Translations under genes and position numbers: made by a program | NCBI GenBank assembly: GCA_000934665.2 | Contig: KZ539295.1 | Span: 1 to 36,333, forward strand | Direction of reading: 5' to 3' | DNA from: Catajapyx aquilonaris | Lineage: Eukaryota | DNA length: 36,333 nt | Notes under the pieces: generated by a model | Database searches by the model: none | What the model was told of the DNA's origin: nothing | Seen by the model: only the letters and a program-made list of their open reading frames with translations | Shown here: piece by piece, positions 1 to 36,333 of the stretch | Position numbering within the stretch: position 1 is the stretch's first letter | How the letters are laid out: each line of letters opens with the position of its first letter

Positions 1-845
1 ACAAGAGACAGACTGAGGGGGCAGCAAGCCATTTGGGAGGTATAGTGTGCGAAACCTGTGGACCTCTCAACAATTTCAAGACTTGTAAATAAATATGGAA
101 GTTTTAGTGGACTGGCAGTAGTTGAGGCCGCTGCGTACACTGCAGTGGTATGGTACAATGGTGGAGTCCAGGGGAAATTGAAGATCATGGAAGAAATGCT
201 AAGACTATGAACCTGGACTAGGAGATTAACAGAGTAGATGTAAATACAGAAGTGACTAATATGAAATTCTCTCTCAAAACTTTAAATGCAGTTTTCTCAA
301 AACTACATTTTTGTGCAGTTGTCGTAGCATAGCGCATGAACCGCTCCATGGATTGACATGAAGTTTGGAGGGAACATTGCTTGCATGTGTAGTTTAGGAC
401 TGAATTAACCAGAATTGAAAGGAAGATTCCCGTTTTTTACATATTTTTCAAAAATTGTTGAAATTTTGTGATATTTTTTTAAAAAATTAATAAATTTTGA
501 ATTTTTCTAAGTTGAAAAAATAAAATGCTCAATTTCAGAGATTTGGACCATAACCACATCCCATAAGTCATTTAAAGCCATGTTTATGTTTCCATGTAGT
601 GTGGTTCAAACCAGAGTCTACGACAATGACCATGATGCGACAAGATGCAGCATCACAGAACATTCCATGCAGCCACCTCAATAAATAAATTTTTTTTAAA
701 CTTTTTGTTGGAAATGGACCTCAAAAGAGTCCACATTATAACCTTGTTACCTATGAAGTCAATTGCTTTTTTTCTAATGAACAGTGAACCATGGAAGTTG
801 TTTAAATTTTGCTGGAAAAAAAATTGCCAAAACTAAGTTCTCCCC
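1..845 (+). mobile_element. Right end of a Kolobok-like DNA transposon with a transposase C-terminal remnant
   Basis: Frame 1 at about 73-200 reads ISRLVNKYGSFSGLAVVEAAAYTAVVWYNGG, resembling the K..F.G...V..A...AV..FN.G C-terminal motif of Kolobok/Mutator-like transposases. The segment ends CCCC|TTAA (TTAA at 846-849). Confidence 0.5.
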
Positions 846-849
846 TTAA

Positions 850-1066
850 TACAAGGCGCATCCAGAAACTACAGTCCGCTTACTTATTAGAAAAAAATAC
901 AAAGCACCCCCAGAATTAATATTAGGCACATCTGAAAGGTTCAACTGTCCACTTTTTTTCAGCATAGTTTCCAGCCAAATCAGGCATTTGTGATGGGAGT
1001 TGCAGAACATTTTGAATGCATACATCATAGGAGCTACTTTGCCGCCAGCCATTCCCCCCGCTGGAC
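850..1066 (-). mobile_element. Mariner 3' end: transposase C-terminus and terminal repeat
   Basis: Minus strand, across frameshifts, reads EWLAAK / SYDVCIQNVL / HHKCL / AGNYAEK, matching the mariner C-terminus (WL...FY..GI..L..R..KC....GDYVEK). Mariner-like terminus TA|CAAGGCGCATCCAGAAACT at 850. Confidence 0.65.
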
Positions 1067-2867
1067 CAAAGATAAGAGAATACACAGGATGGGCAATGCT
1101 CATTCTGCCCTCTGATTGGCTCCCGCCGGATGACGCGGCTGGTACACCGGCAGGCGCGGCAGTTCAAAAGGGCTGGAAGGAATCACGCGGACTTCTCGAC
1201 GGCAGCCACTTTCTGGTGTGTTTTGATCCAGTTCCCGTTTTTGTTGTTTTAACCGACGGTTCTGGATGCGGTTCAAATGTTCTTGTCCGAAAATGCAATG
1301 CAAATGGCGTTCTTTTGGTGGTGAGGATATTTTCCTTCCAACACTTTCCACCAAGTTCTTATTGCGTCGGGCTTCGTGCTCACGGAATCACCATGCAACA
1401 ACATAAAAGTTACGGCCCATTCCTTCACCATCTTCATAAAGTCGTAGAATCAGGTGCAGTGCTTTCTTCCATACTTAATAGGATAGTTTTATTTTATTTT
1501 GAAAACATACGTTTGATGCTCTCCTGCTGCAGGAGAAACTGAACTAACCAAGAGAGGTTGTGTAAGACGAGCACCAATAACAATGGTAGCTGAATGGAGT
1601 TTAGCTGTTTGGGATGAAATTCCCAGTGAACTTGTTAGCCTTCCGCTGTTGACGTGCAAATAGTTCGTCCTCTGGTGACCTGGCGTCACTATGGTCACAA
1701 ATTTACTTCTACTTTTCGTTCGCACCTTTAAGAAATATTTAGCGTTGTTTGCGAGAGGGTGCAACGGCAAAATAAATACGGGCATTACATTTGGCGAAAA
1801 GGGTGGATTTAATTGACTCACCGTACACATTTATCATGTCAAAGGCCCACCCTACATCAACATACACACATATATAGGGTACTCGTCACTGCTTCTCTTC
1901 AGCTCCTTTCAATCACTTACACTAAGTCTTGACTTTTATACCGCACTTCCGATAGAAAGTGTGAGAAAGTGCTATTTTCGAAGAGCTGGGAGCAATTTGT
2001 CCCCTATTTTGCACATCCTTTCGTAGCTAATTTTCCGGATCGCGGTAAATGCTCTTAAAATTCAAACTAAATGCCAGTATGCATATGCTGTAACATATTG
2101 TATATAAATAATTATTATATGTAACATACAGTATATACACTGTAATACCGATTATCCGGGTGCGGATTATTCGTGCGTCGCCAAAAAATGAAATTAAAAA
2201 GAAAAGTCTCAGACAATGTCAATATGTCCCGCAAACTAAGAAATACCGTATAAGACTTTTTCTAGAAGACAAATTTAAAACATATGTTAAGTTTCATTAT
2301 TTTGATTCAACCTGAGTTAAAACAGCCTATACACTAAGACGAACAGCAGCACATTAAAAACCTGTGAATGGCTGAATTTTTGAGTGTTTATGATTATTTT
2401 CCGATTATCCGTGTTTTCCGGTTATCCGGCAACAGCGCAACACCCGTGCAGTCATAAGCCCGGATAATCTGGAGTACAGTGTATAATGCAATATTAAAAG
2501 GGTAGCGTGATATTTGCCTGTCGATAAGACATGAATTCCATCATTGAATGCCCCAAGGCAATCGGTGGGGGGGTTGCTTTTATTGTAATTTAAAATGGTT
2601 TATTTCATAGAATAACAAACGAAAAGTAGTTTGCCCAATTCCTGATCGCCATAGGTTCATTGAAAAAAATATGTGATAAATCTGTAGTCATACATAGGGC
2701 CGTAAAGCGCCACATTCCCCGTCTGTAGGCGTGATCCCTTTAGCTTTGCGTTGGGAGCAAAACAAGAGGTGTACCAGGTGACGTCACACAGGCTCGTGAC
2801 GACAACACTTTTTTCCCGCGCATCGAGTATTGCGCTTCCTGGCCTACGGCCTATTCACTGTTCCTTG
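1067..2867 (-). mobile_element. Non-autonomous P-element-like insertion with 8-bp TSD and a possible THAP remnant
   Basis: CGCTGGAC is duplicated at 1059-1066 and 2868-2875. Imperfect TIRs CAAAGATAAGAGAATA and (rc) CAAGGAACAGTGAATA match 12/16. Minus strand 1180-1420 gives frameshifted MGRNF...VESVGRK...KNAIC/LHFRTRTF, THAP-like. Confidence 0.65.
2138..2481. mobile_element. pogo/Tigger-like MITE nested in the P-like element
   Basis: TIRs CACTGTAATACCGATTATCCGGG and (rc) CACTGTACTCCAGATTATCCGGG, TA on both flanks, internal GATTATCCG repeats. Confidence 0.75.
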
Positions 2868-2990
2868 CGCTGGACTGCCAACTCCTCGTCATCATCAAAT
2901 CTCTACTTTGCATGCCATTTCTTCATGCCCATGGGCAGGTGGTAATCGCTAGGCTCTACATCCCTGCTCTAAGGAGGGTGATCAAACCAT
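2868..2990 (-). pseudogene. Mariner transposase remnant (YSPDL motif region)
   Basis: Minus strand reads FDHPP*SRDVEPSDYHLPMGMKKWHAK*RFDDDEEL, a decayed HPPYSPDLAPSDYHLF..MKK....RF..DEEL. Confidence 0.8.
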
Positions 2991-3532
2991 TCACTTATTG
3001 TGCATCTGAGAGTTTCCACTGCGTATGACATGAGAGGAGGGTCACATAGATGGTCTCAGGATCAAGCCTGGACACTATATGAACTTATTCACTATCACAT
3101 TTACATCTCGTCCCCCAAATGACAAAGCAAGCGAATTTTTCTCAGATCCTTGCAAAAACGCGAAAAACCACCCGGTTTATTAGGGTTAAAATGACCCTCG
3201 CCTCGCAATTTCCAAGTTATCACAAATTTGGAGCCAAGCTCCTTGTATAAAGTAATATGTAATTAAGTAACTGAATTCTTGTAGCATAAAAAATATTAAA
3301 GCCAGGTTTTTCCATTACGATAAAAATGAGACCTAAAAGTAGCAGCATTTCCTCGCTTTACTTTTATTCAAATTTTATGAAGGCTCAAATACAGTATTTC
3401 ATATGCAGTATTTACTTTGCCTCCTGTTGCTCGTTCCAAAAAATTACTTAAAAAAAAGTGAAACCACGTGAGAAAACTAATCTACCCTGCAGTTGTGCAT
3501 AATTCCTGCTCATCAAGTATTTGGTCAATGTA

Positions 3533-3853
3533 CAATGCTGGACATTATTGGTGTGGTTCAGTGTTGGTCATAAATCGAGGCAACTGCCAGCGACATTTTC
3601 CGAAGCGGCAGAAGAAGGAATCTTGCTTGCCGGGCTTGTAAGTATGCTTATCTTCGATTCCTTCTTCTGCCGCTTCGGAAAATGTCGCTGGCAGTATGCC
3701 TCGATTAATGTCCAACTGGTGGCGCCATGAGCGGCTGGCAGCAAAAGAGCAAACAGAAGCCATGAATCAGTTGCTAACTCATCATTCACGTCACTCTTTT
3801 GCTGCCATCAGCTTGTGACACCATCAGTACTACACTATTGATGTCCAGCGCTG
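3533..3853. mobile_element. Palindromic MITE of the CAGTGCTGGACATTAAT-terminus group (TA TSD)
   Basis: TA|CAATGCTGGACATT ... GATGTCCAGCGCTG|TA, with imperfect internal arms. Confidence 0.65.
3559..3718. mobile_element. Nested hairpin MITE with about 50-bp near-perfect arms
   Basis: AATCGAGGCA(T)ACTGCCAGCGACATTTTCCGAAGCGGCAGAAGAAGGAATC at 3573-3622 and its inverse ending at 3706. Outer ends resemble CAGTGTTGGACATTAAT. Confidence 0.8.
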
Positions 3854-4237
3854 TACATGATCTTCAGTATTCACCGGTCCTGTTTCAGTCAGGCAAGTGA
3901 CCCTGGTTTTTCCCATTACTAGTGATTCAATATGCCACTCAGAAAACCATTACAAAATACGTACATAAAAGTTTCTCAAGCAAGTCCAATCCCCTTTCCT
4001 GCTCTCAATTCTGCAAAAAGTTTCTTTACCAATGACTAAGGAATTTTGATTTAATTGGAACTGTGCACTACACAAGATGACCCTATCATCTTCCGCAAAT
4101 CACGCACGTCAAATAAAATAGGCCAAATCTTGTTTCAGTCACACTTATTACAAAATGGTGTCTCTTGAAAACAATTGGTGGTAATATTTAAACCACTTTC
4201 CTGCATACATTTCCCACTTAAAAGATTTCTTTGCAAA

Positions 4238-4560
4238 TGTGACGCCCAGTTGGCATGCACATGAGAAGCTACGAGTGACCCATACTAATTGGGTACACCC
4301 TGACCAGGTTCGGGCTTACGGTGGCCATAACCAGTGTGAGGAAGCACGTATAAAGTTCGCCTGTCTCGACTACACCCACAATGACAACCCCCTCACTATA
4401 GGTATCCACCTGACCGTTAATCCGGGCGGCACACAAGGTGCTGGCCCAGACAGCAGACGTACTGGCCAGTTTGGTATATGTTGGCCGGCGCAGTGTGGTG
4501 GCCCATTCATCAACCATGATCGGCTGGTAACCAAATGAGTCGTTGCATCCGGCGGATCAC
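4238..4560 (-). mobile_element. Diverged LTR fragment related to the 21737-22751 gypsy LTR
   Basis: Begins TGTGACG (compare TGACGG at 21737). 4297-4345 aligns loosely with 21927-21978, and CCGGGCGG...TGCTGGCCCAGA at 4421-4450 matches the LTR motif. Right boundary uncertain. Confidence 0.55.
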
Positions 4561-4679
4561 ATTACCTCCGTTTAAACCGGACCTTTAAAATTTTTAATCG
4601 GACACTTAATGTTTTCATAATTCATTCGAGAGACTGGCAAACCATATAGAATAATATAGGATTTTTAAAAGGTGTGGAA

Positions 4680-4930
4680 GCCGTCTTTAAAAAACCACGT
4701 AGATGACGCAACAGGATGATGGCACCCCGTCTTGTGCATAGTTTATGACATGGTTGCTGCCCTCTATCGATATGCAGCGTAGGTTGGTATGTCTCACAAT
4801 GTTCAGCCCCCTCTTGTACATGAATCGAGAGCGAAACCAATGGTGCCAGATCCAGTTATTTTCACCTAGGGCACTCTTCTTAAACCACCACCCGAACCAT
4901 TCAAAATCGGGTGGGAGGCAAAGGCTTAAC
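4680..4930 (-). pseudogene. Possible Tc1/mariner-type transposase remnant
   Basis: YAQDGVPS then frameshifted LRHLRGFL, resembling FQQDGAP.H....VR.FL; otherwise very decayed. Confidence 0.3.
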
Positions 4931-5622
4931 AAATCCCAGAAAGTAGAGCTACCAAATCATTGAATATTTTGCTCAGTTTATGTGGAATCGCTACACACAG
5001 TGACTTAGCCCTCACTCTGACGTGCCTGTGGCTTTTGAAGAGATTGCTAAAATCACATTTCCCCCTATTATCGACATTCCCATACGTCTAATGAAGCTAG
5101 GCTTTTAGAAATAAAACTGCAATATGGCATGATACCTGGAGGTGCTTTGTTTCAAAGCCTGAGTTTCATGCCACCAAACCAAGTAATACAAAAGCTGAAA
5201 CAGAAATGCAAAGGTTAAACCAATTCGCACCTGCACAAAATGAAGTGAATGACCATCCCAGTAGGTAGCCCAACGTGCAGCAGCTGCCTCATGAGAGTGG
5301 TCCTTCCCAGCATAATGTTGGTTCACGACAGCAGCAGGCTGCAGTCGATTTCTTGCCCCAAGCTGGCCACAGCGATGATGGCATGACCTGAAAACAACGT
5401 CATATTAGGCATTGCTGTAAGGCAATTAACTCTGCTAATCACAATAAATATTTCTGGTAAATTTCAGGCTACAAGTTCATAAAAGTATCAATGCCTTACA
5501 TCTGGGGAACTTTGACCCCTGCCAATCATTTGATTCTTACACTGTTCAATTACTGCACTTCTCGCCATAATGCACATGCACCCTCGGATATGGAAGCAGA
5601 CCTCTTCCCCATGAAGAAGAGG

Positions 5623-5839
5623 CCATGGTAACGGAGACGGGAAAGTCCGACTTCAAGTCAAGTCGAGAGTTTCAAGTCGCTATGAGTTTAGACCTTTAAT
5701 CACACGTCCACTTCGTAATATTACTACTAGACCTGCTGCATCAAAAGTAAGTGGCCTAGTCTAATTCGCAGTCAGCTTCACATGTGTTACAGGACCATCA
5801 CAGGATATTGATCACGTAATGACCGTCTCCCTGCCATGG
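5623..5839. mobile_element. Possible small MITE
   Basis: Imperfect terminal inverted repeats CCATGGTAACGGAGACGG and (rc) CCATGGCAGGGAGACGG; no TSD recognised. Confidence 0.35.
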
Positions 5840-5933
5840 GAAAAACTGCCAACTTGAAATTAGCCAGCCAGACCACATGCATAACGTACATCAAGCAATA
5901 CTAACCCTTTCATGTTCAGAGGCCCCAGCGGTT

Positions 5934-7334
5934 TGTTTCTGAGCAAATTGGGTGGGCGCTAGTTGGCGGGACTTCGGGCTTTAACGTGACGGAGTTTTTT
6001 CCTCGAAATAATGCTTCTGGTGGCGGCCACGAGGGTTTTTTATAGGGTCAATCCAGCATGCCCGTCGCATTACGAACCATGTTTTCAAGTCCTTTTTCCT
6101 CCGTTTTGATACCCGTACTTTTCGGAAAAGGATGCCAGTGCATATACTCGCGGAATGTCCCGAGCCGCAAAAGTAAGCTCAAAATAAAACAAACGCACGA
6201 AATATGAAATGAGGGCATCGTTGCAGAATCTGTCGCAATAAAAGTTGCTCCATGAAATATTATACTGGATTTGTGACGAATGTGATGAGCCACATCTACA
6301 TAATGTGGTGTAGTGGGCTAGTGGCTAAGACTATAGTCATTTCATCTCTAGGATCCTGATTAGTGGGACAGCAAAATCCCGGGAAGGATTTTCTCATGTG
6401 GGCAGGTTGAGTTTAGATGAGCTATATTATATCTCCATATGCTCACCACGGTTCCTCCCATCTGAATTCTTGAATTGAATTAATCTGCCCAATGTCTAGT
6501 AAAATTGCTATACACACATATCATTAGGTAACCAATTATTAATATTGTTTAGCCATACGGATCATGATTACATATAATATCAAAATCGTTTGAAAACCTG
6601 TTTTGGTCCCTAGTTTGCTACCACTCGAGTAGATACAGTATATACCAAGTTGCCTGGGTTAATTTTAGGATGTGAACAGGCTTCAAGTGACCGCCAAAAG
6701 CAGCCTGCTATAAAAGAGGCCAGCCGCGACAAATCACAACTTTTGCTGCAAATTCACGAAGTTTTCTGCCTGCCCTCTGCCTAAAATGCACACTACTCCA
6801 TGCTGATTAATGAAACTATAAAAAATATATATATAATAATGCAAAATGAGCTCACTCATAAATTACGTAGGACCGAACAAGGACAATTTTCTTATGCCGA
6901 CTAATGTGAGCAATTACATTATGCAATATTTCATTGTGGTTGCAGAACCCTTCTAAACCTACCAGTTAGACGTGGCTCGTCACATCTGGCAAATATACAG
7001 TATAGTATTTCATGGACCAACTTTTATTGCGACTGATGCAGCATCAATGTCCTCCTTTCATATTTTGCATGTTTGTTTCATTTTGCGCTTACTTTCACGG
7101 CTCGGAACATTCCATGAGCATGGGGACATGCACTGGAGTCCATTGCCGAAAAGAAAAGAAAACTGCACAAAATGGACGTGAAAACGTGGTTCGTAATGCG
7201 ACAGGCATGCGAGATTGACCCTATTGAAAACCCTCATGGCCGCCGCCAGAAGCCTAATTTCCAGACAAAAAAAACTCGTCACATTAAAGCCTAAAGTCCA
7301 GCCAACTAGCCCCCACCCATTTTGCTCAGAAACA
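5934..7334. repeat. Inverted pair of a diverged 365-bp repeat (5934-6298 and 6967-7334)
   Basis: The arms align in reverse complement. ORFs 6048..6293(-) and 6972..7181/7012..7218(+) share peptides such as FHG.TFIATD and EN.VRNATGM.D. Confidence 0.9.
6307..6400 (+). mobile_element. Possible decayed tRNA-derived SINE head
   Basis: GTGGGCTAGTGGCTAAG resembles a Pol III A box; no convincing B box or cloverleaf. Confidence 0.25.
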
Positions 7335-7429
7335 CCTCATAATTAACACTGTACATAATTAAGTGCACCTTCACAAGATGGCGGTGTAGCAAACGATGGC
7401 GCACCACCAGCACCAAGCGGAGACACATG

Positions 7430-7601
7430 AATTAGCCTACTGTATCAGAGGAGTGCCATGAGTCTGGGTGGCTCTGAAAGCTGCAACAGCAAAAGAGAGA
7501 ATTGAAGCAATGAATTAGCAACAAATCTGTCGCTTCAATTCGCTCTCTTCCTGCAGTGGCTTATGATGCCACCAGTATTTCACCATTCCTGTCCAGCACT
7601 G
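7430..7601. mobile_element. Partial copy of the 3533-3853 MITE family
   Basis: Similar internal hairpin (GAGAGAATTGAAGC...GCTTCAATTCGCTCTC) and right end TGTCCAGCACTG|TA. Confidence 0.6.
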
Positions 7602-7605
7602 TACA

Positions 7606-8655
7606 CAGCTGAACATTAATTCCATTGCGCTACTAGTGACATCCACCTAGGCGGCAGAAGAACACATCGAAGTGATGGAGTGCAAGCCTTAAGAGTAAGA
7701 AGTGGTTACGTCATAGGCTGGGGGCAATCGAGTCCAGTCAGTGACGTCACTCAGGGGGGCCGTCCAGATGGGCCAACCTTAGCCGCGGCCGCGACGGTTC
7801 ACACGGCAACGGCCACGGGTCAGAAGTTGGCCAAGTTGGCCGACTTCCTGGAAGTTGGCTCGCTGCTTGGCCACGGCTTGGCCTCGGCGACGGATACTGC
7901 TCGTCACTTGTTTTTCGTCGCTGCCATGACTATCGGCCACTATTACAAATGCGGGTGGCTGTTATTAAAATATGTGCCCGTCTGAACGGGTACCATGGCC
8001 AGCCGTGGCTCCGCAAGCCAGGGCCACGGCCAGCCGCGGCTAAGGTTGGCCCGTCTGGACGGCCCCAGGGTCTACTGCTTCTTACTCTCACAGCTTGCAC
8101 TACGCTCCGATGTGCTCCCCTTCCGCCTTGGAAAATGTTGCTTGCAGTACGACTGAATTGACCAATTTCCAGTTACGTGTCTCCCGCGGCCAAATTTTCC
8201 CCGCCATCAAAATGGCGGCGTTATATGTGCAGAGGCGGGAATTCCCTGCCCATGTTAAATGGCCTCTGCTTGCTTGCGTCTGGTGGTCTGGCCCCAGGGC
8301 TGATCTTTCTGGTAATTTTTTTTTTTGAGTGACCAGGGACTGGACCTTCCCTTACCAGGTGCTTGAAGTGAATCGGCCCCGAGGCGAACTGCCCCCGGAG
8401 TAATTTTGTGAGCGGTGACCATGCTTCTCTCATTATCATCCGCCCTCTTAGGAACCTCCTCACTCCACAATAAAATGTCAACAAGATCTGCCCCGGGGCC
8501 AGACCCCCAGACGCGAGCAAGCAGAGGCCATTTAACATGGGCAGGGATAGGAAAGTCCCGCCTCTTGCTAGCATTTCACCGCCATCTTGATGGCAGGCCA
8601 AAATTGGCCGTGAGAGGCGCACATCTGGAAATCGGTCAATTAATGTCCAGCACTG
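7606..8655. mobile_element. Composite palindromic MITE made of two internal foldbacks
   Basis: Left end CAGCTGAACATTAATT, right end AATTAATGTCCAGCACTG|TA. Foldback 1 has arms at about 7617-7705 and 8072-8159. Foldback 2 has arms at about 8156-8322 and 8472-8641. Confidence 0.7.
7756..8066. mobile_element. PIF/Harbinger-type MITE
   Basis: 34-bp TIR GGGGCCGTCCAGA(T/C)GGGCCAACCTTAGCCGCGGC with 3-bp TSD AGG at 7753-7755 and 8067-8069. Confidence 0.85.
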
Positions 8656-9089
8656 TACTACAGGCCCTGATCAATAATTTTGTCGCTTCACAATGTATCC
8701 TGCAAACAAGTGGAATTAGCACTGTACTTACCAACTGGAAGCTGTTCCGATGCGTTCCGAAAAACATGTGGGTGGGCGTTCAGAACCCTACCAGGGAAAC
8801 ATGAAGGGATAAACCCAGTCGGGTGGTCCACTCAACACGGACAGGCGCCCACATTGAGGGGGGTACACAGTGAGCACTGCCACATCCAGCCCCTCAGTTC
8901 CGGTCCGCTGTGGTGGCTGAAGTCACGTCCATGCTGCAAAACAAAGCCCCAATGTCACAACCACGCTAGACAGGCCCACACACCTTCAAATCATGCACAG
9001 GGCAACAAAAGCATGCCCCAACTTGCGCAAAAAACATTCTCCCGAGCCCCACCCTGCTGTAAATACATTTCATGAGCTCGTTCTGCAAC

Positions 9090-9600
9090 CTCACCTGTTC
9101 TGGGGGCAGTGGAAGGGGGCCGGCCTGGCGTCACCGGGGCTGTACCTTCCCCAGTCCTGCTTGCTTCGTGCCGTCGTGGCCCTGCCCAGGGGCGGCCCTC
9201 GTGCGGGGCTTGGACCAGGGGCGCGCCCCTAGGCGGAGACCCGAGCCGAGCCATCCGCACCCTTCTTCTTCGCGTTCTTCGGAGGGGGATGGCGTCGATT
9301 AATCGATGCTGAAGACAGGATATCGATACTTGCATCGGGGCCATAAGAGGCCATGGCGGACACACGATGCGTCGCATCCGAATCGATGTATCGGACACCA
9401 GCGCCGCAGGGTGGACGGGAAGCGAACTACCGCGGAATCCATGCCCATCCATCATTTGGAAGGTTCGGTCGCTCCGCTGCGATGGTAGACGCCATCTTTG
9501 GTCCAATAGAGTGTCGGGCACAAAAGGGTGGGGGTTGGCACCCTTGGCAAATTTTGGTGGGAGTAGGGCTGGCTACCCTTGCCGGCGGGACAGAACGTTC
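9090..9600. promoter_or_regulatory. GC/CpG-rich island with DRE and YY1-like motifs
   Basis: CpG-dense against an AT-rich background. TATCGATA at 9321-9328, further ATCGAT sites, GCCATCTT near 9491 and CCAAT near 9504. Confidence 0.35.
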
Positions 9601-9603
9601 GAG

Positions 9604-9636
9604 AGAAGGAAGGAAGGAAGGAAGGAAGGAAGGAAG
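9604..9636 (+). repeat. (GAAG)n microsatellite
   Basis: Direct tandem run seen in the sequence. Confidence 0.95.
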
Positions 9637-11599
9637 TCTGAAGGCAAAGGGAAATGGTGGTGGGCGATGGGCGGAATAAGGAGAATAGGAGTGAGTGAGG
9701 CTTCATTTATTTTTTTTATTTTAATTTTAATGGCATCAGTCACCCTCTACTACTAACGTAATAACGTATAATGAATGTCGAGGGCAGGACGTGGTAGTAA
9801 AAGAACATTGCAAGTACCGGTATACTACCCGTTTAATTTATTTATACGTGATGATAACATTCCTTATTTTTGTCACCGTAATGAGATGTTATGGTATCAT
9901 TGGTATGCCACATCTGGGTATGCGGATGGCGAACTATGCAATTAGAAGTGCGATTTGTGAAAAAGGGAAAGAAGAGATGATGCAACGGACACATCCCCAC
10001 TGTCCGTCACACCTGTTTAATTTCAAGGTGATTAATACAATATGGCATTAAATTTAATTCATACATTAATATCACATTTAATTGCATTAATATGTAATTG
10101 ATTTTAATAAGTGAATGATGATAGAGTATGGAACAAATAATAAGTGGTGTCCACGGGTAATTAAGTTAGAGGAATTAGTTAAGCTTTGAGCAGTACTGGA
10201 AAAATGGCTCCAAATTTACGATATCAGGCAAGCTTCAGGGTCAGTATGGTTCATGATGATCCTGTGTTTTCTTGAATATTACACTGCATTTAGTAGGAAT
10301 AGAATGGTTAATCAGCTTTGATAATGAGCGGAGTTTGCACGGTTTCATCGGTTGTACCAGTTGTACCGAATCTGTGTGCATCTTTTGTTGTCTGGGAATT
10401 GACAATATAGTCTCATTACATGTATTGCCTATTTCGTTCCCACCCTTGCATACCAGTCACACTCCTCACAGTGCAAGACGGCTGCTGTGCTGTATGCATG
10501 CAGCTATAATGTCCTCCTTTGAAGGAATATTAATTTCTTACATTTCTGGAGAAGTAATAACTGCAGATCATAATTATTGATATGTTGAAGGTCCAGCAGA
10601 GTGGAGTCAAATACAGTGCTACACTACATCTATTGTTGTTAGTCAGTGACGTTCTGCAAGGTGACATCACTTCATTCTTAAGGACCTAATTATACGGTAA
10701 AGTAATGATACAGGCATTTTAAGATGGAAATGATTGTGAATAGTCCTGGTTATAGATAAGTAAAGGTACAAGTTAACAAGTTACAAGTCCATTAGGCCAG
10801 GGATGTCCTCCATAGTTGACCTCACAGTCCTTCTAGCAGAATAGAATGGACCGTTCTTCTACAGGATATGCTGCTGGTGATGGAGGGGACACATGTTATG
10901 GTTGCATCTTCAGTGTCCCCAGCATAGTTGCCAACACTTTTTCTTCTGCAATGCAGTGGTTATGGCGTGTTTGTGTCTGGACTTGCAGCTGTGAAGTTTG
11001 CAGAGAATTGCTGTGAAAGCACGTTTGGAAGTACGAAGCTTTGAAGGCATAGTTTGTCTTTGGTTTTTCCCCTTAGTTTATGATCAAGGATCCAACATGG
11101 TTAGGAGGAATGTGTGCTGTGGACCTCTTCTTCTATACGTTTGGAACAGTCGTGTGTTCAGACATCAGGAGTGGAACGTGTGTTCTTGTGAAATCTGTAT
11201 AAATTTATTCTAATGTACAGGTCATACATTGAAGAACATTGCATGCATGAACATTATTACAAGAATATGTTACTGCTGGGTAAAAATTCATTCCAATTCC
11301 AATTTCTGAGCTGATATTACTATGGGCCGCTCAGTGTCATCTCATATATCATTAACTGAGGTGTTCATCGAAGGTGATGATATTTTCCATTCCTTGCTTA
11401 AAATTCACATCTGTAATCAAATGATCAATGGTTAAAGTACCTGTGAAATACTCAAATGGTTTATTAACATTGTCATTATAATATATTGTTTTATGGCTTG
11501 CAATCATTGCTTTCTATTATGTAAGTTTGTTAGTGAGCCCAATATTGTTGATACTGAAAGGCCACTGCACAAGAGACAAATGCACACAGAGAGAAAACT

Positions 11600-13024
11600 T
11601 TCCTGAATTTGATCTCGTTGTCAGACTACACTTGTCACTACACACTGTTTGTGCTCTTTATCATGATTGCACGTCCGTCTGGTGTTAATTTGTTGAACTC
11701 TCACAGTCAGTGGGGCCAACACTGCATTAGAAGATACACATAAGATTTCCTTTAAAAGATATTGCAGTAAAATTGCATGCAATTTGTCCAATTTTAGGAA
11801 CATTACTGACGATTGCTGTCCCTAAAAGCACAGGTATGACAGCAAGCCTTTCACAGTGCAAACGGGCCAGTGTGACTGCGCTTTAAGTAGGGTACTCCCA
11901 CATGTCCAGGAAATTGAAGGCCTTTGCCATCTGTAGAAATAGGCAGAATGAAGCCGGTTAGTTTAAGCCAAGTGATATTTTGATGAGCCTACTGGTTGTC
12001 TGTCTTGGTCAGAGCAAAGTCACTGCCAGCATACTGAACTGACAATAATTCTGTTCAATGCCCAATTGGATGGTGTCTCCACCTTTCCTTAGTCGTTGTC
12101 CGGCTATGGGCAGGGTCATGAGGGATATCACTTCTCACAAGTTGGGTCCTCGCGCATGATCCAAATCTGGAACAATTGAGTTCTATTCAAACCTAATGTA
12201 AGTACTTCTGAGTGGTCGAAGAACAACAAACTTGGTACATGATCTTGGTATTTCAAAATCCACTTGAAATCGCGATCTGGCATAGACTGGAAGTCAATCA
12301 TATCAACTTGATCCTGGTCACCAAAGTCGTTCGACAGAATTGGCCGAATCACACATTTGCTTGATGAGGACCTCTTTTCGAGCGGCAGCACGACAGGAAA
12401 ATCAAGAGTGCAGGTCGCGGTATGCATAGTTCATAGTCTCCATTTTTTCTTAAATATGGAAGCGGCATTTTGTCACACACATCGTATATCTCATGCCATT
12501 TTGAGCCCAATGAAATATTTCAAATGGAAGTAGCTTTTTCGGACCCAATAGCAAAATGCAATGCAAAACCTTATAACCGGAACTGGACTGCCAATTATCT
12601 TCCAGCATAATTTATTAATTTTTTGGAGTCGTCATGTTAAGACCGTTTTGCATAATGAAAATAAAATTAATTGGATCAAAATTAACTGACAGGTTACAAC
12701 TCACCAATTAATGTGGAATGCATGCGGTGAGGTGGCGTTACAGCGGTTACAGCGTCCAGCAGCGTCCCATCTTACTGCAGTGGCCGTTGTCTATACGAAG
12801 GGGTAGTGAGTTACAGCTGTTTTACACTGCAAGCCCTACATATAGCTTATAAGCGCAGGAGAAGCAAGGCCGATGTCCACCGTTCCTGTCGACAAAATGT
12901 TGTACTTTGTCCTGTAACGAAGGGTCTGGCCAAGGGTCTGGCCGACAGTAATGTGTACCACTACACTCCCTATAATCGCCATATTAATTATTGGGCACGG
13001 CCAATGGGTCAGAGTCGTTTTACA
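11600..13024 (-). mobile_element. Ginger2/TDD (KRBA2/SCAND3-like integrase) transposon remnant
   Basis: ORF 12128..12427 contains VIRPILSNDFGDQDQVDMIDFQSMPDRDFKWILKYQDH, close to the Ginger2 motif VKPI.S.DF..R.QVDLIDFQS.PDG.YKWI..YQDH. Possible TGT terminus on minus at 13024; outer boundaries uncertain. Confidence 0.75.
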
Positions 13025-13569
13025 TGCTCTTCCTGGTGTACCGGTAATAATGAAAAGACTTATATGGTATTTTATTGAGAACTATAATATTTTGTGGCGT
13101 TTTAGTTTTAGCAGTCAAAATATCTGTGTTGAGGTTCACATGGAATGAATCTGGTGATTTATCTCCTACGGCAGTATTGAGCGTATTATTGACCATTGCT
13201 TTTTGTCTTTACTGAATGGTAAAAGATGATATCAATCTCGCTGTGAAAGCATTACCTGTTGGCCTATTAATATTTCATATCTTTCGAATCATAGACTTTT
13301 CTACAAGCCACTCATTACATCAATTTCGGAATGTCTCTTGTTCTTTTGAGATCTCAATCCGTGATATTGATTATACCTGACAGGTTTATAAGTCGCCGAA
13401 TGAGGCACTGGCTACTTATGTGATAATGATTATATATACAAGCATGATATCCCACTACACTGTCGTTCGACCTAACATGTGGTACAGTACCACATTTGCA
13501 GTCACTTGTTGTCACCAATGGGTCTTGAGTACCGAGTGAAATGCGAGTGACTATGGACGAGGTTTTGTC

Positions 13570-13895
13570 TATAGGTGACTTTTGTATTCTATTGTGGCTA
13601 GTATTTTGACCAATATTTTGATGTCAACTTCCTTTGTTAGTTGGAGGAGTGTCTTGATCTCCTATCAAAAACTCCAAAAATTATGGCATGGTTTTATTGG
13701 TTGGTACATAACAATTGATTGTCCCACAACCCATTCTAAGAATATGGGATGGCAGCAGACTCTCCTGCCCGATTTGATTACTGATTTTCCTGCTTCACTA
13801 ATAATTGAAGGTATCTTTGGATTTTTCTTCACAAGGTTCCTGCCAACTATTTCAAAGAGCCTTTCAGGTGCACCTTGTGTAAAAATAAATTAACA
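13570..13895 (-). pseudogene. Possible retroviral-type integrase core remnant
   Basis: IFTQGAPERLFEIVGRNL ... CHPIFLEWVVG loosely matches G.P..I.SD.G.NF ... YHPQ.NG.VER. Confidence 0.3.
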
Positions 13896-14674
13896 CTAAC
13901 AGCGTTTAGCCGATTGTCTGGTCATGACCTCTCAATGGGGAAAAAAAATGCCACATAGGAATTGATGGAATGCGTGCTCATCGGGATGGCCTGTGTCGTA
14001 GATGAATCTGAAGAAGTCCCATCCGACAATGAGGAGTTGCGATATTATTTGATGATTGTGTGCCTCACTAGCTTGATCCAGATGCTTACAGAGAGTATAA
14101 CGTTTCGATATTTGTGGATGAGTTGCCATAAAAAAATATGGTGATATCAGGGTGATATTATGTAACTATTGGAATATTTTAAAGAAAAAAACCTTATTTA
14201 TCAGCCATTGATGTCCCTTAAAATGATTAAAATCTAAATATCGCGGTAAAATCAGCCTTGCCAATATTATGCTGTGAACCACGCACACCACACCCAAGTA
14301 TTTGGGAGTATAGAGACTATTCTTGACAATTGCTTGCTGTCTTACTGAAATGTGAACGATGATGTAAATCTCTCTGTCTTCCTGGCTCTTTATGAATGTT
14401 TAGTTTAGAATAAATGGACTTCACCATGCGATAGAGCAGAAAATACTGCAGTGGTAAAAATGATGCAAAACGGTAAAAATGGGACTTTGTGTGTTTCACT
14501 TCTATGCAGACGATATTCAGTTTGCATGTGGTACAATTTATATTCTTTAAAAAATGACAAATTATTATTTAAAACTTCCAATCATTGCTTGTGGAAAACC
14601 TAGGTGGAAAACGAGGAAGAGGGGGGCTTACCAGATAACTATATGAGTGGCCGTGGTGTTCTTCAGTAAATGTA

Positions 14675-14887
14675 CCCCCGCGAGCATAAAGATGGAGACG
14701 GCAGGCCCTTTTTTGACCTTTCTTTATCCGACTCAAATTAATGAACTCTTTTTGGACCGAGAGTTAGCTGCTTCAGGCGTGTGTTCGTGTATTTATGTCA
14801 GTATATTTGATACCGTAATAGCTGAGATTGGCAGAGCAGCCTGCCGAAGGTGAGGGCTTGCCGTCTCCATCTTTATGCTCGCGGGTG
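14675..14887. mobile_element. Tc1/mariner-type MITE
   Basis: About 35-bp TIR C(C/A)CCCGCGAGCATAAAGATGGAGACGGCA(G/A)GCCCT with TA on both flanks (14673-74, 14888-89). Confidence 0.85.
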
Positions 14888-14979
14888 TACCTTGCTTCTG
14901 TAATGTTAAGTGTGGCAGGACGCAGCGTCCGTATAGCCTTGATGATCTTTCCAAGGTCCAGTCCCTCTCCTGGAAAAAC

Positions 14980-15290
14980 ATCACATCAGGATATCATACC
15001 GTTTAAAACAATTCGCCTTCCATACAGCGTAAACTCAAACTCTATTTGGAACTAAATAACGAGGAGTTTACGATTGTAATGTGCACTAAAACAATACCAG
15101 TCCAAAAACAAAGATTCCGACTGGATATTCGTCCGACATAATATATTGCTAACACCCTATACCGCATGTCGTTTCTGGTGTTCCATCGACTCCGAAGCAC
15201 AGGTTATATATGACAATGCGAATCACTTTCTCGCGGGCATCCTTTCAAGTTCAGCGATCTGATATTTTTCAAGTGTTCACCAATTCCGAG
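14980..15290 (+). pseudogene. Possible decayed LTR-retrotransposon integrase fragment
   Basis: Scattered-frame motifs QSKNKDSDWIFV and VIYDNANHF resemble the integrase core (SK.G..WI.V ... I.SDN...F). Confidence 0.3.
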
Positions 15291-15335
15291 CAAACTATAT
15301 GTTTGTGGCTGAGACCAGATGCAGTGAGAATGAAA

Positions 15336-16412
15336 TGCCAGATTTGTGTCCTACTATTACAGAGCTTCTCATTCCTGTGATTCGTTGGAACAATTACGTG
15401 TTATTTAATTCCAAAATAAGACAAAGGAAACCACCACAAGGAGTCCTTTGGAACAGTTACTATAGGTCAATTATCGCACTTTTCTTTCCTTCACTTGAAT
15501 TATGCAGTCCTTATTCGTGTGAGCCTTACGGATCAGTGATGTGACTCGGAATTTTCTGAAAGAAAAACGACTATTGAGAACTAATTTACATGACGATTTC
15601 CAAGGTTAAATTGTTTAATGCTGCAGCTTGTGACACCAACAATTTACATGTATAAAGTGGCACGTTATTTGAATCACACTGACTGCCAGCTCTAACCATC
15701 CAGATGCTCACGACTGATAATGTTTTTAGCATAGCCTGAGTTGTCACGAATGGATTGTGACGTGGCTACTGTTTTATTTTTACACTATTATCTGCACAAC
15801 ATTTTTGTTACTTTGTGATTGTGTTTTCGTCTCAGTGAATGTAATTTCTTCATCATATTCAGCTGACATGGCTAAAGACAACATGGCCAGCTGTGGCAGC
15901 TCCTGTATTCCGTTGTTGTCGGAATGAAGAGTTATTTAAACTGCCAATGTCTGCGCTTGCAACAATGAGTTGTCTCCGAGGACATTTCCATTCCAGGTGA
16001 AGCGATCCGTAGTCAGTCTCCATGTCATGCAATATACCCTTGTGCCTGTAACCATGAGAAATACGAAACATGCACCATGTGTAAGACTTTCGCCTTTTTT
16101 TTCCATTCCTGGTTCTTCTTGCCAATCTGACATTTGTACGGAAAGTGTGGTCTTGCAATGAGAATCTTCTTGCGTAATAGGTATGTCTTTTTCATGATGT
16201 TATTGTCGTGTGCCACCCGCGTGGGACACGAAACTGGTATTATATTTTATCCTGATGGTTGGAAATCATTTTGTTATTTTTAAGTATACTCTTGGACTCC
16301 TTGACTGTCATTTTTTCAGATTACTTCCAGGGGGAAATGCACTGATATTTGCAACAATTACTCGCTTGCAGAACTAAAGATATCATCATCAGCAAGTCCT
16401 GATGCACAATTA
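15336..16412 (+). repeat. Copy 1 of an old local direct duplication
   Basis: 15336-15692 aligns with 19080-19451, and 15729-16412 aligns with 20580-21589 with indels. Confidence 0.9.
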
Positions 16413-18065
16413 TTTTGTCCTTCTTTGTTCTTCTTTGTCCTTCTTTGAATGATGTGTTATTCGTAGAACAGAAGCAGCCATATGGAATATGAGCTCTGTC
16501 CTGGTCTTGTATCAATCGCCTTTAGTACGGCGCAACCCATATCAGCACGTGAACGGTGATATTTCGGCAATGTTCAATAATGTCCCAGAGACAGTTTTAA
16601 GTCACAGTGCGCCTGATAGTGGGTGTTCATAGTGGGTGATAGTGGGTGTTGTCAAGTTCATGTATCAGTAACTCACTGACTGTTGACAATTATTAAGTCA
16701 AACGGACTGGGTTGATATGATATCTGGAGAAAGGCCTGTACCCATTTCCGTTATTCTGTCTCCGAACTAGTTAGGCTGCTATAACTAGACACACCCACAT
16801 TAGTATAATAATTATTATTACAAGTCTTCATATAAAGCTGGTGAAGATATTGCCAACCTCTCAATGTATAATACCAGCCACGTATATGGAAGATCACAAC
16901 GCCATGTCCTTTGGCATCAGAAACCGAGAGTGACGCAACGTAGCATCCATTGTATAGATAAGAACTGTTTGATTGAGTAATAATACAGTATGCTAGCGGT
17001 ACAATTTTTATTCTAAATATGGAAAATTATTATTATACTCCCAATCACGGATATTTCAAAAGGAGGTGAGAGAACTGTGCAAATATTTTCTGATATATTC
17101 ACTGGACAATTCTGCATACCATTGTGGTCGGTTTAGTACATTAATATCAACCTTTGCAGGTAAGTGATGATTCATGAGCCATTGAATGACAAAAGTCATC
17201 AAAAGTCTGCCTATCCACACTGTATTTTTTTTTCTTAGCATCATTGCAAATTGGAGAATTTTTATGCGTATATCATAGGAAGAGAAACTGTCTGCCTTGT
17301 GTGCAATAGACACGGGATTTGATGGTCCTCTCCTAACCCATGTGGGGTTCCTCGGCCTCCATGGCGGAACACCGCTTGTGGCACGTTCATTGTTCTGGGA
17401 CTGTGTCGCCTCAGTGGTGATAAGTCTCCCTGTGAATAAGAATGCCTTACTAGAATACACCTGTTTCCATTTATTGTCTTTTCCCCGTGTAGGTGCAGTT
17501 CAAGATTAATGTAGTTTATAGTCCGTGGTCATTCCCTTGATTGGCCCTGAGTTTTATTGTGTTACTCGGGATGTATCTTCGATTGACCTCCGTCCCTCTT
17601 TAACAGTTGTGATATACAGAGAAACAAAATTCGTTTCGAATCTCACCTTTTTCCTGGTAGTGTTTCAATTGCATTTAGTTCGGCACACTGTGGAACCATT
17701 TTCAGTCTATATTTTGACCACATTCCAGCAATTTCTAATAACGGTCGTATTTTTTTTTTCCAAAGGAAAATGAAACAAAGGACTAAAGAATATTTTCACC
17801 TCGTCTTCGAAGAGAAGTAGAGAAGTCGAATTAATTGAGATGAGGTTAAATCAGTCACGTGATTCAACTTCATCAACAATAATATACTAAAGTAACCCTA
17901 TGTGATTGCAGATGTGGGATGGTTGGGACATAAAATTACCTCGCTAATATTTCTCCAACTATTTATCTTGTAATATTCGTACTCTGCTATAATATTGCGC
18001 AAATGGCTTCCTCTGTCAGAACGTGTAGAAAGGGCTCGCAAATGTTCCAGACAGTGTACACGGCG

Positions 18066-18340
18066 CCCAAAGGTGGATGTTACAGTTATAGATTAATTAA
18101 AGCAACTGATTTACCATGGAAAAACGTCGGGACATGACCTCAGCCATCAACTCCAGCAGATTGAAACTTGCAATTTTTATTGATCCTTATCATACGTATA
18201 GTCACATGCCGTGTAATATACGCTTGTGCGTGTGACCCGGTGTGACCACGTGAGAAATAGAAACATCACTTTCGCCTTTTTCCCACTCCTATTGTGCGAA
18301 TCATGGTTATTCTTGAACATCTGACATTTATCAGAAATGT
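18066..18340 (+). repeat. Third, more diverged partial copy of the repeat at about 21088-21315
   Basis: Shared TAGATTAATTAAA, CAACTGATTTACCA, TGAGAAATA(C)GAAACAT, ACTTTCGCC and CATCTGACATTT in the same order. Confidence 0.7.
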
Positions 18341-18653
18341 TTATTGCTTCCTTCTTTGAAATCTAAACGAGGAAGTCCGTCTCGTTTGCTAGGCGCAAGG
18401 TAATATCTGTTGGCTAATTAAGCTGTTATGTCTCTCGAGTCCTTCATATGCTGTAACAACTGATCCCCTACTGACTTAAGTCGTACATTACATTTGCTGC
18501 ATTTACCGGTAGTGGGTGGAACCTCTGAACACCACCTGTGTCATGTGGTGAATATGACAAGATGATCCACTGTGTGAATCAAAATGATAATGTAGACAAA
18601 AAGTGACAGCTTCTGTTTCCAAGAGATGTGTCGTTAATCGATAGGGGACTATA

Positions 18654-19077
18654 CAGGGTGTATCTGAACTCAGTGCCCCGACGTATATGACTGCCTTCCT
18701 AGCCACCAGAGGATCGATTTAAGTATAGGAGTCATATGTCTGGGCAGCCTCATTACTGAGATACACTCTTTAGCGATTTTTGCCTAATCGCTCCTTCTGA
18801 CTTTTAAATAGAATTTTCTGGTGTAACTAGCCAAAGAGGCCTTACCACCTGTGGGCAACAAACCAACAAAGTCCCGCCCCCAGACCTTCCAGAGCCTTCT
18901 GACTGGGGGAGGGTTCGATGGGTGGCCTAACCGACAGGATATTTTGTACTACATGTTTGCGGCCAATTATCTCCGTAATGAGGCTGCCCAGACATATGAC
19001 TCCTATACTTAAATCGATCCTCTGGTGGCTAGGAAGGCAGTCATATACGTCGGGGCACTGAGTTCAGATACACCCTG
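18654..19077. mobile_element. Young Tc1/mariner-type MITE with 110-bp TIRs
   Basis: TA|CAGGGTGTATCTGAACTC...; 18654-18763 versus 18968-19077 shows one mismatch by eye; TA TSD. Confidence 0.95.
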
Positions 19078-19459
19078 TATGCCAGGTTTGTGTCCTACTA
19101 TTACATAGCTTCTCATTCCTTTGATTCGATGGAACAATTACGTGTTACATATTCCAAAATCTGATAAAGCAAACCACCATAAGGAGTCCTTTGTAACAGT
19201 TACTAGGTCAATTATCGCACTTTTCTATCCTGCTCTTGAATTATGCAGTCCTTAATATCAGTTAATATTCGTGTGACAGTACCTTACGGGATCAGTGATG
19301 TGACTCGTAACATTCTGGGGTAAAAGTGACTGTTGAGAAGTAATTTATATGACGATTTCCAATGTGAAATTGTTTAATGGTGCAGCTTATGACAGAAACA
19401 ATTTACATGTGTAAAGTAGCACATTATTTTAAGCACACTGACTACCGGCTCTGCTCGTC

Positions 19460-20340
19460 TAACTGTTGAAATTGGTATACCACTTTTGGCCTCAAGACCA
19501 AGTCTGATGGTTGTCGCGAGGTGATGGACCAACATTTAACACCACGTCATTCTGCCATTAAGATGTGGCTTACTTAGTCATGATTTTTTTTCCTGAGGCA
19601 ACTTTCCTTAGGTGGAATCTGTTTCTCATTCCCAAAATTATGAGCTGTATTTTTCCAAAACAAAATATTTCACATCGTCCTATTTGGTACAACATTCAAT
19701 ATAAGAGTGCTAAGGTCACCCTCTTCCCGTCTTTTGGATGGTGAAATTTGATGCAGCCACTGACCTTTTCATACATACGAAATAAGTAATGACTGATTCT
19801 GGTGTGGGCACATGGGAACCAAGGTGTCCTATATCCGCACCAGCTGTGCGGAACACATCGTAGTCATAACGCATGCGGCTAATCCTTGAACCTCTGTAGT
19901 CTGGGTGTGAGGTCATCGAGCCCTTTCTTTTTGAGGATGGGCAATAACGGGTTGTGATCCGTCTCTAGATGGAATCTCACATCAGGTACATAGTCCATAA
20001 ACTTGTCACATGCCCATGCCAAAGGGAGACACTCCTTTTTAATTTGACAATATCTGTTCTCTCATAATAATTGCTTCCACTTCAACTGGATCTGGCGGAC
20101 TGATGCCTTTTTGAGATACCATATTCCCTAGAAATCTCAACTCTTGCAATGCAAAGGGGCATTTCTGTGGGTTCAAGGCGTATCCAGCAGTGGATATACC
20201 GTTGTAGAACTCCTCACAGGAGAATGTGTGTCTCTCTATGTTGTCGCAAGTCGTCCAAATTCAGGATCCTCCTTTCGATACCTCCCTGCTGTATCGATAT
20301 TTCTGCCAGCGTGTTTCTGACGAACGTTTCGAAGGGAATT
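19460..20340 (-). pseudogene. pol: Decayed Ty3/gypsy pol (RT-RNase H) fragment
   Basis: About 20070-20200 reads AGYALNPQKCPFALQELRFLGNMVSQKGISPPDPVEVEAI (RT C-terminal region); ORF 19716..19916 HPDY...VITY...AASNFTI resembles RNase H. Confidence 0.75.
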
Positions 20341-20628
20341 GCATTGTCACCCACCAACTTGTTTAGCTGTAATGATATAAATATACAGAATTACGTATAT
20401 AATTATACACTGTACGCAGTCGCCTTGTACGAATTAGGTGTTTATTTGAATAAGGCCCGTTGGGCATTGGGGCTTGCAGTGAAGTCCCAAATCTCCTTCG
20501 TGGATACGTTTCGGTCTTGTTTGATATGAAAGTGCCTGATATTTGATTAGACGTAAACGTAATAACCATGCAGATGCATATAGCCTGAGTTGTCACGAAT
20601 ATATTTTGATGTGGATAGTGTAACTATT

Positions 20629-21414
20629 ACAAGTGGGAAACCAAGGCTTATCGTGTGCCACCCACGGTGGACACGAAAAAATGTTTTATTTTTACACTAT
20701 TATCTGCACAACATTTTTGTTACTTTGTGATTGCCTTTTGGTCTCAGTGAATGTCATTTCTTCATCATATTTCTATGGCAAGTCAGCTGACATGGCTAAA
20801 GACAACAATCATGGCCAGCTGTGGAAGCTCCTGTTTTCTGTTGTTGTAGGAATGAAGAGTTATTTAAACTGCCAATGTCTGCGCTTGCAACAATGAGTTG
20901 TCTCCGAGGACATTTCCAGGTGAAGCGATTAGCATGCCAACTTCTTGGATGCTGTTAGCGAGGCTTCAAATCTCTTTGTCTCCTCGTTAGGTAACAGACC
21001 GTTGTTGCTGCGAGCAAAAAGACACGTCAAGTCTTTAAAACTTCATCGATTTAATGTTTGATTAACAGTGACAATACAGCTGTACTACCCAAAAATGGAC
21101 GTCGCAGGTGTAGATTAATTAAATGTACAACTGATTTACCAAGGTCGTGACGTGACCGCCGTAATCATCCCAGCATATTGGAACTCGCAATATTTATTGT
21201 TCCTTGTCATAGTCAGTGCCCATGCCATGCAATACACCCTTGTGCCTGTGACCATGAGAAATACGAAACATGAACCATGTGTGTGACTTTCGCCCATCTG
21301 ACATTTGTAAGGAAATGATCTTGCAGTGATAATCTCTTTACGTAATAGGTATGTCGTGTTCAAGATGAATCACTGCTGTTATTGTCGTCCCACCCGCGTG
21401 GGACACGAAACTGG
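20629..21414. mobile_element. Non-autonomous Helitron/Helentron (HINE/DINE-1-like) element
   Basis: A CGTGT(G/C)CCAC...GTGG(G)ACACG-type palindrome lies near both ends (20652-20675, 21386-21407). The minus strand ends subTIR, short hairpin, CTTGT; the plus strand alternatively reads hairpin then CTGG|T (CTRR). Paralogous end at 16207-16237. Confidence 0.6.
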
Positions 21415-21600
21415 TATTATATTTTACCATGATCGTTGCAAATCATTTTGATATTTTCAGTCTGCCGTTGGACTCCTTGATTGTCATTTTTTCGGAGTAC
21501 TTCCAGGGGGAAATGCACTACTATTTGCATAAGTTACTCGCTTGCAGAAATAAAGGTATCATAATCAGCAAGTCCTGATGCACATTATTAGCCTGTACAT

Positions 21601-21720
21601 CAGTGCGTGGTCGGCAACCTTATGTCAAGGGTGGGCCGGATAAAATTTTTTCCAACCTTCCGAGGGCCGGCCGCTATATGATAATTAAGATAGCCATTTC
21701 GAAAGTTTATTCTCCGCTCC
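21601..21720 (+). mobile_element. Left end of a hAT/Charlie-like MITE
   Basis: CAGTG..TGGTCGGCAACCTT...GGGCCGG...GAGGGCCGG is typical of Charlie-type ends; truncated near the (CA)n run and LTR. Confidence 0.45.
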
Positions 21721-21736
21721 CCCACACACACACACA

Positions 21737-22751
21737 TGACGGGTGAGGTGTTGTGGGAGTCTTTTGGAAGGGAGTCGGATGGTGTTGTGGGTGTCTTCTT
21801 GAAGGGAGTTGGATTGGTTCTTTTCCCGGCTGTTCTTTTACGATCAGGTGTGATGCCAGGTTCTACTTTCCGGGGATCACAATAGGTGTTAAGGATAAGG
21901 CCCTAGGTGTTGGGTTGTTTGACCTTATCCTGCCCTAGTCCGTGCTTCCGGCGACTCGATAAGTCGTGAGGGGGAAGCTCTTCTGTAATAATCGAGTCCG
22001 ATAATCCGGGCGGTGCGAGCCTGCTGGCCCAGACATCATTCTCTTACCTTACTTGTGTATGTTCAGGCGGCGCAGCCTGCTGGCCCAAGCATGACACTCG
22101 TAAGTATTATTAATAGAAGTACGTGGGAATTGCCTAATCAGAATGAATAGTCGGATTGGATGACCCGGGCGGCGCGAGCCTGCTGGCCCAGGTATCCGTT
22201 CCTCCTGCCGGGAGTATACTGGGGTGGCGCCTACCCAAATATGACCCCTGGACAGTTTACTATTTATACCTGTACTCTCTATATGAAAAGAAACACAATA
22301 ATGTTATCTTTTAATACGGAGTGGCAAGTGTATCAGTAGCCGCCAAGTCTCGGGGAGAGCTCCCTGTTCAGGGGACCTTCCACTTGGACTGCTGGCCACT
22401 GACTGACTTTCCGAGGCACCGTTAGCTTTATTTACACCTCGGTTTGCGTACGGTAACGCGGGTAAGGGCCAGTTGCACCGACCTCAGTATATCTTAGAAC
22501 CTCGGGTATATCAAGAATTGCCATAGCAATCATTGTTGACCAACAATGATTGCTATGGCAATTCTTGATATACCCGAGGTTCTAAGATATACTGAGGTCG
22601 GTGCAACTGGCCCTAAGACAGGGGTCTGGGCAACGAAAACCAAGGAGAATTAAACACACAACGAAAGACCCCTGGTTACACCACGTTACCATGCACAACC
22701 AAAATAATCAATGCACTTTACAATAACAATGATGTATGACTTGACATTACA
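21737..22751 (-). mobile_element. 3' LTR of the Ty3/gypsy element
   Basis: Minus strand begins TGTAATG directly after a PPT and ends ...CCCGTCA. TATAAATA on minus at 22261-22268. No 5' LTR in the window, so the left boundary is inferred. Confidence 0.65.
22466..22613. mobile_element. PIF/Harbinger MITE, perfect 148-bp palindrome inside the LTR
   Basis: 73-bp perfect arms beginning GGGCCAGTTGCACC, 2-nt spacer AC, TAA TSD at 22463-65 and 22614-16. Confidence 0.92.
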
Positions 22752-22755
22752 ATTA

Positions 22756-22767
22756 CTTCCTTCTTCT
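22756..22767 (-). promoter_or_regulatory. Polypurine tract
   Basis: Minus strand reads TTTTT AGAAGAAGGAAG TAAT|TGTAATG, directly upstream of the LTR. Confidence 0.7.
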
Positions 22768-22841
22768 AAAAAGAGTGTTAACCCACACGGGTGAACAGCT
22801 TCTTTTTCTCTCTCTTTTTTAAAAACTTCTTCATCTCTCTG

Positions 22842-23544
22842 CTAACGGTCCAGATTATTCTGCTTCTCTGGTTTCCCTTCTGCTGTCCGCTTAGCTGCTT
22901 CTTCTTCTTCTACCACTGCTTCCTGGTTGTCATTTCTCAACGCCCAAGGTAGATGTCCTCGAACATGGTCCGTGAACATGCTGCTTGTGACATCCACTGG
23001 GCCATGGGTACGACGAACATGGTCGATAACCCAGGATGTTTTATTGTGGTAGGTCACCCTTTCCAGCAACATCTTCTTCCCGTGGTGTCTTCTGATGAAG
23101 TGCCAGTGACGTCATCTTCTTCTTGTTGACTGCCATTGTTGTCTTCTTTCTCTTCCTCTCGTCCATTTTGTTCTTCTTCGTCTTCTTCTTCACTCCCAGA
23201 CCATTCTCCAAATAGTTCGAATAGAACATCCTTCCTCTTGAGTGGCAGAGAAACAGCCGACGTCTCTTCATCTTCTTCCTCGCTGGAAGATGGACCAAAG
23301 ACTGCTCGAAACCTCTTCCTCGTCGGTGGAGAGTAAGGACCTGGTGTGATTCTTCATCTTCAGTCCAGTCGTCAAATAGAAGGACTCCCACCTTCTTCTT
23401 CCACAGCTTATTAATGGCCAATGGCTGACCTGGTGATAGGTTGGGAGGAGATGGCGGAGATGAAGGCACAGGAGAAGCACCGGGCAGTTGAGCTAGCCTT
23501 TTACGCTGCCCCCCTCTCTGCCTCGACTTACTTTTCTTCCCCAT
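22842..23544 (-). pseudogene. Accessory non-env ORF between pol and PPT, basic N-terminus and acidic repeats, frameshifted
   Basis: MGKKSKSRQRGGQRKRL, a P/S-rich stretch and LFDDWTEDEE; then in a shifted frame VFGPSSSEEEDEE and LFGEWSGSEEEDEEE; the tail is ORF 22842..23072. Confidence 0.55.
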
Positions 23545-23574
23545 TTTCGAGACTGTAATTCTTTCTCGAATTCT

Positions 23575-26215
23575 GATTTGCAAAATTTTGCAACGTCTTG
23601 TGTCATTCCTCTCCATGTGTATGATTTCTGAATTTTGCGTATCATTTTCTTCACCCCAAGGTGTGCAGAAAAGGGAGGATTGTGATTTTGCTCCAAAATT
23701 TTGTATACCATAGACCTTGGCACAACTAAGACTTCATTGTTTCTCATTTTGGAAAAGAGAATGTCTCCTTCCACAAAATAATTGTTGAAACAAGGGACAC
23801 TCACTGAGAGATTTTTGAGAATGGACAGACAAGTCCTGTCTTCCCTTTGTTTAATAATTTTAGGACGATCCCAAACTACAGAAAATTCAGTTGTGACTGG
23901 GCAAACCGGAATGCGACAGAGAGCATCCACATGAGGCATGGATTTACCCGGTTTGTGGATCACTTGAAAATTTTACTCTTGCAGAGTGAGAGACCAGCGA
24001 GCTAACCTGGATGTGGGATCCTTCAGGTTTATTAGCCACTTGAGACTGGCATGATCAGTGACTACCGTGAATTCTCTGCCATACAAATGACATCTGAACA
24101 TTCTTATGGCCCATACCACCCCTAAACATTCTCTTTCGGTGGTTGAATAATTTTTTTCCTGGCTTATTCAACTGCCCTGCTGACATACTCTAATGGGTGT
24201 ATCCCATCTTCAAATTGAGCAAGTGTAGCACCAATTGTAAAACCACTAGCGTCAGTGGAGAGAATGAAGGGTTTGGAATAGTCAGGACACCTCAAGACTG
24301 GGTAAGATTGTAAGGCATCACGTAAGGTTTTGAATGAAAGTTCTTGCTCAGGACCCCAAGAAATGGTTTGCTGACGTTTGGAAGATAGATTTCTTGTCAA
24401 CATAGTCAACGGTCTGGCAATAAATGCGAATTTCTTAATAAACCTTCTATAAAACCCTACTAATCCTAGGAATGCTCGTACATCTCTTACAGTTGTAGGA
24501 CGTGGACAGTTTTTTATCGCATCAATCTTTTTAGGATCGGGTTTAACACCTTCTCCAGTGACCACATGACCCAAGTATTTCACTTCCCTCTTCAAGAAGT
24601 GGCATTTGGACAACTTTAGTTTAAGACCAGCCGCCTTAAGTTTATCAAAAACCCGAGTAAGTCTGGACATGTGTACAGAAAGATTTTGAGAAAAAATGAT
24701 AACATCGTCTAAGTACACTAGACAAATTTCACTTTTTAACCCTGCCAGAGCTGTATCCATCAGCCTTTGAAAGGTAGACGGAGCATTGGCTAAACCAAAA
24801 GGCATTTTTCTGAACTGGTATCTGTGATTTGGTAGAGTAAATGCTGTTTTTTTCTTTATCTTCACTCCTTACAGGCACCTGCCAAAAGCCAGAGTGTAGA
24901 TCTAACGAAGAAAAATAAGCACAATTTCCAAGTTGGTTCAAAGTGTCTTCTATAGTGGGTAGAGGATAAACATCTCTTTTTGTTACACTATTGAGCTTCC
25001 TGTAATCCACACAGAATCTTAGAGAACCATCTGGTTTCTGAACTAAGACGACAGGAGCTGCCCATGGACTCTTTGTTTCTTCGATGATACCAGAGTTGAG
25101 CATATCGCATATGCATTTCTTTACCTCCTGCGACTGTGATTATGGGATTTTATATGGTCTGCAAGCAATTGGTCGTGCTTCACCCGTGTCAATGGTATGT
25201 TCTGTGAGTGAAGTGTTACCATATGGACCATTTTCTCCTTGGATAAGTTCTGAATAAGATTTAAGGAAGGTCATAAGGAAACTCTCTTCTTTTTCATTGA
25301 GACTTGATTTATCCAACTTTGACCAGTCCACAGGACTATTTGTCACTTCAATTTTTGGATGTGGGAGGCATGGAGTGGCCTTACCAACTATTGTATTAAT
25401 AGGTATCTGAATCTGGGAATTGGAAGTATTTAATACCATTATATATGTGTTACCGTCAAGAGAAGTAGTTACGGTGGTTGCAACTGTGAGACCTGGATGA
25501 TTGCTACCAACTGACTCGATGATCATGTCTTTATTTCCCAAAATTACGTTAATTTTTGCAGGAATAATATTGCTTCACAGCGAGGTGGAATCGGCATGTC
25601 ATCATTCCAATGTACTGTAGTACTCTGAGGAGTCTTTTCTCCTACTAACGGGATTAAGTCTCCACATATGTCTATTGCTTTCTTTGATAACAAGATGTTG
25701 ACGTGATAATAGTCTAAGAAATCGACTCCAATGATACCATCAATATCTGTACCAATGTTAATGTCAGAGACCCAAAAGTTGTGTTGTAGTTTATGACTAC
25801 CTATTGTTCGATTGAACCAGTAACAACCATACGATTTGAGTTTATCGCCAGTAGCACTAGACAGGTTAATGTTATCCTGTTCCTTGTAAGAACCATCTTG
25901 GTATGGTACAAAAGTAGGATTGATTATCGATACAGCACCACCCGTGTCGAGAAGAAAGCTTGCTGTTCTACCAGATATTAAAACATCTATTTTTGGAGAT
26001 GTTACACTAGTAATCAAGTGAATGAATGTTGGTTTGACAGACTGTGACTGCATACGGTTTTGATGAGGATTTTGTTGTCGTAACAGGTTATCCTGACTAA
26101 TCTGTACACTATGGCCCCCCTGATTGGATTCTATTGACGTGAGCTGTGAGGTTGTGAGGAGGGCCCCCTCACGTTTTCCGGACACCATTTTGCGTAATGT
26201 CCGACCGTATCCCAC
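23575..26215 (-). pseudogene. pol: Ty3/gypsy pol: protease, RT, RNase H, integrase Zn-binding N-terminus (frameshifts; IN core absent)
   Basis: LLDTGG (protease); SPWAAPVVLVQKPDGSLRFCVDYRKLN, LDLHSGFWQV, MPFGLANAPSTFQR and YLDD (RT); TDASG (RNase H); HNPPFSAHLG...WRGM..DV (IN). Domain order is PR-RT-RH-IN. Confidence 0.97.
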
Positions 26216-26440
26216 TTGTGGCAGACAATATTGTTCGGATGAGGACTACAGTTTCTGTGATGGTTTTGATAATTTCTCATCCCAAATGGGTTATCACGTG
26301 GGTACCTGGTTCCCTGTGGTCGATAAGGACTACCATATTCACCCTGATATGGAGAACCACCACGGCGAAAGCTGTTTTTTACGAGTGCGTTTTTGAAGGG
26401 ATCTCACCACTTTTTGCTAAGTTGAATGATAATGAATGAC
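26170..26440 (-). pseudogene. gag: gag C-terminus with zinc knuckle
   Basis: IVCHKWDTVGHYAKWCP is CX2CX4HX4C with the second Cys replaced by Trp; it overlaps the pol frame, which is -1 relative to gag. Confidence 0.8.
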
Positions 26441-26620
26441 ATGGAGAAAGTTTAAAAATTTATCTGCCTCGGAGTATGGCCACGGGGTAGAGAGGGATGG
26501 TAATGGGAAGGGAGGGAGGAAGGGGGGATAGGGGATGTAGTAAAAATTCATATTAGTTGAATAATGTCAATAATAATTTATTTTCTATTTCATAATATTG
26601 AGGACTAAACATCACAGATA

Positions 26621-26674
26621 ACATTACATAATAATCCCCGATCACATTACATAATCACGCATCACATTACATAA
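26621..26674. repeat. Three spaced copies of ACATTACATAA
   Basis: At 26621, 26644 and 26664. Confidence 0.9.
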
Positions 26675-26986
26675 AAGGATGCAACATTTCTTAATTATCA
26701 AATATCAAATGGCATATCATATTCATCCATCTCAAACAGCCCAAGGCCCGCGTCCCGCTTGGCCTTCCTCATAGCCCTTCTCCTGATTCTCGGCTGGCTA
26801 CAATCGAGATAGCATGCAGGCCCTGCTCCACATCGTGTCGGACGCCGGAGTAAACCCCGACCGCCCGATCACGGGGCCGCCTGGTGTGAGTAATTGACTG
26901 CGTGAATACTCCTGTCATCTCCTGTGTACCTACCTTCTCCCCTACTCCACAGCCTCCGGGTCTGACTCGCGTGGAAGTCGTCGGCG

Positions 26987-28294
26987 TTATTTTCCCCCGC
27001 GTGTCCCCCGAGCCGCCCGAACACCTCGTGCATCACGATCCCCGCGACCACCTCGTCCACCTTGTCCACCACGACTCCCACGACCACCCCGACCATTGGC
27101 AGCATGGTCTGAGACTTGATATTGGATATCCGTTTGATAATCCTCCTGGACCCGATGTACATATTTAGATCCTGCCCATACTCGGTCAGGGGCCTTTTGA
27201 TGTATTTTAGAATTAGTGATTTGGAAACTGCAAAGGTCTGGCCTGAATTTAAATCTGAGTCTGTTGTATTCTGTAATGGCTTTGTCGTTAGCTTTGACTT
27301 GAGTAGAATCAAAGTTGATTAGATGAATCCCTTCCAATTTTTTTACTCGAGACAAGGCCACATAAGCTTGACCACAACAGAAAAGTGATGAGCCAATGTC
27401 CATAAGGGCACTGTCTAAGCTCAACCCCTGGCTCTTATGAATCGTGATGCCATATGCTATTGTTAATGGGAACTGTTTTCTATGAATGAATGCGTTTGCC
27501 ATAATTTGAAATTTGCTATTGACAGGTAGTAGGTCGTGTTCTAAACCGAAGGAAAATTTAATCATTATGGATTTAACTTTTTGTGGAGCATCGGGGTGGT
27601 ATGTCACACTGAGTACAGTACCAACTGCGCCGTTAACCAAGCCAAGAGTAACATCTATGTTCCTTCTCAACATTATTTTAGTTCCAAGTTTAACAGTAAT
27701 GGTTCGCTCCAAACCAGCTGTATTGGAACAATCATCTTCGTACTTTTTAAGTAGCTTGTCTACATGAGCTCGGACAGATCTGGAACAGTCCACCGAGTCT
27801 TCAGCTAGAAGTACAATTTCAGGAGTGTTGATGGTTTGAAGCACGGTTTCATTTAGGACTTTGCACATATGGCATGTAGGCAGGAAACAAATGGTATCTG
27901 GCGGCAGCTTTAGTAGGTAGTCAGCAATTTTTTGTAGTGTGCCAGTAGCATGTTTTGAGGGGATATTTATGATTCTGGTTTGAAGAACATGAATGTCATT
28001 TTTGGAAATGATTCCTAAGCGGACTCGTTGAAGCAATTGCACAAATCCATTATCATGTTGCTGCCTCATATTTATCGTTAGTTCGTCGTAAGTGAACAGA
28101 TCTCGCCACAGATTAACCGTGCAAAATGCGCCAAAGTGTTTTTCTGCATCCGCAGGGGAGAGAGTCTCAAAAATTGGATCTTGATGAACAGGTTGTAGCT
28201 GACATAAGTCTCCAAAGAACAAGATGTGCTTTCCTCCAAACCAGCCATTCTCTTCATCTGAAGTTGCATAAATTTCTGACAGACGTAAATGAAT
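26987..28294 (-). pseudogene. Helitron RepHel C-terminal half (Pif1 motifs III-VI) with an in-frame RGG tail
   Basis: [75 protein letters not shown]. The first 32 aa or so of ORF 26987..28393 come from the adjacent inverted repeat. Confidence 0.92.
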
Positions 28295-29080
28295 TATATC
28301 AAAAACTTTCCCTTCAGTAAAAAAAAAGAGAAGTAAGACCTCCGCGGCGGAATGAAAGTACTGAAACAAGGCAGGCGCACGTAAGACCTTCACCGATTGA
28401 TTTAAGCTGTACCATAGGTCTTACTCCAGCAATTTCCAATTCACTGCTCATGAAGTCTCCTTTCTGAAAACAAATTTGTGGAATTTCTGTCGTACTACCA
28501 GTTACTTCTAACTTAGCAGTACCAGTGTAGTGCAATGGTACTGCTATAAGTTAGCAGTAACTACAGACCTATAGTTAATAGTAATAATAGTACGACGAAA
28601 ATTCTGCCCATTAATTTTCCATGAGCCACTCCATATTAGTGTTCTTTGAAATTAGGAACTTCAATATTAAGCACATTGAATTTCTATGCGATTAGTGCGA
28701 ATTATTGCCATGAAACATTCATTCAGAATCGTCACCTCTTTGAGATGCTGATTTTAACTCTAACGTTTAATTTTTCACATATAAACGTTAATTGGTGAAT
28801 TTAAGAGGGTCTTTTTCGATTGGACCAAGTCTGTTAGAATGGGTTTAGTTNNNNNNNNNNNNNATAAAATCCTTCCTATACTGCTCTGAGTAGTTTGCAG
28901 CAGTCATTTTACGAGACGTTCCATACCGTACTTGAGAATTGCTTGAGTAAGACCTATGGTACAGCTTAAATCAATTGGTGAAGGTCTTACGTGCGCCTGC
29001 CTTGTTTCAGTACTTTCATTCCGCCGCGGAGGTCTTACTTCTCTTTTTTTCACTGAAGGGAATGTTTTTGACATAATTTC
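28291..29080. mobile_element. Foldback element with about 140-bp inverted arms
   Basis: 28291-28434 versus 28937-29080 are near-identical in reverse complement, with internal GTAAGACCT repeats; spans the N gap. Confidence 0.8.
28851..28863. other. Assembly gap (13 N)
   Basis: Run of N. Confidence 1.
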
Positions 29081-29269
29081 AGTTCTTCTTTGACAGTATA
29101 CGGAATAGGTACAATGATGCCTAATTTTAATATCATACATATTATTACATTATAATATTTTGAGTTCAGGAGACTGGAGTAGTCCCATGAGGACGACATT
29201 GGGATCACGAGGACTGGATGTTTTGAGATGACATTATCTGGATTGTGGAGAGAGGAAAGGCATTATGGA

Positions 29270-29820
29270 ATATTGTCATGGTACAGAGAGGGGGTGGGAC
29301 ACTAACCTCGGGAATTTGTGTGATGATTTTGGCTAGTAGATTTTGCAATGGCACAGAGAGAGAGAGGGGAGAGGGGGGATACTTACCTCACGAATTTTGA
29401 AAAGATTTTCTTGGTTTTGATAATAATGGTTTGAGGAGATTGGAGAAGGAGTTGATGGTTGTCGAGCAGGCAGGCAGGATCGTCAGGAAGTGTTTTGGGT
29501 CACAAGGACTGGAATTTAAGATTTGTCATGTCAATACTCTTAAGTAAGTAAAGGAGTTGCGGGGATTGCAATGGTACGGAGAGAGAGGGGAGAGGGGGAT
29601 ACTTACCTCACGAATTTTCAAAAGATTTTCTTTGTACTGTTTGATAATAGTTGAGGAGATAGGAGTAGGAGTTGATGGAGGTGGAAAAGGCAGGCAGGGA
29701 TCTCAGGAAGTGTTTGGAGTCCACAAAGTCTGGAATTTAATAGTTATCATTTCAATGATGCTGCCATTATAGGAATTGTAATGGAAATGGAATAGAGGGA
29801 TGTTGGGATACTAACCTCAG
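29270..29820 (-). repeat. Tandem repeat of about 220 bp with splice-site-like motifs
   Basis: Units start near 29343 and 29566; ACTTACCTC at 29381 and 29601; ACTAACCTC at 29301 and 29810. Confidence 0.85.
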
Positions 29821-29833
29821 TTTTCTTTGAGGT

Positions 29834-31111
29834 TTAGGTACGAAGAATCCGGTAGGGAGCTAAGAAGAGTGCCACTGCATCCTTCATGTGGGTTTTCGTA
29901 CTAGTCTCAATACTGACGCTCTGGTCATTCACATGCAACCATTCCTTGCCCTCTCGCACCACGGCGGTGTAGTGCCCACTTAACAAATTGTTCCCCTGGT
30001 GACAAATGATCGCTGTGCACACAAATCTGTCCGATGCAATTCTGACATCGTCAGGATTGAATTCTGAGATGCCAGTAGTCACCTTTCGTGCTCTTTCATC
30101 ATACCGGACCAGATGGAGTAATACACACCCGGTGACCTCCTGGATGCTGTAGGTTGTCACTGGGCAACTGCATGCACATACGGCGCACTGCAGTTGGATG
30201 TCCACCTTCTTCAATAGGCTATCGAATGTAATATCAGTGGCTTGACTTGGAACTGCAACATGTAGGCAGCGCTGCATTCCTGAGGTTTCGAGAGGAATGG
30301 AGTGGCATGTGGTGCAGTGTTCTTCAGTCTGGATCCGGTGAGTGCCCCACCGCTGAAGAGGTTCTGGTAACCTTTCAATGAGAAAGTCCAAGAACTCGAG
30401 AGCGTCCTGCTGTACATCTCCAGTGAAGGGTTCTCCCACAGCTCGTCGCACATCCTGCGTCGATGGCAATACCACATTGCCTGCCTTTGTTGTTTTTTGC
30501 CGCTTTGCTGCTGCAGACTTTTGCGGGCGGTGTCGTGTGAGCGCCTTCTGCATCTCCACAATGATGTCACTCCCCGCCCTCTTCGAGTTTAACAGCAGTC
30601 GAAAGTCCGATTGGGCGAAAAGACATACCAATGCGGCGTTTGCGTAGCAGGAAACCTTAATCGGGCCAGGATTGGAGAACCCTCGAATCTTGACGGTATC
30701 ACTGCTTACAGAAGCTGCAATAATTCGACGCTTCAAGGCCGGTACAGGAAGGGGAGGTATGGAGCGAGTTTCTCGGAGACGGTTGTACTCAAGGATGCAG
30801 CTCCTGTCGGCCTTGATGCACTTTGATTCCAAGTGTAAAAGAAAGAGGGTGTCTAGTGTCTTTACACGTGATAATGCCACGTACGCCATCCCACTCGCAA
30901 ACACAGATTCACTCAAGTCGACCACTGCTGATTCGAGGGTCAGGCCTTGTGACTTGTGAATGGTAATGGCGTATGCAAGTACGAGTGGGAATTGCTTCCT
31001 TTCCACATAAATGTTTGCACCAATTTCGAATTTCACGCTGCACCTCTCTATAGACTTCTCCTCGGAAGGACAGCTATCAAAATTTATGATGGGACGCGTC
31101 AAAATCTTCAA
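29834..31111 (-). CDS. Pif1-helicase C-terminus fused to a USP (peptidase C19) deubiquitinase domain; 5' truncated
   Basis: Helicase motifs [20 protein letters not shown] and [13 protein letters not shown] Cys box [37 protein letters not shown] pairs, LLHLVRY and His box [17 protein letters not shown]...WLHVND. Confidence 0.9.
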
Positions 31112-31819
31112 TCCAGAAAAAAAACTATTGAATAGAGGAACGTGTCAACGGAAAACTACAAGACAATGTTCATCTCCCAACTCACTCCAAACTAGTTCTG
31201 AACATTAATAGAACAAATCGACTTGTTCAGTAGGATTAAATAATCCACACATATCTTAGCAACATAGACAATGACGACCTTCCAGCAGCGTTGCCATAGC
31301 TGAAACATTAGGCCAACAACTATTGTTATTAACCAAAAATATGGCGAGGTGGTAAAATAAGTATTGACGTTTCTAGGTTATGGCGTCATGAACAAAAATG
31401 AAGTAATGACAGGAAAAATACGAGGTAAAAAAATCACAGCTCCAATCCTGTAGCAGTGGGAACTGAGATTTTGAACATAGATCCGCACCATCCCACTGCA
31501 CCTTCGGCCCTTTGATGAAGAAACCAAATTCCGAATAGTTATTGAGCAAAGAAATTGAGACATATTTTTTGGTGGTTTAAATTTTTTTGCGGCGTTTTGA
31601 AGAGGAATTAAGTAAAAGTGTAAATGGTAGGAAATCAAGTCACGACGGTGGGGATCTGTGTTCAAAATTTGAAAGCTCTACCTACAGCAGAACTTGAGTT
31701 AGAGCGAATAAAAAAAAACGTAACAAGAAGAACAACAAGAAGAACAAGTAGGAAAAATTCATTGTTGAAACATTGTTGAAATCTATGCTACGGTCTTACT
31801 TAAGGGCTATCGCCCTTAA

Positions 31820-34800
31820 AATGTACATCAGGGTGAGGTTGGAGACCATGGACACCTCGTCGATGATGAACAGTACTACGTTCTTGAGCTCTCCTCTCAT
31901 GAGCTGTAGGACTTCATCTGATAGAGGACGATATTTTGGGGTCCTCCCATGTTCTATAGGTAACTGCAGGAGTCGATGAATAGTGAGGCCATTGACATTG
32001 AATGCGGCGATGCCTGTCGGAGCGCTAATGGCGACCATCTTGTTCACCTCCTGACTGACCCAGGCTTGAATGGTGTGAATTAGGTGACTTTTTCCAGTTC
32101 CACCAGTTCCATTGCAAAACTTTCTCATGATTGTTGTGTCATTCGTTATTAGGACATGTTGAACATACTTGAACACTCTTCTCTGATCACTGTTCAATAT
32201 GTTAATCATGTGCTGTACATCTACCTCAACATGGGCGATTTGATCCACCTCACGAAGATCATACATAGCATTGGCTGCCTCCACGGGCTGGAACTCTAAA
32301 GGGTTATCAGGACAGTCCCCATCGACTTCTTTACAATGTCCAGCTTCTTCCAACTCGGCTACCTTTGCTTGGATTAGTTGAAAGGCAGTGTCAATCCTTT
32401 TCTGAAAGTCACACTGAAGCTCACTATAACTCAAGCCTTCCTCTATGTCATGTTTAGCCGCACGGAAAGCATCAGTATAGGTGGAGAAGTCAGAAATTAG
32501 TTCGCCTAGCTTTCGCCATGGTGTGAACAGAAGGATTATGGAAGAGAAGAACTGTTCTGGGAACTGATGCACGTCATATCTGTAGTGATTGATCAGATAT
32601 GGGTGTGATCTTTTAATCAGGAATCGTTCCTCACTTATTTGATAAAATTCTACTTGGGATGACGTAGGTTTGTGGATGACTATATCGAACCATTTAGTTA
32701 AATTATACAGGTTCATGTGTTCTAGCTGTGTTGGCCGATTAGGATAATGATCATCCACCCACGACTCATAGAAAATGTTGGTAGATTGTGGGTCCAGTTC
32801 GTCTAATTCCTTCCTGGCCTTGACTCTGCGGTTCCTATGCATGTTAACATCTATCCAGCGAATCGTGGTGTCAGGATCCGTACCATACAGAGGAATGCCC
32901 AAGAGAGTGTCACTAGCCTCGAGTGCACCGCATTCTCTGTGGCTCAAGGCACGCAGGCCAACATTGTAGAGACGACTACACAGATTTATGGTAGAGTATG
33001 AATCAGCAACGTGACCTTTTTCGCTCTTTGTCGTGTACTTGGTCACATAATAATTAAGGACAGAACTTTTTTCGCCCACAAATTGTAAGTCCATATTACC
33101 ATTCCATGCCAACATGATTGCAGGGTTGTAGTCATTAATGTGGGCTTCCTCCTTGGATCTTTTAATATTGTACAGCCTTGAATTAGAGGACAGAGTTTTT
33201 CTAGCAGCTATGGATTCTGTGACGTCCCTTATGATCATCTCGTCTGTTACGGGCCTAGGGAATCCAAATCGACAAACTTTCATGAAACCTGTCGTGGTTT
33301 TTTTTGTTCCTTCTGCAGTAGTTGTTATGGTGGTGAGTCTGATATTTGGTAACACGCTCATGTAATGTTGGGCATGTCTGTTTGTTAGGAATGAGACAGG
33401 TAACATATTTAGAAATAAATTCTGTGACGCTTTCAGTTGACGATACTCCTAGGACGGGGGCGTCTTTAACCCACAACATGAGGTGGAAATGTTGTGCTCC
33501 GCGAGATTGATACTCGCGTCTCCAGAAGTATTGATGAACGGGTCCTAATGGCTCATATTTGGACAGAATAAAGTGTAGCATAGCCTTGAAGTAGTTGTCA
33601 ATGAATCTTGATGCTGAGACTGGATCAAGAGCTACTAACTCACTGGTGGTCTTGTTTGCGAAATCCGGACCGTTGACTTGACGAATGAAGTCGCCTAGTT
33701 CATTCCAACTCCATTCGCTGGGACTAATAGTGAGAAATCAAGTGGCAGGACCGTAATTCTGGGTCATGCAATTTACGTCATTTCTTGGTTTAGCCCAATA
33801 TTGTTCGGTGTTTCTCAATCTCGAGAAAATGGCCGTCAGGTCTCCTTCTAATTCATCAATCTTAAGCATCTGCATGTATCTAGCTGTAGTGAGTCTTTCT
33901 TTGTGCTTAATGATATTGAGTTTATAAAATATGCCAGCACTCAGCTGTCGGATGTTAGCATTATTCAATAAATAGAACAAGTATTGTTGATTTAGTCTCG
34001 ATTTTGAGTGGCTGGACATAAGTTTGGTTTTTATGAATTCAGAAGAAGTTAACTTTACTGACCTCTGCTGAAACTGTCCATATTTTCCACATGGGAATAA
34101 ATCTGGGAAGCATTTTACGTCAAGGTCCTTGTCACGAGAATCTATTGGGGCTGCATTCACCTTGACCATTTGATACAATGCTGTAGCTGTCTCATTGAGT
34201 TTTTTTTCATGAAGAGGATAGATAGTGAACTGTTAATATCTATTTTCAAGCTCAGAGGTAACCTGAGTTAAGAGGGCTGGCTCCATCTCCAGTGTCTCTT
34301 CCACTTCATGTTGTAAATCAGGAGACATGTTGGCGAGCAGTTCTTCGGGACGTGAAGGTAGCTGGATATTTGCATAAAGATGGTTAATCTGGTGAAGTAC
34401 TCGGAGGGTTGAATGAACGTGGTTAACGTCTACTAAATTCTCCCATATAACTTTGCTCCTAGTAGCAGCGCCTCTCACCAGAATGTAGAGTTCAGGATTG
34501 TCACAGAGGGCTTCCTTTGGTTTTGGAATTTTCCGCAAAGTCTGCTGCAATGGCAATGGCGACCTATGACTTTCTGGTGGAAGGTGCGACCTATGACTTT
34601 CTTTACCTTGTGCCTGTTTGGAATATTTTTATTTCCAATAGATGTAACCACTTAGAAAGCTTTGGCCCTCTGGATTAATATTTTTTCATACTCATTTAAA
34701 TGTTCAATTTCATGTGGACGATCCGGAACGAGAAGTTGATTCATAATGCAGGTGGCTGGCATGGCATTGTGCCTAAATTTCTGCAGACAGTATTGACAAA

Positions 34801-34820
34801 TGAGGAGCTTGCCAGCAAAA
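31820..34820 (-). pseudogene. Helitron/Helentron RepHel N-terminal part: Cys-rich region, HUH-Y2 Rep, helicase motifs I-II (frameshifts and stops)
   Basis: ICQYC...P..C..NQL (about 34740-34810), DLDVKCFPDLFPCG, RLRNTEQYW, REYQSRGAQHFHLMLW (HUH), CRFGFPRP, INDYNP, YVTKYTTK (Y2), GTGGTGKS (Walker A), APTGIAA and IIDEVSMV (Walker B). Confidence 0.95.
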
Positions 34821-35024
34821 CCAGTTCAATCCACAATTTGCAATTTTTCAGGAGGAGCCAATAAGTGATTACTCAATGCTGGTGGCAAAAGTGGCAGTGA
34901 AGTTGTCATGGGCAGTATGCTATAGGGGTTGCCATTATGTAGACACAATTGTTTTACTTCAATGTATGGTGATTGTTGAGGTAGGGCATTGTTAAAAATG
35001 GATAGAACTGGTTTTGTGTGCAAA

Positions 35025-35294
35025 TCATGGATAGAGCTGATTGTGCATGAAAATCATGGCATTATCTTTATTTTTCACAAATATACAATGAAAGTAATCA
35101 CTGGCCCACCGTTGTTGTCGTTTTCTAGTCCCCTTATTTGCATCAGCAACAGCAATTGTGCCATCTAAACCGTCCGCATCCCCTGCACCCTCCTCCGGTA
35201 TGGCATCAGCAACAGCAATAATTGGCAGCCCAATAATTGTGACTTCTGAACCGTCCACATCCCCGGCACCCTCCTCCGGTATGGGGCCCGCCAT
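35025..35294 (-). CDS. Short acidic ORF with an internal repeat, possibly the 5' part of the Helitron transcript
   Basis: AAGATGGCG start context; IPEEGAGD.DG...TI..AVADA occurs twice (direct repeat at about 35140-35284). Confidence 0.35.
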   Translation of the reverse strand: MAGPIPEEGAGDVDGSEVTIIGLPIIAVADAIPEEGAGDADGLDGTIAVADANKGTRKRQQRWASDYFHCIFVKNKDNAMIFMHNQLYP

Positions 35295-35319
35295 CTTTGC
35301 AGAGTGGGAAACAGATGAC

Positions 35320-35363
35320 TATCGGGGGAGTATCGTTCCGATACTCCCCCGATATTATCGATA
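35320..35363. promoter_or_regulatory. Perfect 16-bp stem-loop next to a DRE
   Basis: TATCGGGGGAGTATCG-TTC-CGATACTCCCCCGATA at 35320-35354; TATCGATA at 35356-35363. Confidence 0.55.
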
Positions 35364-35390
35364 TTATCCATATATCTCTCTTCAAGACCG

Positions 35391-35923
35391 CACTCTAAAA
35401 AAAATTGAGTGAAAATTTCACTCAAATAATGGGTGAAAAATAAAACACTCAAATTAAGTAATTTTTCCCCCAAGATGCGTCACTTTCACTCATTACGATA
35501 AATATTCGCTCTAAGTTTGAGTTGGCGGGTGCTCAAATCGTGAGTGAGAAGACCGAGCTAGTCAAGTTTAGTTCTTAGCTCAGGCTTTTCTCTACGCTAT
35601 GTCCAAAAAGTGGCGATTTGGTGCTAGCTAAAATTATGTTGAGATTTAAGAAGGTCAAAAAGCGAGTGTAGAGTAAAAGCTGGACAATGCGCCACTATAG
35701 AGGTAATTATGACGCAACACACAAAAGGTGTCGCGCGGTACTTCCCCGCAGACACGGAGCCGGCCGTTAGATTGGTGCTCGGTGTGTGGCAGCAAGGAGA
35801 ACGCGTCTGCACAAGACTATGAAGTGATGCCAGTGCCAGCCATGGAGTGCAGAAGTATGGAAGAGTTGGCACAGTACCTCCTGGGAAGGGAGGTGCCTGA
35901 AGAGGCTGTGCAGAAGTTGAGAG
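35391..35923 (+). mobile_element. Left end of an EnSpm/CACTA-like element with the first exon of a SAM-like ORF
   Basis: Terminus CACTCTAAAAAAAA with TGAGTG/CACTCA subterminal repeats. Exon 35842-35923 reads MECRSMEELAQYLLGREVPEEAVQKLR and ends at the donor G|GTAAGC. Confidence 0.55.
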
Positions 35924-36333
35924 GTAAGCTGGCTGTTACAAGTCTTTATAATGTGCAGGGTGACCACTGGCCACTAAATTTTTTTTGAAACTATGATGCA
36001 ATAGCTCTGAAAAAGTACTGAAACTGTCAGTATCTGGTCACTGCAATGAATGTAATAGGCTAATAGCCTATACATGTACCCAGTTGGTAGGCCTACTTTG
36101 TGCTCACAAAATACCGTCTAGATAGCATTGTTTTTCAACCAGTGATAAGCATACCACTGCTGGTACGCGAGGTTTTGTCGAGTGATACGCGACAAAGAGG
36201 GTGGGTGTAGTTCAAGTACCACATTAATAACACCTGTGCCTGTTGTTTCTGCTCACATTTTAAAAGTACAGTACTATGTATTTAACCATAACTTAACCAT
36301 TAAGGATGAAATATTGCTTTGACAGTACGACTG

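Follow-up and report, generated by a model that had tools for sequence, protein, structure and literature searches.

The lentiviral TAR hairpin starts at position +1 of the transcript and needs Tat, and in HIV-2 TAR is duplicated. In Drosophila gypsy, an array of Su(Hw) insulator sites lies in the transcribed leader, after the long terminal repeat (LTR); these sites are recognized as duplex DNA and lack hairpin symmetry. Among retroviruses, redundant R-U5 stem-loops that bind a protein are described as an established device, as in the case of the PCE, which resides in R-U5 of spleen necrosis virus and others and is bound by RNA helicase A (PMC2657110). For Ty3/gypsy-type elements, such cis-acting signals in the RNA have been mapped only poorly. 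A review of 2016 describes the packaging sequences of Ty1 and Ty3 as not precisely defined and the structure of Ty3 RNA as uncharacterised, and these elements therefore offer no direct counterpart for comparison (PMC4974528).

Here we describe an array of hairpin-capable motifs in a 36,333-nt stretch of DNA from Catajapyx aquilonaris (contig KZ539295.1), which was analysed at its full length and is called the window below. Three motifs are duplicated copies of one hairpin unit of about 40 nt, and two diverged copies lie at a separate locus at 4.4 kb. The support for this array consists of three exact cores within 190 nt, a total of five copies, and better folding of the minus strand. That it acts as an RNA signal is plausible, though not proven. 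The five copies, with their covariance-model scores in bits, are as follows.

22158 to 22197, minus strand: hp1, an 8-bp stem with a 4-bp outer extension and the core TGGGCCAGCAGGCTCGCGCCGCCCGG; 59.1 bits
22059 to 22092, minus strand: hp2, a weaker copy that has one loop base fewer and includes a G-U pair and a C.A mismatch; 51.4 bits
22005 to 22033, minus strand: hp3, with an outer stem extendable to about 22037-22001; 62.8 bits
4421 to 4450, minus strand: hp3b, a diverged copy of hp3; 46 bits
4483 to 4505, minus strand: hp2b, a degenerate copy of hp2 whose stem pairing is lost; 39.3 bits

An initial annotation of this DNA had placed three hairpins in the main array, and both their coordinates and their sequences, read along the minus strand from 22197 to 22158, 22092 to 22059 and 22033 to 22005, proved correct, each being able to fold. 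All three units share one layout, in which a lower stem UGGGC/GCCYG is followed by CAGCA and then by GGC-loop-RCC. Together they form a GC-rich island in AT-rich surroundings, with spacings of 56 and 103 nt. The exact 13-mer TGGGCCAGCAGGC is found three times within 190 nt of the minus strand, against 0.65 expected (3 of 100 shuffles reached three), and no fourth occurrence was found in the 36-kb window with up to two mismatches allowed. Core identity among the three units amounts to 22-25 of 25-26 bases, while the co-duplicated flanks align in part only. Between hp1 and hp3, a 51-nt stretch matches at 80% and a separate alignment of 87 nt at 70%; as these two units are duplicates of each other, their likeness represents one inheritance rather than independent events.

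The recurrence of the core at 4.4 kb, also noted in the initial annotation, was borne out both by sequence and by a covariance model, with a full copy at 4450-4421 and a degenerate one at 4505-4483, both on the minus strand. The model was built from all five copies and searched over the whole 36-kb window with filters off; it matched its own five copies only (E values of 1e-17 to 4e-10), the next-best match in the window having E=1.2. The CAGCA motif, initially thought invariant, is identical in four of the five copies and reads CACCA in the degenerate copy hp2b.

The resemblance of the 4.4-kb locus to the hairpin stretch is confined to a 98-nt local alignment (4414-4510), with surroundings that do not align. 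Its score of 68 lies above those of shuffled sequences (mean 28.5, maximum 42). Compared with hp3, the lower stem plus CAGCA is identical at 13 of 13 positions and the 3' arm at 12 of 12, while the spacer is about half identical to that of the main stretch. In hp3b the apical part has been swapped for a different 4-bp stem, GCAC/GUGC, and the hp2 copy beside it has decayed. Such a pattern would match the expectation for a selected protein-binding hairpin, with ascertainment bias possible because the local alignment is seeded by the best-matching stretches. The locus had been taken for a poorly alignable LTR fragment; its flanks beyond the 98 nt indeed do not align, and it displays no LTR feature. 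As a candidate LTR it was rejected, being without ends, repeat partner or Pfam family.

The features that bear on the setting of the main array are given here, the roles of the polypurine tract and the poly(A) signal being putative.

21984 to 22751, minus strand: probable LTR with TGTAAT...ATTACA ends, 768 nt long with the foldback insert and 522 nt long when this is left out
22756 to 22767, minus strand: candidate polypurine tract AGAAGAAGGAAG, 12 nt, 4 nt upstream of the LTR start
22410 to 22655, no strand assigned: foldback (palindromic) insert of 246 nt in the upstream part of the LTR, with its core at 22463-22617
22261 to 22268, minus strand: candidate TATA box TATAAATA, as read from the sequence
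22106 to 22111, minus strand: weak poly(A) signal candidate AATAAT, with the GT-rich GAGTGTCATG after it
23493 to 26403, minus strand: degraded Ty3/gypsy-type gag-pol, upstream of the LTR and on the same strand

LTRs of the Ty3/gypsy type are described as having 5' TGTTRNR...YNYAACA 3' ends with short inverted repeats, and as carrying a TATA box with AATAAA and a GT-rich stretch downstream of it (PMC3601003). The proposed LTR has TG...CA ends of this kind: TGTAATG (22751-22745) and TATTACA (21990-21984) are perfect inverted repeats of each other over 6 nt, in a symmetric motif that leaves the orientation unfixed. The candidate TATA box (22268-22261, minus strand) lies 64 nt upstream of hp1, in agreement with the roughly 65 nt first estimated. 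It is followed by an Inr-like TCAT, the A of which, at 22242, is 26 nt downstream, and transcription would presumably start from this box. Downstream of the box only AATAAT occurs, and the sole canonical AATAAA in the minus sense (22432-22427) is upstream of it, inside the foldback insert. If the AATAAT were the poly(A) signal, hp1 would fall in R, and hp2 and hp3 in U5.

On these features we consider the stretch probably an LTR. Given that it is one, we hold with reasonable confidence to the minus orientation, which is favoured by the strand of pol, by the 26 nt that separate the TATA box from the Inr-like motif, and by the strand on which the wobble pairs fit. A second purine run, GAGGGGGAAG at 21968-21977, precedes the element when it is read in the plus sense and fits the opposite orientation; together with copies that align down to 21968, it makes the minus orientation probable rather than proven. 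No second matching LTR was found in the 36-kb window, in which nothing but the 98-nt fragment at 4414-4510 matches, and the window yielded no target duplication. A TGG-type primer-binding site was not found after 21984, inspection by eye revealed no self-priming or tRNA primer site, and a tRNA scan and a tandem-repeat finder returned nothing. The initial description of a multimerised unit downstream of an LTR TATA box therefore stands as regards a hairpin-capable and repeated unit; its placement in an LTR rests on the ends, the purine tract and the multi-copy status of the stretch. By eye, GGACUCGAU (21999-21991) can pair with AUCGAGUC (21960-21953) on the minus strand; the proposed LTR end and the next 23 nt would lie within this stem (region 21951-22000), a position that resembles that of the retroviral stems bracketing primer-binding sites.

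The gag-pol remnant comprises a zinc knuckle at about 26400, a protease at 26245-25544, reverse transcriptase (RT) and RNase H at 25139-23973, and an integrase zinc-binding domain at 23972-23493, all on the minus strand. Pfam assignments are Asp_protease_2 (5.5e-06), RVT_1 (3.8e-25), RT_RNaseH_2 (1.5e-17) and Integrase_H2C2 (2.6e-14); no integrase core was found in the Pfam search, and only the zinc-binding domain remains. With about 780 nt between the broken end of the integrase and the LTR, this pol and the LTR need not be parts of one element. Between the two lies an acid-rich open reading frame (ORF) on the minus strand (23054-23353), which, like the other LTR-adjacent ORFs, has no Pfam family. 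The stretch beyond the integrase (23041-23530, minus strand) could be captured or unrelated sequence.

Directly upstream of the gypsy gag are Helitron-like ORFs (26987-34232, minus strand) with PIF1 helicase (8.8e-15) and ubiquitin C-terminal hydrolase (5.2e-17) domains. In the same region are a run of 13 Ns at 28851-28863 and repeats at 220-nt spacing (29374-29721). A pair of direct repeats of about 1.07 kb (15335-16408 and 19079-21584) is 85-96% identical and may be the LTR pair of a further element; its second copy is split by about 1.1 kb that includes an RT/RNase H fragment at 19879-20260 (minus strand). Inverted repeats pair 5934-6298 with 6967-7334 and 8156-8332 with 8460-8641, and a palindrome of 154 nt occupies 3563-3716; these are 78-82% identical.

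The hairpin stretch belongs to a family that is present elsewhere in the genome, with a varying number of units. Four DNA runs, all from one sample and study of this organism, contain matching sequence, and none of the runs listed is an RNA run; contigs from three of the DNA runs were compared with the stretch at 80% likeness. One diverged contig, over 21968-22128, differs at 10 letters and has 22 gap letters; another, over 21973-22111, differs at 17 letters. One contig joins 22018 to 22074, which gives a copy with one hairpin unit fewer, and a second one passes directly from 21986 to 22076. In some copies the alignment extends 11-16 nt beyond the proposed LTR end; at the opposite side, one loose contig end lies at 22712, and diverged homology continues up to TGTAA. 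Summed contig depth over 21961-22266 is about 10-18 times that of adjacent single-contig stretches, a ratio that is not a copy number. The best-supported variants listed within 21961-22266 fall at 22114, 22145 and 22252, with indels at 22043, 22045, 22119 and 22128, and among these listed places none is inside a hairpin.

The foldback insert stands apart from the hairpin array. It matches its own inverse over 22427-22654 (84% over 232 columns), and its core has TTA on its flanks and ends in GGGCCAGTTGCACCGACC. Contigs that skip the insert, joining 22409 to 22656 or 22462 to 22618, indicate copies without it, and its summed contig depth is hundreds of times that of its flanks. A fifth run matches the foldback insert only, its absence on the hairpins being uninformative. 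A sub-threshold Rfam match to mir-219 (31.3 bits against 54.5) belongs to this insert and was set aside as a candidate for the hairpins. The foldback end and hp3 both have GGGCCAG...GCACCG, probably by chance.

When folded as minus-strand RNA, hp1 reaches -23.3 kcal/mol (z -2.75, against z -1.46 for the plus strand), hp2 -11.3 kcal/mol (z +0.24, against +0.21) and hp3 -14.9 kcal/mol (z -1.69, against -0.48). The 4.4-kb copy hp3b reaches -17.8 kcal/mol with z -2.9 on the minus strand, and RNA folding of the degenerate copy hp2b did not form the hairpin. Stability is thus clear for hp1 and the 4.4-kb copy, moderate for hp3, and at chance level for hp2. Within a 266-nt context the minus strand forms all three hairpins of the main array in both its minimum-energy fold and its centroid fold (z -1.48; plus strand z +0.19). 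The RNAalifold consensus is likewise more stable on the minus strand, at -11.26 versus -7.66 kcal/mol. G-U wobbles make up 7 of the 45 paired cells, at pairs 10-41, 13-38 and 14-37, and fit the minus strand alone, because the plus strand would have A.C mismatches at these places, just as first described.

The inner part of the hairpin is less consistent. The GGC/GCC inner stem holds in hp1 and hp2 only, and in hp3 it is broken by a 3' side that reads ACC. When hp2, hp3 and the 4.4-kb copy are folded singly, each pairs the GC(A) within CAGCA with a downstream (U)GC, and RNAalifold likewise pairs the GC of CAGCA. With at least two inner foldings available, the supposed CAGCA bulge may be partly stem; the bulge with a GGC/GCC tip originally drawn is one possible folding, in place of which RNAalifold uses the CAGCA pairing.

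Pairing was examined on the five-copy alignment over eight outer and three inner pairs, with 500 shuffles. The paired cells amount to 81.8%, against 77.9% in shuffles, a value reached by 32 of 500. Double-sided changes occur at 2 of the 11 pairs (reached by 143 of 500 shuffles), and the covariation score is 0.245 versus 0.187 (reached by 42 of 500). The RNAalifold covariation term for the same alignment is +0.12. Covariation among the five copies is therefore not significant. Between the duplicates hp1 and hp3, pair 11-40 changes from C-G to U-A and pair 10-41 from A-U to G-U, the bulged base varies, and all of the outer-stem differences retain pairing; since the two are not independent, the pairing common to both is largely inherited. 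A separate comparison shuffled only the 12-nt flanks and held the core fixed. On the minus strand, the outer extension is better than expected in hp1 (p=0.006), borderline in hp3 (p=0.055), and at chance level in hp2 (p=0.26) and the 4.4-kb copy (0.19); the corresponding plus-strand values are 0.06, 0.15, 0.35 and 0.68. We regard the RNA-structure support for the hairpins as suggestive only.

Relatives outside this organism were not found in scans of metagenomes and viral contigs. The metagenome pattern scan gave at least 119 stretches and the viral-contig scan one. BLAST of 21900-22800 against 120 listed loci returned matches of only 22-35 nt, over the pattern itself. These 120 loci have a median GC content of 68%, with 2 of 120 below 50%, and the five that were inspected (L028, L085, L090, L116 and L120) carry a single motif each in unrelated flanks. 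The matches were accordingly dismissed as chance occurrences in GC-rich contigs. Rfam scans of 2.5 kb and of 301 nt gave no match on the hairpins and no TAR model at E values up to 10, so that the Rfam search proposed with the initial annotation assigned the hairpins to no family; the best match on the hairpin stretch was ACA59 on the plus strand, at 13.9 bits against a gathering threshold of 43. A likeness to the 5' end of 7SL RNA was discarded, as no SRP model matched in the Rfam scans, and so was a CTCF site, of whose consensus only the first 10 bases fit. In the literature searched, no report of TAR-like hairpins in retrotransposon LTRs and no description of this motif was found.

Our tentative preference is to regard the array as redundant protein-binding RNA hairpins in R-U5. 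The units would sit in R-U5, the downstream and presumably transcribed part of the LTR in a Ty3/gypsy-type family, and the sense (minus-strand) RNA would fold each of them into a stem of 8-12 bp. The lower stem and CAGCA appear to be conserved as sequence, and the outer stem in its pairing only; the fixed core would be read by sequence, while the outer stem would merely have to pair. The putative partner is the element's own Gag, whose zinc knuckle would select the RNA for packaging, and a close second is a host RNA-binding factor that would promote export or translation. It is somewhat doubtful that the units have no function of their own and are by-products of the tandem duplication of a GC-rich imperfect palindrome in the LTR, arising for instance when reverse transcription switches templates at a stable hairpin and then inherited within the family, with seeming conservation that merely reflects the youth of the copies. 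Such an origin fits the flank similarity of hp1 and hp3, which is that of segmental duplicates (51 nt at 80%, 87 nt at 70%), the differing number of units among copies (the joint of 22018 to 22074), the degraded state of hp2 and of the copy at 4483-4505, and the lack of significant covariation among five copies. It fits less well with the identity of 22-25 of 25-26 core bases in units whose co-duplicated flanks align only partly, with a core that is still intact in the 4.4-kb fragment even though its surroundings no longer align, and with outer-stem changes between hp1 and hp3 that all keep pairing.

The same conserved core could instead be a set of protein sites in DNA downstream of the promoter, forming an enhancer, silencer or insulator on the model of the Su(Hw) array, which we judge unlikely. 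A reader of sequence would conserve just what is invariant here, a fixed stretch of about 26 nt that includes the unpaired CAGCA and the loop; the GC-rich island in AT-rich DNA with its 56- and 103-nt spacing and the inconsistently kept inner RNA structure also agree with recognition as DNA. Against this, the flanks beyond the core differ between units yet remain complementary, and G-U mismatches are confined to one strand, two properties that duplex recognition would not select for. The transactivation proposed in the initial annotation, in which a nascent-RNA hairpin would bring an activator encoded by the element to the promoter, in the manner of lentiviruses, is highly improbable. Bulged hairpins downstream of a TATA box, a duplicated unit as in HIV-2, and the acid-rich ORF at 23054-23353 between the broken integrase and the LTR speak for it, but the likeness to TAR is positional only: no TAR or other family matched in Rfam, the literature search for such hairpins in retrotransposon LTRs found none, and the start predicted at 22242 puts hp1 near +46 rather than +1. 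Moreover, no ORF has a transactivator domain recognisable by Pfam, which identified nothing beyond protease, RT, RNase H and the zinc-binding domain of the integrase. A very remote prospect is that the hairpin is a portable response element exchanged between unrelated LTR families and read by an element-encoded RNA-binding accessory protein, as a Rev/RRE-like or CERV-like switch for export or packaging in an arthropod-type gypsy lineage, with the number of units tuning the response; module exchange of this kind would account for an alignment of no more than 98 nt at the 4.4-kb locus.

Read as redundant protein-binding RNA hairpins, the array would be a further case of cis-acting hairpins in LTR R-U5, which are of a known kind, and of interest to specialists. 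If functional, it would offer a handle on which protein selects the element's RNA, on non-autonomous relatives that hitch-hike on this selection, and on the evolution of unit number in such arrays. A merely duplicated palindrome would be an ordinary repeat structure, and either outcome bears on one transposon family and on no general question.

Set beside the known systems, the array resembles HIV-1 and HIV-2 TAR in having bulged hairpins downstream of a TATA box, in duplicate in the case of HIV-2, and differs in that hp1 would lie near +46 from the predicted start, with no Tat-like gene and no Rfam match here. With the Su(Hw) array of gypsy it shares a repeated short motif downstream of a gypsy-type promoter, and is distinguished by imperfect palindromes that lie inside the LTR. 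The retroviral PCE, as described, also consists of redundant R-U5 stem-loops that act in an orientation-dependent manner through a bound protein, an action that is here proposed (PMC2657110). Unlike the PCE, to which they have no sequence or Rfam relation, the hairpins described here are near-identical repeats with a fixed core, and their transcription, protein binding and effect on translation are putative. The packaging and dimerisation hairpins described for MLV, HIV-1, MMTV, Ty1 and Ty3 are likewise short, with conserved unpaired bases, and lie near the 5' end of the genomic RNA (PMC4974528, PMC8096270). In the reviewed systems the known packaging signals mostly follow the primer-binding site (PMC4974528), whereas the present hairpins lie inside the LTR; a possible reader for them is the zinc knuckle of the Gag that the element encodes.

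Follow-up and report, generated by a model that had tools for sequence, protein, structure and literature searches.

The window, by which we mean the whole 36,333-nucleotide stretch of Catajapyx aquilonaris DNA that was analysed, carries on its minus strand an open frame that joins the end of a Pif1-type helicase to a ubiquitin-specific protease (USP, peptidase C19) domain (Table 1). The frame had been predicted to be free of stops over 425 codons. The open frame is real, but it is longer than predicted and extends over 436 codons to position 31144. By a rough estimate a frame of this length would stay open by chance with a probability of (61/64)^436, i.e. about 1e-9, which puts its length far above the chance expectation. 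The first methionine is found at about residue 85, within helicase motif VI.

Table 1. Features at the USP-bearing locus, numbered from the first letter of the window
Feature	Position	Strand	Remarks
Open frame with USP	29837..31144	minus	stop-to-stop, 436 codons; stop codon 29834-29836
USP/UCH (peptidase C19) catalytic domain	29864..30676	minus	ORF residues 157-427; Pfam, USP2 alignment, AlphaFold2 and Foldseek
Pif1-type helicase remnant	30773..31114	minus	2B domain end plus motifs V-VI; shows an internal gap when aligned with the helicase next to it
Catalytic Cys166 codon	30647..30649	minus	V-S-C-Y-A-N Cys box; USP2 alignment
Catalytic His391 codon	29972..29974	minus	G-H-Y-T-A box; USP2 alignment and conserved column
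Asn406-Asp407 codons	29924..29929	minus	Asn406 is the third triad residue, aligned with the USP2 FND motif
Four zinc-ribbon cysteines, fingers subdomain	30176..30316	minus	C277/C280 and C320/C323, two CxxC pairs
Neighbouring RepHel pseudogene, N-terminal part	31820..34807	minus	DUF6570, Rep, helicase motifs I-II; in-frame stops and frameshifts
Neighbouring RepHel, C-terminal helicase part	27104..28294	minus	Pfam and tblastn; no USP after it
Insert, about 3.5 kb	28295..31819	minus	interrupts the adjacent helicase gene at a T-run; carries the USP frame
Terminal palindrome, 20 nt	31800..31819	minus	8-bp stem, 4-nt loop, -7.8 kcal/mol (DNA fold); directly after the T-run, 5' junction
Very high-copy repeat, 5' part of insert	31348..31819		summed word depth 8,000-61,000 (Logan contigs)
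Two tandem units of about 220 bp	29343..29756		downstream of the USP stop codon; spacing 220-221; 83% identity over 199 nt
Inverted-repeat element, 3' end of insert	28292..29078		arms 28292-28439 and 28932-29078; extremely high copy

The N-terminal part of the frame was analysed for its helicase content. The helicase C-terminal profiles of Pfam gave weak matches at residues 56-100 (Herpes_Helicase, E 0.0019; UvrD_C_2, E 0.0028), both under the curated cut-offs. The helicase identity is clear from BLASTP, where this part matches the other Pif1 frame of the window, which belongs to the neighbouring RepHel, with 50/87 identical residues (E 9e-30) and the Rep-Hel-USP protein P0001 with 60/87. A complete Pif1 helicase with motifs I-VI is not contained in the frame, and the ATPase core is absent. 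The HUH Rep endonuclease domain is also absent, the frame beginning at the equivalent of residue 1347 of P0001, and no AP endonuclease was found in the frame with Pfam.

The C-terminal part was matched by the Pfam family UCH (PF00443) with E 5.2e-17; the score of 62.7 bits exceeds the cut-off (23.9), and the match spans positions 4-253 of the 254 in the profile. The HMMER search that had been proposed to decide on a UCH domain therefore gave a positive answer, and together with the BLASTP matches it confirms that Pif1 motifs V-VI are joined to a full USP domain. The catalytic Cys, the His and the Asn-Asp pair, the QQDA box and the two CxxC pairs all lie where the original prediction had placed them. 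When the frame was compared by phmmer with the sequences of solved structures, 25 distinct PDB sequences were matched at E<=0.01, and its Cys box, QQDA box, GHYTA and FND motifs aligned with those of human USP2 (E 1e-7). Residues 146-436 were then modelled with AlphaFold2 from an 81-row alignment, which resulted in a mean pLDDT of 91.1 and a pTM of 0.89. At E<=0.001, Foldseek with this model gave 462 PDB matches; the best were USP2 (6dgf_A, E 6.8e-20, TM 0.71), USP35, USP46 and USP21 with E values of 1e-19 to 1e-20. The predicted model has the palm-thumb-fingers fold of a USP with a four-cysteine zinc ribbon.

The recurrence of the helicase-USP fusion was studied in protein collections. Among 7830 longer candidate proteins, 151 matched at E<=0.001. 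In the best 120 of these 151, the RepHel relatives are accompanied by USP (PF00443 beside Pif1 domains) in at least 12 proteins and by the related UCH_1 (PF13423) in P0008, by OTU in at least 8, by the tegument-like VTD domain (Herpes_teg_N) in at least 2 and by Ulp1 in at least 2. When 12 of the USP-bearing proteins were rescanned with Pfam, UCH was found C-terminal of the helicase in 12/12, Helitron_like_N was additionally present in four (P0001, P0007, P0012 and P0013), and an endonuclease domain was detected in 0/12. A search among proteins of similar length revealed at least 13 more Hel-UCH fragments among the 120 matches listed. When 1.84 billion proteins were scanned exhaustively by HMMER with only the USP part as the query, 303 reached E<=0.001 and 17 of these reached 1e-10, the best identity being 30%. 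Pif1 or Helitron domains occurred in 9 of the best 60 representatives of these 303, including P0267 (2245 aa). By a script search, 45 stored proteins were identified that match both the USP and the helicase query.

The full Rep-Hel-USP relatives are 1800-3000 aa long and combine DUF6570, Helitron_like_N, PIF1 and UCH. The best relatives are only 27-34% identical to the USP frame. P0001 is colinear with the frame over the helicase, the linker and the USP (32% identity over 492 columns, E 3e-56). Named hosts are the whitefly Bemisia tabaci with P0248, a protein of 2998 aa that has two USP domains, the ant Linepithema humile and the sponge Dysidea avara. In the ant Ooceraea biroi, a partial USP stretch (P0142) was visible in the script search only. 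The wide recurrence of colinear Hel-USP and Rep-Hel-USP proteins supports, at the level of sequence, the proposal that a Helitron lineage carries its own USP-family domain.

The position of the local USP domain among its relatives was analysed with two trees. The first comprised 132 USP domains, including many fragments; in it, 37 of the 38 helicase-linked rows fell on one side of 76 rows (SH-aLRT 95). The query was placed on the other side at an unresolved basal position, together with the helicase-linked P0133 and with USPs that have no helicase match, and its end branch was long (1.09). Profiles made from the two sides of the tree barely separated the query, scoring 190.5 and 182.5 bits. 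The second tree was restricted to full-length domains and contained 67 rows, i.e. the query, 43 rows of the first side and 23 of the second. Here, the query joined the helicase-linked side and was separated from the 23 others (SH-aLRT 97); as the groups had been defined on the first tree their separation is partly circular, which does not affect the placement of the query. An assignment of the USP domain to one single clade of Helitron USPs is thus not robust. The Cys box of the query reads S-C-Y-A-N with extra residues, as in the helicase-linked USPs, whereas ordinary USPs have N-T-C-Y. Because P0001 aligns colinearly and is the nearest protein in the helicase part, and in view of the Cys box and of tree evidence that is mixed, we consider the frame to be a member of the Rep-Hel-USP lineage.

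The USP frame lies next to a frameshifted RepHel, which had been taken for the N-terminal part of the same gene. When the full-length relative P0001 (1826 aa) was aligned with the window by tblastn, three separate mappings were obtained. The stretch 34807..31820 is matched, in three frames, by residues 127-1120, the stretch 28294..27215 by residues 1120-1472, and the USP frame, at 31114..29861, by residues 1347-1823. Regardless of whether P0001 or one of four further full-length proteins was used, the picture was the same. Both halves of the split neighbouring helicase meet at P0001 residue 1120 and no residue is lost across the insert. Since the helicase resumes at 28294 with motifs V-VI of its own, which share only 57% identity with those in the USP frame, and since the USP frame resides inside the insert that splits it, the adjoining RepHel is a different element. 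The three mappings exclude it as the N-terminus of the USP protein, and this part of the original prediction had to be abandoned.

The two ends of the insert are much more abundant than its middle. In the Logan contigs, which come from four runs of one sample and in which contig depth is a poor measure of copy number, the summed word depth was about 80-350 over the USP frame, whereas it reached 68,000-287,000 over 28864-29079, which covers one arm only of the inverted-repeat element. This element has 119-nt arms that are 97% complementary, together with 35-nt outer arms, and in a self-BLAST its arms matched at 95.8% over 143 nt. It encloses 13 N at 28851-28863, which mark a gap of the assembly. 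Behind 29070, diverse loose ends were seen in the Logan contigs. A joint between 29070 and 31783 also appeared there, which might have placed the two ends side by side in a shorter family member; as no more than 25 letters match on the shorter of its sides, it was set aside. A self-BLAST of the insert found no further copies of its ends in the window, and when an equivalent of the 5' palindrome or subterminal repeat was sought at the 3' end, only weak alignments were obtained (score 21-22).

The T-run, the 5' palindrome, the tandem repeats and the abundant ends resemble features of Helentrons and of the short HINE elements, and for this reason we tentatively read the insert as one element. It is probably a single, internally deleted Helentron-type copy that would be non-autonomous, would have entered at a TT site and would have kept the element ends together with the tail of the transposase gene. 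However, each of the two ends is a very high-copy repeat of its own whose inner flanks are diverse, and the assembly gap lies inside the insert. The region as a whole is a nest of transposons, and pieces of an LTR retrotransposon pol gene were observed downstream of the split RepHel.

The state of the local frame was analysed with the same contigs. Contigs identical or nearly identical to the USP frame (<=6 differences) had a word depth of 63-148, those matching the flanking RepHel with 0-1 differences had 30-45, and further contigs were only 84-91% identical to the USP frame. With the reserve on contig depth given above, this suggests a few recent copies of the frame beside older ones. Variants of paralogous contigs within the USP frame comprised 9 replacement and 5 silent changes at the 14 sites listed, a small, selected subset (357 further sites) that is too few to estimate selection; among these 14 of the 14 + 357 sites no sign of purifying selection was seen. 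The local copy cannot be an autonomous element, since Rep and most of the helicase are missing; it does not work as a transposase and is probably a 5'-truncated relic. As Rep, the ATPase core and any start codon ahead of residue 85 are lacking, the openness of the frame is not attributed to a local function; the frame would be open because the copy is young.

The observed architecture could also have arisen in other ways. The original prediction had itself pointed to a one-off deletion junction with a host USP as the alternative. According to this explanation, a chance deletion at this locus joined a Helitron to a host USP gene, and the query USP, which in the 132-row tree does not fall robustly within the Helitron USP clade, could be taken in its favour. 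However, the same order of helicase, linker and USP recurs in 45 stored proteins from unrelated sources, the P0001 alignment is colinear across the junction and the Cys-box signature is that of the helicase-linked USPs. On these sequence comparisons the fusion is real and not a local accident. A chance junction with a host USP is contradicted by the recurrent architecture and by the colinearity with P0001; it was rejected and we give it next to no credence. It is slightly less remote, and still very improbable, that the frame is an exapted transposon fragment which now serves, or is beginning to serve, as a host gene or exon for a free-standing deubiquitinase. All 436 codons are open, and a pyrimidine tract followed by AG is found at about 31106-31135, just upstream of the start of homology. 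The frame is, however, embedded in a nest of transposon debris, it appears to be present in several copies, some of which have diverged, it has no upstream methionine, and the variants do not show an excess of silent changes at the 14 sites listed.

Another question is whether the USP acts as an enzyme in trans. In the 38 helicase-linked USP rows, the catalytic Cys was found in 23 of the 27 filled positions and Ser in the other 4, and the catalytic His was retained in 33/38. The zinc cysteines are present in 37-38 of the 38 helicase-linked rows and in 89-92 of the 93 other rows. Instead of a deubiquitinase that acts in trans, the USP could be a ubiquitin-binding or pseudo-enzyme module, or a protease for the self-processing of RepHel. 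The four serines would fit the former, as they occur in the first domains of tandem-USP relatives (P0002_1, P0004_1, P0128_1 and P0248_1). P0002 and P0248, the two tandem-USP proteins for which the alignment at this column also includes the second domain, keep the Cys in that domain. The local domain and most single-USP relatives retain Cys, His and Asn or Asp, which argues against a pseudo-enzyme. Self-processing has a precedent in the subunit cleavage that was raised as a possible role of the Helentron OTU in the available text of PMC4067079, but no Gly-Gly-type site was seen in the helicase-USP linker when it was inspected by eye. We therefore regard a binding or self-processing module as unlikely.

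Taken together, the frame is very probably the 3'-terminal remnant of a transposase gene of the HLE2 type (Helitron2/Helentron clade) that ends in a USP. The remnant would cover roughly the last 480 of 1800-2200 codons. In classical Helentrons, an AP endonuclease is fused C-terminally to RepHel. The Rep-helicase of the present lineage ends in a USP, which either replaces this endonuclease or is present without it. In the intact relatives, the tethered USP would strip ubiquitin or a ubiquitin-like modifier at the transposition intermediate, the targets being the transposase itself or recruited host replication and repair proteins. Removal of the mark would spare these proteins from proteasomal degradation, as has been proposed for the tegument-like deubiquitinases of Helentrons. 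A deubiquitinase at the transposition complex is the most likely role of the USP in the intact relatives, and for catalytic deubiquitinase activity of intact members, as predicted, we consider the chances about even.

A more general interpretation, which is possible and against which we lean slightly, is that the RepHel of HLE2 has joined at least four unrelated classes of cysteine protease, either fused or adjacent, that the removal of a ubiquitin or ubiquitin-like mark is a general need of transposition, and that the USP is active with a substrate logic of its own. The USP of this interpretation is the type that sits at the position of the endonuclease and is sometimes doubled as a pair of a Cys-less and a Cys-bearing domain. 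The local sequence is a dead fragment of minor importance, and the family behind it is of more interest. The activity and the substrate of the USP class would tell how Helitrons evade ubiquitin-dependent control by the host, and the compact USP core of 291 residues is a possible minimal model enzyme.

The central idea that Helitron-like elements carry a UCH domain is already in print. In the sections of the HELIANO study that were available (Nucleic Acids Res 2024, PMC11417382), UCH is one of 20 further domains that Helitron-like elements stably carry, and PF00443 is listed in its Table S11, so that the novelty considered possible in the original prediction does not hold. According to the same sections, UCH is almost exclusive to HLE2 and enriched in the subgroups c and d, which are mostly from lungfish and axolotl, and 17 of the domains, UCH by implication, are located in ORFs other than RepHel. 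The elements described there and those found here are alike in having PF00443 downstream of RepHel within the DUF6570-bearing HLE2 group. In contrast to the separate ORF implied in that text, many single-ORF predictions here have UCH and the helicase in one frame, and the named hosts are whitefly, ants and sponge, the local copy being a fragment only. In the full-text literature, with bioRxiv supplements and paper figures outside the scope of the search, HELIANO alone lists a Helitron-borne UCH/USP, as far as its available text goes, and no biochemical study of a Helitron USP was found. What is added here is limited to the in-frame fusion, the arthropod and sponge hosts, the tandem USP pairs and the four protease classes.

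Deubiquitinases of other classes are known from Helentrons. OTU proteases are described in the available text of PMC4067079, and the corresponding part of a zebrafish study (Nat Commun 2022, PMC9741609) reports that the tegument-like (VTD) deubiquitinases of Helentrons cleave ubiquitin and NEDD8 substrates, the proposed role being the protection of transposition proteins from degradation. As far as these texts go, they have in common with the present lineage that a deubiquitinase of papain fold forms part of the rolling-circle transposase. The class found here is USP (peptidase C19) and is known from its sequence, whereas the activity of VTD was established experimentally.

The insert can be compared with Helentrons, HINEs and DINE-1 elements. 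For these, the accessible part of the description (Mob DNA 2014, PMC4067079) mentions TT as the insertion site, a T-run at the boundary, tandem repeats inside the element and short relatives in very large numbers, and it places a palindromic subterminal sequence at 2-4 nt from the 5' end. The insert corresponds to this description in its T-run boundary, 5' palindrome, tandem repeats and very high-copy ends. It differs at its 3' end, where a 148-bp inverted repeat is found and not the 12-15 bp subterminal repeat or short hairpin given in that part of the text.

With respect to domain order, the USP occupies the C-terminal position that the AP endonuclease has in Helentrons, and none of the 12 USP-bearing relatives contained the endonuclease. 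Compared to the catalytic cores of human USP2, USP21 and USP46, the domain has the same fold (TM about 0.7), the catalytic triad, the QQDA box and the zinc ribbon. It is only about 17-22% identical to these cores, is compact with its 291 residues, has the oxyanion Asn set further from the catalytic Cys by three additional residues, and is fused to a helicase.

The public Rep-Hel-USP proteins related to the USP frame, in which a Pif1 helicase remnant is joined to a USP/UCH domain, were compared by aligning their USP domains. Two tandem USP domains were each found in P0002, P0004, P0123 and P0248. In P0002 and P0248 the catalytic Cys of the first domain was replaced by Ser, and the Cys was kept in the second domain. 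From these aligned residues, the tandem domains of P0002 and P0248 could constitute a pair of a pseudo-enzyme and an enzyme.

When the USP part was used in a phmmer search, it also matched the N-terminal regions of the RepHel (Rep-helicase transposase) proteins P0024 and P0029, one of which is from Clytia hemisphaerica. A Pfam scan of these regions at E<=0.001 did not report UCH (PF00443). The match may reflect a USP-like domain that lies upstream of Rep and has degenerated; alternatively, it may be a chance match.

We mapped the elements surrounding the USP frame and the neighbouring RepHel pseudogene. Sequences close to the splice-site consensus border every 220-bp unit: AG precedes the unit and GTAAGT or GTTAGT follows. 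Inspection by eye showed no open frame across any unit. For both repeats, which have an extremely high copy number in the genome, the word depth summed over the Logan contigs (four runs of one sample) was 10^4 to 10^5. The sole assembly gap of the window (28851-28863) is located inside the foldback/MITE-like element.

Features around the USP frame and downstream of the split RepHel
Feature	Window position	Strand	Remark
Extremely high-copy repeat	31348-31819		
220-bp tandem units	29343-29830		3' of USP-frame stop codon; mini-exon-like look
Extremely high-copy repeat, foldback or MITE-like	28292-29078		148-bp arms
Low-complexity tail of neighbouring RepHel frame	26987-27200	minus	Gly-Arg-rich (RGG-like)
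Aspartyl protease	25544-26245	minus	LTR retrotransposon pol
RT and RNase H	24164-24868	minus	LTR retrotransposon pol
Integrase zinc domain	23493-23972	minus	LTR retrotransposon pol

The neighbouring RepHel ends at its C-terminus in the Gly-Arg-rich tail, without a protease or endonuclease domain there. Directly downstream, the split RepHel is adjoined by the pol fragments (23493-26245).

Among the best 60 representatives for the USP part, P0286 had UCH and Peptidase_C48 together, with the helicase absent. Among the matches listed in one protein search, the RepHel relatives carried UCH in at least 12 proteins, plus P0008 with UCH_1, OTU in at least 8, and Herpes_teg_N and the Ulp1 Peptidase_C48 in at least 2 proteins each.
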